Positions 1-64,000 of a stretch of 64,000 bases of DNA are shown one piece after another (position 1 is the first letter of the stretch; each line of letters opens with the position of its first letter). Both the position numbers and the translations under genes were made by a program. The notes beneath the pieces are model-generated. The model was not told the origin of the DNA. It ran no database searches and saw only the letters and a program-made list of their open reading frames with translations. Where the stretch lies: sequence record NC_062581.1. One strand, given 5' to 3'.

Positions 1-108
1 GGCTTTTATTTTGCTTTATAACTTCATTAGAAGCTCTTCTAGGTAAACCCAGGTATACCCTTCGCTCTCTTCCTTATCCTTCTTTTAAACGATCTACGGG
101 CGCTACAA

Positions 109-465
109 ATGGAAATTCGTAAATGTAAAGAACTTAGCTCACAAGACTTAAGTAATCACTGGTATGAACTGTTAGCTGTGTTAGATCCATACTCAGAATA
201 TCTTAAGTGTAATGATCTAAATGAAGTGAGTATTCGGATGACCACTCCTTCTACTTCTCCTCCTTCAATTGATGTTGAATTGTGTCGTGCCAGTGACCAA
301 GTTGTTTTGGGTTTAAAGTTTAGAATCAGTACCTTTAGTGTCATCAGAACAATTAATCTATTCATTGCACGTCTATCTGAAATAAATCTGGCCTCAATTA
401 ACAATTCTAAGCGGTACAATTGGTCAGCACAACGAGACCTACAAATACTTAATTTAAGAGACTAA
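109..465 (+). CDS. hypothetical protein
   Basis: 118-aa ORF co-oriented with the downstream operon; no clear RBS or motif. Confidence 0.45.
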   Translation: MEIRKCKELSSQDLSNHWYELLAVLDPYSEYLKCNDLNEVSIRMTTPSTSPPSIDVELCRASDQVVLGLKFRISTFSVIRTINLFIARLSEINLASINNSKRYNWSAQRDLQILNLRD

Positions 466-481
466 ATACTGGGTGGCTTAA

Positions 482-886
482 ATGTATACATCTAATACTC
501 CAACAGGACGTAACATGCCTTTTTACATACCAAAACCAGAACCCATTGAAGTCCATCGTTGGTTTAAAAACGGGGATGCTCCAGGGGATGGGGTTATCAA
601 CAATATTAATAGTGGCGCAGTGGTTGCACGACATCACACCTACAGGCACTTTACTGGTGCTCAACTTTGTCCTAAGTGTAACAAACGCATGGCTGACCAT
701 GGTACCATTCAAAAGCGAATGGGTGAACTGGAATTTGTAGTCTGCCCAGGTGATTGGGTACGTATCCATCGAGATGATAAGAAGCGTATATTGGGTTACT
801 CGGTAATAACGGATAAAGTAATTACTGAACGCTATATTAACATGGCTCTACTGCAGCCAAAGCCACAGGAGAAAGTTAAACGATGA
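482..886 (+). CDS. hypothetical phage protein (WFKNGD...CxxC...HG...VCPGDW pattern, possibly metal-binding)
   Basis: 134-aa ORF; stop overlaps next start (ATGA). Confidence 0.7.
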   Translation: MYTSNTPTGRNMPFYIPKPEPIEVHRWFKNGDAPGDGVINNINSGAVVARHHTYRHFTGAQLCPKCNKRMADHGTIQKRMGELEFVVCPGDWVRIHRDDKKRILGYSVITDKVITERYINMALLQPKPQEKVKR

Positions 887-1572
887 ATCCAGTCTACGAT
901 ATTTTCAACGATATTGCCAACAACATGGTAACTGTTGAAAACAAAGAAGAGTTCTTATCTAACACCGTTCGTCTTGTAGGGGCTTCCGGTAAAGAACATG
1001 TATTGTCAATTGCTCAGGCACAACTACTACTGGGCGTGTTGGATGGTTCACACCAATTCTTGACTGATTACAATCCGTTGGAATTCTTGCTCTTTTCTTA
1101 TCAGTTCCAAGACAAGATCAAACTGAAGTATGTAGCGGTACAATACCAGATCATCTACGATGCTGATGATGACTCGATCTTTGTTTCAGGTGTAACACGT
1201 CACCCCATGACGGTAGTTGGTCATCCTGACTACGTTGCAGGAGCTTCTGTCCCCATTGAAACATTCCAAACCACTATCCCTAACGTTGGGTTGTATGGTG
1301 GACTGGCATTGGTCAATTGCATTGCTACACAATCTCCGGATTTTGCACCGGTAAAAGGCAGCTTTGGTGGTTCCTTCATTTTTGAATTTGATGGGGGTAA
1401 ACAATCTATCCGTAGATATGTACCGGCTGAAATTGATGAACCAGTAATCCATAAGGAAGAACTGCAAGAAGCTTTAGACGAAGCGGTAAAGAAGTTTGTT
1501 CCTAGTGCAGCACCAAAAGTTGAATTTAACGGTATTAAAGATACCTCTACCAAAACAGAACAGGAGATTTAA
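883..1572 (+). CDS. hypothetical protein (positional candidate for the gp2/ChmB-type shell-associated protein)
   Basis: 229-aa ORF two genes upstream of DHFR; identity inferred from synteny only. Confidence 0.6.
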   Translation: MNPVYDIFNDIANNMVTVENKEEFLSNTVRLVGASGKEHVLSIAQAQLLLGVLDGSHQFLTDYNPLEFLLFSYQFQDKIKLKYVAVQYQIIYDADDDSIFVSGVTRHPMTVVGHPDYVAGASVPIETFQTTIPNVGLYGGLALVNCIATQSPDFAPVKGSFGGSFIFEFDGGKQSIRRYVPAEIDEPVIHKEELQEALDEAVKKFVPSAAPKVEFNGIKDTSTKTEQEI

Positions 1573-1574
1573 AA

Positions 1575-2273
1575 ATGGGTGATCATGACGCTGATGATGA
1601 ATGTGTTGTAGACGAAGTTCTATCTGTGGTTAAAGCAAAACTAGAAGAAAACAATGAACCGGTTTATGATGGTGGGTTTGCACCAGACCTACACACATTT
1701 CCTCCTTATCAAGCTTTAGACATAATTACAGCACGCGTTGCTGATTTGGTTGAAGCAACCGTTAACCCGGACGGCACACTGCCACGTACCGTTACAATGG
1801 TTATTGATAACAAGATTGTTGAAGTAGATCGTGTTATTGCATCACAGTTTATGCGAGTATTGTTTATTGATCAAAAAGTAGATGATCGACAAGCTCGATG
1901 CTCCAGACTGTTGCAACTATTGAAGAATCGTTTTGGTAACCTTATCCCGCACACTTTCAATGGAAAAGTTACCCGTGTTGAAATGGAAGTGGATGCTGTA
2001 ACGTTAGATATCAAAAGTACTTGGGATGTAACACACCAAGATTCTAACAACAGTGCGGGTATTAGTCTGCCTACTGTTAAACGTTACGTATACGAAGATA
2101 AGTTTTTCCGCATTTCGGAAATGCATCGTTTCATCTGGGAACTGGGCCAAGTCAGTGGTCATGAAATCCGTCATGATGGTGTACTCCCCAATTTCATTGT
2201 TACCATTCTTCCAGAAAGCAGTTCTGTTATTGCATGTAAACTACAAAGTGAACGTAAGGTAATCAGTGAATGA
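1575..2273 (+). CDS. hypothetical protein
   Basis: 232-aa ORF, GGAG RBS upstream, overlaps DHFR start. Confidence 0.7.
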   Translation: MGDHDADDECVVDEVLSVVKAKLEENNEPVYDGGFAPDLHTFPPYQALDIITARVADLVEATVNPDGTLPRTVTMVIDNKIVEVDRVIASQFMRVLFIDQKVDDRQARCSRLLQLLKNRFGNLIPHTFNGKVTRVEMEVDAVTLDIKSTWDVTHQDSNNSAGISLPTVKRYVYEDKFFRISEMHRFIWELGQVSGHEIRHDGVLPNFIVTILPESSSVIACKLQSERKVISE

Positions 2274-2749
2274 AACTTGCTTTAATTGCAGCAATAGGGG
2301 ATGGCGGTGCAATTGGTTATAAAGGTCAAATGCCTTGGAAGTGTTCTAACGATTTAAAACACTTTAAGCAAGTTACCAGTGCAGATGATGCGGCTTTAGT
2401 AATGGGGCGTCGTACTTGGGATTCTTTACCTGAACCCAAATTGCCTGGTCGAGTATGCGTGGTGTTAACTTCACAACCCATTACTGGACGTTGTCTTTCC
2501 GCTAGTAACTTTGATGATGCAATTAAAATGATTGAAGGGTTGGGGCTTAAGAAAACCTTCATCATTGGTGGAAGTCTTTTGTTCAATGAATACTATGAAA
2601 AGTGTGATGAGCTATATCTCACTTACATTGAAGCCCCTATTGAAAATGCTGACACCTTTTTTAACCCAATCATAAAGCCTCAAGTTTGGCGTGCAATAGA
2701 ATCCACAATTCACACGGATTGTCAGATTACTCGTTGGGTAAAACGATAA
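2270..2749 (+). CDS. folA: dihydrofolate reductase
   Basis: Motifs LIAA...IGxxxxMPW, DLKHFK, VMGRRTWDSLP, LPGR, IIGG. Confidence 0.97.
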   Translation: MKLALIAAIGDGGAIGYKGQMPWKCSNDLKHFKQVTSADDAALVMGRRTWDSLPEPKLPGRVCVVLTSQPITGRCLSASNFDDAIKMIEGLGLKKTFIIGGSLLFNEYYEKCDELYLTYIEAPIENADTFFNPIIKPQVWRAIESTIHTDCQITRWVKR

Positions 2750-2755
2750 TGTTTA

Positions 2756-2778
2756 AGGCTCACCTTCGGGTGGGCTTT
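2756..2778 (+). terminator. hairpin terminator
   Basis: GCTCACC-TTCG-GGTGGGC followed by TTTATGCCG. Confidence 0.85.
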
Positions 2779-2787
2779 ATGCCGCGT

Positions 2788-2814
2788 TTTAAACTAATTA
2801 AAGACCTATATTAC
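2788..2814 (+). promoter_or_regulatory. phage early (virion RNAP) promoter
   Basis: TTTAAA...CTATATTAC; TATTAC is the phiKZ-type early consensus. Confidence 0.75.
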
Positions 2815-2867
2815 AGCAGCGCAATATCTATTCCCTATAGACGGGAGCAATAAGACTAAGGAGAGTA

Positions 2868-3173
2868 ATGATGCTGCAAAACCAAAAACCCAGTAAAGCG
2901 ATTCAAGACAACAGTGTACGTGATGAACATCTGTCGTTCCTAGCCCACGTTCTGGCATCTAACGTGGATGATATTAAACAATATCAAAATGGGAATGGTT
3001 TCGGTACATCTGTTGTGGATTCTGATGACCGTGTGTGGTATGTGTATTCCTTAGATGCATCCACCTACCATTTCAAACGTTTCAAAAACTTCCGTCGTGG
3101 GTCTATCCCGAAACAATTTGATGCTGCAGATGAGACAGACATGTCTTTTACTGTTCAGTATCAAGCCAATTAA
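2868..3173 (+). CDS. hypothetical early protein
   Basis: 101-aa ORF, AAGGAG RBS, downstream of early promoter. Confidence 0.75.
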   Translation: MMLQNQKPSKAIQDNSVRDEHLSFLAHVLASNVDDIKQYQNGNGFGTSVVDSDDRVWYVYSLDASTYHFKRFKNFRRGSIPKQFDAADETDMSFTVQYQAN

Positions 3174-3188
3174 TCTTTTTCATATCGA

Positions 3189-3575
3189 GTGATAGATATG
3201 TCGTTAGTAATATTACGAGAGCAGTTTGAAACAGACGTAACCAAGTGTCTGCCAAAAGATTCGGTAGCCCTGCTTCGGAATGAACAAGGGCAATATAAGA
3301 ACAAAAGAACCCAAGCATTGTGGGAAGGCTATATGCTTTACCATAGCGCCAGTTACGATTTGGAAACAACTGAGCGTGTTCGTCCAGTTGGTTCCTACAT
3401 TGTCGGACATGTGGGTAAAACAGGTTTGGTGCATTTCTCCAAAGTTCCACATCGCCACGCTTCCAAGCGTCAAGGAAAAGAAGAAGCCTTGCGTTTGGTA
3501 GAAGAACACAAAAAGAACTTTGGATTATTCCGTTGTATTGAACTGTTCAAATCACCTGTACCCGAAGCAGAATAA
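3189..3575 (+). CDS. hypothetical protein
   Basis: 128-aa ORF ending just before a terminator. Confidence 0.7.
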   Translation: MIDMSLVILREQFETDVTKCLPKDSVALLRNEQGQYKNKRTQALWEGYMLYHSASYDLETTERVRPVGSYIVGHVGKTGLVHFSKVPHRHASKRQGKEEALRLVEEHKKNFGLFRCIELFKSPVPEAE

Positions 3576-3585
3576 CGACATAAAC

Positions 3586-3605
3586 GGCTACCCTTCGGGG
3601 TAGCC
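3586..3605. terminator. bidirectional terminator
   Basis: GGCTACCC-TTCG-GGGTAGCC between convergent genes. Confidence 0.9.
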
Positions 3606-3631
3606 ACTATGCCATATTTTTTTTTGTTTCC

Positions 3632-5788
3632 TTACAGCCCTAATGCACCAGAATAACGATTAGTGCGAACTTTACGGGAACGCTCATCTTTAACCTGACG
3701 GATCATTGCGTCAATACCAACACCAGCTGTTTCATCCAAGTTAACATGTCGAGACAAAGCACGAAGTTTCAATTCAATCTTAGCGGAGATCATTGGGTTC
3801 TTTTCCCCTTTCATCTCTTCAATCAATGCATCAAATTCTTTCTTGGCTTTAGACTCTGTTTCATTACGATAGATTTCAACTTTAGTCAATTGGCGATCAG
3901 ATACCTGCGCCTTAGAAAAGATGATATTCGAGTTGATACCGTAGTAAGACAAGTTCTGTGCTTGGATACATACCCAGTGTGTTAGCAGCATGGAAATAAC
4001 CAAGTCATCGTGATTACCGCGACTGTGGTCAATACGACCATTGCGGATAGTCAGTGCCAAGATTTCTGTGATCAACAAGTTACAGTGAATACGGCGTGAA
4101 CCGTAATCCATAGACGAAGGTAATGCAACCATGTACAGCGAATCACGAGAATACCGACCACTACCCGACGTATTAAAACCAAAGTACCTTTTAAACCGAT
4201 CGTAGAATGTTGGTGACCGAGCTGACATTGGTGTTTGGATATCACGGAACTCTGTTTCCAGAATAGTTGCATCATCAACAATACGGTTAAAGATACGTTT
4301 AAATGGATCAATACCGGATCGATGCAATGCGATGACAATGTAGTCAATGATGGCCATACCCATAGACTTACGTTCAGGAACAAATGTAATGTTGGGATAC
4401 TTAATCAGGATGTTTGCTAAGAAAGCCGATAGCTGTGGAATGTTTGTTTCATTGTAACGACCAGTGGCTACAATGTCATGCGTTTCCACATCGATAATAA
4501 CCATACCTGTAGAGTCATTATCTTTACCCAACAATTCCGATGGATCAAGTCCCATTAAGTAACGACTGTTAGCCATCCGTACTTCCATGTGTTCACGAGA
4601 AATGAACCAACGGATGGTGTAGCCTTCAGGTGTGATTTCCGTCCATACTGGTTCCTTTTCGGATTCTTTAATCCGTTTCTTTTCTTCTTGAGAAATAGGA
4701 GAACCTTCACCACCTACTGTCCAAATATTGAAATAATCTCGGTCAGCGATTTCACCATACTGGGCAGAATCCCTAAGTGTTTTGAAAAGCCATTCGTCTG
4801 TACGACCTAATTGACGGTGGTTAAATGCACCGTAGATAATAGGCTTAAGACCTGAAGATGTTTTCTCAACTACTCGGTGTAAAGTTTGTTGGTCAGCTAA
4901 GTCAAACCAAGCTTCTGTCCAAGGAGCACCACCAGTCAAGAACTTGTGAGCAAACTCACCGTCTCGCGTAGTGATGTTACCAGCAGTTGTAGTGAACACG
5001 TTACCGTAAGGTTGACCTTGTGCAGCAGCTTCTTCGCGGGCAGCAGAACCAGATGCCAGTGCTACTGGCAAAGAGTATTCAATTAAGTTGATGTACGCAA
5101 GTTCGTCGAAGTGCATGATAGGTACGGTCAAACCTCGACCAAGTTTATCCGCTGCAATCTTATCGTTACGACCAACCGAAGATTTATACTTGTTACCCAA
5201 ACGGATACAAGTCATCATGTCTTGGTTGTCAACATCGGTAAAGTCTTTAGTATGGATGTAACCTGGTAAAAGGTCCATCATAATCTTTAGACGTTCAATG
5301 TTAGCATTCTTCAGTTTGGTATCTTTTGTAATCAGGTTGATTACAGTGTTCTCACCCCAGATGTACATCATACCTGTCATTAGTACGTCAGTCGATACTG
5401 ACTTACCTGTTTGACGTGGCTGCAACAACCCAAAGTCTACGTGGTTAAAGAAAGACCAGAACAGTGCAATGTTACCTCGGTTAGCCCGAAACGGAATCGG
5501 GTTGTTACCAGAGGTGGGGGGAATCCGTGCAATCTCTCGAAAGTAATACCAAGGATTATACTTGGCCTCAAACATTACTTTCATCTTAGTAGCGTCATCC
5601 AGATTTGGGTCGTATGGGTCGACACCTGACAGTTCTGGTTGAAACAAGGCTAAACAAAAGTCAGCATTCTTAATGCCCATCTTTTTGTAAAGAGCTACTA
5701 GTTTAAGAAACGATTCGTTCTTAGTTTTAGTATCGGCAATTGCAGAAGGAAAACGATTCCAATCTTCAATATACAAAATTACATTCAT
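3632..5788 (-). CDS. terL: terminase large subunit (phiKZ gp25-like)
   Basis: Walker A PRQTGKS, Walker B MHFDE, nuclease motifs GLDPS and HDDLVIS; 718 aa; synteny. Confidence 0.93.
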   Translation of the reverse strand: MNVILYIEDWNRFPSAIADTKTKNESFLKLVALYKKMGIKNADFCLALFQPELSGVDPYDPNLDDATKMKVMFEAKYNPWYYFREIARIPPTSGNNPIPFRANRGNIALFWSFFNHVDFGLLQPRQTGKSVSTDVLMTGMMYIWGENTVINLITKDTKLKNANIERLKIMMDLLPGYIHTKDFTDVDNQDMMTCIRLGNKYKSSVGRNDKIAADKLGRGLTVPIMHFDELAYINLIEYSLPVALASGSAAREEAAAQGQPYGNVFTTTAGNITTRDGEFAHKFLTGGAPWTEAWFDLADQQTLHRVVEKTSSGLKPIIYGAFNHRQLGRTDEWLFKTLRDSAQYGEIADRDYFNIWTVGGEGSPISQEEKKRIKESEKEPVWTEITPEGYTIRWFISREHMEVRMANSRYLMGLDPSELLGKDNDSTGMVIIDVETHDIVATGRYNETNIPQLSAFLANILIKYPNITFVPERKSMGMAIIDYIVIALHRSGIDPFKRIFNRIVDDATILETEFRDIQTPMSARSPTFYDRFKRYFGFNTSGSGRYSRDSLYMVALPSSMDYGSRRIHCNLLITEILALTIRNGRIDHSRGNHDDLVISMLLTHWVCIQAQNLSYYGINSNIIFSKAQVSDRQLTKVEIYRNETESKAKKEFDALIEEMKGEKNPMISAKIELKLRALSRHVNLDETAGVGIDAMIRQVKDERSRKVRTNRYSGALGL

Positions 5789-5890
5789 TTTTGTTATCCA
5801 TTAATGGTAGGGGGCGTGGGAACGGTATAAAAGATTTCGACCACGTCCCTGCCCAGAAACGTATATAAGTCATAGAATTACGGCATAAAC

Positions 5891-5908
5891 GGCTACCATT
5901 AGGTAGCC
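5891..5908 (-). terminator. hairpin terminator
   Basis: GGCTACC-ATTA-GGTAGCC just after the stop of the upstream minus-strand gene. Confidence 0.75.
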
Positions 5909-5920
5909 GACTATGTTGTG

Positions 5921-7606
5921 TTACACCAACTGTTTCAGTGGAAGAGCGGTCATGGCCAGTTGCAAATCAGTGCCAACTTGACGACGAATCCATTGAATGT
6001 AAACAAGCTCACCATCATTAGTCAGGTCGTTATTTACTTTCAGCACTTCGTTCCATTGTGAAATAGCGTACTCGTAAACGTTGTGCAAGAAATGCACGCG
6101 GAAGTGAGTTGGCTCTGGTGCAATAACTTCAGCATCTGGGTTAATCAGAGGTTCAGCCATGTAGTACAATTTATTCAACCATTGTTCTTTAGTCTGCATG
6201 CCGTTAGCCAGACGAAGGTTCCACTGGTTAGTTTCAATGTACTCAATGTTTGCTTTCAGATCTCGACCATACGCACCAGCTTGATCTGGACGGAACAGTA
6301 CTTCCCAATTAGCTGCACCATTAGAACCGGCTTGCAACAGGGATACTTGAATCGTACTTACAAAGCGAACTGGTTTAAAGATACCGTCAACTTCGTTCAG
6401 GTTCAATGCGTAGGTCAAAGTTTGAACGTAACCATAAGCGGTAGGATCAAATGCTTTAGATGTCATACCAAGTTGGATTTGTGGCGTAACGTTCCAGTAC
6501 CGTTCCCGATCTTGGTTGTACAGCCAGAATTCTAAACGGTAGCCAACAGCTTCGTTTACCCAAACTGGATATACAAACAGTCGACATTCATAAGCACCCT
6601 CAGCAGGGCTAGTTCGTGCAATGTAAGACATTGTAATCTTACGATCGGTAGTAGGATTTAAACCGTACGACACTTCATCATCAGACAACTGATACGTTAG
6701 AGTCATACCAAATTCTTGGCCTACTTCCGTTGCCACGTAGTTACGCAGACCCAGCAGTTCCATTTGACCACCATTGATGGCCTTAGGTTCTTTCTTACCA
6801 TCACGGTAATGAACACGACCAAACATCGGAAGCGATTCAACTGCAACGTTAAGAGGGAATTCAATAACTTTAGGATCAGCAGAACTAATCCACGGCGTAT
6901 CCAGAGCAATACCTTTAACGTATCGCTTAGAAGTATCCGGTTGACGAATAGCTTGCGAGTTCACTACGATCAATTGTGCAATCGACAATTGCTTACCGTT
7001 AGCTGCATATGCAACCAAAGTAACACGATCACCATCTGGCAAAGATACCGAAGTATAACCCGCCATTGGAACCGTAACGCCGTTTTGATAAGTGGTACCT
7101 GGTAGCATCCCAGGCAATACTGCAACTTCAACTGGAATCATTGGCCCTAGGTAATTACCCGAAGCATCGTAGTACTCCGAGATAACTGTACCGTAAGCTT
7201 CACTGATATCACTACCCTTAAAGATTTTGTAACCTTGAACTTCTGTACCATAGAAATGGCAACGTAGATCAGGAGAAAAAGTGTGTGGGGTAACAGTTTG
7301 ATCCAAGAAGATTCGGAACGATTCTGACGTATATCCAGGACCGGTTGCAATCAATACGTTTTCAGGACCATCTGGATCTGGGGAAACAGGTTCTACCCAT
7401 TTCTCCAGCACTGACATACCAGTGGTTTCGTCTACTTCGATAACACGGAACAAGCCTTGATCCCAATCGCGAACAGCATCATTTTTGTTAGGGATAAATT
7501 TATTAGTCTCTCCAGGGAAACTAACAATCTCCGAACGAAGCCATGTCCAGAACCCACGTTCGGGGTCTAAATAGGCTGAACGGGTAAATGGTTCAAAGGT
7601 GGCCAT
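5921..7606 (-). CDS. virion structural protein (phiKZ gp26-like)
   Basis: 561 aa, beta-rich; position between terL and the tail sheath block. Confidence 0.7.
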   Translation of the reverse strand: MATFEPFTRSAYLDPERGFWTWLRSEIVSFPGETNKFIPNKNDAVRDWDQGLFRVIEVDETTGMSVLEKWVEPVSPDPDGPENVLIATGPGYTSESFRIFLDQTVTPHTFSPDLRCHFYGTEVQGYKIFKGSDISEAYGTVISEYYDASGNYLGPMIPVEVAVLPGMLPGTTYQNGVTVPMAGYTSVSLPDGDRVTLVAYAANGKQLSIAQLIVVNSQAIRQPDTSKRYVKGIALDTPWISSADPKVIEFPLNVAVESLPMFGRVHYRDGKKEPKAINGGQMELLGLRNYVATEVGQEFGMTLTYQLSDDEVSYGLNPTTDRKITMSYIARTSPAEGAYECRLFVYPVWVNEAVGYRLEFWLYNQDRERYWNVTPQIQLGMTSKAFDPTAYGYVQTLTYALNLNEVDGIFKPVRFVSTIQVSLLQAGSNGAANWEVLFRPDQAGAYGRDLKANIEYIETNQWNLRLANGMQTKEQWLNKLYYMAEPLINPDAEVIAPEPTHFRVHFLHNVYEYAISQWNEVLKVNNDLTNDGELVYIQWIRRQVGTDLQLAMTALPLKQLV

Positions 7607-7608
7607 CG

Positions 7609-10323
7609 TTAAGTCCTCGTGATGTAAATGGAATGTGAAAGGTCGGGCACTACTCGGAGACCCAACTTCAATACTCTCACAAAGAAGTCATACTGTTGGA
7701 TGTCCAACCCCTGTGCAGTGGTGTGCCAATGCGGGTAGATGATGACGTGGTTCTTATTGTATTCGCGGTTAGACATATCGAAAGGTTTTAACCAATCGTA
7801 CTTCTTAACAGCGTTTGCAATGTCCATGTCAGTGTAACGACCATTCACCAGAGGGGGCTTTAATGTACCAGCCATCAGGTCGTGCAGAATCTTGTTAGCG
7901 TAAGCGCTGTACACGTAGTAATGCCGTTCAATCTTGTCCGATACTGGGCGAGGTTGAGCAGGGAAATATTCCGTCATGTAGTCACTGACTTGTTTATCCC
8001 GAGCATCATCTAATTCACGTGCAGTTTCATCTGGATCGTAAACATCGCGGAAACTAACTTGTGGCGTTTGGATCTGATACGGTGAACCATTACGTTCATC
8101 TGGAATTACCAAGTCAGCAAAGTCTTCATCAAACTTAACGTCTTTGTAATCACGGTAATGGCCGTCTACAACAATCCGCTGCATTTTGTGCGTGTGAACA
8201 TCGTAAGTACCATTAGCAGACAACACACCGTACTCGACAAAACCAAACTCGGTAGGTGCATACATGGTTAGTTGGTCAGAGCAATAACCCGTACCACGAA
8301 TGATAACAGTATTGACCTCATTCAAGAACTCTAAGTTGTTTAGTACAACCTGTGTTTCTTGGAATGTCTTACCTGGAATGATTACGTAATCCAAACCTTC
8401 AATCAGTGACCGGCCATTATACCCATCTTCATCGGCTAGGAAAATATCCAGTTGACCAAATGGGATATCCATAAGTTCATCGGTCTGTTGACCTGACGAC
8501 ATGGACGTATGACGGAAACTAAATCGGATCATCCCATCGCCTTTATTAAAGCGACGAACATCTAAGAAGAATCGATTTGAACGACGAATCAAACCTTGCC
8601 ATGCTGTAGCTGGAACTGTCCAACGGAATACAGGAACATCACCTGTTTCATCTAAGAAACCCCAATCATGCCGATTAGGTAAATCTGTGATGTCTTGCCA
8701 CTCGCCGGTGGGTACACCGCCAAAAACTGGGTTGACATAGATACGGAACTCATAGCCTCCAGGAAGCTCGACTGGGGCTACCCCGTACACACCTTCCAAA
8801 TCTGTGCTACCTACGCCTGTAACGGCTTCTACCCACGCACAGTTGCTATTGCGCACGTAATACCGAGAACCACCTGTGTGATGGAACCATTCAATCAGTA
8901 GACCTGTCGAATCGTATTCAAATACGGTAGCGTTTTCCCAATACACATAAGCCAGGTCAGCAACACGATTGGTTTGATCTTGATAGACCTTAGCCGGGTT
9001 ATTTGCTAACAGATGTGCAGACTCATGATAACCAAAAACATCACCAGCAAAGTTTTGTGCGTCTCGCTTGGCTTGGTTATTTTTATTTGGGTCTTGGAAA
9101 GCAACTGGATAGATCACGTTTGGATCAGCTGACATAAATCGAACATATGCCGCTTGCTCTAGATTAGCCGCTTGCCAAATAGGAATCGAATCTGCACCAG
9201 TCATTGCACGGATAATATCCACATCCGCTAAACGGTAGAGTTCCTGAATGCGAGATGACTCAGCAACAATAGGACGCTCATAACCAGAACGACGATGGAA
9301 CATGCGCACGTACATTGGATCAGAGGTTGCCCATTTATCAGACGTCCAACGTGGATCAGTACCTACCCGTGGATCTTCCGGGTGATTAGCAATCATGGTT
9401 TGCACACGACCTACCGGAATAGACCAATCACGGTGAGTCAGTTGCCGCATCCATTTACCATCATTGTGGTGGTAATGAACACCCGAGTACCGAGACAACG
9501 CATTATTGTTTTTACACAAGAACACCGCAATGTCATCATGAAACTCAATAGTACTAACACCCACATTCTTAGGTGTGTGAATTAGATACTTGTTAGCTTT
9601 GTCTAGCGTCGATGTAAATGTAGGGCACCCTAACAACGGATATTGTGTAACACGATAGATCGAACTATCTAGTACCCACTCACAGTAATCACCCACACTG
9701 GCCGTAACAAGAGAGATCTCTTGTACTAACCGACCATTTACCCAACACAGTGGATAACCACCTTTAAGAGCCAACAGGTCCTGCATCTTAATTTGAAACT
9801 GACGCAGTTCAGCTGTTGTCTTAGGGCGGATGGAATAGGCTTCAATGAAGTTCCGATCTGTTCCATTAGAACGTTTGCTTTGAAAGAAAGCATTTTGATA
9901 AAAATGGATGTACGGTTGTGTTTCGTCTAGATCTGGAAATAAAGGAAGAATCTTTACTGCCACTAGTAAGTTTTGACTAGGGGTTAACAACACCCAAGTC
10001 TGAGACCGAGAGAATTGAATCCCACTGTCCACATAGACTTCGCCTAACATCTTTTGATTAATGGCTAAGTCCTGCAAAGACATCCATTGGTTGTAAACCT
10101 TGGGTAAAGCCAAATGGGATGGAACCACTTGACCTATTTGATACACGTGGAACCAATCCCGTTCGGACTCATAAGGCAGGTTGTATCGCTGTGCATCAAT
10201 CACGTAGTAACGACGTGTGCCGTACTTTGGTGTGAGTTGACGTAGCTGATAAACAAACTGCCGATCTTGTCCGAGGTTACACCAAACGTTATCAATCGCA
10301 TAACGCAACAGATAGTCGTTCAT
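7609..10323 (-). CDS. virion structural protein, probable baseplate/tail (phiKZ gp27-like)
   Basis: 904 aa; starts MNDYLLRYAIDNVWC; synteny. Confidence 0.72.
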   Translation of the reverse strand: MNDYLLRYAIDNVWCNLGQDRQFVYQLRQLTPKYGTRRYYVIDAQRYNLPYESERDWFHVYQIGQVVPSHLALPKVYNQWMSLQDLAINQKMLGEVYVDSGIQFSRSQTWVLLTPSQNLLVAVKILPLFPDLDETQPYIHFYQNAFFQSKRSNGTDRNFIEAYSIRPKTTAELRQFQIKMQDLLALKGGYPLCWVNGRLVQEISLVTASVGDYCEWVLDSSIYRVTQYPLLGCPTFTSTLDKANKYLIHTPKNVGVSTIEFHDDIAVFLCKNNNALSRYSGVHYHHNDGKWMRQLTHRDWSIPVGRVQTMIANHPEDPRVGTDPRWTSDKWATSDPMYVRMFHRRSGYERPIVAESSRIQELYRLADVDIIRAMTGADSIPIWQAANLEQAAYVRFMSADPNVIYPVAFQDPNKNNQAKRDAQNFAGDVFGYHESAHLLANNPAKVYQDQTNRVADLAYVYWENATVFEYDSTGLLIEWFHHTGGSRYYVRNSNCAWVEAVTGVGSTDLEGVYGVAPVELPGGYEFRIYVNPVFGGVPTGEWQDITDLPNRHDWGFLDETGDVPVFRWTVPATAWQGLIRRSNRFFLDVRRFNKGDGMIRFSFRHTSMSSGQQTDELMDIPFGQLDIFLADEDGYNGRSLIEGLDYVIIPGKTFQETQVVLNNLEFLNEVNTVIIRGTGYCSDQLTMYAPTEFGFVEYGVLSANGTYDVHTHKMQRIVVDGHYRDYKDVKFDEDFADLVIPDERNGSPYQIQTPQVSFRDVYDPDETARELDDARDKQVSDYMTEYFPAQPRPVSDKIERHYYVYSAYANKILHDLMAGTLKPPLVNGRYTDMDIANAVKKYDWLKPFDMSNREYNKNHVIIYPHWHTTAQGLDIQQYDFFVRVLKLGLRVVPDLSHSIYITRT

Positions 10324-10335
10324 TGTTGTCCCCTA

Positions 10336-11271
10336 TTAAACAAATTGTTCTGTAACCTGGCGACCAACAAGGTCAATAAAGTTACGAATGTCATTACTGC
10401 GACCCTGTCTTTCAGCTCGTTCAGTAATTTTGGACTTACGGTATGAGCGATCGGACACTGCCGTATACAAAACGGCAATCCAAGTTGGTAGGTGTTCTAG
10501 TGCCATACCGACATTATCCGAAGCATTAGTACCAAACCACGATGCCTTTAATAGTACATGAAGGTCAGCAAATTTTAGCTGTCCCATACTCAGCGTACGC
10601 GATTTTGTACTGAGTTCTTTTGCCAAATCGTTAGCGTTATTTAACGAGCCCACAGTTCCCTCGATATCCGGATCGATCAAATTCAAAACGAAGTCGAGAG
10701 GCACGGATGTAATCTGGGAAAGGATGGGGGCAATACGAATACGGTCATGACCTGGCTCACGTAGTTCAGGTGACAACATGGCCTGGTAATAAAGCGAAGA
10801 GATAACACGGAGTGCCATTTCAGATTCTGGACGCAGTGTATAGCGCTGTACGAGAGTTCCTGAAATCCAGTCCATGAAAACTTTTGCTGGGAAGTCAGTC
10901 ATTCGAGCAAAGGCATTCGTACCACTAGTAATTAGCTTTCTGGTTAAAGCAACACGTACGCATTGTAATTGCCAATCGTTTGCTGCGATTAAACGAGTTA
11001 CCCCAGTGCGTTCATCGTAACGCATATACTGTCGACCATCAACTACCAATAATGGAGTACGGTCGTCACCGAGATTGATGATGTGTGCAAAGTTAGGAAT
11101 GTCATCGTGTTCTTCGCGAGGAGTCACATAACCCGTATCGATCAACTGTTCATTTGTAACGGTGTAGATTGGTGGCAACGATAAACTGATCTCAGCTTTG
11201 TTGATTGCCTTTACGTATTCGTCGGGTTTGCTTAGACGACCTAGTGTCGTTTGGTATGGCAAGATGACCAT
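10336..11271 (-). CDS. virion structural protein (phiKZ gp28-like)
   Basis: ORF 10336-11316; start moved to MVILPY after AAGGAG RBS; synteny. Confidence 0.68.
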   Translation of the reverse strand: MVILPYQTTLGRLSKPDEYVKAINKAEISLSLPPIYTVTNEQLIDTGYVTPREEHDDIPNFAHIINLGDDRTPLLVVDGRQYMRYDERTGVTRLIAANDWQLQCVRVALTRKLITSGTNAFARMTDFPAKVFMDWISGTLVQRYTLRPESEMALRVISSLYYQAMLSPELREPGHDRIRIAPILSQITSVPLDFVLNLIDPDIEGTVGSLNNANDLAKELSTKSRTLSMGQLKFADLHVLLKASWFGTNASDNVGMALEHLPTWIAVLYTAVSDRSYRKSKITERAERQGRSNDIRNFIDLVGRQVTEQFV

Positions 11272-11399
11272 TCCGTATCTCCTTTTTAGGGGGTAAAAAA
11301 TAACTTCAATGGTCAATTATAATTAATATCTATGATTGACCGTTAGTTTACACTCATAACATCGAGTTCAAATTGCTCCATACTTGGGAGAAACAAAAG

Positions 11400-13496
11400 A
11401 TGTCTTCTATGAACGCTGTCCCTAAGGTTACCTTTAACGGTATCCGGGACCTGAGTCGTCGAGCATTTCAACGTCCACCTGTGACGTTTGCTCAACACAC
11501 TCCATTGCTGCGCCTCTTCACTGAGACCGGCCCAACTGATACCACTTATGTCGGTAACGACGAAGGTGGTTTCGCAACTATCTACGGTGAAAGTTCTCTT
11601 GCACCGCGTAGTAAGTTTTTCAACCAGCAGTCTCTTTTGGCTCTCCAGTTCCTCAGCGAAGGCAACGGTTTCTATGTGAAACGACTGACCCCAGAAGATG
11701 CTGGTAATTCAGCTCGCATTATCGTTGCACTAGAAATGGTACACGACTATGTTGATCAAACCATTACGCAGCTGGGCGGCTTCAACTACCCTGACGCTGT
11801 AAATGATTTGTCTGCTAACCCAGTAGCTTTGGCTGATACTCAAGTTGAAGGCTACCGTGCACGTATCGTTCTGATTCGTGATAACACTTCTGAAGTAGGT
11901 ACTCAACGTATCCTGCCGGGCGAAATGGTTTCGACTATTGATAACTCGCAGTCTACTGTTTACCCGCTGTTTGAATTGCCAGCCGCTTTCTTCGGTGCAC
12001 AAGGTAATAACCTGGGCATGCGAATCTGGTGTACTCACACTGAAGATCCAGATGGTTTTGATGAAGTAACTGCTGATACCTTTAAGACTCGTATGTACCG
12101 CGTTCAATTCGTGGAACTGCCGGTTGTTGGTAACACTCCAGTTATTGTTAAAACTGCTAACGACGAAGATTACGTTGATGTGTCTTTTGACCAAGGCGTT
12201 TATTCCGAAAGCTATAACCTGGATTACACCATCGATGACGTACTGATTGATAAGTACTCTGATGATGGTTTTGAATCGGGCTTGGCTGTTCTGTATTCCC
12301 CATTCAGTCAGCTTTATGTTTACCGTGAAAACGTTAAACTGGTTCAGGAATTAATTCTGGCCGCAGAGCAAACTGTTAACCCTGCTATTGCTGGTACTGT
12401 TACTAGTGCTTCGCAGATCGACTTCCTGACTATGCTCGGTGAAGACGGCGACCAATACCAATCCATTCAATTGGAAGGTGCATTGGGTGGTGGTGTTACT
12501 CTTGGTAAGAATGCAACCATCTACGCTGCTGGTGGTAGTGACGGTACTACTTCGTTGGATCAATACAACACATTGGTTGACATCGAAAACACTAACTTCG
12601 GTAAGCTGGGTAACGATCAGTACGAAAACATTGCACACTATCAGTTCGGCGTTCTTTATGACACCGGCCTGCCAATGGAATCTAAGTTCCGTGCTATTCA
12701 AGTACTGGCTGCTCGTAAAGACGTACAATACTTCTTCACTACCTTTGTTGATGGCGAATCCCGTCTTCTGTCTGCTTCGGAAGAAGCGTCACGTTGCCAG
12801 GCATTGATCACTCGTTTGCAAGCATATCCTGAATCGACTCTGTTCGGTACTCCGGTCTGCCGTGCGATGATTGCTCTGCAAACTGGTAAACTGATCGGTG
12901 GTGGGAATGGCTTGCCTAAGTATGTTCCACAACTGTTGGACATCGGTGTCAAGTGGGCTCGTTACGCTGGTATGGGTACGGGTATCCTGCGTGAAGGTTT
13001 TGAGATGGACGTCTCGCCTAACAACCGTGTTACTCTGATCAAAGATCAGAACGTTAAGTTCTTCGGTGAACGTACACGTGCACAGCTGTGGGCCAACGGT
13101 GCTACTTGGTCGCAATCTTACGATCAGCGTTCTCAGTACTACCCTTGCCTGCGTTCGGTTTATAAAGACGATACTTCGGTATTGCTTTCGCCGATCACTG
13201 TCAACATCTGCTGCGACTTGATCCGTCTGATTCACAAAGTTCATGCGGACTTCTCTGGTAACGCATACCTGACGAAAGAGCAATTGGTAGAGCGTACTGA
13301 CGAACGAATCCTGGAACTGACCCGTGAGCGTTACGGCGATCGCGTTGATGTCATTCCACGTTCGTTCATCTCTGCCATGGACGATAACAACGGTACCAGC
13401 TGGAGCTGTGAAGTGACTGTAGCGGCCAACAACCCGCACACCACTCTGAACTTCAACCTGACTACTATCCGTCGGGAAGCAAACACTGAGGCGTAA
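11400..13496 (+). CDS. tail sheath protein (phiKZ gp29-like)
   Basis: ~700 aa, GGGAG RBS, sheath-like content (GGSDG, YDTGLP), divergent from gp28-like and followed by tube gene. Confidence 0.88.
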
Positions 13497-13533
13497 GCCT
13501 TAGTGTTATCCCTATTAGCAAGAGGTCCACAAA

Positions 13534-14403
13534 ATGGCAAAGCGCTATTCAAACCCGTACGCTCCGCGCTCGGGCTACGGTGCCAACGCTTCTGAGAACA
13601 TGATGAACCTGGCTCAGGCCGGTACGTTTGTCCTGGCTCCGGACTTGGCTAACCTGGCTGCGAACACCCCGTACGTGTCTCGTAACCTAATCGCTATCCT
13701 GCTAGAAGCACCACGCTTCTTCCGGTATGCGGCTAACCAGAATCAACTGATCGCTTCTCTGAAAGCACTGATCGAGAAACACTGTCGGACTATCGATGGT
13801 CTTAACCGTACTGTTACTGCCGAATTTGCTGACGCTCCTGTCGGCGGTGCTGGTGAAGTAATCTCTGCTGTTTCGAACGTTACTCGTGCTACCTCGCGTC
13901 CTTCGTTGGGTGCTTGGGAACTGCAAGGTCGTACTATCCAGCACTTCCTGGAATGGTGGATTCTTTACGGTCTGGGTGATCCTAACACCAAAGTTCCATT
14001 GATTGTTTCGGATGGCATGGTTCGTCCTGAGCATTACAACCAAACCTTCGCTGGTTGCACTGTACTGTTCATTGAACCAGATCCTACAATGCAAGACGTT
14101 GTATCGGCTTACCTGTGCACTAACATGCAGCCAACCACTACTGGTGATTGGTCTAACCGTAAAGACGTTTCGCAGATTGGTCAGAACCTGGAACTGACTA
14201 TTGAGTTCACTGCACTAACAGATACTTCCGCTGGCGTTAAACTCTACGCTCGTGAAATTCTTCAGTCTATGGATCTCAGTGGTCTGAACCCTAACGACAT
14301 GCAACTATGGACTGAGAAAATTAGTGCGGACGTTGTTGGTCAGAAGAACGGTATTACTAACCAGCTTACCGAAGGTGCTAGCAACCGTATCGGTATTGCT
14401 TAA
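13534..14403 (+). CDS. tail tube / major virion structural protein (phiKZ gp30-like)
   Basis: 289 aa directly after sheath; GAGG RBS; high-expression codon bias. Confidence 0.82.
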
Positions 14404-14413
14404 GGAATAAACG

Positions 14414-14587
14414 ATGGCTACTACGTCCCCCACACCTACCACCCCTACAGGGAAAGCGGTGACCGCTGAAAAGAAACCCTTCTCCCAATACATCGGAGTT
14501 GACGAAGCAAGAGCTGGCTTTGGTTTTGTGGATGACTTAGCAGCCGCCGCTGCTTTACGTCGTGAAGCTAAAGGTCAAACGCAGTAA
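14414..14587 (+). CDS. small hypothetical protein, 57 aa (not in ORF track)
   Basis: MATTSPTPTTPTGK...EAKGQTQ*, AAGGA RBS, inside the sheath-tube transcription unit before its terminator. Confidence 0.7.
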   Translation: MATTSPTPTTPTGKAVTAEKKPFSQYIGVDEARAGFGFVDDLAAAAALRREAKGQTQ

Positions 14588-14625
14588 GCTGTACCCACCA
14601 GTTCCTCCCAAGGTGTAAGACATTG

Positions 14626-14645
14626 CCCTTACCTTCGGGTAGGGG
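14626..14645 (+). terminator. hairpin terminator
   Basis: CCCTTACC-TTCG-GGTAGGGG then TTTTATGTCG. Confidence 0.88.
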
Positions 14646-14676
14646 TTTTATGTCGCAATTTAAAAGATTTAGAAAG

Positions 14677-14685
14677 CTATATTAC
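14677..14685 (+). promoter_or_regulatory. phage early promoter
   Basis: CTATATTAC with upstream TTTAAAA. Confidence 0.72.
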
Positions 14686-14711
14686 AAAAGGGAATCCAAT
14701 CAAGAGGTACA

Positions 14712-15863
14712 ATGGTAATCATGAAAATACAGCGCACCGAAATGTACAACCCAGATTTCTTTACTCGTGAAGAACTGTACATGATCCGCATGCTGCTTTG
14801 GCAACTTCAAACATCCAAATACTCGGGTGGTGATCGAATCCTTAGCACCATCTACAATGTGGAATGCCACATTGATGTAAATGCTGATGACAGTGCAGAT
14901 ATCCATCTGGTAGCTGGACATCACATTATCTTTTCTTACAATACCAATACGGGGTTGATCGATTTTGATTCTCGTTTGCTACCACTGACTCTGGAACCTT
15001 TGCACCCAGTTGGCGGTTCATTGGGTATGACCCTCTGCCTTTTCTTAGATGCATTGGTACGTGAACACATGGGTGCAACCAAGTTTGCATTCCAGACCAT
15101 GACCAAAGAAGATACTAAAAAGGTAGCTCATGATTTTTACGGACTGGTTAAATCAGTTGCGTTTAAATCAGCTCGGGATATCGAATTTAAAGAACACCGG
15201 TTGACTACGTACGGTGACGGCTATGCATTGTTTGGGCCTGATAAAATGCTGATCTTTGCAGTCTATGAAGACTCCATTGATTTGGGTTTTATCTCGGATG
15301 TGAACTTGAATAAATTGATTAAAGAAAAAATCAATGCTATTCGTCCACTGATCCTGGATATGCGTGACACGTACAACCATCCGTTGGAGAAACTGGAAGA
15401 ACTATTTGTGTTTCTTTGGAACACAAAAGAAATGATCCGCATGAAAAATGTTAATGCGGCAAAGTTTCTGAATGCAGGAGCACCAGATAGTGCTTTTGTT
15501 GTTACCATCGAAGGCACCAATTTCCATATCAGTGATGACTTGCTGGTTATGGACAATGCGCATGGATGGGCTAACTACAAACCAAACTGCAGACCCGATG
15601 CCGAAAGCTCAATGCTTGACTGGCTTCGTACAGATGCGTCATATGACGAACTACGAAAGTTGTTTGTTGCCGCAACGCATCGTTATGCCGACCTCATGCA
15701 ATATCAAATTGGTAATATTCCCAATCCTGCTGATTTGGTTAAACTGGGTTTGACCCGTGAGCAATACCCACATTACCTGAGTGTTTATTTGCTTGCTAAA
15801 AAGCGTGGCTACCCAGGTGACTTCGAACACTTTGTAAACCTCACTAAACTACTTAAGGCGTAA
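14712..15863 (+). CDS. hypothetical early protein
   Basis: 383 aa, GAGG RBS. Confidence 0.8.
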   Translation: MVIMKIQRTEMYNPDFFTREELYMIRMLLWQLQTSKYSGGDRILSTIYNVECHIDVNADDSADIHLVAGHHIIFSYNTNTGLIDFDSRLLPLTLEPLHPVGGSLGMTLCLFLDALVREHMGATKFAFQTMTKEDTKKVAHDFYGLVKSVAFKSARDIEFKEHRLTTYGDGYALFGPDKMLIFAVYEDSIDLGFISDVNLNKLIKEKINAIRPLILDMRDTYNHPLEKLEELFVFLWNTKEMIRMKNVNAAKFLNAGAPDSAFVVTIEGTNFHISDDLLVMDNAHGWANYKPNCRPDAESSMLDWLRTDASYDELRKLFVAATHRYADLMQYQIGNIPNPADLVKLGLTREQYPHYLSVYLLAKKRGYPGDFEHFVNLTKLLKA

Positions 15864-15867
15864 TCAC

Positions 15868-16197
15868 ATGAAACTCACCAGCATTGCTTTGACTGTTACA
15901 TTGGCCTTTACCGGCTTTGTTCAGGCACAGGGGATAAATCACCCCGATGTAAACCCTGATGTACTGATGGATCTGTTTGTAGGGTCCACCATGGTTAAAT
16001 GCAATGCTGGTGTGTGCCAAGACGCCATCACACACAAACCCCACACCTACACGGATGACCGGGATGGTTTCTTTATTGTCTTCAATGACACTACAGAAGT
16101 ACCCGATTCTGAAATGGATGTGTACCGCCCATTGTTGCTCAGCTTGTACAGTGAACTGATGGCGGAACAAAGCAACCCGTTTGCCAACAGGTTGTAA
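15868..16197 (+). CDS. hypothetical secreted/periplasmic protein
   Basis: N-terminus MKLTSIALTVTLAFTGFVQA resembles a Sec signal peptide with a VQA cleavage site. Confidence 0.72.
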   Translation: MKLTSIALTVTLAFTGFVQAQGINHPDVNPDVLMDLFVGSTMVKCNAGVCQDAITHKPHTYTDDRDGFFIVFNDTTEVPDSEMDVYRPLLLSLYSELMAEQSNPFANRL

Positions 16198-16206
16198 CGA
16201 CATATT

Positions 16207-16226
16207 GGCTACCCTTCGGGGTAGCC
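16207..16226. terminator. bidirectional terminator
   Basis: GGCTACCC-TTCG-GGGTAGCC, identical to 3586-3605, between convergent genes. Confidence 0.9.
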
Positions 16227-16241
16227 GTATGCTGTTCTTTT

Positions 16242-17489
16242 TTATCTGGCGTAGTGGTTCTTTGTCAGAGTACGCAAGGTAATGTAAAGCATTACACCTG
16301 TACGAGTTGCTGCCAATACCGCTTTGTTCTTAACACCAGTTGCATCTGCAACAATCTTCTCACCCACCTCACGCAGATATAACACGCGGGGATCACTTGA
16401 ACGAGAAGCCATTAACTTAGAACGGATTTTAAGAATCAGTCCCTCTAAATCGTTTGATCGTTGGATCTGTGTACGTTCGGCCTGCATCTGGTCAAATACA
16501 TACAGCAAGCATTCTTCAAACATTTTATCAATGTGTGCATGTCGTGCTTGTGTTACATTTCGACAAATGTATTTCAAGGTATCTTCAAACGGTTGAGAAG
16601 GCATGGAATCAACCATAGCTCTTTCAATGATCCCTAATAGTTCAGGGCGAATAAAGTTAGCTTCGTTAGTGACAATTTCTTTACCGTAACGCAGGTAAGT
16701 ACCAAAGCCATTCACCTTATCTTTAAGGAACAGATCACCATCGGTAGACATTCCCATTTCAGATGTGGTAATGACACGACCACCTTCTTTGAGTACCTGA
16801 ATGTACACAGCGTAGATCTTGTTAATTACTTCACGAATACGAGACTGGGTATCGGTTACAATACGCGTTGACCAATAGTCCGTTAAAGAATCACCACTAC
16901 CAAAGATGTGGTCAGTGTAGTTTGTTTCAGGACCAATGATGGATAGACACCGATCTCGAATCAATGCGTGCCATGAACCCAGGCGACGAATATCCCATTT
17001 GTAATTCAGGGACATAAAAGTGGCTTCAGCTACTTCTCGTTTAGCCGGATAAGAAAATCGACGACTTAACAAAGAAGTCAGATACTTAATGTGCAGCATC
17101 GTAAACATTGCAATCATTGCTTCATCGCGTAAGTTCATAGGGAGTTGTGTGTTCTCCATTAACTTACGGCAAACAAAAGCAGGGATATGGTTAAACGAAT
17201 CTGAGTTCACGTTATGTGAAGGATCGATAACATCTAGCTTAAGAAAATCGTATTGCAATAGGTCGTCATTGACTTTTAGTACTTCATCGTACCATTGCTC
17301 TCGATCTGTTGGGTGCCACCGGACTGGGTTAACCCCTAACAATGCCCCACCAAAGAATGCAGAGTGATCTTGGTTCTTGTTCATAAAGCGGGTAACAAAG
17401 TTAATCACACGCATACAAAAAGCGCGATCAAATTTTACATCTGCAAAATGCCGACTCAGCAAATCAAAGATAGTGGTTGTATCATTCAT
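16242..17489 (-). CDS. conserved virion protein (phiKZ gp32-like)
   Basis: ORF 16242-17525; start at MNDTTTIF after AGGAG; synteny. Confidence 0.7.
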   Translation of the reverse strand: MNDTTTIFDLLSRHFADVKFDRAFCMRVINFVTRFMNKNQDHSAFFGGALLGVNPVRWHPTDREQWYDEVLKVNDDLLQYDFLKLDVIDPSHNVNSDSFNHIPAFVCRKLMENTQLPMNLRDEAMIAMFTMLHIKYLTSLLSRRFSYPAKREVAEATFMSLNYKWDIRRLGSWHALIRDRCLSIIGPETNYTDHIFGSGDSLTDYWSTRIVTDTQSRIREVINKIYAVYIQVLKEGGRVITTSEMGMSTDGDLFLKDKVNGFGTYLRYGKEIVTNEANFIRPELLGIIERAMVDSMPSQPFEDTLKYICRNVTQARHAHIDKMFEECLLYVFDQMQAERTQIQRSNDLEGLILKIRSKLMASRSSDPRVLYLREVGEKIVADATGVKNKAVLAATRTGVMLYITLRTLTKNHYAR

Positions 17490-17531
17490 GTGAGGGTCTC
17501 CTAAATTCAAATCATTGGACTGCAATTAGTT

Positions 17532-17546
17532 TCAGATCTATATTAC
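17532..17546 (+). promoter_or_regulatory. phage early promoter
   Basis: TCAGATCTATATTAC. Confidence 0.8.
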
Positions 17547-17572
17547 AAATACAGTAATCAATAGGAATTGTT

Positions 17573-17950
17573 ATGAAAAATGGTGATGGTAAAGTGCCGT
17601 TGATTTGTGGGCATATGCGAGACATGTCTCTGGTAAGCCAATACACACGCATGAATAGAAAGGTAGTCTGCTTGACAGGTGGAGAAGAAAAAGAATTAGA
17701 ACAGCTGGCTAAACGTTTAAAAAATAATAACCTTAGTAGTGATAAAGGTTTTGATCCTGGTAATGTAATTATTGTTGGAGCACCTACCCAACACTTCTTC
17801 CGTCCGATGGAAATGCGCCCATTAAACATGGATGTAATGAGCAGCTATCCTGATCCCCGGATAGAATTGACTATATCCAATTATCCAAAGAAACCCGATG
17901 TTTCACAAGTTAGCAAAAAGGTTTTGGCGCTGTTAGCCCGAGCCCAGTAA
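17573..17950 (+). CDS. hypothetical early protein
   Basis: 125 aa, AGGA RBS, after early promoter. Confidence 0.7.
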   Translation: MKNGDGKVPLICGHMRDMSLVSQYTRMNRKVVCLTGGEEKELEQLAKRLKNNNLSSDKGFDPGNVIIVGAPTQHFFRPMEMRPLNMDVMSSYPDPRIELTISNYPKKPDVSQVSKKVLALLARAQ

Positions 17951-18009
17951 TAATACTAGACAGCATCTAGTATGTAAGGCATTCGCCCAATAACGAGGAA
18001 TAGTTCCCG

Positions 18010-18909
18010 ATGTGCAATAACGTTGATGCTCTAAAGAAATTGATTGATGAAGCACTGATCCTGGATGGTACCACTGGTCTGACTTTGACTGGTTGGGATG
18101 AAAGTGAAGATAACTACGACCGTGGTACATTGACCAATCGCGTTACTACCGATTACGGTATTGTTCGTGGTGGCATCAGTATCGCCCAAGGCGGTGGTAT
18201 GAATAACGCCTTTGGTCGTTTTGGTGGTTTCCGTGATCGCGAAGACAATCGCCAAGAAGTAACTATTGAACGACTGCGTGGCATTTTGGTTACTGCCCTT
18301 GCAGTTGCCCATACCGACGCTGGTCGTACACTGGTAAGTGGTTTTGCTGCAACAGTTGAAGCTTTGGCTAGTAACTGTTTCCAACCTGTCTCGTACGATC
18401 TGACCGTGGGTGCAGGTGGCGACGCAGTCGTGATTATTAACATGACTAACGGCCTTACCTCCGTACGCATGGAAGTCAAAGCTAACGACGAAAGCAACCA
18501 GAAGATCGAACTTGATCTACCCACCAAGTATATTTTGGGTACTGGTTTTGTTAGTGTTCTGCTGGGTAAAAATGATCGTGGTTACTCGGGTACTGGCCTG
18601 TCGGTTTTGGAAAACGGTAAATGGGTTCGTTTGACTGGTATCTCTGCTCGTGAATTCGATCCTGAAGAAACTGTTAACGTAGACGAACTGTCAGTTGATG
18701 AAGTTGTCCAGCTGGTTGGTGAAGCACGTCGTCCTTTGGTACAAGCTGCTTTGGTAGCAATCATTCGTCAACTTAATACCCTGGGTGGTTTTGTTCACGT
18801 TTACGAAGTAAGCGTTGCCCATGGTGATTATCGTTCTACCCCAAGTCTGGTAGTTCATCTGGCTGATTCCAAATTGCGTAAGCGCTACGGTCTGGAATTC
18901 ACCGCTTAA
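18010..18909 (+). CDS. hypothetical protein
   Basis: 299 aa, GAGGA RBS, biased codon usage, followed by terminator. Confidence 0.8.
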   Translation: MCNNVDALKKLIDEALILDGTTGLTLTGWDESEDNYDRGTLTNRVTTDYGIVRGGISIAQGGGMNNAFGRFGGFRDREDNRQEVTIERLRGILVTALAVAHTDAGRTLVSGFAATVEALASNCFQPVSYDLTVGAGGDAVVIINMTNGLTSVRMEVKANDESNQKIELDLPTKYILGTGFVSVLLGKNDRGYSGTGLSVLENGKWVRLTGISAREFDPEETVNVDELSVDEVVQLVGEARRPLVQAALVAIIRQLNTLGGFVHVYEVSVAHGDYRSTPSLVVHLADSKLRKRYGLEFTA

Positions 18910-18914
18910 TATTT

Positions 18915-18932
18915 GGGGACCTTCGGGTCCCC
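18915..18932 (+). terminator. hairpin terminator
   Basis: GGGGACC-TTCG-GGTCCCC then ATCTATGCCGTTTTT. Confidence 0.88.
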
Positions 18933-18987
18933 ATCTATGCCGTTTTTCTTTTATCCTCTGTAGTTTAACTAATACGGAGCCACCGCA

Positions 18988-19755
18988 ATGTATCGACGTT
19001 GTGAGAAACCAGCACCTAATACAACAATTGATTTGAGTGTGTATGGTAACCCCTGTGACATTTATCAAAATATGCTGAACCGGATCGATGCATTGCGTCG
19101 GTTAAAAGATCAGTGGCCTCGTTGCGATTTTAGTCGTTTCGATGTACAGTTCCAACTTTCCGATGCAATGACTTATATGTTCGTTATTACCGATAAGGCT
19201 AATGGGGAAATGTATCAATGGTCAGTTGAGAAAGAATTTACCAAGGAAAGCGCACAGCATGCTTTTGAGCGTGATTACAATGAATCGGCCCTACGATATA
19301 ACTCTGGGGTTAGACGTGCACTGGATGACCACCTAGAAGCCCTGCAAGAAGATTACGCAGCCCTGTTGTATCGAGCAGAAGAAACCGATACGGGTTATCG
19401 CGTTTGGCGACCAATTGTTGGACCTGTTGGATTGGTTCCTTTCCAATTAGAATTTATTGGTTTACCTGGCGTTGCTGTTTTACCTGGTGTGCCACGTGAA
19501 GACATTTGGGATTACATTGGTAACATTCCAGGTGAAGCTGGACGTGCGGTAGCGCGCTTGGTCAAACGACTAATTAAATTAGGGGTTGTCTTTGATAGCG
19601 TAGAACGCACAGTTATTAAAGATTACCGAAGCATTGTCTTGGAAGGTTACGCTTGGCGGAATGAAAGCACTCATACCAAAGTCAGAATGACTATGCAAGA
19701 AATTGCAATGCTTGATAAAGACCTTGAACAATACCACAAACTTTACACGGAATAA
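18988..19755 (+). CDS. hypothetical protein
   Basis: 255 aa, GGAG RBS. Confidence 0.78.
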   Translation: MYRRCEKPAPNTTIDLSVYGNPCDIYQNMLNRIDALRRLKDQWPRCDFSRFDVQFQLSDAMTYMFVITDKANGEMYQWSVEKEFTKESAQHAFERDYNESALRYNSGVRRALDDHLEALQEDYAALLYRAEETDTGYRVWRPIVGPVGLVPFQLEFIGLPGVAVLPGVPREDIWDYIGNIPGEAGRAVARLVKRLIKLGVVFDSVERTVIKDYRSIVLEGYAWRNESTHTKVRMTMQEIAMLDKDLEQYHKLYTE

Positions 19756-19757
19756 AC

Positions 19758-20174
19758 ATGATCACTATCGAACTAACGCAAACTGAAATAGCTGAACACT
19801 TTGGTTGCCCTGTAGCCAGAGCTGAAGAAGTTACACGTCGTTTGTTTCTAACTTCTTTTGTAAGTCCTTTGCCATCTATTCTCCGAGTTAACATTGCTGA
19901 AACTCCAGCAGAATACTCTGGACAAATAATGGCCACCCTGAAATCTGTAACGGTCCAGAGACGCGGCTGGGATGGTAACAAGGTAAAAGACAAGGCAACG
20001 TTGCTTGCTTACATCCGTGAGTCTGCAAAGGCCCTCATAGACCTCCGTGTCTGGGATGAATACAATGGCCCTAAAGCCGAAGTGCTTCCAATCCCAGAAC
20101 CCGTAGAACCTGAGCGCCATTATTCCTTGCCGGGTAAGTATGCAGTATACCCACCATCGGGTCCTGCGGAATGA
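19758..20174 (+). CDS. hypothetical protein
   Basis: 138 aa, 2 nt after previous stop. Confidence 0.72.
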   Translation: MITIELTQTEIAEHFGCPVARAEEVTRRLFLTSFVSPLPSILRVNIAETPAEYSGQIMATLKSVTVQRRGWDGNKVKDKATLLAYIRESAKALIDLRVWDEYNGPKAEVLPIPEPVEPERHYSLPGKYAVYPPSGPAE

Positions 20175-20183
20175 CAACATAGT

Positions 20184-20203
20184 GGCTTCCCCTAGGGGAA
20201 GCC
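20184..20203 (+). terminator. hairpin terminator
   Basis: GGCTTCCC-CTAG-GGGAAGCC. Confidence 0.82.
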
Positions 20204-20220
20204 TTATGCCGTTCTAATAA

Positions 20221-20238
20221 ATCTCAGATCTATATTAC
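20221..20238 (+). promoter_or_regulatory. phage early promoter (long form)
   Basis: ATCTCAGATCTATATTAC, also at 41960 and 52489 (and ending in T at 28750). Confidence 0.85.
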
Positions 20239-20282
20239 TAAATTGTATTCGTGGTCCAAAATTTAAATTGGGAGTAATTGAG

Positions 20283-21047
20283 ATGAATGAAAACCGGTTT
20301 TGGGTAAGCTTTCCAGATTTGCTTTCCCGTGGCGTCACTGAACAAATGATCAACAACCGTGGCCCTTTTGAACACGGCATACGTCTTCCTGTTATTTCAA
20401 ATGGCCATGTTTCAATCCCATGGATCTGGGAAGAAGTTGGACCCGTTATTGGAACGCTTAAAAGAATCATTATTCGCGCTGGTCGCAGTAACGTGGCTAC
20501 ATTGATTATTCCTGCAGATACAGAAGTTACTCAAAGCTGGGTTCAACGGGAACTGGCTAAAGAGATTCTTTCTGAAGCGCATGTGCATGATGAGTTTCTG
20601 AAAAACGTTACCCACCTTACTCGTTTAGTTTATCAACGTTTGGCAGGTGTAGATGCACGTGGTCCAGAAATGGTAGCTCTATTACATGGTCCATTGGGTG
20701 TAATGATTTATCATGAACCACGGTGGCGCTCTAGTAATGATGACACCGGTGAAATTAAAACTCTGGATGAAGTTGGTACCATGTTGTTGGACATTGTTCC
20801 TAAATCAGTGTTCATCCAAGTAACTGCACAAATCTCGGCGTATGTAGCATCATGGAAACAAATTCATGGTGTTGAGCCAGAACTAACTGCTTTTACCAAA
20901 AAGGTTCCTGCCGGTATTAAGTGTTATGTTGTCATTGGTACAGGTAAAGGTGCAGTTGACATGCGTTTTAACTACTGCACTGCTATTGACAAAGATACAC
21001 TGCAACCTGTAGATTTTATTCGATCGGTACTCAAGGATTTTAAATGA
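20283..21047 (+). CDS. hypothetical early protein
   Basis: ATG 9 nt after GGGAG within ORF 20268-21047. Confidence 0.78.
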   Translation: MNENRFWVSFPDLLSRGVTEQMINNRGPFEHGIRLPVISNGHVSIPWIWEEVGPVIGTLKRIIIRAGRSNVATLIIPADTEVTQSWVQRELAKEILSEAHVHDEFLKNVTHLTRLVYQRLAGVDARGPEMVALLHGPLGVMIYHEPRWRSSNDDTGEIKTLDEVGTMLLDIVPKSVFIQVTAQISAYVASWKQIHGVEPELTAFTKKVPAGIKCYVVIGTGKGAVDMRFNYCTAIDKDTLQPVDFIRSVLKDFK

Positions 21048-21634
21048 GCAACAGCCAGTTCAAACGCAGTGAAGCGGAACATCATAACGAGATGTACGCC
21101 GCTAAACGATTGAAAGAACAACTGGGGATACCCAATTGGAAAGACATTCCTAAATACCCGATGGGTAGTTCCCCAGGTAAAAGTTTTCCGGTTTCTGATC
21201 TTTGCCCTGAGATCTTTGATGAAACTATTGAACCGCAAGTAATGAACGCTGTTAATAGTCCAGTTATCTTGGAAGATTCAGATTACCTCAGTCCGGAAAC
21301 CCAGGCTGCTTTAAAAGCCTTAGGGTCCGTAACGATTACTCCTGCTATTCCACAAAACCCAGACATTCAAAATATTCAGAAAGTTGGACGTCCGAATCGT
21401 GAAACTAAAGTTGCCGTGCTTGGTACAGGCAATGATCGTGTATCACCTGAGCTGTTAATGCGAATGGCCATTGATGTTGCTGGCACTGAACCTATTACAC
21501 CAGCAGGTCGGATAGCTAAAGAAAACATTCGCCAACGTATCTTGATGGCCACTCCTGAAATGCTTGGTGAGCTAGGGCGTGCACAAGCACGTAAAGACAT
21601 TGAAGAGATGAGGAAAACTGATGACCATCTCTAA
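21044..21634 (+). CDS. hypothetical protein
   Basis: 196 aa, ATGA overlap with upstream gene. Confidence 0.75.
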   Translation: MSNSQFKRSEAEHHNEMYAAKRLKEQLGIPNWKDIPKYPMGSSPGKSFPVSDLCPEIFDETIEPQVMNAVNSPVILEDSDYLSPETQAALKALGSVTITPAIPQNPDIQNIQKVGRPNRETKVAVLGTGNDRVSPELLMRMAIDVAGTEPITPAGRIAKENIRQRILMATPEMLGELGRAQARKDIEEMRKTDDHL

Positions 21635-22112
21635 AGGTAAAATGCGTTATCTTCGTGTAGCATACCGGGCAATTACTAATCGCGCTAAGTTTGTTGCAGT
21701 AATGCGTGAAAACTATACTAGTGCGTATGCTAAAGATCCAATTAAAACTGAAGCGCTAATTCAAAAGACAGCAGATTCTTTTAATTGGCTTACAGTTTCA
21801 AGCGTATTACCAAATGGTGATACTGTTAGTAAATCGAACAAGTCTCATTGGACAAAACCCCTTACGGGTAAACACCGTAGTACTGTTAAACATGGAGAAA
21901 AGGCTCCTTATGAATTGCATTGGGGCACATGGAAATGTAATCCCATAAGCAACGTCAATGTTACTGAAGGTAACAAAGATCTGCTTTCCGAAATCATGGG
22001 TGAACCTTTACAAGCTGGTGAACGGTTAGTCATTAAACCATCACCCTTGACAGATGAACAACAAGCAGCATTTAACAATGTTGATACTGATTGGGGTAGT
22101 AACCGTGCCTAA
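21621..22112 (+). CDS. hypothetical basic protein
   Basis: 163 aa, GAGG RBS. Confidence 0.7.
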   Translation: MTISKGKMRYLRVAYRAITNRAKFVAVMRENYTSAYAKDPIKTEALIQKTADSFNWLTVSSVLPNGDTVSKSNKSHWTKPLTGKHRSTVKHGEKAPYELHWGTWKCNPISNVNVTEGNKDLLSEIMGEPLQAGERLVIKPSPLTDEQQAAFNNVDTDWGSNRA

Positions 22113-22341
22113 CATCCTTTCTAAGGGTAAACGTAAGTACCTACTGGATGCATTTTCTTTAGCCGCTGAAAGAGCTGCTGCTGATGAACGATTGGCTCGT
22201 TACATCGTTAGCATCAATCCAAAGATTACAATTAGCCAAGCGCGGAAGAACATTGCTGAAAAGAATAAGAGTCTTGGGCGTATCAAAGTTTCCAATGCAG
22301 ACAAGCATGCTTTCCTTGGTAATCCGGCTCTTTGGCCATAA
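22105..22341 (+). CDS. small basic hypothetical protein
   Basis: GTG start overlapping upstream stop, within ORF 22054-22341. Confidence 0.55.
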   Translation: MPNILSKGKRKYLLDAFSLAAERAAADERLARYIVSINPKITISQARKNIAEKNKSLGRIKVSNADKHAFLGNPALWP

Positions 22342-22455
22342 ACGCAGCTCGCGCCGCGCATCAGTAATTGGTCTGAAAGAAAGTGGTACTTCGATAGAAG
22401 TAATTTTACTATTTATTAAAAGCTTTTTCTTAAAAGAAAATGTATATAAATAGTA

Positions 22456-22500
22456 ATAGTATGTGGGGGGGGGACCCTTTGGGGGGGTCCCATATACTAT
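22456..22500. repeat. inverted repeat enclosing G9 and G7 tracts in an AT-rich intergenic region
   Basis: ATAGTATGT-G9-ACCCTTT-G7-TCCCATATACTAT read directly. Confidence 0.85.
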
Positions 22501-22684
22501 TTCATTATTATTTAGTAATCAACAACTTAGCAAAAAAGGAACTGTTCAGTGTCTCAGAAATGTGGTTACAGCAACGACCAAATGCAATACGCTATCGATA
22601 ACAAAGAACAATTGATTCTCTTTGTCACCCACTCCGCTGACCGGCAAGCATTTCTTATCTTGCCTCCTAAACAGGAACCTATTG

Positions 22685-23446
22685 ATGCAGCTGTCTAAGA
22701 TTAAAGCACACCTAGCAGAAACCATTCCTGGTATTACACAAGTGGATGCTTGGGAACGTAGTCAAGCTTGGGGTTACATTGATAAACATCGAGTTGCATT
22801 TGTAGGAATGCAATATGAGTTGGTAATGCAGCCTTCTCCAGATCCATTGAAAGGTAACGTAGCTGCTCGCCTGTTGTTCCAAAGATTCAAAGAGCGACTG
22901 GAGCTAAGTGGGAAGTATGCCAACCGCCAAAGTTACTGTAAACAGATCGATAAAGAATTGTTGGCTTTGGGTTATACCCTTACAAGCTGTTTGGTACATC
23001 AGCATGCTTTTGGTGATATGGTTCGTACCGAATACTTCCGTCCTGCGGATGAAGAAGGGCCAGCTACATCCATTGTAGTTCCTTACCTCCCCACCGATTT
23101 CATGCCACTGTCTGTTGGTAAAACAGATGCTAAAGAACAAGAATATTATACACCCGGTTATGAATCAGGTGTGTTGACTTATCTGGGTACCAGTGGAATG
23201 GATGGTCGACCTTATCGTCGAATTAACATTACCCCTATTGAAGGGCCACGGTTCCCGTCCCAAGTTCTTCCGTATTCAATGGAAGATAATTTGGACCAAC
23301 TGGATATTGTACAAGTATATACCCGCACATTCTCCGAGTCTCAAGAAGGATGGCGTTGTGAATATACCGGTGATCTGGCTAACCGTAGTAGTGCGGTAAT
23401 TCTTCCTGTGGAAATTGTAGTAGAAAACTTTCACTGGAAAGTTTGA
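22685..23446 (+). CDS. hypothetical protein
   Basis: MQLSKIK start after AGGA within ORF 22622-23446. Confidence 0.75.
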   Translation: MQLSKIKAHLAETIPGITQVDAWERSQAWGYIDKHRVAFVGMQYELVMQPSPDPLKGNVAARLLFQRFKERLELSGKYANRQSYCKQIDKELLALGYTLTSCLVHQHAFGDMVRTEYFRPADEEGPATSIVVPYLPTDFMPLSVGKTDAKEQEYYTPGYESGVLTYLGTSGMDGRPYRRINITPIEGPRFPSQVLPYSMEDNLDQLDIVQVYTRTFSESQEGWRCEYTGDLANRSSAVILPVEIVVENFHWKV

Positions 23447-23509
23447 AAAATATACTGTCGTCCTTGGTAGTATGTAATACTGTCGTAATCATTGTTAAAG
23501 GTAAAAAGC

Positions 23510-24454
23510 ATGTCTGATATCAAAACTCGCATTTACAACTGTGGTGGCACTGGCTTCAACATTGGTAGCCTGTACGGCGCAACAGCTGAACATGTGTGTT
23601 TCCTGGATTCCTCTGATGCAAACCTGAAAGACAAGCAGATTCCTGCTGAACGCGTCTATCTGATTCCTGGCACTGATGGTGCTGGTGGCGATCAGTCTTA
23701 CATGATGCCTTTTGCTCGCAAACACGCGGATGAAATGCTGAAGAAATTTGAGCCGGGTGCTACCAACATTATTGTAGTGGGTGCTGGTGGCGGCAGTGGC
23801 GTAGCAATTGCAGTACAGATTGCTACCAAGTTGTTGACCCTGAAACTTCCGACCATCATCATCGGTATTTCCGGTACAGACTCAACTCGCCGTATTCGCA
23901 ACACGACTAACTTCATCAAGAACATGGAAGTAGTGTCATTGAAGACACAACAACCTGTAGTTCTGGCTTGGGTAGAAAATACCAATGGTGAAGCAGAAGC
24001 TGACCAAGAAGTATTGTTTCTGTTGGATGCTCTGGTTGTACTGACTGACCAAACCAATGGTCGTCTGGATACCAAAGATATCATTAACTGGCTGCAATAC
24101 CAACACGTCTGTTCTGTATCGCCACAACTGGTACAACTTCACGTTTCTGAAAATCGTGCAGAAGCAGCGGCTGTAATGGAACCTATTTCGGTAGCTTCTC
24201 TTTACACCGATGCAGAAAAGAACATTCCATTTGGTAGTGCGTTTGTACGTACTGTTGGTATCACTAATAACGATGCCAAAATGCCAAGTGATCAACTGCA
24301 CTTTGTGATCAACTCGGTGGGTATCAATTCCATTACTGAGAAGCTGGAACAAGAGCGCGTTAAACTGAACACCGTTCAATCGGGATTCCGTCAACGCAAA
24401 CCAGTAGTCAGCATTGATGACAATCTGACTGAAGATGGTTACGTTGTAGACTGA
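23510..24454 (+). CDS. phuZ: phage tubulin PhuZ
   Basis: N-terminal GGTG, GAGG, GGGSG tubulin signature, GRLD, HFVINSVG, acidic C-tail DDNLTEDGYVV; closely matches 201phi2-1 PhuZ as recalled. Confidence 0.95.
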   Translation: MSDIKTRIYNCGGTGFNIGSLYGATAEHVCFLDSSDANLKDKQIPAERVYLIPGTDGAGGDQSYMMPFARKHADEMLKKFEPGATNIIVVGAGGGSGVAIAVQIATKLLTLKLPTIIIGISGTDSTRRIRNTTNFIKNMEVVSLKTQQPVVLAWVENTNGEAEADQEVLFLLDALVVLTDQTNGRLDTKDIINWLQYQHVCSVSPQLVQLHVSENRAEAAAVMEPISVASLYTDAEKNIPFGSAFVRTVGITNNDAKMPSDQLHFVINSVGINSITEKLEQERVKLNTVQSGFRQRKPVVSIDDNLTEDGYVVD

Positions 24455-24459
24455 TAATG

Positions 24460-24477
24460 GGGGAGCTTCGGCTCCCC
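24460..24477 (+). terminator. hairpin terminator
   Basis: GGGGAGC-TTCG-GCTCCCC plus T tract. Confidence 0.9.
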
Positions 24478-24510
24478 TCTTATTTTTTGTTTTGGTGTAT
24501 GGAGTAAACA

Positions 24511-24879
24511 ATGGCACAAGTAATTTCTATCTGCCCGGATTTAATTGATGCATCCAAAATGAAACATGGTGATGTAATTGAAGCCCGCATCCTGATTAAT
24601 TACAATCAGCATTCATCGGTGAGAGTACATCTCCAGGAAATAGGTAAACCACGTTTAGATCTTCCAGACAACAATGAAGATCACATTGGGTATCTAAACA
24701 TGAAAAGTTCAGAACCTGTTTTGTGTCTTACATTCAAATCGGGTTTTCATGTAACCGAAGAAGTGAAAGACGTTACCATTGGTTATGTCAATCCAGATGT
24801 CTTGGATATTGATAACACCCCGGTAATTTTGGCTAAACAAAAACAAGTAAGCTTTATAGTTACTTCGGCAATAAACTAA
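24511..24879 (+). CDS. hypothetical protein
   Basis: 122 aa, GGAG RBS. Confidence 0.72.
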   Translation: MAQVISICPDLIDASKMKHGDVIEARILINYNQHSSVRVHLQEIGKPRLDLPDNNEDHIGYLNMKSSEPVLCLTFKSGFHVTEEVKDVTIGYVNPDVLDIDNTPVILAKQKQVSFIVTSAIN

Positions 24880-24892
24880 ACGGAATGTTTCA

Positions 24893-25612
24893 ATGTCTAT
24901 AAGCACTTTTGTCATCCCTAAAACAATGGCGGATGATTGGATCAAAAAGAGAAACATTGTTACTCTGCAAGAAGTCAATACTGGTAAGTGTGAAGACTTT
25001 GCCACTGATTTTGTTGATTTGTTCCCTGAAGGTGAAATAGTCGGTACTGATAACTTTGCCGATTGGCATCATGGTGCTTGGCCTGGTGGACATTGTTGGA
25101 TTATGTTCAAAGGAAAGCATTTTGATAGTGAAGCTTTAGACGGCGTAGATTGTTGGAAAGATCTTCCGTTCTTTAAACGAGCATTGAAAAACATGAGAAC
25201 AGTAACATGGCTTTCTAAGTTATGGGTGGGTGTGATTGAGAAACCATCTGTAATTATTTCTATTGGTGATCCCGGTGAAGACCTACCACCGTTTGCTTGT
25301 AGTCACATTGATGTACTGCGTATTGAAGTTGATGACGTAGATCAAGACTTGGGTCCTGAGTATACGTTGTTTGATTGGCACCATGCCCGTAAGATTATTC
25401 AGTTTGCAGATAAGTACAAAGACGATGATATTATCGTACATTGTGCGGCAGGTGTTAGTCGTTCAGCTGCGGTAGCTTTGTTCCTAAGCAGTTCTAGCAA
25501 ACGACTACTGGATGTGTCTAAGCCATGCAGTGGTGATTACAGCGGCTATAATCGTTGGATTAAACGTCAACTGGAAATTACCGAAATTGATTTAAAAATG
25601 AGTAAAGCTTAA
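24893..25612 (+). CDS. CX5R dual-specificity/tyrosine phosphatase-like protein with extra N-terminal domain
   Basis: VHCAAGVSRSAA P-loop and upstream DVDQD general-acid loop. Confidence 0.85.
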   Translation: MSISTFVIPKTMADDWIKKRNIVTLQEVNTGKCEDFATDFVDLFPEGEIVGTDNFADWHHGAWPGGHCWIMFKGKHFDSEALDGVDCWKDLPFFKRALKNMRTVTWLSKLWVGVIEKPSVIISIGDPGEDLPPFACSHIDVLRIEVDDVDQDLGPEYTLFDWHHARKIIQFADKYKDDDIIVHCAAGVSRSAAVALFLSSSSKRLLDVSKPCSGDYSGYNRWIKRQLEITEIDLKMSKA

Positions 25613-26130
25613 TGACTCCAGAAAGATTGTTTTTGTATCGCCTGTCTATAGTTACAGGTTTGCTAAGGAAAAAGGTACTGTCAAATAAACGTGTCCATAT
25701 CGAGAATATTGTTTGGATGACGAGTTTTTCAAAACAGTATCTCATTGATTTGCTATCACTTGCATTGGCCAGTGATTATTGTGACGAACAGTTGATATTG
25801 TTCTGTTCTCAAATTGACCATGACTGGGAACCAGATCCTACAATGCCGGTCTTGGGTAAACGTCGCGTCATCAAGTTACCACCTCTGGAAATTATAAAAG
25901 TATTGATGGGTGAACCTGAAGGGGTAGATCGCATCTATTCACTTTACCCAGATAAACTAGAAAAGTGGTTCAATGACGTTTATGATGAAATGGCCCAAAA
26001 ATGGCTTGCCAAAATTGATAACGATGCAGTCAATTCTGGGGTGGCTCAAAAGCTAGCTCTTAAATGGCCTCCCCTGGATTTGTCAAACCTGGTTGCCCCA
26101 GTTGGCATACCTGGCCCGCCAGGACCCTAA
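25612..26130 (+). CDS. hypothetical protein
   Basis: 172 aa, TAATG overlap with phosphatase gene. Confidence 0.72.
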   Translation: MTPERLFLYRLSIVTGLLRKKVLSNKRVHIENIVWMTSFSKQYLIDLLSLALASDYCDEQLILFCSQIDHDWEPDPTMPVLGKRRVIKLPPLEIIKVLMGEPEGVDRIYSLYPDKLEKWFNDVYDEMAQKWLAKIDNDAVNSGVAQKLALKWPPLDLSNLVAPVGIPGPPGP

Positions 26131-26146
26131 TAACCAAAGGTGATAT

Positions 26147-26635
26147 ATGTCAAAACAATCACAACGACTGGATACATTAGTCGCAACTGATTTAAGTTTG
26201 GCACACGCACCAATTACCATGATTCTTAAACACGCTACACGCTTTCCCGATGCAGTGGATGGATTTGTATTTGCCTTTGAGCAAAACGGATTAATCCATT
26301 ATGACGTGGTAGATGCATGGCGTTCGGTAAATGGGATGCGAGTGCGAGTTCCTCGATTCAGATCGCATCCAGTGATCGAGGAAAGACTTAAACAGCGACA
26401 GTACAAGCGTTGGTATGTCATGGGGAACGGAAGACTCTTTTCCGTACAGATTGCCAAGGTTGATGATCTTAAAGATCAATTTTATTTCTTAACGGATAGT
26501 GACCCTACCTATCGAACTACAACCATTCTTACTGAGGACTGCATGTTCCTGCGTAAGAAACCATTGATGTTCCATCGCCAACCTCTACCGGGTTGGGATA
26601 ATTCAATTGTTCAAAAAGGAAAACAGTGTGCTTGA
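26147..26635 (+). CDS. hypothetical protein
   Basis: 162 aa, AAGGTG RBS. Confidence 0.72.
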   Translation: MSKQSQRLDTLVATDLSLAHAPITMILKHATRFPDAVDGFVFAFEQNGLIHYDVVDAWRSVNGMRVRVPRFRSHPVIEERLKQRQYKRWYVMGNGRLFSVQIAKVDDLKDQFYFLTDSDPTYRTTTILTEDCMFLRKKPLMFHRQPLPGWDNSIVQKGKQCA

Positions 26636-26879
26636 CGATACCGATGATATTCTGGCTTTGTCTAAACGTTTAATCGAAGAGCTTCCACCACGGTTGTTAA
26701 AGACAGATGAAAGTTTTGTTACTGTAACTCCTACGCAAGTAAATATTTGGAATGGCGATGGCAGCTTGACGGCAATTATTGACATCCCTACAGAAAAAGT
26801 TCATATCCTGATTGGTGAAGTAATTGATATTGAGAATGAACTATTAGCTGTAGTAGAAGAGGAATTGTCGCATGGCTGA
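26628..26879 (+). CDS. small hypothetical protein
   Basis: GTG start after AAGGA within ORF 26607-26879. Confidence 0.65.
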   Translation: MLDDTDDILALSKRLIEELPPRLLKTDESFVTVTPTQVNIWNGDGSLTAIIDIPTEKVHILIGEVIDIENELLAVVEEELSHG

Positions 26880-27120
26880 ACAAACGCATATGGAAATCAT
26901 TCAAGGCAAAGCACGTAAGTTAGTCGAAATGTTTTCTGAAGGCCACATGGTTCGATTCAAGAATGGTTATATGGTCACCATTCTTTTAAAAGTAGTTGGA
27001 CTATGGAATGCCAGTGGTTCAATGCTGGGATATGTGGATACAGCTAACAATGAAGTTATTTGCATGCTATGTGATCCCTGCGATCTGGAGCAGTTCATAG
27101 AAGACTCCTTAGAAGACTAG
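26872..27120 (+). CDS. small hypothetical protein
   Basis: 82 aa, GAGGA RBS. Confidence 0.7.
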   Translation: MAEQTHMEIIQGKARKLVEMFSEGHMVRFKNGYMVTILLKVVGLWNASGSMLGYVDTANNEVICMLCDPCDLEQFIEDSLED

Positions 27121-27149
27121 TTGTAAATACAATCCCTTAACAGGTAACA

Positions 27150-27428
27150 ATGATGGCACCCTCTACATGTGTTATTAGTCACTCTGCAGTAAACCAGGTA
27201 AAAGTTTTAGCTCGTGATTCATGGAAACATGGACATCATTATGAGTTTAACCATAACAACGAAACAGTAACAGTGTTGTTAGGTACTAAGCGTTGCTACA
27301 TTTACGGTGAGCAACGCAAAGCAATGATTTCTTTGCCACGTAAGACTATCGAAGGTATGGAGAATCTTCTTGAAGAAGACGTTATCGGTATTCTTAAACG
27401 TGCATGTGAATTGCAAAGCGAAATGTAA
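27150..27428 (+). CDS. small hypothetical protein
   Basis: 92 aa, AGGT RBS, ends at terminator. Confidence 0.68.
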   Translation: MMAPSTCVISHSAVNQVKVLARDSWKHGHHYEFNHNNETVTVLLGTKRCYIYGEQRKAMISLPRKTIEGMENLLEEDVIGILKRACELQSEM

Positions 27429-27436
27429 CGACATAA

Positions 27437-27459
27437 GCCCTCTCCTAAGTGGAGAGGGC
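27437..27459 (+). terminator. hairpin terminator
   Basis: GCCCTCTCC-TAAGT-GGAGAGGGC plus T tract. Confidence 0.85.
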
Positions 27460-27495
27460 AATATGCCATATTTTTTTTTTAACTTAGTTTAAGGG

Positions 27496-27504
27496 CTATA
27501 TTAC
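27496..27504 (+). promoter_or_regulatory. phage early promoter
   Basis: TTTAA...CTATATTAC. Confidence 0.72.
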
Positions 27505-27521
27505 TAATTTGCATATCCCCC

Positions 27522-27550
27522 TTGACATTCTTATTTAAAAGAGGTATACT
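27522..27550 (+). promoter_or_regulatory. host sigma70-type promoter
   Basis: TTGACA (27522-27527), 17-nt spacer, TATACT (27545-27550). Confidence 0.75.
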
Positions 27551-27579
27551 GTAAATAACAACAAAATAGGAGATTTAAA

Positions 27580-27789
27580 ATGAATAAAATATTAGAACAA
27601 GCCAACAAGATAAAAAACAAAACAGGTACACACTACTTAGGTTATTACACAGTCGAAGTAAAGAGTAATCGCGTTGTAGTTAGAATAACACAGACCTATG
27701 AAATCATTGCTACTATATTACTTAATCATCAAACAGTAGATTGTGATTACAGCAAGAATATTATCTTGAATGTGTTACACCAAGTATAG
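27580..27789 (+). CDS. small AT-rich hypothetical protein
   Basis: 69 aa, strong AGGAGA RBS, own promoter and terminator. Confidence 0.75.
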   Translation: MNKILEQANKIKNKTGTHYLGYYTVEVKSNRVVVRITQTYEIIATILLNHQTVDCDYSKNIILNVLHQV

Positions 27790-27798
27790 CAACATAAA

Positions 27799-27818
27799 TG
27801 CTCTCCGTTGGGAGAGCA
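27799..27818. terminator. bidirectional terminator
   Basis: TGCTCTCC-GTTG-GGAGAGCA between convergent genes. Confidence 0.82.
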
Positions 27819-27839
27819 CTAATGGTTATTTTTTTTTAT

Positions 27840-28652
27840 TTAGGGTGCAGCCATGATTGTACGGATGTGATGACGATTCCCTTCTGGGTCATTAAAGTTA
27901 CGGGCAATCTTCTTCCATTTCTTTAACTGTTCGTCATACAGATCGTTAGCTTCAGACCACTCGTAGATCTTATCTCGATAAACGCCAAGCTCTTGGCCAT
28001 ACCGTAGCTGGGCATCACCCATCTCAATAAACGTGGTGTTATAGATGTGTGCTTTAACAGCATACTCCACTAGCTTAGAGAAAGCGGGAATTGCTTGAGG
28101 ACGAATGTTTAACAATTCATCATCATTACCCAACCGACACGATAAGTAAGCAGATGGCGATGGCACGTAAACATAACGAACCATTACTGTGTTGTGGTTA
28201 ATCAAGTTAATGTAGGATGTTTGTGCAGCCGGAATACGGCGAGCGGCATCCAACACCTTCATTGTTTCAGCACCCATTACCGATTGGTTATAGTTCATGG
28301 CATAACCAGAGTTCTGATAACCTAAGATCCCAAAGTGAATATCAAACACTTGAACGATAGGTCGTTGTTGTGTGTATTCATCTGGAATGTAATAGACGAT
28401 GGTGTAGGGATCAATGTATTCCTGTTTAACAGGAAAGTCCAAAGGGATATAAGTTTTAGTACCACCGATGATATCGATGTCAGGCATAATGCGTGCTTCG
28501 ATCACTTCTTCCCGAATGCGTGTCTCTAATGAGATAGCAGTACCACATGTACCTTCGGCAGTGTACATGTCTTTATTTCTAAAACTGTCATTCAAAATCT
28601 GCGGAGGAATCCGAAATTTTAAATCACTTAAAGCTTTGGTGATGGCATTCAT
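27840..28652 (-). CDS. conserved phiKZ-like protein (gp42-like, probably virion)
   Basis: 270 aa, [16 protein letters not shown] start; synteny between phuZ and pol. Confidence 0.62.
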
Positions 28653-28749
28653 CTAGGGCCCCTAGTTTGCGTTTGTAGGAATTCTCTTAATAAAGGAATA
28701 CCCTGAACCCGTATGATATACGGAAGGGCCTTTACAACGATTACAGAGA

Positions 28750-28767
28750 ATCTCAGATCTATATTAT
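28750..28767 (+). promoter_or_regulatory. phage early promoter (variant)
   Basis: ATCTCAGATCTATATTAT. Confidence 0.72.
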
Positions 28768-28795
28768 TATTCTGCTCTAGTTAGAGGATAATAAA

Positions 28796-29446
28796 ATGAT
28801 AGGTGTTTACATCTTACGGCACCCTGTTTCTGGGGTTTGGTATATAGGTAGTTCGGTTAATATAAACAGTCGTATTTTACAACATTTGAACAAATTAGCA
28901 AAGGGTGAGCATGAAAACAAAACCCTTCAAGTGGTATTTAAAGAATCAAAGTATTTTGATGTAGAAAAGATAGCTTTAAACACCATAGAAGAAGCTAAAG
29001 TTTTTGAAAAAGAATTAATTCAAAAACATCAATTGGATTCTAATTTAGCCAATTGCGTTAATGTTGAAGAATGGCATGAACAATGGAGAAAAAAGATACA
29101 GTGTTATTGGACACCAGAAAGAAGAAAAGAACACAGTTTACTTCAAACCGGTTTATGGACAGCCGAACGACGTAAAAAGATGTCGGAAGAAAAATGTGGT
29201 GTAATTCATTCCGATGAAACGCGTTTAAAAATGTCCAATACTAGAAAAGGAAAAGCTGTATCTGCTGCCACTTTATTAGCGGCAAGTAAAAAGTTAAAAA
29301 AACCTGTAATTGTAGAAGGTATTAAATACGAAAGTATGAAAGCTGTAACAATTGCATTCGGTATAACCAAAGAAGCGGTATTACGTCGGATTAAAAGCAG
29401 TAAACCTAAATGGGTAAACTGGTTGAGACCTGAGGTAAGCACATGA
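28796..29446 (+). mobile_element. free-standing GIY-YIG homing endonuclease
   Basis: GVY...YIGSS...R...H, conserved E and N, NUMOD3-like HSDETRLKMS, C-terminal KKPV...Y.S HTH; AT-rich. Confidence 0.9.
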
Positions 29447-29832
29447 ATTGGACAAAAGAAGGCGACGTATTATGTTGGGATATAAGCCACATCATGGGAT
29501 TGCTCAGAGAACACCCCAATAGTCAATTGATTATCTCTAGAGCTACCCGTTATCACCATCATATTCAGTCCGTGTCATACCCCAATCCATACTGGGATTC
29601 GTTAGTTGATGACTTTATTTGTTATTCAATTAATTCATTCCAAGAAGTGATGGTTGCAGAGTTTAATGTGCAACGAATTACTCCCCAGGAAATAACCTGG
29701 TTCAATTTAAATACAAATGCCAGACGAGAATTGTGGTTACTAACAAGATTGTTGGCAACTCGCTACGCAGGTACAGTGATTAACTTTGCCCGAGTAGGTA
29801 AGGTAATTTACTTGTACGCACAAACCAATTAA
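29443..29832 (+). CDS. hypothetical protein
   Basis: 129 aa, GAGGT RBS inside the endonuclease 3' end, ATGA overlap. Confidence 0.7.
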   Translation: MNWTKEGDVLCWDISHIMGLLREHPNSQLIISRATRYHHHIQSVSYPNPYWDSLVDDFICYSINSFQEVMVAEFNVQRITPQEITWFNLNTNARRELWLLTRLLATRYAGTVINFARVGKVIYLYAQTN

Positions 29833-29843
29833 ACGGAGACACC

Positions 29844-30761
29844 ATGTCGGACAATAAGTTCGTACTCTTGGATACGCGACACCAAGTGAAAGAAATGCTT
29901 GATTACTTGACACATATCCAACAGCAGCAACCTTTGGTAGGGTTGGTTGTTCCTTCTAAAGGACAAGCACTTAACATGGTGCAAACCATTATCGCCGAGA
30001 TGATGGAAGGTATTAACAAGAACATTAAAAGCGGTACGGATTGGGATGTAGTTCGTGCTTCGATTTTGTATGGAATGGTTCCAGCACAAGTACTTCACAG
30101 ACAAGTAAAGTTTGTAGAACGTATCTTTGACCATCCGCTTATTCACACGATGTATGATGATCTTCGTCGTCAAGTAAGTGCTCACGAAAAATACACTTCC
30201 TATAATACTTGGGAAGTAATGAATACTGGTTCAATGATTGGCCTGTATGATGCTGGTGATCAACGTATCCTAAATTGGGAAATGTTGGAAGATGCACAAG
30301 AAGACAAGTATGTTACACTTGACTTGACTCGTGTGTATGAAGCAGTACTGGAACAGTTTGTTAAGAACTTCGGACCTTATCCAGAATCCCAAGTTGACAC
30401 CATGATCATCGAAACCGTGTTAGGTATGTTCCCACAACTGAAGCGTGTTGATAAACGTCAAGAAGTTGTAAACTACGACATGGCTGCAGCTTACGGTGTA
30501 CCTAACCTGGCTGACTGGATTGATCAATACATTCGTAGTGTCTTGACTACATTCAATGTCCCAGCCTTTGGGCAGTATATTGAACCGGGGGTTACATACG
30601 AATGCAATTACGTATTGCATCGACTGACCATCCGTGAGCATAAAGAAGAAACTGTCGAAGTTGATTCCGATGCTGATCTGGCTAAACAATTGTTGCGTGG
30701 TGATTATCTACCACGAGAAGAACGTGAACGTGCTGAACGTTACATCCGAGAAAATCAATAA
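29844..30761 (+). CDS. conserved hypothetical protein
   Basis: 305 aa, GGAG RBS. Confidence 0.8.
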   Translation: MSDNKFVLLDTRHQVKEMLDYLTHIQQQQPLVGLVVPSKGQALNMVQTIIAEMMEGINKNIKSGTDWDVVRASILYGMVPAQVLHRQVKFVERIFDHPLIHTMYDDLRRQVSAHEKYTSYNTWEVMNTGSMIGLYDAGDQRILNWEMLEDAQEDKYVTLDLTRVYEAVLEQFVKNFGPYPESQVDTMIIETVLGMFPQLKRVDKRQEVVNYDMAAAYGVPNLADWIDQYIRSVLTTFNVPAFGQYIEPGVTYECNYVLHRLTIREHKEETVEVDSDADLAKQLLRGDYLPREERERAERYIRENQ

Positions 30762-30795
30762 GGCCCCAATTGGGGCTTTATGCCCTGAGGTCCTT

Positions 30796-31293
30796 ATGCA
30801 GGAATATGTCGTACCTTTTACCAATGCCGTAGCCATGTTTCCATTTGGCGAATTCTTTGGTTATAACACACCGTATTACCTAGACATCATGATGGAGTTT
30901 GCTGAGAAGCGTGATCGATTGGCTGATCTAATTGGTAACGCTATCATTCAACGTAATGTATGCAACATGGTAGAGTTCCGGGAAATGATACACATGGGCT
31001 TAGGCTACATGGGTATTGATCCAGATGAAACGGTGTTCTACGAAAAGATGGTTCAGTTTGTAAGATTGATCTGTTTGAAGTGTTCACCCTACATTACTGG
31101 AAATGATTTAAAACTAGTTGAAGCATTTGAAGATGCCGATTGGGTTAATATCATTTACCGCGAAACATTGGAGCCACAGTTGTGCAATATACAACCATCT
31201 GTCGATTTGACAAACTCACTTGGTTCCCCGATTACGAAAGAACTCGTAAACTCTACTCCCGTGCTGTTGGCAAGTCCGATCACAACGAGATAG
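30796..31293 (+). CDS. hypothetical protein
   Basis: MQEYVVPF start after GAGG within ORF 30634-31293. Confidence 0.68.
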   Translation: MQEYVVPFTNAVAMFPFGEFFGYNTPYYLDIMMEFAEKRDRLADLIGNAIIQRNVCNMVEFREMIHMGLGYMGIDPDETVFYEKMVQFVRLICLKCSPYITGNDLKLVEAFEDADWVNIIYRETLEPQLCNIQPSVDLTNSLGSPITKELVNSTPVLLASPITTR

Positions 31294-31307
31294 GGCCAGG
31301 TGGGTTC

Positions 31308-31670
31308 ATGGATGACATCATTGAGTGGGTATTAGAAGCCAATACTCATTATCAACAAACCGGTGAAATATTAAAGCTTCATCACGTACCGCGTTTAACC
31401 AGCTATAATAAACTGGCTATGGAATATGAACGATTGTTTTTAACCATGGCTATTGCATTGTGGCAAAAGCTTCCAAACACGGTTAGTGAAGTATTTCCCG
31501 TTAACATGCATGGAAAACAAATGTATTTTCTAATTACATTTATTCCAGTAAAAAATGATGTTGCTCAACCGGAAGTAGTCGTTAATTTAACGATCGACCA
31601 GTTCTTAAGGCCCAGCAAGAAAATACGTGGCCGTAAACAGGATATGAATTCTATTGCAGGTACACCATGA
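31308..31670 (+). CDS. hypothetical protein
   Basis: MDDIIEW start within ORF 31182-31670. Confidence 0.65.
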   Translation: MDDIIEWVLEANTHYQQTGEILKLHHVPRLTSYNKLAMEYERLFLTMAIALWQKLPNTVSEVFPVNMHGKQMYFLITFIPVKNDVAQPEVVVNLTIDQFLRPSKKIRGRKQDMNSIAGTP

Positions 31671-32218
31671 ACAACTTTCAATACCCCATGGCGGGCAATG
31701 TTACTTTTACCCAGCCCAGTGTGCAAGATCACGATAACGTAGCTGTACGCGTGTCCTTTGACGCTGTGAAGATACCTATTAATAAAATCACCAGCATCCT
31801 GGAAGGTATCTCTAACAACACACCTTATCCAATGGAAGAACTGGCTATCAACACGATTCTGTATGAATGCTTGAATGAGTATTTGCAGTTTACGTTGCCT
31901 ACAATTCCAAATGGTGAAAATTGTTCTTTTGAGTACTACTTAGACACCCACTTTAAAGCCCTTGCTAACATTGTTAACCCTCCGGTACTGGAAGGGTATC
32001 CAATGCCAGATAAAAGAATGATGATGTTTATCAATTCACAATGGGCTATCGCTGTAGCTGAACTTGGTCGGCAATTGTTACCAGGTATTCGTGACCTCAA
32101 TTCACACAATCAAGAAGTGGACCAAATCCAAATGTTTCGTCTAGATGACCACAAAACAGGTATGTATGTATTGACTGGTATTTCTTACGATCAAGTTGAT
32201 GCGGAAGAGGGACTTTGA
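31667..32218 (+). CDS. hypothetical protein
   Basis: 183 aa, ATGA overlap. Confidence 0.75.
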   Translation: MNNFQYPMAGNVTFTQPSVQDHDNVAVRVSFDAVKIPINKITSILEGISNNTPYPMEELAINTILYECLNEYLQFTLPTIPNGENCSFEYYLDTHFKALANIVNPPVLEGYPMPDKRMMMFINSQWAIAVAELGRQLLPGIRDLNSHNQEVDQIQMFRLDDHKTGMYVLTGISYDQVDAEEGL

Positions 32219-32565
32219 TGTATAGCCTACATACATACGACGTTGGTATGTTTGGGCATATCTTCATTCCGGGTTATCCGCTTGAAGCGATTGGTATCAG
32301 TCACTGGCTTATATCACATGCCATTGCCAACATAATGGCTACGGCAGATGAGCAGACTTCGGCTAATCGCGAGATTGAGTTTGCCATGGATCATTATCTC
32401 AATAAATACTTTGAGACTTTTCCAGATGAGCTATTAGAGTACATCGAAAATCAAGCCTTCTTTTACTACGTGAAAGTTCATAACTATTTTTCCCAATTCA
32501 AACCAATAGAAGTTGTAGACACCCCAGACACTAAAGCGGGGGTAGCCATTATTCTTAAGGACTAA
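32215..32565 (+). CDS. hypothetical protein
   Basis: 116 aa, coupled to upstream stop. Confidence 0.7.
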   Translation: MMYSLHTYDVGMFGHIFIPGYPLEAIGISHWLISHAIANIMATADEQTSANREIEFAMDHYLNKYFETFPDELLEYIENQAFFYYVKVHNYFSQFKPIEVVDTPDTKAGVAIILKD

Positions 32566-32566
32566 C

Positions 32567-32947
32567 ATGAAACATCCCGAACCACAACTGACTTACTCTG
32601 TATTGGAATCCAATGCTGGAATGAAGTTTGCTGATCGCTTCCTCCAGGAATCCATGCATGACCCAGAAAAAGATACATGGGTTGAAGGTAACGTCCCTTT
32701 TCGCAGGGCACTGGTGAATAGGTTTCAAAAGCTAGTGATGGATATGTTCTGTGACGAACTATTCATGGAGACTATTTTAGAGTCCCCTGAAGAGGAACTA
32801 AGTCAGGATATGTTGGATACGTTTGCAATCTACCAAGAGTTTAATGCCAAGTTTCCGCAATATGATGTCATTGCAATCATTCCAATGAATTTAGCGGGTA
32901 CGGTTGGGTTTGTAATCCAGTCCAAACCTATGAGAAAACAATCATAG
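32567..32947 (+). CDS. hypothetical protein
   Basis: 126 aa, AAGGA RBS. Confidence 0.72.
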   Translation: MKHPEPQLTYSVLESNAGMKFADRFLQESMHDPEKDTWVEGNVPFRRALVNRFQKLVMDMFCDELFMETILESPEEELSQDMLDTFAIYQEFNAKFPQYDVIAIIPMNLAGTVGFVIQSKPMRKQS

Positions 32948-32957
32948 GACTTTTCCA

Positions 32958-33374
32958 ATGGCATTAATTACAGACATTGCTGAAGGTGCACGGGTAAGCT
33001 TTGAAGTTTACCCTGATGCTTACTTAGCAAACGAATTTAAAGATGTAACCAATGAAGGCGTTGTTACGCCAGCGGTAGCACGTAAACTAGGCTTTGATCT
33101 AGATGCTGCACACCAAAACGTTTATCCAGTATTGGTAGCTGCAGGTGTATCTGTACCAAACGATCCACGACAGTACAACTACGTCTATGTTACATTCAGT
33201 AACGGCGAGTCTACTTTTGTGGGGGTTCCTTGGATTCGCCCTGGGACAGTTATTTCTTCAGATGGCATGACACTAGGTTTGGTATTCCAAAACCGTGATG
33301 ATCGCCGTCGGCGTCGTATCTTAGAAGCATTGTCTTCTATCAACGAAACACCAGATGCCCAGACTTGGGAATAA
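32958..33374 (+). CDS. conserved phiKZ-like hypothetical protein (gp49-like)
   Basis: 138 aa, SFEVYP...GVPWI; position upstream of polymerase. Confidence 0.68.
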   Translation: MALITDIAEGARVSFEVYPDAYLANEFKDVTNEGVVTPAVARKLGFDLDAAHQNVYPVLVAAGVSVPNDPRQYNYVYVTFSNGESTFVGVPWIRPGTVISSDGMTLGLVFQNRDDRRRRRILEALSSINETPDAQTWE

Positions 33375-33376
33375 TG

Positions 33377-33396
33377 AGCCAGCCTTCGGGCTGGCT
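33377..33396 (+). terminator. hairpin terminator
   Basis: AGCCAGCC-TTCG-GGCTGGCT then TTATGTCG. Confidence 0.88.
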
Positions 33397-33415
33397 TTAT
33401 GTCGGAGTAAATTAG

Positions 33416-33565
33416 ATGGTTTTATTTCCACCCGCTTTCATGATGCCCTACCGTCCTAAATCTAAAGCTCAAATTGCCTTAGAAGAAAAACAGGCTATGG
33501 CTGCTACTATCATGGCAAAGCTAGCTACCTTTCAACCAAAAAAGAAAAGGCGTAAAAAGAAATGA
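33416..33565 (+). CDS. 49-aa polybasic peptide (not in ORF track)
   Basis: GGAG 8 nt upstream; MVLFPPAFMMPYRPKSK...QPKKKRRKKK*; stop overlaps next ATG. Confidence 0.62.
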   Translation: MVLFPPAFMMPYRPKSKAQIALEEKQAMAATIMAKLATFQPKKKRRKKK

Positions 33566-33906
33566 AACAAGCTCAGTCAGTTGTACTTAAATACACCGAG
33601 ATTGGTTTCTCTTGGGAAGAGTTTGCTTCTTTCTTAGATAACATAAACACACCACTTAAAGCAACCGACAAACTTGATTTGACTTGGAAGGTTGATGACA
33701 AGGGTAATCGTGAAGTGGTGTTTTATGTCGAACGGGAAAAAGTAACAGTGGCAGTTATTCCTCACCGCAGTGAAGATATAAATCAATTTTGGCAAGAGCT
33801 TCAAGATGCACCTATCGTTCGAGCTATTCGGGATACTAAGCGTGTTTTAGCTTTGGGGTTGACCGAAGTTTATAAACGTCAAATAACCGACCTTTGGGAA
33901 CGATGA
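33562..33906 (+). CDS. hypothetical protein
   Basis: 114 aa, ATGA overlap. Confidence 0.7.
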   Translation: MKQAQSVVLKYTEIGFSWEEFASFLDNINTPLKATDKLDLTWKVDDKGNREVVFYVEREKVTVAVIPHRSEDINQFWQELQDAPIVRAIRDTKRVLALGLTEVYKRQITDLWER

Positions 33907-34021
33907 AGTAATACTTGACACCACAACACTCTGTGAATGTTTGTTGATGTGATACTCTTGAAGTGCTACTTCGGTGGCACTATTTTTTCCTGGGATTCCG
34001 TCAACGCCTACAGAGGTGTAT

Positions 34022-36169
34022 ATGGCGCTCCCTGAATTACCCAATCCTTTTATGTTGCCTACCAGTGCTTACAAACGTGACCTGGACATCATTGAAGGAA
34101 CTATTGCTGACAACGCAAGGTACTTGCAACTCATGACCCTGGCTCCGTACGAACAGTGCGCAGTATGGGTTCGGGAACAATTCCGTACCACCGGTAAGTT
34201 TCCATTAGTCGACCCTAAAACGTACGTTCTGGATAAGAACATGAACGGGGATCGGTCTAAGAAAGTTACAACGTTTATGGGTTTCATTAAACGGGTTGAA
34301 AAACAAAACCTGTTGCTGTCCCCATCATTGACAGCGTATCTCCCAGAATCGGTTCGTCAATCAACTCACGCCATCTATATTAAAGAAGGTGTAGCGAATC
34401 GTAAGATGGTAAAAGGGCAGCAAATGGCTGCTGAACAAGAAGGTGACTTTGAACTTGCACAAGTCCGTAAGGGTGAGCAAGAGAACTTCAAAATTAACAA
34501 TAACTCCTATTCAGGAGCTACGGTTAGTGCCGCCACCATTCTGTATTACAAGTCTACACACTCATCGTTGACTTCGACTTGCCGTGTTGCAACTTCGTAC
34601 GCAAACGCAAACAACGAAAAATTCTTGATGGGTAACCGCCATTATTACAACCCTGAAATCGCAAAAGCGAATTTAGTGTCCATCATTAATAATACCGACT
34701 ACGAAAAACTGCAGTTGGCTATTGATAAGTATGGACTGGTTTATCCAAGTGCTGAAGACGTAGTGGCGATGACTCTTTACTCAACTAAGCATTATTGGCA
34801 GAACCGTATTTACACGCAACACATTCGTCAAATGGCAATGGGTATGACACCTATCCAACGTGCAGCTGTTATGTACGTGGGTGACTTGTACCACTTGAAC
34901 AAACTGAACCCAGTTTCGACTCGTCGATTCTTGGAGTCTATTGCTCAAGTAGGTGATAATACCAACACCATGACTAAAGCCGAATACGATAGCATCAAAG
35001 ACGGTGACCTTAAACTGTTGGTTAAGTTTCTGTGCTTTGAACAAGTACGTGGCCGCTCTGATGAACGTTTGGCTAAAGAGAACCCAGAAGTATTTGATCT
35101 GTTGCATTCCACCTGTAAAGTGGTTGTAGACGGTTTGGATTATCATCGCGATCTTATCAATGCCTTGTTCCTCACCAAAAACATTCCACACTCAATCCAT
35201 GCGTTTAAAGATTCGTATCGTCGAGCAGCAGTAATCTCTGATACCGACTCTACCATGTTTACGATGCAATACTGGGTTGAAGAATATCATGGTCGCGTAT
35301 GCTTCACACCTGAAGCTAAACGTTTGGTATTTGGTCTAGTATTCTTGGTATCAGAAGTTGTAATGCACATCCTGGCAATCCAATCTGCCAACATGGGTGT
35401 AGGTGAAGATAAGCTTCGTTTGCTGGCAATGAAAAACGAATACTACTTTGCGGTGTTGTCATTGACAACTCGATCAAAGCACTACTTTGCATCTCAAGAT
35501 GCGGTAGAAGGTATCATGTTTGAAATTGCACGTATGGAAGTTAAAGGGGTAGGTCTCCGAGATTCTAAGGTTCAGCCTAAAGTTAACAAGGCTGGTAAGA
35601 AACTCATGTCACACATCATCGATAGTGTGAAAAGTGAAACACCAATCGATTTGCCTGCAATCTTGAAAGACATTGCTGATATGGAGCGTGAAATTTATAT
35701 CTCCATCCGTACAGGTAAAGCGGATTACTTGACTACTGGTCAATGTAAGAAGTCTGATGCTTATAAGTCAGAAGAAGATAACGACACGTACAAGAAGTAT
35801 TTGTTCTGGCGCGACATTTTTGCTCCGACTTATGGTGAGATTCCTGCACCACCTTATTCGTTCTACAAGATTTCTTTGACGGCACATAACCGTACGAAAA
35901 TGAACGAGTGGTTTGACAGCATTGAAGATAAACGTTTGGCTATGCGTTTGAAAGAATGGGCACTGCTTAACAAGAAAACTGGCTTGACTTCAATTAATGT
36001 TCCTGCATCGGTAGTAGAAAACATAGGTGTACCAGAAGCAATCACCCGTGTAGCTGATGTACGTACAATCATTTCTAACACCATGGGGGTGTTCTATTTG
36101 ATCATGGAATCCCTAGGGATCTTCTTGATTGATGCAAACAACTCTAGGTTGATTTCGGACTTCTATTGA
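34022..36169 (+). CDS. family B DNA polymerase, polymerase subunit (phiKZ gp50-like)
   Basis: KINNNSYSG (motif B) and ISDTDSTMF (motif C); GAGGT RBS before MALPELP; no recognisable exonuclease domain. Confidence 0.92.
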   Translation: MALPELPNPFMLPTSAYKRDLDIIEGTIADNARYLQLMTLAPYEQCAVWVREQFRTTGKFPLVDPKTYVLDKNMNGDRSKKVTTFMGFIKRVEKQNLLLSPSLTAYLPESVRQSTHAIYIKEGVANRKMVKGQQMAAEQEGDFELAQVRKGEQENFKINNNSYSGATVSAATILYYKSTHSSLTSTCRVATSYANANNEKFLMGNRHYYNPEIAKANLVSIINNTDYEKLQLAIDKYGLVYPSAEDVVAMTLYSTKHYWQNRIYTQHIRQMAMGMTPIQRAAVMYVGDLYHLNKLNPVSTRRFLESIAQVGDNTNTMTKAEYDSIKDGDLKLLVKFLCFEQVRGRSDERLAKENPEVFDLLHSTCKVVVDGLDYHRDLINALFLTKNIPHSIHAFKDSYRRAAVISDTDSTMFTMQYWVEEYHGRVCFTPEAKRLVFGLVFLVSEVVMHILAIQSANMGVGEDKLRLLAMKNEYYFAVLSLTTRSKHYFASQDAVEGIMFEIARMEVKGVGLRDSKVQPKVNKAGKKLMSHIIDSVKSETPIDLPAILKDIADMEREIYISIRTGKADYLTTGQCKKSDAYKSEEDNDTYKKYLFWRDIFAPTYGEIPAPPYSFYKISLTAHNRTKMNEWFDSIEDKRLAMRLKEWALLNKKTGLTSINVPASVVENIGVPEAITRVADVRTIISNTMGVFYLIMESLGIFLIDANNSRLISDFY

Positions 36170-36969
36170 TGGACTTTGAAACCCTGCATCCACTTCCCGA
36201 AGAAATTCGGGAACGTGTTGTTAAAGAACTTCGCCGTATCGAAACTGATCATAATGTGACAGTTTTGTACGCTTGTGAATCAGGTAGTCGTGCGTGGGGT
36301 TTTGCTTCTACTAATAGCGATTACGATGTACGCTTTGTTTATGTGCCAAAGATTGACTGGCACTTGGACATTGACAAACAACGTAACGTGATTGACTCCC
36401 AGATCCCTGAATTTGATCTGGATTGTTCTGGCTGGTCCTTGGGTAAAACCTTGGGACTGCTACGCAAGTCAAACCCTGCACTATTGGAATGGCTTGGTTC
36501 ACCACTGGTGTACATGGTTAAACCTGAACGTGACGAATTGAAAGAGTTTGCTCTTCGTCAATTCAATCCCGATGCTGGATTTAACCATTATCTGAATTTG
36601 GCTGGCGGTACTTGGAAACGTTTTATTGCAGATCACGATGAAGTTATTTACAAGAAATACTTCTATGCACTTCGACCACTGTTTGCAATTGAGTGGGTGT
36701 TGAAATATGGAACAATGCCACCAACAGAATACGAAAAACTTGTAGCTGACTATTCCCCAGGTCCAACTCTTCAAGCCGCTTTAGATAAGTTGCTGGTATT
36801 AAAAAGAGCGGGTGATGAAACTCGTGCAGGTCCACGCATTTTTGAACTGGATGAATTCATTTGGAGTAAGTTAGAAGATTTCCGTAAACTACAAGTTCCG
36901 GCTTTGGAAAAACCAGATGACGAATACCTGAAAGAATTCTTTCGTCGTACTGTGCGCAAATACGATTAA
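36169..36969 (+). CDS. Pol-beta superfamily nucleotidyltransferase (RlaP/PF10127-like)
   Basis: ESGSRAWGFASTNSDYDVRF, NPALLEWLGSP, KKYFYALRP; TGATG overlap with polymerase. Confidence 0.87.
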   Translation: MDFETLHPLPEEIRERVVKELRRIETDHNVTVLYACESGSRAWGFASTNSDYDVRFVYVPKIDWHLDIDKQRNVIDSQIPEFDLDCSGWSLGKTLGLLRKSNPALLEWLGSPLVYMVKPERDELKEFALRQFNPDAGFNHYLNLAGGTWKRFIADHDEVIYKKYFYALRPLFAIEWVLKYGTMPPTEYEKLVADYSPGPTLQAALDKLLVLKRAGDETRAGPRIFELDEFIWSKLEDFRKLQVPALEKPDDEYLKEFFRRTVRKYD

Positions 36970-36973
36970 TCTA

Positions 36974-36997
36974 AAGGCTCTCCGAAAGGGGAGCCTT
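36974..36997 (+). terminator. hairpin terminator
   Basis: AAGGCTCTCC-GAAA-GGGGAGCCTT. Confidence 0.8.
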
Positions 36998-37011
36998 ATG
37001 AGGTAAATGAA

Positions 37012-37302
37012 ATGCAACTGTGGTTAGTTGAACGAACAGATAACGTTACCCATGATCAAGTACAAGCATACGTATGTTCTGCTCTAAATGCAGACGATGC
37101 ATTGTTAATGAATGACCACCCAGGTGATTGGGAAAAAGCATATTGGAATGGTTGGTATGTACCGGATACCGAGTGGGTAAAAATAAAAGAAAAATACGCT
37201 GGTAATGTACTTAAACGGCGAGAATGGAAAGTTACGGCTATTGGCTATGCCCATGACACAACTGAAGCTAAACTCATTTGTATTGATTTTCTGGAGCCTT
37301 AG
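37012..37302 (+). CDS. hypothetical protein
   Basis: 96 aa, GAGGT RBS. Confidence 0.72.
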   Translation: MQLWLVERTDNVTHDQVQAYVCSALNADDALLMNDHPGDWEKAYWNGWYVPDTEWVKIKEKYAGNVLKRREWKVTAIGYAHDTTEAKLICIDFLEP

Positions 37303-37304
37303 TA

Positions 37305-37679
37305 ATGCGTTACGATGTTGTGTTAAAAACAGGCGAAATGTGCAAGTGGCGTTGCATGATGGACCAAAATTCTTTGGACCCGGATGATTGCATTACGTCA
37401 GCTAAGTGGTATGATGCAGAAGTAGTTACTGCTTTTGACCAAGCATTAGCATTAAAAATTGTTAATGAAAAAGGAGCTAGTAAACTGGTTCCGCATTATA
37501 GTTGCGGACAATGGGAAGGTTGTTCTGAGATTGGTATTATCAATCCACAACAAGCTACTGAACGCATGCGTGCTTATGTTCTGGAAAAAGTAAAACTCCA
37601 AAGAGAAGAACATAAAGCAAAATTAGAGAAACTCTATACGGAATTAGAGGCAATTAATATTCAAGGTTTTACTGAATAA
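37305..37679 (+). CDS. hypothetical protein
   Basis: 124 aa, GGAG RBS. Confidence 0.72.
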   Translation: MRYDVVLKTGEMCKWRCMMDQNSLDPDDCITSAKWYDAEVVTAFDQALALKIVNEKGASKLVPHYSCGQWEGCSEIGIINPQQATERMRAYVLEKVKLQREEHKAKLEKLYTELEAINIQGFTE

Positions 37680-37717
37680 TAATACCCTTCAACCCCATTT
37701 AATGTAAGAGGTTTGTT

Positions 37718-38686
37718 ATGCTTAATCCAGACGACTACGAACCCACCGAAGCGGAAGAGTGGCGTGCTGCGGAAGCACACCTCGACAAAATTTATAAAGA
37801 AGAACAAGCAAAATTGCTTAGCTCTTTTGCAATCAATCAAACCCTCAAGGAAAACAAGATGCAACTCGAAACTACTAAAATTGCTGCCCAATCAATTCTG
37901 ATGTCTGATGCAGTAGTTACCCAAGATGCTCGTTCAATTGTTCCTTACGACACCACTGGTGAACAGGAAAAAGTTAGCGCTATGGTTGGTGCTTCAGAAG
38001 AACGTTTCATTACTCCTGAACAAGTAGCTGCATTTAAATCGGCTAAAGCTGCACTGGGTGGTGATGAAGTTGTTGTGGATTCTTTGTCTGAAGCAGTTGC
38101 CGCAACTGCTACCGCTTCGACCATTAAACCACCAACTAAGAAACAATTGAAGCAGATGAAACACCAGAAGAAAAGTCTGCAAGGTTACATGCGAAAAGCA
38201 CAGCGTCAAGCGCAAACGCAACACATCATGAACAAGTTGTACGCGCACTCGATCCGTACTCCACAACAAGCTCGTCAGATCCATGCGGCTCAGAAAGCAA
38301 AGCAAGAACTTATTGATCTGTTGGGTGTTCGTCAAGCTGATGCTTTCTTTGCAGCCAAGCCTGGTACCAAATGCCATGACTTCTTCCCTAAAGCTACAAT
38401 CGAAGCAAACCCTACTTTGATGACTGACCTCCAAGGTCAATCCCGTACGCTAGAACAAGTCTACGAATACTTCATCTACAAGCACTACATGATCCTGACT
38501 AAAGAAGCCGGTGAAATCCAAGACCTGGATCTGAACACTTCTGAAGACTGGGCCAATACCAAAGTTGCAGATTACGTTCCTTTTGAAGGCGCTGATGTAG
38601 AAGCTAAACCAGAAGAAACAGAAGCTAAATTTGATCAACAAGCTCAAGGTGATGTCGTTGAAGAAGTCGCAGCCAAAGCCGCGTAA
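37718..38686 (+). CDS. hypothetical protein (helical, Ala/Gln/Lys-rich)
   Basis: 322 aa, GAGG RBS, biased codons. Confidence 0.78.
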   Translation: MLNPDDYEPTEAEEWRAAEAHLDKIYKEEQAKLLSSFAINQTLKENKMQLETTKIAAQSILMSDAVVTQDARSIVPYDTTGEQEKVSAMVGASEERFITPEQVAAFKSAKAALGGDEVVVDSLSEAVAATATASTIKPPTKKQLKQMKHQKKSLQGYMRKAQRQAQTQHIMNKLYAHSIRTPQQARQIHAAQKAKQELIDLLGVRQADAFFAAKPGTKCHDFFPKATIEANPTLMTDLQGQSRTLEQVYEYFIYKHYMILTKEAGEIQDLDLNTSEDWANTKVADYVPFEGADVEAKPEETEAKFDQQAQGDVVEEVAAKAA

Positions 38687-38906
38687 ACAGAAAAAGAAAC
38701 GTACTAAACCTACGGGTTATCAAGATCACTCGATTCGCCCTGGAAGTGGGGGTATTGTAGCGGATAAGGTTTGGAGCGGTATTAAACGAGCTCAACCACA
38801 TCACCGTGAACGCACTATCAGTGAAATTTGGGATCGCGCTACACGTACGTCGTTCTATACTCCATACTACACACCTGCTGAAGTAATGGCTGGTAAAAAC
38901 GATTAA
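38652..38906 (+). CDS. small basic hypothetical protein
   Basis: MSLKKSQPKPRKQKKKR...; fills the gap up to the terminator but overlaps the upstream gene by 35 nt. Confidence 0.45.
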   Translation: MSLKKSQPKPRKQKKKRTKPTGYQDHSIRPGSGGIVADKVWSGIKRAQPHHRERTISEIWDRATRTSFYTPYYTPAEVMAGKND

Positions 38907-38915
38907 CAACATAAA

Positions 38916-38933
38916 GCTCCCCTTTCGGGGAGC
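38916..38933. terminator. bidirectional terminator
   Basis: GCTCCCC-TTTC-GGGGAGC between convergent genes. Confidence 0.85.
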
Positions 38934-38935
38934 GC

Positions 38936-40027
38936 TTATGCCAGTTCACGTATTAGTTCTTCTACATCTTTAATCAATCGTTGCATCATAGGCGAACTAC
39001 CGTTCATCTTAAATGCTTGTGAATGAATAGACTCTCTGAGTTCATGTAGAATTTCGTTAGTTTCTGTTTTGTCGTAACTAGGTGCTTGTTTTAAGCTGTC
39101 AATCAGATACTTAATGAATGGTACTCGAGCCAAGGCCAATGCCCATTCATTTTGTAGTGTCACAGGTCCCTTGGGGAGTTGTAAGACGTTGTATAGTGAA
39201 TCCGATAGCAGCATAGGTGTCATCTGTGCAAGCTCTGACACCATCCCCGTACGCATCATGCGTTGACTTAATGTATTCTTAGCCATGGCATCTGTAACAG
39301 GTGTTAGATCAGGAATATAAAAAGGATGGGGTAATGGATATTTGGTGTTAGGTAGCTTATAAGCCATTCGTGAAAGACGATTGAAGTAAGCAATCTCCAG
39401 ATACGACTCTAAGCAATTTACCAGTGCATAGGAACCAATAAATTTGTAAAGGTTAATAGCTTCTGGCTCCACGGCTCCAAAGTTTGAATATACCCAGTGT
39501 CTATACTGAACCATCAACATGGGAATGTTAATAGACAACACACCGTAGCCTTTCCCTGGAGTGCGGTTATTCATAATGGGTAGATTGATATCACTCCGTG
39601 AGTGATAGAGGTAACGTAAAGGTTTCAAGTCTTTCCAACTAGCCTTTAAGTTATCCATAGGGAAACGTTCAATAGACGAAATAACAACTTCTTCACACTG
39701 TGGTCCTAAAGTGGCTCCTTTGTCAAAGATCTTTCCTCTATTAATAGCATCGCATAAACCAAGTGTGCGTATTAAGCCTCTTGCCTGGTCTTCCACTTTC
39801 TTTGCCCATGAGGCATCGTCACTGCGAAACTCTAAAACAAAATGATTGATGATCATTACCAGTAGATTAGTGCTGTCCACTATCTTAGGGAATCGCCGAT
39901 AGTAGTTTGTTACGTCTTGTATCTGTTGGCGCGCTTGGCGTTGGATATAAGGACGTTTGGGATCATACGTGACCCCCTTGCTACCAATAGGGGCTTCTCG
40001 AAATAGTGCGTACATTATTAGTTCCAT
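38936..40027 (-). CDS. conserved phiKZ-like protein (gp52-like)
   Basis: ORF 38936-40147; start trimmed to MELIMY to avoid the divergent promoter; synteny. Confidence 0.65.
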   Translation of the reverse strand: MELIMYALFREAPIGSKGVTYDPKRPYIQRQARQQIQDVTNYYRRFPKIVDSTNLLVMIINHFVLEFRSDDASWAKKVEDQARGLIRTLGLCDAINRGKIFDKGATLGPQCEEVVISSIERFPMDNLKASWKDLKPLRYLYHSRSDINLPIMNNRTPGKGYGVLSINIPMLMVQYRHWVYSNFGAVEPEAINLYKFIGSYALVNCLESYLEIAYFNRLSRMAYKLPNTKYPLPHPFYIPDLTPVTDAMAKNTLSQRMMRTGMVSELAQMTPMLLSDSLYNVLQLPKGPVTLQNEWALALARVPFIKYLIDSLKQAPSYDKTETNEILHELRESIHSQAFKMNGSSPMMQRLIKDVEELIRELA

Positions 40028-40036
40028 TGGAAAATA

Positions 40037-40068
40037 TTTGAAATCTATATCATTAAAGTAGATATTAC
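40037..40068 (+). promoter_or_regulatory. promoter region of the gene preceding chmA
   Basis: TTTGAAATCTATATCATT (also at 58190) followed by GATATTAC. Confidence 0.55.
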
Positions 40069-40101
40069 ACCCCTGCGGATTCAACCTGTTAAGGAAAAGA
40101 A

Positions 40102-41778
40102 ATGGATTACGGTCAAACTGAACTCTCCATGCCACAATCGTGCGCATGTGGTCATTGTCAAACCAATCGCATTCCTAATAATGCAAATTACCTGAACAAT
40201 CCAATGCTGAAAATGCTGGGTGAGACTACTCCTGGGCTTAACCCTTTTGAACCCGTTTCACAACTGGCAGCGTACAACCCGTATAACCCACCTGGTTATG
40301 CCGATCGTGCTGTTGCTCAAACTGAGCAACGTATGTTGTCTGCATTGATTAATCGTCAATCGGAAAAACCGCTTGAACGCCAAGGCCCCACCGCATTGGG
40401 TGGCGATATGGTCGGCTTGAGTTTCCCAGAATTCATGCGTACCACCGTAACAGAACAAACTCTTCTCAACAAAGGTAAAGAAGTAATGTCTGCATCGAAA
40501 ACGCAACATCCGTCACCAGAAGGTTTCCTGGAATTCCTGACTGGCTTGATGGGCGCAGAAGAAGCACAAACTGCTTTTAATCGCCTTAAAGCAGAAAATG
40601 GCGGAAACATTCCGTTCTCTACCGAAGTACAATTGACACCAAAGCGTGATGCTTTGGATAAAGGTTTCTTTGGTCTGATTGAAGAATTGATTGGTGAAAT
40701 TGATTTGAGTGATCTTCTGGGTAAACCAGAACAACCTGACACTCAAATGGGGCACCCTCTGTTGGCTAACGTACATCTGGTTCCTGATCAGAAGTTTGCT
40801 GATGAAGTTCGCCCATCTGCTATTCCTCAAGAAATTCTGGATGCCGGTAAAGAAGAAGTTATTCAAAATTACGTTACTCACGTAATCATTCCAGACTTCA
40901 GTAATGCAATCATTGACCTGCCACAACAGTTCAGTGGTAAAGATCTGTTGCGTCAACAGCGTCGCTTGCAAGCGCGTCTCAATAAGCTGTTGCGTTATCA
41001 GGCCAAGCCTGATGCAATTGTTGTTGAAGCTATTAATGACAAATATGAATTTGCCATCTATCAACACTACACCGCTAAGTTGGTTTCTTATCGGTCGATT
41101 ACCCTTCAGGAAGGTAAATCGCGGATGGAAGCAGCTGAAGCAGCTTTGGCTAAACGTGAAGCTGACAATGCAGTAAACCAAAAGAAACAAGAACTGGTTG
41201 CCTTCAACCAAAATCTTCGACTGGAGGCAGCGGATCTGTTTAGCTCAATCGGTCAGATCAGTAACTTGGAGTTGCACAAAGGTTTGCTCCAATTGGCTGA
41301 AAAGGTTGATCTGCAAATCAATCCAATTCAAAAATTGAAAGAAGTAGAAATCAAATGTGATTGCCCAGGTTGTTTTCTGGAAGCAATCAATGAAGAAGTA
41401 GGTAGCGAAGCAATTGAACGCGAACCTTCTGTTTTTGATCTATACTTCCAAGGTAACCCAAGTGCATCACGTTCGCGCATGTATGCACAACGAATGAATG
41501 GTATTGATGAACGTAATACTGCGGACTTGCGTGGGGCGTTAGTGTCTGCCGGTGTTCCTAATCACTCACTCATTGGTAAAATGGGTGGTCGTTTTGAAAT
41601 GACCCCTGAGCAAATTAATGAGCGTTTTGGTGAAGAGCTTGGTCGTGAATTGCAAAAGTTGTCGGCACTGATGCAATCCCAAAGCAGTGATCCGCTTTCT
41701 GGTTCACTGGCTCAAGGTATGGCGTCACATTCAATGTCCCAAGGTATGATGTCGCACCATTTCCAAAACCAAGAATAA
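40102..41778 (+). CDS. hypothetical protein with two CxCxxC motifs and a coiled-coil (gp53 position)
   Basis: 558 aa, AAGGA RBS. Confidence 0.78.
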   Translation: MDYGQTELSMPQSCACGHCQTNRIPNNANYLNNPMLKMLGETTPGLNPFEPVSQLAAYNPYNPPGYADRAVAQTEQRMLSALINRQSEKPLERQGPTALGGDMVGLSFPEFMRTTVTEQTLLNKGKEVMSASKTQHPSPEGFLEFLTGLMGAEEAQTAFNRLKAENGGNIPFSTEVQLTPKRDALDKGFFGLIEELIGEIDLSDLLGKPEQPDTQMGHPLLANVHLVPDQKFADEVRPSAIPQEILDAGKEEVIQNYVTHVIIPDFSNAIIDLPQQFSGKDLLRQQRRLQARLNKLLRYQAKPDAIVVEAINDKYEFAIYQHYTAKLVSYRSITLQEGKSRMEAAEAALAKREADNAVNQKKQELVAFNQNLRLEAADLFSSIGQISNLELHKGLLQLAEKVDLQINPIQKLKEVEIKCDCPGCFLEAINEEVGSEAIEREPSVFDLYFQGNPSASRSRMYAQRMNGIDERNTADLRGALVSAGVPNHSLIGKMGGRFEMTPEQINERFGEELGRELQKLSALMQSQSSDPLSGSLAQGMASHSMSQGMMSHHFQNQE

Positions 41779-41786
41779 AAATACTG

Positions 41787-41935
41787 ACAGCTATCATTTA
41801 ATACAGGAGATTGCCGAAAGGTGATTAACTGTTTAAGTGTATGGCCCACACTCTGGACGGGTTCACTTAAATGTGTTTCATGTATGCTATTATATAGCAG
41901 ACAAACCCGTCTGAAACCTTAGCGCTTATTGCGCT
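41787..41935 (+). other. structured non-coding element (candidate pseudoknot)
   Basis: Two interleaved 8-bp complementarities plus three hairpins found by eye. Confidence 0.5.
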
Positions 41936-41959
41936 GTAGTTATTGCCTTATCTGAAAAA

Positions 41960-41977
41960 ATCTCAGATCTATATTAC
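41960..41977 (+). promoter_or_regulatory. phage early promoter of chmA
   Basis: ATCTCAGATCTATATTAC 70 nt upstream of ATG. Confidence 0.87.
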
Positions 41978-42047
41978 TACAGTGAATCTGAAACAATAGC
42001 ATGCTAGGGTTCTTGATCAAGAAAACGAATTCGTAAAGGAAAGCAAC

Positions 42048-43952
42048 ATGTCGGTAAATTCCAGCAACAAAGAAGCAGTAAACGTTCAAACTGCACAACA
42101 AGCCCCAGCACAAAAACAAGCTGCACAACAACCACAACAGTCCCAGGTATCGCAACCAATGCAACCAGCTATTCCAGTTTCCAATGGTCCGGCTACACTG
42201 AATTCTCGTTTCAGCCGTTCCGGTCGTGCCGATGGCAATGATGCCCGCACCACCAAAGCATTCGTCGCATTCGATGAAGCTCGTGTAGAAGCAATCGCTC
42301 AGCAAGATCTCGCTGATACTTTCCACCTTTTCCGTTTCGACCGTGTTCCACACCAAGTCGCCATGGCTTCAATCCTGGTTCTGAAAGTTGTTAACAACCG
42401 TGGCGAACCAGCAATCCTGGTTAAAGCTCTGCCAGTTGTTGATAACTCGGTTGCTGTTAAACCAAAGACCTTCCAAATCGCTAACGGTTTCAGCACCTTC
42501 GACAAGTTCGAAGCCAAGCCTGATTCCAGCGACATCTTCACCCCGCTGTACTGGGGCCGTATCGTTGCTCACGTTCGCAACGTAACTGGTCACCCTAACG
42601 CAGCTGTATACAACGCTGGTCCACAAGACATCCACGCTGAATTCGATTTCGAAGACAAAGTGGCCGTTCGTAACCTGCTGATCAAATCGGTTAACTCCGT
42701 TGAAGACACCATGGCTCGTCTGAGCGATGAGCGTCCATTCAGCCTGGCTACTGACATGCAGTCTGCTGATGAAATCCTGGCAGCTACTATCGACTACACC
42801 GGTACTCCGGTTGAATCGAACACCGGTATCCCACAACGTGCTGATATCGTTGTAAGTCTGCAGCGCCGTAAGAAGCACGGTCAGCAAACTCAAGAAAACG
42901 AGTACTACGACGCTGACTCACAGCTGAACTCCGTGGCAATGTTCACCGACCTGGAATACGCACCGCAACAAGTGCAACCACAGGCTTACGGCATTCCACA
43001 AGGTCCACTGCCAGCACCGTTCATGCCAGCTCTGGTTGTTACTGCTGTTAAGCAAGCTAACTGGATCATGGCTAACACCCCAGAAATGTACTTCTTCGCT
43101 CTGGGTAACGCTTTCCGTGCAACCAACGGTCAAGGCTGGGCTAAACAGTTCCTGCCAACCATCGGTCGTGTGAAAGATCCACGTGACATCGGTGCAGTCG
43201 GTTACCTGACTCAATCTGGTCTGAAAGTTGAGACCAAGTCGGAAACCTTCACCGAGCAAGACTTCGCTGGTCTGATGTTCTCTCAAGTACAACAGAACCC
43301 AGTCATCATGCTCGACCTGAACCGCATGGGTGATAACTCGTTCATCGAATCCATGATCCTGGATTCCCTGGGTGGTCCAAACGAACAAGCTGCAAAGGCT
43401 GGCATCATCCGCATCCTGTGCAACCTGTACGGTCGTGATAACTTCACCTCCCTGTTCGATACCACCAACGAATGGCTGTTCCGTCCTTACGGTACTGACT
43501 TCCACCTGGGTTACTACCCAGATGAAAACGGCGAGAAGCGTGACCGCCGTGATCTGGATACCCTGTACGCTCTGAACGCCTGTGATGGTGTTGTTCCAGA
43601 GTTCATGGACTGGTACGCTGCCAAGTGCAACGGTAACGTTCACTCGGAAGTTCGTCTGAAGAAATCCGAGCAGTACGACAAGCAGTACCTGGGCAACGTG
43701 ACTTACGCTGGTCGTGTTACTCGTGTCATCCTCAACCCTAAACTGGTTGCTGCGATGGATGCTGCTGCTGGTAAAGCTGGTATCGCTGTCACCATGGACA
43801 ACATCGGTTCTGTATTCGGTGGTCAACGCTTCCAGGGTAACATGGGTCTGGCTGGTCTGAACGTACAAGGTGTTGCTAACGTAGCATCGTACATCCAGAA
43901 CCAAAATGTCTACGCTACCCCAGTCGGTGGCGCAACTGGCATGATGTACTAA
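42048..43952 (+). CDS. chmA: chimallin, major phage nuclear shell protein
   Basis: 634 aa; segments AQQDLAD.F...RFDR..HQV, RNLLIKSVN, ANTPEMY.FAL.NAFR, DLNRMG, EKRDRRDLD, YD.QYLG match 201phi2-1 gp105 as recalled; sits before nvRNAP beta'. Confidence 0.96.
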   Translation: MSVNSSNKEAVNVQTAQQAPAQKQAAQQPQQSQVSQPMQPAIPVSNGPATLNSRFSRSGRADGNDARTTKAFVAFDEARVEAIAQQDLADTFHLFRFDRVPHQVAMASILVLKVVNNRGEPAILVKALPVVDNSVAVKPKTFQIANGFSTFDKFEAKPDSSDIFTPLYWGRIVAHVRNVTGHPNAAVYNAGPQDIHAEFDFEDKVAVRNLLIKSVNSVEDTMARLSDERPFSLATDMQSADEILAATIDYTGTPVESNTGIPQRADIVVSLQRRKKHGQQTQENEYYDADSQLNSVAMFTDLEYAPQQVQPQAYGIPQGPLPAPFMPALVVTAVKQANWIMANTPEMYFFALGNAFRATNGQGWAKQFLPTIGRVKDPRDIGAVGYLTQSGLKVETKSETFTEQDFAGLMFSQVQQNPVIMLDLNRMGDNSFIESMILDSLGGPNEQAAKAGIIRILCNLYGRDNFTSLFDTTNEWLFRPYGTDFHLGYYPDENGEKRDRRDLDTLYALNACDGVVPEFMDWYAAKCNGNVHSEVRLKKSEQYDKQYLGNVTYAGRVTRVILNPKLVAAMDAAAGKAGIAVTMDNIGSVFGGQRFQGNMGLAGLNVQGVANVASYIQNQNVYATPVGGATGMMY

Positions 43953-43960
43953 GTTTCAAT

Positions 43961-44330
43961 GGTTAGTTAGCCGTATGGTAACTGTGTAATGAACGTAACC
44001 AACTCTTAAGCGAAAGCGTGCTAGTAGGTACACGGTTCTAAGCTCTTGGGAGTACTGATAACTTAAATGTTATTCCTGCTCCGACTAACTTGCTACAACA
44101 CACTAGCTCAATTGCAAGTGCGTGCACCCTAAAGGTCTGACGCTTGTGTGTATTAATGACCTGCCAAAGTCTCGATGTGATTAAAAACTTACGGTGATGT
44201 AATCGAGAAGTGGATATTAACATCCCACCTAGCAATAGGTAAACCGTATTACGTGGTGACGCTAAACCTCCGTGGCGCATGGTCTCATGTTCCCGGCTAT
44301 TAGTCATCTCGTAAATTAGCAGATAGGAAT
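43961..44330 (+). ncRNA. candidate large structured non-coding RNA / 3' UTR of chmA
   Basis: No credible ORF; at least 8 helices, GNRA loops, 5'/3' ends pair; ends at a UUCG terminator. Confidence 0.62.
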
Positions 44331-44348
44331 GGCTCCCTTCGGGGAGCC
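44331..44348 (+). terminator. hairpin terminator
   Basis: GGCTCCC-TTCG-GGGAGCC plus T-rich tail. Confidence 0.9.
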
Positions 44349-44387
44349 ACTCTTATTTCTTTTTTGTCATTTGTATCGAGGTAAGAA

Positions 44388-45857
44388 TTGGGACTACATG
44401 CTGAAATTGTAGACCACGACGAGATGCTGGCAAACCAACGAGGAATCGTTAAGTTTGCAAATGACTACAATGCGTCCAATACCGAATCGAAAGAAGAGTT
44501 CCAGCGAGCGCTGTATTCTCACTTTGATAACGTTGATGCCATTGAAGTATCAGCGAGTTGTGAATGTGGTCATTTGGATGAAGCTTATGACCTAGGCGTA
44601 GTTTGTGATGTATGTAGTACACCCGTAGTATCAACAGCGAGCCAACCTATCGTACCCTCGATGTGGATGCGTGCTCCTGAAGGCGTCGATTCGATGATCT
44701 CGCCTGAGTTGTTGATTATGTTGATGGGACACATGCAGGGCAAGGAGTTTAACTTCCTAGCTTATTTCATGGACACGACGTATCAGTTTGATGCGGCCAC
44801 AATCTCCTCCCGTGAAACAGATCGTAAAGTAAAACGGTTATTAGCACAAAACATCCCCCGTGGCTTGAACCACTTCATTCGTAACTTTGACACCATCATC
44901 AAGTTCTGTATGGATTGTGGTATTATCGGAACAGGCAAACATGAGTTCTATGAATTCTTGGTGCAGAATAAGCATGCATTGTTTCCGGCGGCCATTCCAA
45001 TTCCAACCAAGTTGTGCTTTGTTGTAGAATCCACTACCTCGGGTTCTTACATCGATAAGCCGATTGGTCCTGCGATTGATGCGGCACTCACAATGGGTGG
45101 CATCCTTCATAGTCCAATACCGTTGAAGCCCATCACGGTACAAAACCGCTGCGCCAAAGCGCTGCTGTTAATGGCTACATTCCACGAGAACTATGACAAG
45201 CAACGTATCGCTCAGAAACCTGGGTTGATTCGCCGTCACGTTCTAGGTGGTCGTTTGAACTTTACTGCGCGTGCGGTAATTACATCGATCTCTGCACCAC
45301 ACCGCTATGACGAACTCCATATTCCCTGGGGCGTAGCGTGTCAGTTGTTTAAGTATCACATCTTGAACAAACTGAAAAAGCAAGGCATGACTACAATGGA
45401 AGCCTTGGACTTCCTGTATTCAAATGTGCTGCAGTATAATGATCGATTGAACGGTATCTTTCTGGAACTGATCGCCGAAGCAAAAGGCATCGGTCCAGCG
45501 TGTACGTTCCACCGTAACCCTACTCTACAACGGGGTTCGACTCAGCAGTTCTTTATTACAGTTGTTAAATCAGACCTGACCGATAACTCGATCAGTATGT
45601 CTGTGTTGTGTTTGAAAGCACCAAACGCCGACTTTGACGGCGATCAGCTCAACCTGACTTTGATGCCAGATAACTATCTGACTGATGCAACTGAACGCAT
45701 TGCTCCACACACATGGGTATTGTCAATTGATGATCCACATGAAATCTCTGGTAACTTGGAACTCCAAGGTCCTGTAGTAGAAACAATTGTGAACTATGCT
45801 CACGAAGATTATCTACCAGAACCACCGGAAGAATACAGACACCTTTTGGACGAATAG
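44388..45857 (+). CDS. non-virion RNA polymerase beta' subunit, N-terminal part (phiKZ gp55-like), uninterrupted
   Basis: Zn-binding C.CG...C..C, GRLNFTARAVI, RNPTL, catalytic NADFDGD; TTG start after GAGGT. Confidence 0.93.
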   Translation: MGLHAEIVDHDEMLANQRGIVKFANDYNASNTESKEEFQRALYSHFDNVDAIEVSASCECGHLDEAYDLGVVCDVCSTPVVSTASQPIVPSMWMRAPEGVDSMISPELLIMLMGHMQGKEFNFLAYFMDTTYQFDAATISSRETDRKVKRLLAQNIPRGLNHFIRNFDTIIKFCMDCGIIGTGKHEFYEFLVQNKHALFPAAIPIPTKLCFVVESTTSGSYIDKPIGPAIDAALTMGGILHSPIPLKPITVQNRCAKALLLMATFHENYDKQRIAQKPGLIRRHVLGGRLNFTARAVITSISAPHRYDELHIPWGVACQLFKYHILNKLKKQGMTTMEALDFLYSNVLQYNDRLNGIFLELIAEAKGIGPACTFHRNPTLQRGSTQQFFITVVKSDLTDNSISMSVLCLKAPNADFDGDQLNLTLMPDNYLTDATERIAPHTWVLSIDDPHEISGNLELQGPVVETIVNYAHEDYLPEPPEEYRHLLDE

Positions 45858-45858
45858 A

Positions 45859-46242
45859 ATGGAAAAGCTTCGACTGTTTCGTAAATTGGATTTTGAACAC
45901 CATTGGTTTATTAACTGGGAAGGTAATGATTATCCAGTTACTGTGGTGGTTGGCGATGTTGGTTGGGGCATAGCTCAGACTGCTCAAGAAGAGTACCTGG
46001 ACTTTAAACTGTTCAGCTACAACGTCAACTACTTGGTGTCATCCCGTTTCGGTATGCTAATAAGTGTTGAAATAGTCGAAGATCCTACCAATCTGTATTC
46101 ATTGGAAAATAAAGGAGTAGATGAACTTTTCATTTCGCCAAGACATCCAGCGGCAGGCTTCTTCAAGAAAACCAGAACGAACGAAGATGGATCAAAAACT
46201 ACTGTCCAGATTTATGCTACGTTCGATAAACAACCGTATTGA
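45859..46242 (+). CDS. hypothetical protein
   Basis: MEKLRLF start 1 nt after RNAP stop. Confidence 0.65.
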   Translation: MEKLRLFRKLDFEHHWFINWEGNDYPVTVVVGDVGWGIAQTAQEEYLDFKLFSYNVNYLVSSRFGMLISVEIVEDPTNLYSLENKGVDELFISPRHPAAGFFKKTRTNEDGSKTTVQIYATFDKQPY

Positions 46243-46251
46243 GGTGAGCTT

Positions 46252-46860
46252 ATGATGCAGGCACATGGTGTCGACCTTTTGGACATCTGTGCAGGTGGAC
46301 ATTTGGATATGAATACCCAGTCATGGCTGGGTGACCGATCTGATGCACTACGTGCAACAATCTCTACGACGGCTTCAAGCTTCTTTAACCAAGCTGCTTC
46401 TCTGTACACAATGATCAGCACCAGCGATGCAGTACAAGCACTCCGTAACCTTACGGTGAAAGCTGACAGTGCATGGCAATCAAACGTAATTACATTCTTG
46501 CCAAGCATTGAGCAAATTCAATGTGCACCAACTGTAATGCAACGTTACCTCATGGCCCAACCCGATGCTCGCCAAATGTATTTGAATGGTGAGATCTCTG
46601 GTTATGGTGAAAACTATGAGAACTTGCATGGCGATGGTGTAGGGGCTAAGCATTACGATTGGCGTCGAGTAATGGATGGTATTGTCACTGTTAATAGTGA
46701 AGGTTTCAGCCACACAACTTACGTTGAAGATACTCGTGATGATGCAGAATTGACTGTGTTTGAGAAAGTAGACATCCTACGTACGTGGAATGTACTACAA
46801 GCTTCTTTGAGTGCAGGTGAGCAAGATCCAACTTCACCTGAAGGATTGATGCTGGGTTAA
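46252..46860 (+). CDS. conserved Chimalliviridae hypothetical protein
   Basis: 202 aa, GAGGTG RBS, position in the chmA-nvRNAP block. Confidence 0.75.
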   Translation: MMQAHGVDLLDICAGGHLDMNTQSWLGDRSDALRATISTTASSFFNQAASLYTMISTSDAVQALRNLTVKADSAWQSNVITFLPSIEQIQCAPTVMQRYLMAQPDARQMYLNGEISGYGENYENLHGDGVGAKHYDWRRVMDGIVTVNSEGFSHTTYVEDTRDDAELTVFEKVDILRTWNVLQASLSAGEQDPTSPEGLMLG

Positions 46861-46870
46861 CGACATAAAC

Positions 46871-46890
46871 GCCTCACCTTCGGGTGGGGC
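46871..46890 (+). terminator. hairpin terminator
   Basis: GCCTCACC-TTCG-GGTGGGGC-TTTTT. Confidence 0.88.
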
Positions 46891-46906
46891 TTTTTGAGGG
46901 TGTAAA

Positions 46907-47203
46907 ATGTACAACCTGGAATTGGAATATTCGCACAGTTTGGAAGCTTGGGTTATTCCAGGCGAAACCGTACCAGTGCGTTTGGTTGATCGCCATATTG
47001 CACAGTACCTGGAAACATCTGGTGTGGGTGATAAGACCCGTATGTATAAACTAGATGGATTTGATGTGATTTGTCAGCACATTGAAAATGATGACTGGTC
47101 TATTTTGGAAATCATTGGTCCTAATGGAATTATCTCAGATAAAGTTGAGATAGCTCTTGGTGGACAACTTCACCACAACATCGCTTGGGCCCACAATGTT
47201 TAA
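46907..47203 (+). CDS. hypothetical protein
   Basis: 98 aa, GAGGG RBS. Confidence 0.72.
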   Translation: MYNLELEYSHSLEAWVIPGETVPVRLVDRHIAQYLETSGVGDKTRMYKLDGFDVICQHIENDDWSILEIIGPNGIISDKVEIALGGQLHHNIAWAHNV

Positions 47204-47639
47204 CGTAAATAAACCAGTGTTGCAGATTGGAATGGAAGATGGTGGTGGAAGCTTATATATCCCCACTGCCAGGCAACAACAAATTATTGATTCCGCACGC
47301 TTGCAAGAGCTAATTAAAGGAATGCCTCCAGTCCATGCAATCTGTTTAGCTCACAATAAACATGCGGATGAATGGACAACGCAAAAAGGAACACAAATCA
47401 GTATTGACTCTGGCAGCAAAGACTTTCAGTTTGTTTTGAAAGAAAATGAAACCATTGTCATCAAAGTACTGGATTGCACAATCAAATGTGTGAAGAGACC
47501 TAACCGTATTGCGATTAGTCAAATCACAGGGCCACATGGTGAAGTGTTCAATACACTGCAACTATCACCAAGCCATCCATTGGTCGGAATGATCCGTGCC
47601 AGTGTAACCATCCCATTGAAAGATCTGAAAGACGCTTAA
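47196..47639 (+). CDS. hypothetical protein
   Basis: MFNVNKP start overlapping upstream stop. Confidence 0.68.
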   Translation: MFNVNKPVLQIGMEDGGGSLYIPTARQQQIIDSARLQELIKGMPPVHAICLAHNKHADEWTTQKGTQISIDSGSKDFQFVLKENETIVIKVLDCTIKCVKRPNRIAISQITGPHGEVFNTLQLSPSHPLVGMIRASVTIPLKDLKDA

Positions 47640-47647
47640 GGATTGCT

Positions 47648-48040
47648 ATGACTGACGTTCCAGAACAACCAAAGAAAAACATGACCCGTGGCACACGTAG
47701 TTTTACCGGTGAGGTTTTCACGTTGGTTTATAACACCGAATCCGGTCATTACGATATTGCTTTTGAAGGCGCACAGTTCCCAGTTCGCTTTGTTGCCCCT
47801 GCTGCATTTGATTCACTGATTAACCCGCTTGCTGCTGGTATGAAACACAAATCCGGTCGCCATAACTTCACTCTGGAATTTGAGGGTGATAGCCTGGTAG
47901 AAATTACCAATGACGCGGCTGTTGATGGCGCTAGTGTTACACGCACCGCCAGCGTAACAGTTCCATTTGATTCGTCCATTGTAGAATGGATTCGTGTTAT
48001 CCGTGAATTGCCTGTGGAAAGAGCACTTCGAATTAAGTAA
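47648..48040 (+). CDS. hypothetical protein
   Basis: 130 aa, AAGGGA RBS. Confidence 0.72.
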   Translation: MTDVPEQPKKNMTRGTRSFTGEVFTLVYNTESGHYDIAFEGAQFPVRFVAPAAFDSLINPLAAGMKHKSGRHNFTLEFEGDSLVEITNDAAVDGASVTRTASVTVPFDSSIVEWIRVIRELPVERALRIK

Positions 48041-48046
48041 TACCTT

Positions 48047-48062
48047 GGGGACTTCGGTCCCC
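48047..48062 (+). terminator. hairpin terminator
   Basis: GGGGAC-TTCG-GTCCCC plus T tract. Confidence 0.85.
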
Positions 48063-48121
48063 TAGCGTTTATTTTTTCTTTCCGCTTACCCTATGTCTCA
48101 ATACAAGAATAGGGTATAGCC

Positions 48122-48529
48122 ATGGCTGAAAAGTTTATTCCCACGATGAGCATCAAAGGTTGGATTGACCATCCTGAGGATAAAGCAGACTATGTCATTG
48201 CTTGCTTCATGGAATCAAATCACTCGATGACTGTCTCACATCGTGAACAAAATGTAACACTACAATTCTTATTAAAGAAGTTTGCCAACCGCATGTTGGA
48301 TTTGGAAACTGCATTACAAGATGTACTAGATGCAAAATTGAAAGCGGCTTTTAATGCTAACTCTTATGCAAACGTAGACGTCCGTGCAGATGAAACTAAT
48401 CCATCGCAGTTTACAATTAACTTTACGGGTTATGTAGTGACAGATGACAAAACGTTCACTGTGGGTTGGATGGTTCAATTCCAAGACTCACGTGTTCTCA
48501 AAATTGCAAAGATTAACAATGGAGTTTAA
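48122..48529 (+). CDS. conserved phiKZ-like protein (gp62-like)
   Basis: 135 aa, IPTMS.KGW start; synteny. Confidence 0.7.
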   Translation: MAEKFIPTMSIKGWIDHPEDKADYVIACFMESNHSMTVSHREQNVTLQFLLKKFANRMLDLETALQDVLDAKLKAAFNANSYANVDVRADETNPSQFTINFTGYVVTDDKTFTVGWMVQFQDSRVLKIAKINNGV

Positions 48530-48530
48530 G

Positions 48531-49025
48531 ATGTCTGCAGAAGCAACAGCTGTACGTATTGGTAATTTGGAACGTCGTTTAAACGCTCTTGAAAAACGCA
48601 ATGAAATACTAGAAACATCTTTCAAAGAACTGGTTGATCTCGTTCGTACTTCGGAAACATCTTTTACTAAGAAAGTGCTTCAAGCTTTCTCAGGCGTATT
48701 CCATCAACTGTCGGATCAATTGGCTGCTACAGCACAAGGTCCAACTGCATTCGATTACGATGTTGAACCGGTAGCCGAAGGCACACCTCAATCGATCATT
48801 GTTAAACGTACAGGTGAACAATACGATTTCTCTACCAGTGTCACTCCGGATCAAATCCAGAATGAAGGCACTGAAGTTCTGGTAGAAATTTTCAAACGTA
48901 AAGAATTGCTGAAAGATGGTGAATCAGGTTGGTTCCTATTGTCAGCCAAGCATTCAGACCCACAGCAGGTGCATACCAATGGAATTCGCCCAACCGAAAC
49001 CGGTGAACCCGAAGTCAGCGCGTGA
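48531..49025 (+). CDS. hypothetical protein
   Basis: MSAEATAV start after GGAG. Confidence 0.72.
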   Translation: MSAEATAVRIGNLERRLNALEKRNEILETSFKELVDLVRTSETSFTKKVLQAFSGVFHQLSDQLAATAQGPTAFDYDVEPVAEGTPQSIIVKRTGEQYDFSTSVTPDQIQNEGTEVLVEIFKRKELLKDGESGWFLLSAKHSDPQQVHTNGIRPTETGEPEVSA

Positions 49026-49623
49026 AGAACGCATTGCACGGGAGATGGGTGAACGACCTAAGGAATATGCTACTAAAATTCTTAATGCCGTAGATCAGAA
49101 TCTTCCGACTATTAATGAATCAGCATTTGTGCATCAGGTAATACCCTTGCTGCAAAAGATTCTGGTTCCAGCCAACCGTAAAGCGTATCAACGTTTTGTA
49201 GTTGACTTAATGATGCCACTCAAAGTAGTGGATGATCATGACAAAACAAAAGTGCTGCATTTGGTACCACCGTTGACTCGTACACCGAGAACAACTGTCC
49301 CCCAGGCAGATGGTGGTTTATCAGTGGGTGACGTTATCCACAACATGAACCGTTATCGTGATCTACATCGTGTCGATTTGATTGATGACACAATGCGTGG
49401 TTTCTTACACCAGATTACGATTCTACCGGATACCATCGAAGATATACTTTTACCCATACACCGTATCCTACAGGCGTATGGCAAAGAACTCGATGTAACT
49501 GCCGATGCAAGCAACCCATTGGGTAAAGATGCTCTTCCTCCGTCAGCGGATAAAAAGGGGGAGCTAGTCTCTACCCTTTCTAATCCATCTAGTTGTTTTA
49601 CTGACGAAGAAGATGAAGACTGA
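48979..49623 (+). CDS. conserved hypothetical protein (gp64 position)
   Basis: MEFAQPK start after AGGTG; acidic C-terminus. Confidence 0.7.
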   Translation: MEFAQPKPVNPKSAREERIAREMGERPKEYATKILNAVDQNLPTINESAFVHQVIPLLQKILVPANRKAYQRFVVDLMMPLKVVDDHDKTKVLHLVPPLTRTPRTTVPQADGGLSVGDVIHNMNRYRDLHRVDLIDDTMRGFLHQITILPDTIEDILLPIHRILQAYGKELDVTADASNPLGKDALPPSADKKGELVSTLSNPSSCFTDEEDED

Positions 49624-50752
49624 TTTAACTAAAACACCAGGCTTCTTTCGTTATCTAAGTTTAGGCGATGTCCATCTTGGGCATCGTTCTACTCCTACTG
49701 CAATGATTATTCGTAATCTGGAATTAACGATTACTGATGAGTTGCTAAAAGAAGTAGACATGTTAATCATTACAGGTGACCTGTTTGATCGACAGCTTAA
49801 CAATGGTGATGAAGTAGTGCACCAGATCAACCGTTGGATTACATTGCTCATGCTGCGCTGTGCAGCTTTTAAAGTGATGATTCGAATTGTTGAAGGGACT
49901 CCAAGCCACGACCGAGAGCAATCTCGTTTTTTCACTGAGCAGCGTGTCAATGCGGATATTGATGTTGACCTGCATTACACTAAGAATCTGTCCATCGAAT
50001 ACATCGAGCGATTAGATTCCTATTTCCTTTATGTCCCTGATAAACACAATCCTTCAACTGATGTCACATTGGCAGAAGTTAAATTACGGATGGCTGAACT
50101 AGGTATTGAGAAAGTAGACTTTGCAATTATGCACGGAGCATTCTCTTATCAACTTCCAGCTATTGTCCCTGAACCTACCCACAACGAGGAAGAGTATCTC
50201 AAACTTGTTAAACACCAAATCTTGATTGGTCATGTTCACTTAATGACTATTCGTGAAAGGATTTTGGCAGCAGGTAGCTTTGACCGTATTTGTCATAATG
50301 ACGAAGGCGCTAAAGGGATGTTTAAGGTAACCGTTAAAGATGACGGAACCTGGGAAAACGTATTCATTGAAAACAGAGGTGCTAAGAAATATGTAACTCT
50401 GGATTGTCATGGCATGGACACAAAGCAACTAAACTTTGCGATCCGTGAATTCATTAAAGGTCTGGATAAAGGATCTGCGGTGCGTTTACGTTGTAATCCG
50501 AATGATGTTGCTAACGGTGATATTGAAACATACCGTCGTGAATTCCCTTTGCTGGATTGGACCGTTACAGTTGACAAAGTTGAATCTAAAAAGAATACCG
50601 TTGCTGAAACTTTTCAAGCCTTTGATATGGCACAGTTTAAAGCAATTACCCGTGACTCAATAAAAGAACTCCTGATACCGGCGTTGGCTAAGTTTGCCCC
50701 TGATGAGGCGGCAATCATGCGCTGCCTACAGAGGTTGGATGGCTTAGCCTAG
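49613..50752 (+). CDS. sbcD: SbcD/Mre11-like metallophosphoesterase nuclease (phiKZ gp65-like)
   Basis: GDVHLG, GDLFD, GTPSHD, MHG, GHVH motifs. Confidence 0.9.
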   Translation: MKTDLTKTPGFFRYLSLGDVHLGHRSTPTAMIIRNLELTITDELLKEVDMLIITGDLFDRQLNNGDEVVHQINRWITLLMLRCAAFKVMIRIVEGTPSHDREQSRFFTEQRVNADIDVDLHYTKNLSIEYIERLDSYFLYVPDKHNPSTDVTLAEVKLRMAELGIEKVDFAIMHGAFSYQLPAIVPEPTHNEEEYLKLVKHQILIGHVHLMTIRERILAAGSFDRICHNDEGAKGMFKVTVKDDGTWENVFIENRGAKKYVTLDCHGMDTKQLNFAIREFIKGLDKGSAVRLRCNPNDVANGDIETYRREFPLLDWTVTVDKVESKKNTVAETFQAFDMAQFKAITRDSIKELLIPALAKFAPDEAAIMRCLQRLDGLA

Positions 50753-50761
50753 AGGCATTAA

Positions 50762-51595
50762 ATGGATATCATCGAAAGAGACGTAGGTCAGATACCGGTC
50801 AGTATCGGGACATCTCTTGCTTTCGAAGGTTTGTTGGGTATACACCCGAATCAACCCGTACAGCCGACCAACGTTAAAACAATTCAAACCGTTTGGGTTA
50901 ACCTCCGAACTTTGGCACGCAATTTGTTTCAAGCTGTGCCTACAGACAAAGCACTTGAGTTGGATTACACCAACTCAGTTGCAGTGCTGTTAAATGAGAC
51001 ACAGGTTTTACCCGTAGCTTTATCCCAAAAAGGATTCACAGGTAAAGTCCGCTACTACCTGGCTTCTAAAGATGCAGTCAAATGGTCTTTCCCTAAAGCA
51101 AACTTCAAAGAACTGAAAAGTCCTAAGCAGATTGCTTTTGATATGTTTGAACGTTTCGTCAGTATTGAACTCTATCAACAAATGAAAGAGCTTAAGATGG
51201 ACGTAATGGAAATTGACATGAAGCCTAAGTCTGGTGAAGGCATTGTAGCTATCATGACGCACTACCCACATGAACTTTTGTGGAAGCCTCAATTCAGTCG
51301 ACTCCTGTTGTTAGAATCACACACAGGTAAGCTAAAGACTTATAACACTTGGTACACGAAACTAAACGGTATCAGTGAAAACGAATACCCTATGCCATTC
51401 ACTGAGTTTACACTTCAAGTGTTTGGAGATGGGGAACTAATCGCCCCGCAACAGCCACGATCTATTCTTAAAGAACTCAAAGAGCTTTCTAAGGCTAAGA
51501 AGTGGACAGGTATTACAACTCCAGACAAACTCTATCACGATATCATGGGTTCGTCTAAGGAATTGAAAGACCTGTATAAGCTACTCAGGAAATAA
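50762..51595 (+). CDS. conserved phiKZ-like protein (gp66-like, putative nuclease fold)
   Basis: 277 aa, PVSIGTSLA, NLRTL.RN, LLESHTG; synteny. Confidence 0.68.
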   Translation: MDIIERDVGQIPVSIGTSLAFEGLLGIHPNQPVQPTNVKTIQTVWVNLRTLARNLFQAVPTDKALELDYTNSVAVLLNETQVLPVALSQKGFTGKVRYYLASKDAVKWSFPKANFKELKSPKQIAFDMFERFVSIELYQQMKELKMDVMEIDMKPKSGEGIVAIMTHYPHELLWKPQFSRLLLLESHTGKLKTYNTWYTKLNGISENEYPMPFTEFTLQVFGDGELIAPQQPRSILKELKELSKAKKWTGITTPDKLYHDIMGSSKELKDLYKLLRK

Positions 51596-51675
51596 TACTG
51601 GGTAGCTCAATGTTACGTGACTAAAACCCGCAAGCGCAGCGGAATCAAAAAGAAAAATCCGATCGGAGTATCAAC

Positions 51676-52425
51676 ATGTCTCAAGGCAACATGCCTGCAC
51701 CAATTTTGAACGCATTCTCTGTAATGTCTACTTGGTTGTATGCAGCACCAGTTCAAGGTTCTACCAAACGTCCTTCTATCCGTTTCGGTGTTCGTGGTAA
51801 CGTTCCAACTATCTTTACCAAGACTGCTGTCGATGGTGATGAAAACCATGGTAAGATCGATTTCCGTATGGATCTGGCTACCTTTGCTGCAGCAATGCAT
51901 TATGCAAAGAACCTGATCAACAAAGTCGAAGGTACTCCACAGAAACGCGTCTTCATTTATCAAGACGATTTCCTGGCTGGTAAGAAACTGGACAAAACCA
52001 TTCCACTCTCGAAGTGGGAAATTGGTCGTGCTCAAGATGGTCGTGTTTACATGGCTGTACTCAGTACTAAAACCAGTCGTCCACGCATTCCATTCTTCTT
52101 TGGTCCATCGAAGTACCATTCCATTCAAAATGGCGATGGTTCTGAAATCACTCCAGAAGAAATGTCTGAAGCGTACGGCATGGGTTTCCTGGTACCAGCA
52201 GAAGCTATCATTTACAACCTGATGGTTTCCCAGTTTGATCAAAATGCTAAGAACGTTGCTAACCCAGCCAACTTCGGTGGTGGTAATGGCGGTGGCGGTG
52301 GTCAACGCCAAGGTGGTAATGGCGGCGGTAACTACGGTGGAAACCGTGGCGGCAACAGTGGTGGTAATTCCAGTTCCGGTGGCTTCACAGATGACGGCGG
52401 GTTTGGCGACGTAATGGCCTTCTGA
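51676..52425 (+). CDS. chmC: ChmC-like phage-nucleus RNA-binding protein (phiKZ gp67 position)
   Basis: 249 aa with a Gly/Asn-rich disordered C-tail, immediately upstream of the gp68 locus. Confidence 0.7.
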   Translation: MSQGNMPAPILNAFSVMSTWLYAAPVQGSTKRPSIRFGVRGNVPTIFTKTAVDGDENHGKIDFRMDLATFAAAMHYAKNLINKVEGTPQKRVFIYQDDFLAGKKLDKTIPLSKWEIGRAQDGRVYMAVLSTKTSRPRIPFFFGPSKYHSIQNGDGSEITPEEMSEAYGMGFLVPAEAIIYNLMVSQFDQNAKNVANPANFGGGNGGGGGQRQGGNGGGNYGGNRGGNSGGNSSSGGFTDDGGFGDVMAF

Positions 52426-52437
52426 TAAAAAGTTTTT

Positions 52438-52461
52438 GAGTGTCCTCTTAGGAGGATGCTC
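52438..52461 (+). terminator. hairpin terminator
   Basis: GAGTGTCCTC-TTAG-GAGGATGCTC. Confidence 0.75.
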
Positions 52462-52488
52462 TATGCCCCAACGTAAGGACTGCAAAAA

Positions 52489-52506
52489 ATCTCAGATCTA
52501 TATTAC
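52489..52506 (+). promoter_or_regulatory. phage early promoter (long form)
   Basis: ATCTCAGATCTATATTAC. Confidence 0.85.
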
Positions 52507-52538
52507 TAAATTGTAGTAGCGGATTAAAAAGGCGAAAC

Positions 52539-53120
52539 ATGAACACAGGCGCGTATGTAATAAAACATCGGTCTGGGATATTTTACATTGGTAGTGCAAC
52601 TGATCTAATTAAACGTAGAGATGAGCACAACTCCAGGTTGAAAAACAATGGCCATCATTGTAAACGTCTTCAAACTGCATTCAATGCCAATGGTGATTTA
52701 ATCTGGGAATATTATTATACCACCACTCGCGAAGAAGCTTATGAGATGGAGAAAAAGTTAATTAAGCAACATGCAAATGATCCTGGGCTTACAAATCAAT
52801 TTCATAATGGGTATAAACCACCATCACTAGTAAAAGCAGTTAAAAAATCTGCAGATCTTCGTCGAGGTGTTACTCTTAGTAATGAACATAAAACAAATAT
52901 TTCAAATGGACTATTGAAAGCAAACATTTCACCTGAAGCTAGAAATGCAAGAGTAGCAAGAAAGAAAAAGCCAGTTATAATTAACGATAAAAAATACGCT
53001 AGCGCAAAAGACGCAGCCAAAATATTAAATGTCGATGATGTAACTTTGCTTCGTCGTTGTAGAAGCGACAATCCTAAGTTTGCCAACTGGCAAATGGCTT
53101 TATGTGAAGAGGCGCTGTAA
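52539..53120 (+). mobile_element. free-standing GIY-YIG homing endonuclease
   Basis: GAY...YIGSA...R..EH, E and N motifs, LSNEHK NUMOD3-like, KKPV...Y.S HTH; AT-rich; paralogue of 28796-29446. Confidence 0.9.
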
Positions 53121-54694
53121 TGCGATTAGTTGTTTCAGGAATTCAAGGTAGTGGCTTTACAGAAGTAACTGCGGAACACAATGGGCAGAAACTAGCCTTC
53201 ACAACAAAGATCTATTGCAAGGTCAAACTTGCAGACCAGCAGCGTGTATTCAAAGAAATCAATAGCTACTGGGAATTCATTGGGGATGAAAAACAACAGA
53301 AGATCTGGGAGTCGTATCAGCGTATCCATGAAATTCTAAACATGTCTTTGGATACCATGCGTGTGGCAATGTCATTGCGACATTACATTCGTGAGATGTA
53401 TACGCACATGCCAATGAACGGCATGCGTAAATGGTTGTCCACTATGGGTAACTTGTTTATCCCAATAGAAATTGAAAGACAGATTACTGCTGAATCGCGC
53501 TACAACAAAAAAGAACAAACGTATCTTGAACACGAATACATCAACTTGGCTACTGTCTCGTTGGCTATTCGTCCGATGATTCCGATCTTTGGTGAATATC
53601 TCGAAAGCAGTTCCGAGTATGATCACAACAAAGAAACAGAAGTGTTGGGTTTGTTGCATGATTGTGAAGTGGCAAACTGGCCATTGAATGAAGTCGGTCC
53701 TCACGGCGAGGAAGTTGATACAGCTTTCGATAAGCTAGCTGGCTACGTACAGTTTTGTGTAGAAGATGAACCAACTACATTGGGTCGTCTATGGCGAGGT
53801 ACTTCTTCTGTAGAAGTTCCCGTACACTTGCGTTCTAAAGTACTGGTCCGTCGATTGACTATTGTTCCATTGGATGACATTACATCGTTCTCCATTGTAG
53901 CTAATGCGTATCGATATGTTCGGAGTATCATTAATCCGAATGAGCGCACCACAGCTGAAAGAGTCAACGAAAAGAAACCAGAGTCTGGCGGTGACGAAGA
54001 TGAAAAGACTTCGTTCTTGGAAGCACATAAAACCAAGCACCGTGTTCCACCTGGAGACATTGAAGCATTTAACCTGGATACTAACGATCATGTTAAGTTA
54101 GCTCAACGAGTTGACCCAACAGTAGATCTGAAAAAGCTTCAGTTGTGTGTCAATGCAATCCGTAATGTGTCAAACGTTTCAATCAATCCACACCAAGTGA
54201 AGATTGCTCAATGGGTAATGGCAAAAGCCTTTCCAGCTAAAGCATTCTACCACATTAACAAAGTTGCTACCAACAACATGCTCGCTACTGCTCAAGCATT
54301 GCTTTGGCATTGGGGTTTCCTGGACATCGCGGTGTTCCAGCAAGTAGAGTTGTTGAAGCAAGGGGAATCTGGTTCTCAATTCCAATTGGGTTCCACACGT
54401 ACAAACTCTCGCATTCCGAATCGTTATAAAGACGAACTGAATGAATTGTTTCCCCATCAGAAAGCACCTCAGTATACTAATGCTGGCATGCCTATGCGTA
54501 CAGAAAACATGGCTGGCACTGCTATTAGTACCGCCACTGCGTCGATCCACGCATCCAATTGGATCTATCGTGGTCCTACGGAACTGTATAAAGAAGCTGG
54601 TCAAGTAACCAGTAACCAAGTACTGATTATTCCGCAAACCATCAAAGCTACACTGACAGAACTCGTTCTGCATCTGGGTCGTCTTAATAAGTAA
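53120..54694 (+). CDS. non-virion RNAP promoter-specificity subunit (phiKZ gp68-like)
   Basis: 524 aa; F.EIN.YW; position between chmC-like and gp69-like genes. Confidence 0.82.
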   Translation: MRLVVSGIQGSGFTEVTAEHNGQKLAFTTKIYCKVKLADQQRVFKEINSYWEFIGDEKQQKIWESYQRIHEILNMSLDTMRVAMSLRHYIREMYTHMPMNGMRKWLSTMGNLFIPIEIERQITAESRYNKKEQTYLEHEYINLATVSLAIRPMIPIFGEYLESSSEYDHNKETEVLGLLHDCEVANWPLNEVGPHGEEVDTAFDKLAGYVQFCVEDEPTTLGRLWRGTSSVEVPVHLRSKVLVRRLTIVPLDDITSFSIVANAYRYVRSIINPNERTTAERVNEKKPESGGDEDEKTSFLEAHKTKHRVPPGDIEAFNLDTNDHVKLAQRVDPTVDLKKLQLCVNAIRNVSNVSINPHQVKIAQWVMAKAFPAKAFYHINKVATNNMLATAQALLWHWGFLDIAVFQQVELLKQGESGSQFQLGSTRTNSRIPNRYKDELNELFPHQKAPQYTNAGMPMRTENMAGTAISTATASIHASNWIYRGPTELYKEAGQVTSNQVLIIPQTIKATLTELVLHLGRLNK

Positions 54695-54709
54695 TCGTGA
54701 GGTAGTTCA

Positions 54710-56398
54710 ATGTTCAACCCCATGGCTGGTATGGGTAATCCAAGTGTCCGTATCGGTAATCTTGTCCTGGTTCAATCCGGCACTTACCAAGAGCAACACG
54801 TTCGTCCGTTTCAGATGAATGTATCCACTGATGTGATTAACCAATTGCATCAAGTAACTCGGGGTGGTATGAACCTGGGTGTATCTGCAGTACAAGACAT
54901 TGCTGGATCTATCGTGCAACCTGCTGCCATGACTGAAGGTCTGGTAAACATCTGGGGCGATGGCTGGCGTTCCCGCCGCTTCCGTGGTTTCCTGCGTGTA
55001 CATGAACAACATCCACTGATTAAAGATACTTCTACACAACGTATCTTCTTCATCTATACTGACCAGTGTGATGTAAGCTATACCGATCGCCTTGATCCAC
55101 AAATGCGTGTGTACTTTAACTCTGAAACCGTAATTGCGGAACAAGTTAAGAACACCCCAATGGGTCTGCAAAAGACTGCAAAAGTAGTATCCGCAAACCA
55201 GATCGTTACTCCTGTCGATATGATGGCTGGCAACAATGGCTTGTTCAGTACTGCTGCTTCACACTTGATCCGTCCTGAAGATGTATTCTCGATCGGTCAC
55301 ACACAAGCAATCGTTCAACGTCTGCAAGACTCTGGTCGTTTCCAGGGTACTATCAACCGCATGCATGATCACCGCACGATGGTTGGTGAATGTGGTGCTT
55401 ATCAATATTCGCATCGTCAAGATACTTCGCCAGTTCGGTATGTATCTAACGCACTGGGTGCTTTCCAGCATTCCGTTCGTGAAGCAGACATGTTGAGTGA
55501 TGATAACTTTGGTAATGCCGCAGCTAACTCGAAAGAGCATCTGTATGGCGAAGCGCAGTCATATGCAGCTAACCAAAACATCCACAGCAACTCGTTCTTG
55601 GCTATTTTGAAAGAACGTGCTGGTTACATGGAACGTGGTTACGTTACATGGGGTGAACTGTGTGGACTGTTCCCTGAACTGGTGCAGCAACACGGTTGTG
55701 CTCAATGGGCCATGGATAATGGTCAGTCGATGCGTAAGGTAAACTTTGCCGAATCGTCGATGCACTTCCATGGTGCTGACATGACTTCGATTGCAGCTGC
55801 TACTCTGGCTCAGACTATCCCATCGTTGATGATGGATACGTTCCTGCGCCACGTAAGCTTTGCTGTAACCAATGGCGACATGCCTGGTACGTATCGTTTC
55901 GAGTTTCATGGTGAAGGCATTAAGTCTATCATGGAAGGCGTAGACATGCGTGGGTATCTGATTGAATTCGAACGTCGGCTGGCTACAGATGCCTTGAACA
56001 CAATCTCCATGAATAACCAGATGTCATTCCAACTATCCATGTCTTCCGACTTGGCTGGTGATTCGGTTATTGATATCAGCCTGAATGGTGAGCAGGTTGT
56101 TCGTTTCGTAGCACCAACATTTACCGATGGTCTGTTTACTCCGGTCATCACCCGAGATGCGGCTAAAGCCAATAAGATCTCAAACGACATGCTGTACCTG
56201 GTGTCGGAAGTTGTGCCTAACGCACCTAAGCATGCAGCTATGCTGGCAATGCAAAACGTAGGCCAAAATTTTCCACAACAAACGCAACATGAGCAATTCA
56301 TGGTCACGCCTTATCAGCATCCAACCATGCCTGCAGCAAACTACAACCCTACAATTCAACAAGGTACATTGAATGCTATCTCTTTCGAAGGTCTATGA
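54710..56398 (+). CDS. picA: phage-nucleus protein import factor PicA/Imp1 (phiKZ gp69-like)
   Basis: 562 aa; SGTYQEQ..RPF, GW...RF; directly after gp68-like gene. Confidence 0.75.
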   Translation: MFNPMAGMGNPSVRIGNLVLVQSGTYQEQHVRPFQMNVSTDVINQLHQVTRGGMNLGVSAVQDIAGSIVQPAAMTEGLVNIWGDGWRSRRFRGFLRVHEQHPLIKDTSTQRIFFIYTDQCDVSYTDRLDPQMRVYFNSETVIAEQVKNTPMGLQKTAKVVSANQIVTPVDMMAGNNGLFSTAASHLIRPEDVFSIGHTQAIVQRLQDSGRFQGTINRMHDHRTMVGECGAYQYSHRQDTSPVRYVSNALGAFQHSVREADMLSDDNFGNAAANSKEHLYGEAQSYAANQNIHSNSFLAILKERAGYMERGYVTWGELCGLFPELVQQHGCAQWAMDNGQSMRKVNFAESSMHFHGADMTSIAAATLAQTIPSLMMDTFLRHVSFAVTNGDMPGTYRFEFHGEGIKSIMEGVDMRGYLIEFERRLATDALNTISMNNQMSFQLSMSSDLAGDSVIDISLNGEQVVRFVAPTFTDGLFTPVITRDAAKANKISNDMLYLVSEVVPNAPKHAAMLAMQNVGQNFPQQTQHEQFMVTPYQHPTMPAANYNPTIQQGTLNAISFEGL

Positions 56399-57770
56399 GG
56401 GTATCCTGCGGTCCATGCAGTATGACGTGGACGAAACAGGATTGGTAAGTATCCTCACTCCAACGGGTACTAAAGCCGAAGCAAAAGTCAACGGCGCTCG
56501 TTTGGTAGTTCCGACTCAGAAGCGTCTGCGTGATGGCTTCACGGAAGATCTGCAACCTTACCACCCACTGTGCGAAAGTATTTCTCGCCGTGGTACTTCA
56601 CCAGTGCTGCAACACATGCAGCGCTCGGTTAAGCAACACCTGGGTTTCTTGATCTCGTTCTTGGCAGATGCTCTGGTTAAGGTATCGCTGAATACCTCGA
56701 TTCATAAAGACCTGCCACCCGATCTGTCTGATGTACTGATGAAGCTTACTGGTGTCACGGATAAAACCGAAGAACTGCTGGGCAAGCTGATTCAAGCAGC
56801 ACACAAACAAAACAAACTGATCACAGTTTATCTGAAAGGTCCTGGTACATTCCAAGGCCAGAAAGTAAACCGGATTGCTGTTATCCGTTTTCCAATCCTG
56901 GATGAACTGGATAATGATGCTGCCAAAGATCTGGTACTGGGCGTTAAGGTTCCGACCAAACAACGCAAAGTAATCTCCAGTCTGCTGCGCATGATTGTTC
57001 CGCATGGCGATAACTCTGAAGAATACTCGGCTGGTACTGTTAGCCGTGTAGCTCCATTCTTCACTGCGTTCTTGCAAGCATATCACAAGATCGCAACTCG
57101 CTTGAACCAATCGATCAACCGTTTTGCTGGTCCTTTGGCTCTGCCATTGAAACCAATTGAACTGTATCCATTGGAATGGCTGGATGAGTTCCCGAACATC
57201 TACAATCAAATCCCATCGCTGAATGGTAATGATGGTGGTACTGATGAAGTAGCTGAAGAAACGGTAGCCCCTGCTGTGCAACCTCAGCAACAACGTCAAC
57301 AAACCGTTACGCCACAGTTGACCGGTAACATGCCGCAACTGGCTAACATGTTTGCACCACAGCAAAACGTTGTTCCACAACAACAGCGTCCAGCATCGGC
57401 TTCTGCACCACAAAACCAAAAGCCAAAACAATCGGTAGCTGATATGCTGCGTGGTAGCCAACCACAAATGCCACAGTACCAGCAACAACCAATGTATCAA
57501 CAGCCGCAGCAAATGATGCAATACCCACAGCAGCAGATGGTCAACCAATACGGTCAGATCATTCAGCAACCCATGATGGCTCCGCCTAATGGCCAAGTGC
57601 AGTTGCCGTGGATGCAACAACAGCAGCAACAGATGCAACCACAAAACCCGTACCTGCAAGTGTTTCAACAGCCGCAGCAAATGATGCAACAACCGCAATA
57701 CGGTCAGCAATTCCAGCAGTATCAACAACAACCCCAACAGTTCCAGCAATACGGAACTAACGGGCTGTAA
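56373..57770 (+). CDS. conserved protein with Gln/Pro-rich low-complexity C-tail (phiKZ gp70-like)
   Basis: 465 aa; YHPLCES; last ~165 aa dominated by QQPQ/QQP repeats. Confidence 0.78.
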   Translation: MLSLSKVYEGILRSMQYDVDETGLVSILTPTGTKAEAKVNGARLVVPTQKRLRDGFTEDLQPYHPLCESISRRGTSPVLQHMQRSVKQHLGFLISFLADALVKVSLNTSIHKDLPPDLSDVLMKLTGVTDKTEELLGKLIQAAHKQNKLITVYLKGPGTFQGQKVNRIAVIRFPILDELDNDAAKDLVLGVKVPTKQRKVISSLLRMIVPHGDNSEEYSAGTVSRVAPFFTAFLQAYHKIATRLNQSINRFAGPLALPLKPIELYPLEWLDEFPNIYNQIPSLNGNDGGTDEVAEETVAPAVQPQQQRQQTVTPQLTGNMPQLANMFAPQQNVVPQQQRPASASAPQNQKPKQSVADMLRGSQPQMPQYQQQPMYQQPQQMMQYPQQQMVNQYGQIIQQPMMAPPNGQVQLPWMQQQQQQMQPQNPYLQVFQQPQQMMQQPQYGQQFQQYQQQPQQFQQYGTNGL

Positions 57771-57778
57771 CGACATAT

Positions 57779-57798
57779 TGGGAGCCTTCGGGCTCCCA
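57779..57798. terminator. bidirectional terminator
   Basis: TGGGAGCC-TTCG-GGCTCCCA between convergent genes. Confidence 0.9.
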
Positions 57799-57802
57799 GT
57801 AT

Positions 57803-58168
57803 TCATTTAAATTTTCTACTCATATAGAGTCGAACGATCCCATCGATCAAGTTTTGGTTTGGTCTAATGAGTACAGGTCGTACTAATGGGTTACTGTCAT
57901 CACGCATTTCTTTAGCGAACTGATTCGGATTAGTCATCCCATTCATTCGTAAATGAATAAAATGGTATTCTGGGGAAATACCTTTCTCTACTAGATAACC
58001 ATAAAAATCACCTTCGTATTGATAGAAGAGGTCTAGCGGAATATCTTCACGTGCAGCAGCCCGATTGATTAGAATGTTGAGATGCGTCTCTAACACTAAT
58101 CTGAAATCTGGGTCGTAGTATAAATCATCACCGGGCTTGGCCATATTTTCAAAGATTGTGAATGCCAT
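57803..58168 (-). CDS. conserved small protein, possibly LysM/T4 gp53-like baseplate component
   Basis: 121 aa; YEGDFYGYL...LRMNG..NP pattern; function inferred. Confidence 0.6.
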   Translation of the reverse strand: MAFTIFENMAKPGDDLYYDPDFRLVLETHLNILINRAAAREDIPLDLFYQYEGDFYGYLVEKGISPEYHFIHLRMNGMTNPNQFAKEMRDDSNPLVRPVLIRPNQNLIDGIVRLYMSRKFK

Positions 58169-58189
58169 TGTAGTTCCTATTGCATTGGA

Positions 58190-58207
58190 TTTGAAATCTA
58201 TATCATT
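58190..58207 (+). promoter_or_regulatory. promoter-like motif
   Basis: TTTGAAATCTATATCATT, identical to 40037-40054, 31 nt upstream of RNAP beta. Confidence 0.55.
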
Positions 58208-58238
58208 GATTGGCTAAACCAACTGGAGTATTGCAAAC

Positions 58239-60377
58239 TTGTATCAAGTCTCTGAAGAATACCAACAAAAGCTGCGAACTCGTAACATTGATGAAACGCT
58301 TCTAGGTAATGCTTGTCTTGACCCGTTCTACGGTACAACATCTTCTGCCCGTGGAGCAATGTTTCTATCGCACATCGGCCAGTCCCCTGAATCTGAAGGT
58401 TGTGAACCACGTCGTTTCCAAGCTGGTATGGAAATGCAATTCGGTGAATATACATTCGACATCAAGTTTCCTGTTGATTGTGTAATTCTTAATGTCATTC
58501 GTAAATACCCTACTTCGGGTATGGGTTCTGCAATCCGTCGTAATCCAATCACTACAATCGTGTTTGAACATTATTACGATAAGCATAAGACTAAAGACGT
58601 CTTGCATATCAGTGACTATTGTTCAATGCACCAAGACTTTGGCTTTAAGCTAGAGAAGAACAAAAAGGTAATGGAGAACTTGGCCCCAGGTCAAATGTTC
58701 GCCAAAGGTACTGTCATTGCACAAACCCGCGCGGTACGTGACGATGGCATGTGGGGTGCTGGTGTAAACATGAATGCAATGTTTATGTCCATGCCTGGTA
58801 CTATTGAAGACGGATTTGTATTCTCCGATCGTGCACTAGAAAAACTCAGCCCGCGTATCTACAACGATGCAATTGGTAATGCTGGTCGTAAAGCATTCTT
58901 CTTGAACATGTATGGTGATGAAAATCACTATAAACCATTCCCAGACATCGGTGATAAGATCCGAGCTGATGGTGTGGTATTTGCACTACGTGACCTTGAT
59001 CCTGATCTGTCACCTGCAGACATGACAACACGTGCACTGATGACACTCGACAGAACATTCGATCGAGCTACCATTGGTATTCCTGGTGCAACTGTAGTAG
59101 ACATTAATATCTTCCGTGATGATCGGGTAAACCCATCACATACTCCGTTGGGTATGGATGAACAGTTGATTAAATATCACACTGCACTGGCTAACTATTA
59201 TCGCGAGATCATGAAAGTCTATCAAGGCTTATATGGTCGTTGGAAAGATTCCCTACGCATCAGTCCAGCATTCCACCAACTGGTAGTAGAAGCACAAATC
59301 CATCTGCCTGTTAAACAGGATCAGCGTAAGCTCAGTCGTATGTATCGTCTGGAGCCTTTGGATGAGTGGCGTGTAAGTATTACTTACGAAGCAATCAAAA
59401 TGCCTGGTGGTGCTTATAAAGCTACTGACTGGCACGGCGGTAAAGGTGTTGTTTGTGAAGTAAAACCTTGGCAAGATATGCCTGTAGACCAATGGGGTAA
59501 CTATGCAGACGTAGTCATCTTTGGTGGTTCTACCATGCGTCGATCAAACTATGGTCGTCTGTATGAACAAGGCTTGGGTGCTGCTGCACGAGATCTGGTA
59601 CAACGTCTACGTGTAGAGAAAGGATTGGATCGTCATGAGACGCCAACCGAAGCACAATTGAAAGCAGTGATGGCAGATCGTGAATGGGTTGATTATGCTT
59701 TTAAAGAGCTAATTGATTTCTATAACATCGTAGCTCCATCCATGCCAGAAATCTTGCTGGATAATCCTGAGCCAGCACAACATGTTTATCACGTACTGCG
59801 TGATCAGTATTACTTGTATACCCCGGTAACCGATCAAGTAAGTTTGATGGAGTGTGTTAACAAAGTAACCAATTCCCGTTTCTGTCCAAACTTTGGACCT
59901 GTCACTTATCGTGACCAAGCTGGTCGTCAAGTAACTACTGTCAAGAATGTATTGTCGGGTTATCTTTACATCATGTTGTTGGAAAAGATCGGTGAAGACT
60001 GGTCTGCTGTTGCTTCTGTTAAAACACAACCATTCGGTTTGCCCTCTAAACTGAATAACTCGGATCGTGCATCTACACCGGGTCGTGAAACAGCTATTCG
60101 TTCTTGTGGCGAATCGGAAACTCGTTCGTATAACTCGGTAGTAGGTCCAGAACCAACTAACGAACTGATTGACCAAACGAACAATCCTCAAGCACACATC
60201 GCTGTAGTTAACGCAATCATGACTGCAGAAAAACCAACTGATATTCCACGGGCAGTAGACCGAACTGTTATTCCTTTCGGTAACTCGCGCCCCGTTGCAT
60301 TGCTAAACCATTTGCTGGAATGTCGAGGTTTGAAACTCGTATACAAACCAGACTCTGTAATTCGTTACGCTGCTTGA
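58239..60377 (+). CDS. non-virion RNA polymerase beta subunit, C-terminal part (phiKZ gp71-73-like), uninterrupted
   Basis: 712 aa; SSARG.MF.SH, EDG, YKATDWHGGKGVV, GESE motifs; TTG start. Confidence 0.92.
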   Translation: MYQVSEEYQQKLRTRNIDETLLGNACLDPFYGTTSSARGAMFLSHIGQSPESEGCEPRRFQAGMEMQFGEYTFDIKFPVDCVILNVIRKYPTSGMGSAIRRNPITTIVFEHYYDKHKTKDVLHISDYCSMHQDFGFKLEKNKKVMENLAPGQMFAKGTVIAQTRAVRDDGMWGAGVNMNAMFMSMPGTIEDGFVFSDRALEKLSPRIYNDAIGNAGRKAFFLNMYGDENHYKPFPDIGDKIRADGVVFALRDLDPDLSPADMTTRALMTLDRTFDRATIGIPGATVVDINIFRDDRVNPSHTPLGMDEQLIKYHTALANYYREIMKVYQGLYGRWKDSLRISPAFHQLVVEAQIHLPVKQDQRKLSRMYRLEPLDEWRVSITYEAIKMPGGAYKATDWHGGKGVVCEVKPWQDMPVDQWGNYADVVIFGGSTMRRSNYGRLYEQGLGAAARDLVQRLRVEKGLDRHETPTEAQLKAVMADREWVDYAFKELIDFYNIVAPSMPEILLDNPEPAQHVYHVLRDQYYLYTPVTDQVSLMECVNKVTNSRFCPNFGPVTYRDQAGRQVTTVKNVLSGYLYIMLLEKIGEDWSAVASVKTQPFGLPSKLNNSDRASTPGRETAIRSCGESETRSYNSVVGPEPTNELIDQTNNPQAHIAVVNAIMTAEKPTDIPRAVDRTVIPFGNSRPVALLNHLLECRGLKLVYKPDSVIRYAA

Positions 60378-60384
60378 GGTATAG

Positions 60385-62358
60385 ATGAATCATTATAAAG
60401 CCCGTGACTTGCTTAACCTGTCTTATGAACAGCTGTGGGCTCTGCCTTCAGAATGGCATGTCATTGAGTTTGATGATGGAGAAAAGTTGCTTGCACGTGA
60501 TCGGATAACTAAGTTATCCGTTCTGAACTGGTATCCACTGAAAGCTTACCCGGAAGTACCAATCCTAAAAGACTATCACATGGGTTCTAAACGAGTGACT
60601 GCAAAGTCTCTCATTACCTATTTGAACAAAGTCATCTGGGGTATTCACGATCACACCAATGAAGTTGCTGATCCAGAACATTTGGCTCGGCTTGCAATTG
60701 AAACAGTTAACTGGTTGTATAATGAAGCTACAGTAGCGTTGTCGCCATATGTAGCTACACTGTCAATGTTTGACATTGCAGAAGTGTATAACCATCCAGC
60801 TATTCGTGAAGCAAACGAAAACGTAGAGGAATCAACGTATGGTATTGAAGGCGTTGCCTACAAGAAAATTGGGGCGGCGTTTGACGATGTTGCAAACTTT
60901 CGTGGTAACTCCATCATCGAAGGTTATCGTTCTGGCACACAGAAGCTTGAGCAGTTGCTACAGGCATTTGGTCCACGAGGCTACCCGACAGATATCAACT
61001 CGGATATTTTCGCGCACCCAGTAACGGTAGGCTATGTAGATGGTATCTGGGATCTGTACGGTTCCATGATTGAATCTCGTTCGGGTACCAAAGCACTTCT
61101 TTACAACAAAGAGTTGCTGCGGGTTACCGAATACTTCAACCGTAAATCTCAGCTGATTGCACAGTACGTCCAACGACTTCATCGTGGCGATTGTGGTACA
61201 CCAATCCTGATTGATTTCCCGGTATTGAAGAGCACGCTAAAAGCATTGCGCGGTAAGTATTACCTGCGCAGTGATGGTGTGATGGATTGGATGCGGGGTA
61301 ACGAAGATCATCTGATTGGTACGATGATTAAGATGCGTTCCGTACTGGGTTGTACACACCCAGATCCATCTGGTGTTTGTTCTCGTTGTTATGGTCGATT
61401 GTCATTCTCGATCATGCGCGGTACAAACATCGGTCAAGTATCGGCTGTATCGATGGGTGACAAAATTACCTCATCGGTATTGTCTACTAAACATACCGAC
61501 GCAACATCTGCAGTAGAACAGTTCCAGATCACTGGTGCTGTTGCACGTTATCTCCGTGATGGGGATCAGAGTGAAACGTTGTACTTGAAAAATAACTTGG
61601 CTAACCAAGGATATAGGCTAGTCATCAAATCGTCTGAAGCTACATCGCTGGCTGACGTATTGATGATTAAAGATCTCTCGGCTTACCCAGCTGAAAGTGC
61701 ATCCGAACTGACTCACATTGGTTTGATTCGCACAGTTGAAGGGGAAGACATGGGTGACATCTTACCGGTATCGTTGTATAACCGGAAAGCAAGTCTGTCC
61801 ACGGAAATGCTCTGTCATGTACAACGTGTAGGCTGGCAGCCTGACAACCGCGATAACATCGTAGTTGATCTAGCAGGGTTCGACTTCTCACAACCATTCT
61901 TAACGTTGCCTTATAAGCACGTTAACATGTACGAGTTCATGAAACGCGTACAATCGTTCTTGCACTCCGGTGACAATGGCGATGGTTCTAAGCTGTCATC
62001 AGACAAAGTAGGTTTCACCACCAAAACTTATCTGAAGAACTATAAAGACCCAGTCGATGCGTTAGCTGCATTCGCAAGTTTGATTAACGAAAAGATTCGT
62101 CTGAACGTTGTTCATTGCGAAGTTCTGGTATACGCTATGATGATCGTATCGGCGTCTACTAAAGACTATCGTTTGCCAGTCCCTGGTATTACGGGTCAGT
62201 TTGAGAAATATAACAAGCTGATGGATAACCGTAGTTTGTCCAGCAAATTGGCATTTGAAAAGCAGCATGAGCCACTCAATAACCCAGGCAGCTTCCTGTA
62301 TAAAGACAGGAACGACCACCCTTACGACACAGCAGTCATGGGGGGTTGCATGTCCTAA
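60385..62358 (+). CDS. non-virion RNA polymerase beta' subunit, C-terminal part (phiKZ gp74-like)
   Basis: 657 aa; GPRG, DCGT, RS.LGC...GVCSRCYG Zn site, LSTKH. Confidence 0.92.
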   Translation: MNHYKARDLLNLSYEQLWALPSEWHVIEFDDGEKLLARDRITKLSVLNWYPLKAYPEVPILKDYHMGSKRVTAKSLITYLNKVIWGIHDHTNEVADPEHLARLAIETVNWLYNEATVALSPYVATLSMFDIAEVYNHPAIREANENVEESTYGIEGVAYKKIGAAFDDVANFRGNSIIEGYRSGTQKLEQLLQAFGPRGYPTDINSDIFAHPVTVGYVDGIWDLYGSMIESRSGTKALLYNKELLRVTEYFNRKSQLIAQYVQRLHRGDCGTPILIDFPVLKSTLKALRGKYYLRSDGVMDWMRGNEDHLIGTMIKMRSVLGCTHPDPSGVCSRCYGRLSFSIMRGTNIGQVSAVSMGDKITSSVLSTKHTDATSAVEQFQITGAVARYLRDGDQSETLYLKNNLANQGYRLVIKSSEATSLADVLMIKDLSAYPAESASELTHIGLIRTVEGEDMGDILPVSLYNRKASLSTEMLCHVQRVGWQPDNRDNIVVDLAGFDFSQPFLTLPYKHVNMYEFMKRVQSFLHSGDNGDGSKLSSDKVGFTTKTYLKNYKDPVDALAAFASLINEKIRLNVVHCEVLVYAMMIVSASTKDYRLPVPGITGQFEKYNKLMDNRSLSSKLAFEKQHEPLNNPGSFLYKDRNDHPYDTAVMGGCMS

Positions 62359-62375
62359 GCGGAGGACGAGAAGTG

Positions 62376-62395
62376 TGGAGGACTTCGGTCCTCCA
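62376..62395 (+). terminator. hairpin terminator
   Basis: TGGAGGAC-TTCG-GTCCTCCA. Confidence 0.82.
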
Positions 62396-62413
62396 TTACC
62401 TCGTTAATTTTTT

Positions 62414-63940
62414 ATGGACCCACTGATTACAGCCGAACGGTATACCCACGGGGTAAGACTGTCTGGCTATTCCAGGGAGACGTTGTATAAAATGCAACGC
62501 TTCTTGGATACGTTATTGCTCCGAGAACCGACTAAAGTCCAAGGCCGTATGGTCATGGTTACTAAGAAGAAGTATTACGGCATAACGGAAGATAACCGTA
62601 GCATCTTTATCCACCGTAATTCTTACGCAGCTATGGTGGCACATCTGGCTAACGTGGGTGTGCCAGAGGACCGGATCAAGGTAATTGACATTCCTGTTCC
62701 GTATGCAGCCCCTGCAACATTCGTAGTAAAAGAAAAGTTTTCTTTAAGGGATTACCAGAAAACCATTCTGGAAGATATTCTTCGAGCACATCTACATTCT
62801 GCTCGGGTAGATCTACAGACCGGTAAAGGTAAAACATACACTAGCCTGGAAGCACAGTCTGCACTGGGTTGTCGTACCGTAATCATGGTTCCACCTAAGT
62901 ACTTCGGTATTTGGGAAGAAGCTTTGAAAGACGTGTACGAAGATATTGATTTGCGTTATGTGAGAGTAAGTGGTTCAGCTGAACTGCAGATGATGATCAA
63001 CCGTGGCATTGAGGATGATCTTGCAGGTATTGATGTTATCTTGATCTCTAACGTTACCTACCGAGCTTACCTAGACACCTTTGAACGTCTAGGTGACAAG
63101 ATAGACACGGTAGGTTATAACGCACCACCACCGCGCTTCCATGAGGCGTTAAAAGTTGGTCTGCAAATCAACGATGAGATTCAAGAAGATCCAGGTTTGT
63201 TGTTTCGTACGGACATGTATACCAACGTAGCCAAACAGATCTATCTATCAGCAACACCTTTTACTGGTAATGATTATGTTACCAAAATGATTGACTTGAT
63301 GTTGCCTCCGGAAACAGCTTGTCGTCTACCTTCTTACGATTCGTATATCAACGTCGTGGGTGTTCTGTACAGCGAGCCTGAAATCCAATCACGTGATTAC
63401 TTGACTCCTTTTAAGAACACGTATAACCATGCGCGTTATGAAACACAGATGATGAAATCCAAGAAACGTCTGGAGCGGTATAACCAGATGGTTGCTCGGA
63501 TACTCTATGGACAGTACATTGTCGATCGGATTCAAGAACAAAAAGCTTTAGTGTTGTGTGCAACTACAGCGTTTATTGATCAGTTAGTTAAGTTCTTGAA
63601 AGAGAAATATCCTGACCTTCAGATTAATGAACACTATTCGGGTTCACCTTATTCCAGGTTAATGGAAAACGATATTACGGTCTCGACGATTAAGTCTTCG
63701 GGTACTGGTGTTGACATTCCTAACTTGCGTGAGTTGATTCTATTGCAAGCAACTGACTCCAAGAAAGATAACATTCAAATTCTTGGCCGTCTACGCAAAC
63801 TCAAATTGTTTGCTGATGTGATTCCACGGATGACATACCTAGTGTGTCAGCACATACCTCAGCATGTGAAATATCATCGGAGTAAGGCTGACCATTTCTT
63901 GGGTAAAGCTTTGAACATGGCACTGCGTAAAATTAGTTAA
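62414..63940 (+). CDS. superfamily 2 DNA/RNA helicase (phiKZ gp75-like)
   Basis: LRDYQ, TGKGKT, DEIQ, SATP, GTGVDIPNL, QILGRLR motifs. Confidence 0.92.
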   Translation: MDPLITAERYTHGVRLSGYSRETLYKMQRFLDTLLLREPTKVQGRMVMVTKKKYYGITEDNRSIFIHRNSYAAMVAHLANVGVPEDRIKVIDIPVPYAAPATFVVKEKFSLRDYQKTILEDILRAHLHSARVDLQTGKGKTYTSLEAQSALGCRTVIMVPPKYFGIWEEALKDVYEDIDLRYVRVSGSAELQMMINRGIEDDLAGIDVILISNVTYRAYLDTFERLGDKIDTVGYNAPPPRFHEALKVGLQINDEIQEDPGLLFRTDMYTNVAKQIYLSATPFTGNDYVTKMIDLMLPPETACRLPSYDSYINVVGVLYSEPEIQSRDYLTPFKNTYNHARYETQMMKSKKRLERYNQMVARILYGQYIVDRIQEQKALVLCATTAFIDQLVKFLKEKYPDLQINEHYSGSPYSRLMENDITVSTIKSSGTGVDIPNLRELILLQATDSKKDNIQILGRLRKLKLFADVIPRMTYLVCQHIPQHVKYHRSKADHFLGKALNMALRKIS

Positions 63941-63944
63941 TAGG

Positions 63945-63962
63945 GCTCACCTTCGGGTGAGC
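63945..63962 (+). terminator. hairpin terminator
   Basis: GCTCACC-TTCG-GGTGAGC then TTTATGTC. Confidence 0.88.
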
Positions 63963-64000
63963 TTTATGTCATTTCTTTTGGAGGCTGTATGAATATGTTG

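Follow-up and report, generated by a model that had tools for sequence, protein, structure and literature searches.

A 435-nt non-coding spacer separates the chimallin gene chmA from the nvRNAP beta' gene in Pseudomonas phage Psa21 (NC_062581.1). A sequence-only reading had interpreted this spacer as a structured non-coding RNA tied to the phage nucleus. The locus raises the question of whether such an RNA is real, and whether it has a role linked to chimallin. The window analysed is a 64,000-nucleotide stretch of the Psa21 record, and the features of the locus are collected in Table 1.

The spacer downstream of chmA

The chmA gene is complete. Its residues 3-634 align to positions 1-627 of the PF25677 profile, and its product is annotated in NC_062581 as 'nuclear shell protein'. 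The region past the chmA stop was claimed to have no credible ORF and no terminator before its end, and both claims are correct. The + strand contains no ORF of at least 25 aa between 43953 and 44328, and the sole terminator-like site on this strand past the chmA stop is at 44330-44349. Every coordinate in the sequence-only reading also agreed with the sequence. Because no terminator precedes 44330, the Psa21 element is most simply read as being transcribed as a 3' extension of chmA, which would make it the tail of the chmA message.

Table 1. Features of the chmA-nvRNAP locus of Psa21 (positions in the window).
Feature	Position	Strand	Evidence or remark
chmA (chimallin), complete	42048..43952	+	Pfam PF25677 Chimallin_Phikzvirus, 1053 bits
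5' domain	43961..44090	+	Common to Psa21 and phiHQ only (two sequences)
Antisense ORF	44038..44307	-	RefSeq hypothetical gp057, annotated 44038-44280; sole ORF in spacer
Helix a	44098-44106 with 44143-44151 (block 44098..44151)	+	9/9 pairs compensatory in 14 sequences
Inside helix a: loop CUCAAUU; helix 2 5' strand	44107-13; G44114, C44115, 44133-37	+	
Inside helix a: optional hairpin c; loop UGACG	44116-32; 44138-42	+	Nucleotides of this loop and of CUCAAUU invariant or nearly so
Helix 2 3' strand GACCUGC	44158-64	+	Makes pseudoknot 1; 100% paired in 14 sequences
Linker CAAAG	44165-69	+	Invariant; directly after helix 2 3' strand
Helix f	44170-76 with 44202-08	+	5/6 counted pairs compensatory; 97.6% of cells paired
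Inside helix f: conserved loop GUGAUUAAAAACU, strand g UACGGU, GAUGUA	44190-95 (strand g)	+	
Variable insert h, two small hairpins	44209..44239	+	No counterpart in minimal members; 0 to 42 nt across members
Strand i ACCGUA	44243..44248	+	Pairs with 44190-95, giving pseudoknot 2
Decayed duplicate of the final ~35 nt of chmA	44258..44293	+	Imperfect direct repeat with 43920-43949; flanks insert
Intrinsic terminator	44330..44366	+	Stem 44330-44349 and T-rich tail; kept in D6 and RVTF4
nvRNAP beta' N-terminal subunit gene	44388..45857	+	Pfam RNA_pol_Rpb1_2, E = 4e-10; annotation

The antisense ORF gp057 is probably not a gene, judging from its sequence. It has no Pfam match, its best PHROG match has E = 0.07, and no ORF exists at the homologous site of Pseudomonas phage phiHQ. 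With neither a Pfam/PHROG family nor a phiHQ counterpart, gp057 was rejected as a real gene. Psa21 and phiHQ differ in this region by indels that are not multiples of three, and the ORF overlaps the RNA with covarying helices described below.

Folding energy was expected to be better than that of shuffled controls. This holds for the whole spacer (z = -3.0, 1/100), but the antisense strand folds nearly as well (z = -2.7) and the core alone is unremarkable (z = -0.6), because nested folding is blind to pseudoknots. Since the energies are alike on both strands and the core does not stand out, covariation rather than energy is the evidence for structure.

A phage-borne RNA family with tandem pseudoknots

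The Psa21 core at 44098-44248 is one member of a conserved structured-RNA family. Fourteen distinct members were found, comprising Psa21, phiHQ, Ralstonia phage RP13 and 11 viral or metagenomic contigs (with the prefix L below). The phiHQ copy occupies the same spot between chmA and the nvRNAP gene. The search for members used exact patterns, and the counts of members and of their contexts are therefore minimum values. The first pattern scan (GCCAAAGTC..CTTACGGTG) gave chance matches only, apart from Psa21, and looser two-block patterns gave about 100 chance matches apiece with one true match. A single pattern scan of 185,579 bacterial and archaeal genomes returned 13 matches, all by chance, and no member. 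The covariance model found a single copy in the 64-kb window, that of Psa21 (82 bits, E = 3e-16).

The covariation-supported fold of the core consists of two tandem H-type pseudoknots with CAAAG as the linker, and its four helices follow the strand order a, 2, a', 2', f, g, f', g'. All four helices that define the family are present in Psa21 at 44098-44248. In the core, about 40 nucleotides of the loops and linkers are invariant, hairpins can be inserted at two sites, and the minimal form is 100-110 nt. The invariant motifs are CUCAAUUGC, GUCUGACG, UGAC..GCCAAAG and UGUG...CU.

For the alignment of the 14 sequences (A9), conserved motifs served as anchors of separate blocks, and the variable inserts were cut out together with 1-3 linker nucleotides. 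This design was chosen because MAFFT on full-length cores misaligned the members with large inserts, and covariance-model alignment truncated the members with inserts. In A9, which was not blind to the fold model but had its helix columns set by how far they lie from invariant motifs rather than by pairing, 91.6% of the pair cells were paired, versus 68.4% in shuffles (0/500). Double-change cells numbered 100 versus 29.7 in shuffles, and compensatory changes were found at 20 of the 28 pairs. When the partners were slid by 1-3 columns as a control, 28-38% were paired. Thirteen G-U cells would mismatch on the opposite strand. A 12-sequence version of the alignment agrees with A9. These compensatory changes indicate that the structured non-coding RNA proposed on the chmA strand is real.

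Three of the helices that had been found by eye, ACACAC/GTGTGT (44098-103/44146-51), TCTCGAT/ATCGAGA (44170-76/44202-08) and the TACGGT/ACCGTA pseudoknot (44190-95/44243-48), show compensatory changes across the 14 sequences. The pairing of pseudoknot 2 is kept in five versions, UACGGU/ACCGUA, UGCAGU/ACUGCA, UUUGGU/ACCAAA, UGUGGU/ACCACA and UGGUAGU/ACUACCA. The fourth helix, which had been overlooked, makes pseudoknot 1 by pairing G44114, C44115 and 44133-37 with 44158-64, and its two variable pairs covary (UA/AU/CG and AU/GC). The ACCTA-GCAA-TAGGT hairpin lies where it was placed, but it falls in the variable insert that is missing from minimal members.

Upstream of the core, the 5' domain is formed by an outer helix (43961-68/44083-90), a long hairpin at 43980-44037 with a GCGAAAGC tip, and a second hairpin at 44049-44082. 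RNAalifold on the Psa21 and phiHQ sequences gave 26 pairs, with both sides changed in 11. The AACTGTGTA/TACACGGTT helix noted earlier is kept as a structure in phiHQ with a different sequence, as seen by eye, and in the first hairpin AACUGUGUA/UACACGGUU of Psa21 corresponds by eye to AACCUG/CAGGUU of phiHQ. The GGAGTA/TGCTCC helix is likewise retained with a different sequence, both by eye and by RNAalifold. Two long-range pairings are not supported. For the supposed TAGCCG/CGGCTA closing helix, phiHQ has nothing equivalent to the 3' arm, which lies within a remnant of the old spacer. Instead of forming GACTAA/TTAGTC, 44083-90 pairs with 43961-68 in both phages, with two compensatory changes. 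The 5' domain is missing from minimal members, and the L269 element begins 3 nt past a stop codon.

The element was not matched by any known RNA family in the searches made. Rfam 15 (4227 models) gave no match in the whole 64-kb window at family gathering thresholds, and only chance matches on 43800-44500 at E <= 10. L20_leader, one of the matches at E <= 10, scored 24 bits against a threshold of 58.7 and was driven by the terminator. At 12 other member loci, Rfam matched tRNAs, a tmRNA and a twister-sister ribozyme nearby, and never the element itself. ARAGORN found no tRNA or tmRNA in the window, and neither ARAGORN nor the Rfam tRNA model matched the element in any member.

Rfam agrees with the earlier statement that the RNA is not tmRNA, RNase P or a canonical intron. 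By ARAGORN and Rfam, the element has no tRNA-like domain with a tag reading frame as in tmRNA, and no member has a tRNA cloverleaf with T-loop and D-loop. RNase P RNA, with its CR-I to CR-V regions and P4 pseudoknot, gave no Rfam match; the likeness consists of AAAGUC alone, in some members only and inside a freely varying helix. ROOL and GOLLD are also large structured RNAs of phages or prophages, often near tRNA genes and of unknown function. In contrast to the element, they are 500-800 nt long, are in Rfam and have a different architecture, and they gave no match on it.

The literature searched, which included the PhiKZ transcriptomes, a phage structured-RNA survey and a 2026 non-coding mapping preprint, gave no prior description. 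The family is rare, phage-borne and previously undescribed. Its novelty sits at the level of RNA family and fold; functionally, it may turn out to fall into a class already known.

Insertion history and genomic neighbourhoods

The closest relatives of Psa21, D6 and RVTF4, do not carry the element. In both, chmA, the terminator and the nvRNAP gene are retained, and only 87-102 nt lie between the two genes. The element is also absent from HHBS36_1 and PA1C, the near-identical sisters of phiHQ, and the covariance model found no copy in D6, RVTF4, KTN4 or HHBS36_1. The second chmA end flanking the Psa21 insert matches the chmA end of D6 at 20 of 24 positions (44268-44291), a score reached by 8 of 3000 whole-spacer shuffles. 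Its match to Psa21's own chmA end is weaker (63/1000), and the relic is not significant in PhiKZ-type spacers. By this comparison, the element reached Psa21 as an insertion or cassette that the nearest relatives lack. PhiKZ-type phages have a different conserved chmA 3' tail of about 390 nt.

The other members lie in varied surroundings. In L298, a 318-kb contig with 16 tRNAs within 14 kb, helix a starts at the nucleotide right after the CCA end of a tRNA-Met. The L269 element ends 11 nt upstream of a two-piece tmRNA gene, which is a true permuted tmRNA adjoining the element. The RP13 element ends 3 nt upstream of a tRNA-Leu, and that of L244 about 9 nt upstream of a tRNA-like sequence. In L250, L243 and L168, the element ends about 15-55 nt upstream of an ORF start. 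In every case the element is on the sense strand of the flanking genes. The downstream features (RNAP subunit, tRNA-Leu, tmRNA, lipoprotein, unknowns) share no function.

The sequence-only reading had tied the RNA to chimallin and the phage nucleus, as a shell or condensate scaffold or an export signal. This tie is not borne out. A chimallin-specific role is unsupported because the element is missing from close relatives and has other, unrelated contexts elsewhere, a pattern that points to an accessory and exchangeable element. Of the functions suggested by the earlier reading, a ribozyme or a protein sponge may still apply. In RP13, no chimallin was found by tblastn or by Pfam on ten large ORFs, a search that was not exhaustive. 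As a whole, the earlier interpretation is partly supported.

Possible functions of the element

Rather than belonging to the phage nucleus, the element probably serves as a module of general use, either in RNA processing or as a stand-alone RNA. From its anatomy and context, we tentatively guess that the core acts in cis as an RNA-processing module and might be a new self-cleaving ribozyme. Cleavage would occur at or near the 5' foot of helix a, and the cut would split the upstream RNA (a tRNA 3' end, an ORF or the chmA mRNA) from the downstream tRNA, tmRNA or ORF. In Psa21, the downstream piece would be a tail of about 250 nt ending at the terminator; the chmA mRNA would gain a defined 3' end, and a compact pseudoknotted RNA would be released. 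Such a module would be accessory and exchangeable, outside chimallin function. It is a more doubtful step to regard the whole family as a new class of self-cleaving or self-processing ribozyme, a mobile cassette that punctuates the polycistronic transcripts of large phages and was recruited to the tail of the chimallin message in Psa21 and phiHQ. As punctuation, the ribozyme would trim the 3' end of whichever tRNA or mRNA precedes it and release the tRNA, tmRNA or mRNA that follows.

The placements at tRNA, tmRNA and ORF boundaries in L298, L269, RP13, L244, L250, L243 and L168 are consistent with processing, although exact abutment to a tRNA 3' end is one case (L298), and the positions in tRNA arrays equally fit a stand-alone RNA released by host RNase P, RNase E or RNase Z. 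In lacking a common downstream function, the element behaves as self-cleaving ribozymes typically do and riboswitches do not. The combination of invariant loops with free helices and optional hairpins would fit a catalytic or binding core, but no cleavage site or catalytic nucleotide can be named, and the core of 100-110 nt exceeds most small self-cleaving ribozymes in size. In Psa21, the terminator 80 nt downstream already ends the transcript, and the benefit of cleavage there is not obvious. A twister-sister ribozyme lies upstream of the element both in RP13 (by 2.3 kb) and in the related L247 (by 0.7 kb), but these two are syntenic, and the association is therefore effectively one lineage. 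The element resembles twister-sister, pistol and hatchet in being intergenic with no consistent gene association, and in having invariant loops, free helices and pseudoknots. It differs from them in having no model match at E <= 10 and a larger core.

The precedent for ribozymes that trim phage tRNAs is the theta ribozymes, minimal HDV-like ribozymes beside phage tRNAs with a postulated role in cis processing of tRNA 3' trailers (PMC10879173). Like them, the element is a small pseudoknotted RNA found in phage tRNA regions, with a patchy, phage-restricted distribution, and in L298 it abuts the tRNA 3' end exactly. However, placement directly after a tRNA is seen in that member only, and the element also occurs before tRNAs and ORFs and in proteobacterial jumbo phages. 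It is twice as large, and its two pseudoknots are separate, unlike the HDV-like nested double pseudoknot (P1, P1.1, P2, P3, P4, with the catalytic C in J4/2). It has no HDV-family Rfam match and no P3/L3 hairpin, with only UGACG at that place, and its J4/2-equivalent linker (WUWAU) has no conserved C for the catalytic cytosine.

A stand-alone, trans-acting stable RNA is nearly as likely as the processing module, and is proposed just as guardedly. The double pseudoknot would be a body that binds a host or phage protein, the ribosome or an RNA. It would be carried by transcripts with strong expression (the chmA message and tRNA arrays), from which RNase P at the next tRNA, 3' trimming at the previous one, or the terminator in Psa21 would release it. 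The position behind chmA would give high early expression. The tRNA-like slots within tRNA arrays in L298, L244/L248 and RP13 agree with this reading, and the roughly 40 invariant unpaired nucleotides suit a binding surface. The distribution is patchy, as would suit an accessory factor, for instance a counter-defence RNA. Phage T4 keeps two stable non-tRNA RNAs of unknown function, rnaC and rnaD (species 1 and 2), in comparable slots of its tRNA cluster, but the element is not related to them; as homologues they were rejected, the best covariance-model score in T4 being 10 bits on the wrong strand. The stand-alone RNA also has no known partner and no consistent promoter or terminator of its own; L251 alone has a sigma-70-like promoter, about 110 nt upstream of the element. 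Several members end about 15-55 nt from a downstream ORF start with no obvious release site.

It is unlikely that the element is a cis-regulatory sensor, either a riboswitch-like aptamer or a protein operator, that controls the immediate downstream gene or RNA through termination or ribosome access. The element is always upstream of and co-oriented with something, often about 15-55 nt from an ORF start, and its invariant loops look like an aptamer pocket. In L250, UUCCUU right after strand i can pair by eye with the Shine-Dalgarno sequence AAGGAA of the next gene. A terminator lies between the element and the nvRNAP gene in Psa21 and phiHQ; the Psa21 terminator is also found in the element-free D6 and RVTF4, and therefore is not the element's own platform. 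Riboswitches combine a conserved aptamer with an expression platform and precede genes of related function, a pattern that the element does not show. No such platform is conserved, the downstream targets are unrelated to one another, and tRNA and tmRNA are unusual as riboswitch targets.

Still less probable is an RNA that acts on the transcribing polymerase, such as a processive antiterminator or a pause element like HK022 put, which would allow read-through of the chmA terminator into the nvRNAP gene or of structured tRNA arrays. The element does lie just upstream of a strong terminator before an essential gene in Psa21 and phiHQ, and upstream of highly structured RNA genes elsewhere. The three sequenced carriers all encode split multisubunit RNAPs (in RP13, on the basis of ORF144 and ORF150 and of a 26.5% tblastn match). 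D6 and RVTF4 handle the same terminator and gene layout without the element, and the L298 element trails a tRNA and does not head the array. The element is also unlike put, which consists of two plain hairpins, and gave no matching Rfam hit.

A remnant or variant of a mobile self-splicing element, an ORF-less group I-like intron at the chmA end, is very improbable. It was suggested by the patchy, insertion-like distribution, by the imperfect chmA-end repeat flanking the insert, and by helices f and g:i, which follow the P3-P7-P3'-P8-P7' order of the group I core with an optional P8-like insert. The AAUUGC motif recalls the P element, and CUCAAUUGC presumably resembles the J3/4-P4 'P' element. 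Chimalliviridae are also known to carry group I introns (PMC11620839). However, Rfam Intron_gpI gave no match even at E <= 10, a 13-nt loop takes the place of a P4-P6 domain between the P3- and P7-like strands, and the first domain is a pseudoknot rather than stacked hairpins. The chmA gene is complete upstream of the insert, so nothing needs splicing, and the other members interrupt no gene and have no exon context, sitting between genes or tRNAs. An early group I assignment (GCAGG/CCUGC as P4, TACGGT/ACCGTA as P7) was dropped when covariation showed a pseudoknot instead.

The finding calls for caution in chimallivirus biology: chmA can have a long structured 3' tail, but the modules differ between lineages and are dispensable in close relatives. 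More generally, it is uncommon to find a new natural RNA fold in which about 40 nucleotides are invariant and covariation is solid, and such folds have repeatedly proved to be ribozymes, riboswitches or protein-binding machines. The element is compact, with clear optional-insert sites, and cleavage at the foot of helix a is a specific hypothesis for it. If it is catalytic, it would be one more ribozyme class, and phage-borne tRNA/tmRNA processing, first exemplified by the theta ribozymes, would have its second case. If it is a stand-alone RNA, it would be a candidate accessory or counter-defence factor of jumbo phages.

Inserted RNA in the chmA-nvRNAP spacer

The window is 100% identical to NC_062581 (Psa21, Tepukevirus, bases 1-64000). 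The chmA gene ending at 43952 encodes a complete chimallin (PF25677, 1053 bits, full profile length), and the gene from 44388 encodes an nvRNAP beta' fragment carrying RNA_pol_Rpb1 domain 2. Consistent with the sequence-only reading, which saw no credible ORF after chmA and a first strong terminator at about 44331-44348, the + strand of the 435-nt spacer has no ORF of at least 25 aa before 44329, and its sole terminator-like site lies at 44330-44349, followed by a T tract. The antisense CDS MZD04_gp057 is probably spurious, an annotation artefact, because it belongs to no Pfam or PHROG family and the corresponding region of phiHQ, a Pseudomonas aeruginosa phage, has no equivalent.

In the closest relatives of Psa21, chmA, terminator and nvRNAP gene are all present with far shorter spacers: 87 nt in D6 (about 84% identical) and 102 nt in RVTF4. 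Homology of Psa21 to both picks up again just upstream of the terminator, and right before that point 44258-44293 is a degenerate repeat of the final ~24-35 nt of chmA. This relic agrees with the D6 chmA end in 20 of 24 positions, a score reached by 8 of 3000 whole-spacer shuffles. The stretch is an insertion: an imperfect direct repeat of the chmA end flanks the ~305 extra nt and marks the acquisition event.

The same spacer of phiHQ gave a 73% blastn match over 145 nt. The element is absent from the near-identical sisters of phiHQ (HHBS36_1, PA1C, PS119XW) and from PhiKZ/KTN4, where its site holds a different ~165-nt segment and then a conserved ~228-nt segment; the HHBS36_1 flank is 100% identical to that of phiHQ. 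Since another segment replaces the element in near-identical phages, RNA modules have been exchanged here in the manner of cassettes. The PhiKZ-type chmA-to-gp55 spacer is itself conserved, non-coding and ~390 nt long (phage sequences L007 1042-1435, KTN4/PhiKZ; L006 1037-1428; L004 3160-3387). Its last ~228 nt are 85-100% conserved over ~60 genomes. Its folding is more stable than in shuffles (z = -3.0), no Rfam family matches it, and its RNA differs from the Psa21 element.

Family members and their fold

The Ralstonia phage RP13 was the third blastn match to the spacer, and further members were recovered with pattern scans built from conserved blocks: L183, L168, L269, L298 and L289 from IMG/VR, and L250/L238, L243/L245, L244/L248, L247, L251, L253 and L252 (identical to L183) from JGI and other metagenomes. 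The family totals 14 distinct sequences. Blastn with four different members against 50,697 phage genomes found nothing beyond Psa21, phiHQ and RP13, and a single pattern scan across 185,579 genomes of bacteria and archaea yielded chance matches only. The family is rare and, so far as seen, viral. R1, a covariance model of the nested helices, scored the Psa21 copy at 82 bits. It hit the window exactly once and the complete RP13 genome once, with no hit in D6, RVTF4, KTN4 or HHBS36_1.

The minimal members (L243, L244, L269, L298 and L289) are 100-110 nt long. Helix a surrounds loop CUCAAUU, the 5' strand of helix 2 (GC-NRGUC) and loop UGACG. After a short A/U linker 3' of helix a comes GACYNGC, whose pairing with GC-NRGUC creates pseudoknot 1; an invariant CAAAG is next. 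Within helix f lie, in order, a loop of 13 nt (GUGUUAAAAAACU-like), strand g and another loop of 5-6 nt. Strand i comes after helix f has closed, separated from it by 2-3 nt or by inserted hairpins, and its pairing with g is pseudoknot 2. Inserts occur at two sites, hairpin c inside the 5' strand of helix 2 (0-69 nt) and hairpins h before strand i (0-42 nt).

Coordinates of the conserved element and the antisense CDS in Psa21
Feature	Position	Strand	Remark
helix a	44098-44106 / 44143-44151		
helix 2	44114-15 + 44133-37 / 44158-64		
hairpin c	44116-32		
CAAAG	44165-69		
helix f	44170-76 / 44202-08		
strand g	44190-95		
insert h	44209-39		
strand i	44243-48		
MZD04_gp057	44038-44280	-	RefSeq CDS, 'hypothetical protein'; antisense to structured RNA

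Block alignment was used because both MAFFT and covariance-model alignment mishandled members with large inserts. Each sequence was cut into 16 blocks set by distance from invariant motifs and not by pairing, and the 102-nt strings left after removal of both variable inserts and of 1-3 nt of linker aligned gap-free. Covariation among relatives, the check proposed in the sequence-only reading, was found for the four-helix model: compensatory changes occurred in 20 of 28 pairs over the 14 sequences, with at least two covarying pairs in every helix. Compared with shuffled sequences, paired cells reached 91.6% versus 68.4%, double-change cells 100 versus 29.7, and the covariation score 0.668 versus 0.194 (0/500 shuffles reached the observed value in each case), figures to be read with some members being related (L250 with L253, RP13 with L247), retrieval patterns fixing part of the columns, and the block design drawn up with the fold model in mind. 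When the 3' partners were slid by 1-3 columns, pairing was only 28-38%. Pseudoknot 2 exists in five versions (UACGGU/ACCGUA, UGCAGU/ACUGCA, UUUGGU/ACCAAA, UGUGGU/ACCACA and UGGUAGU/ACUACCA), and pseudoknot 1 occurs as AGGUC/GACCU, UAGUC/GACUA, UGGUC/GACCA and CAGUC/GACUG. Thirteen G-U cells favour the + strand.

Psa21 and phiHQ alone share a 5' domain (43961-44090), made of an outer helix (43961-68/44083-90) and two hairpins, in which RNAalifold found both sides changed in 11 pairs. Because minimal members are without it, L269 beginning 3 nt after a stop codon, the 5' domain is a lineage-specific addition. Its fold explains the helices AACTGTGTA/TACACGGTT and GGAGTA/TGCTCC of the sequence-only reading, whose coordinates and complementarities are all present in the sequence. 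The outer helix replaces the proposed GACTAA/TTAGTC pairing. The supposed closing helix TAGCCG/CGGCTA finds no comparative support, and its 3' arm falls within the relic. Compared with shuffles, the folding energy of the spacer is low as anticipated (z = -3.0), but so is that of its reverse complement (z = -2.7), and the pseudoknots that dominate the conserved core leave it, taken alone, at z = -0.6. Folding energy says little here; it is the relatives that supply the real evidence. The original observation was correct and its structural reading largely right.

Genomic context of the members

The element is co-oriented with its neighbours in every case. In L298, a 318-kb contig with 16 tRNAs in 14 kb, the CCA of tRNA-Met is directly followed by the first nucleotide of helix a, and tRNA-Leu comes 100 nt further on. 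The element ends 3 nt before a tRNA-Leu gene in RP13, lies ~9 nt before a tRNA-like sequence in the 9-11-tRNA array of L244/L248, and in L269 sits between a stop codon 3 nt upstream and a two-piece tmRNA gene that starts 11 nt downstream. It ends ~15-55 nt before an ORF start in L250, L243 and L168, and follows chmA and precedes a terminator and the nvRNAP gene in Psa21 and phiHQ. Co-transcription with chmA is likely. The downstream genes share no function. The suggested chimallin- or nucleus-linked role is unsupported, the element being absent from close relatives and found elsewhere in other contexts. What the members share is a conserved RNA with two pseudoknots, encoded on the sense strand at transcript-unit boundaries; it is an accessory and exchangeable element.

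Several other features were observed around the element. The circularly permuted tmRNA of L269 (858-1126, - strand; phage contig IMGVR_UViG_3300012041_000058) scores 87.5 bits with RF04321 and 66 bits with alpha_tmRNA, its tag frame ends in ...AKDSYALPIAA*, and ARAGORN missed it. Directly 3' of the L244 element, 1873-1990 contains hairpins that resemble T arms, GGCAGGTTCGAACCCTGC and GTGGGTTCTATTCCCAC. ARAGORN reports an unusual tRNA-Ser of 97 nt at this place, the Rfam tRNA model makes no call, and the segment may be an aberrant tRNA or tRNA-like RNA. CUA-anticodon tRNAs (labelled tRNA-Pyl by ARAGORN) inside the large phage tRNA arrays at L298 7735-7808 and L248 9487-9560 are possible amber suppressors, as in recoded phages. 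Unusually long ORF-less stretches enclose the element in L183 (~1.8 kb, ~535-2325, - strand) and L243 (~0.65 kb, 683-1338, oriented +) and may hold further non-coding RNAs. A twister-sister ribozyme lies 0.7-2.3 kb upstream of the element in RP13 and its relative L247, scoring just over the gathering threshold of 34 (36.0 bits, L005 562-637, RP13 record 139392-139467; 37.3 bits, L247 874-957). In both of these related phages it occupies the spacer that follows homologous ORFs, and the element lies in that tRNA-rich region too.

Identity and possible function

No Rfam 15 family matches the element at any threshold tried. The sequence-only reading could not match it to tmRNA, RNase P or a canonical intron, and it is none of these; tRNA, T4 rnaC or rnaD, and ROOL or GOLLD were also rejected. 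It is not HDV-like, because P3/L3 and the conserved linker C are missing.

The element may tentatively be regarded as a cis-acting processing module, possibly a new ribozyme that would cleave itself at the 5' foot of helix a. Four points suggest this reading: the element can abut a tRNA 3' end exactly, it is found ahead of the 5' ends of tRNAs and tmRNA, no gene association is seen, and its conservation pattern is ribozyme-like, with ribozymes in the neighbourhood. Theta ribozymes provide a precedent (PMC10879173). Nearly as likely is a stand-alone stable RNA, freed by host tRNA-processing enzymes or a terminator. A riboswitch-like sensor is unlikely, and a polymerase-directed antiterminator more doubtful still. 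RP13 (171 kb) has split multisubunit RNAP beta/beta' genes, ORF144 and ORF150 (L308 5742-7295, 10011-11471), so all three sequenced carriers have phage multisubunit RNAPs; neither tblastn nor a Pfam search of ten large ORFs detected a chimallin in RP13. A degenerate intron is the least probable, and a group I intron was rejected, because the element lacks P4-P6 and interrupts no gene.

No prior description was found in PhiKZ transcriptome papers, a phage structured-RNA survey or recent preprints. The element represents a genuine, rare RNA family, apparently not described before, and makes a good candidate for a novel ribozyme or RNA-protein module.
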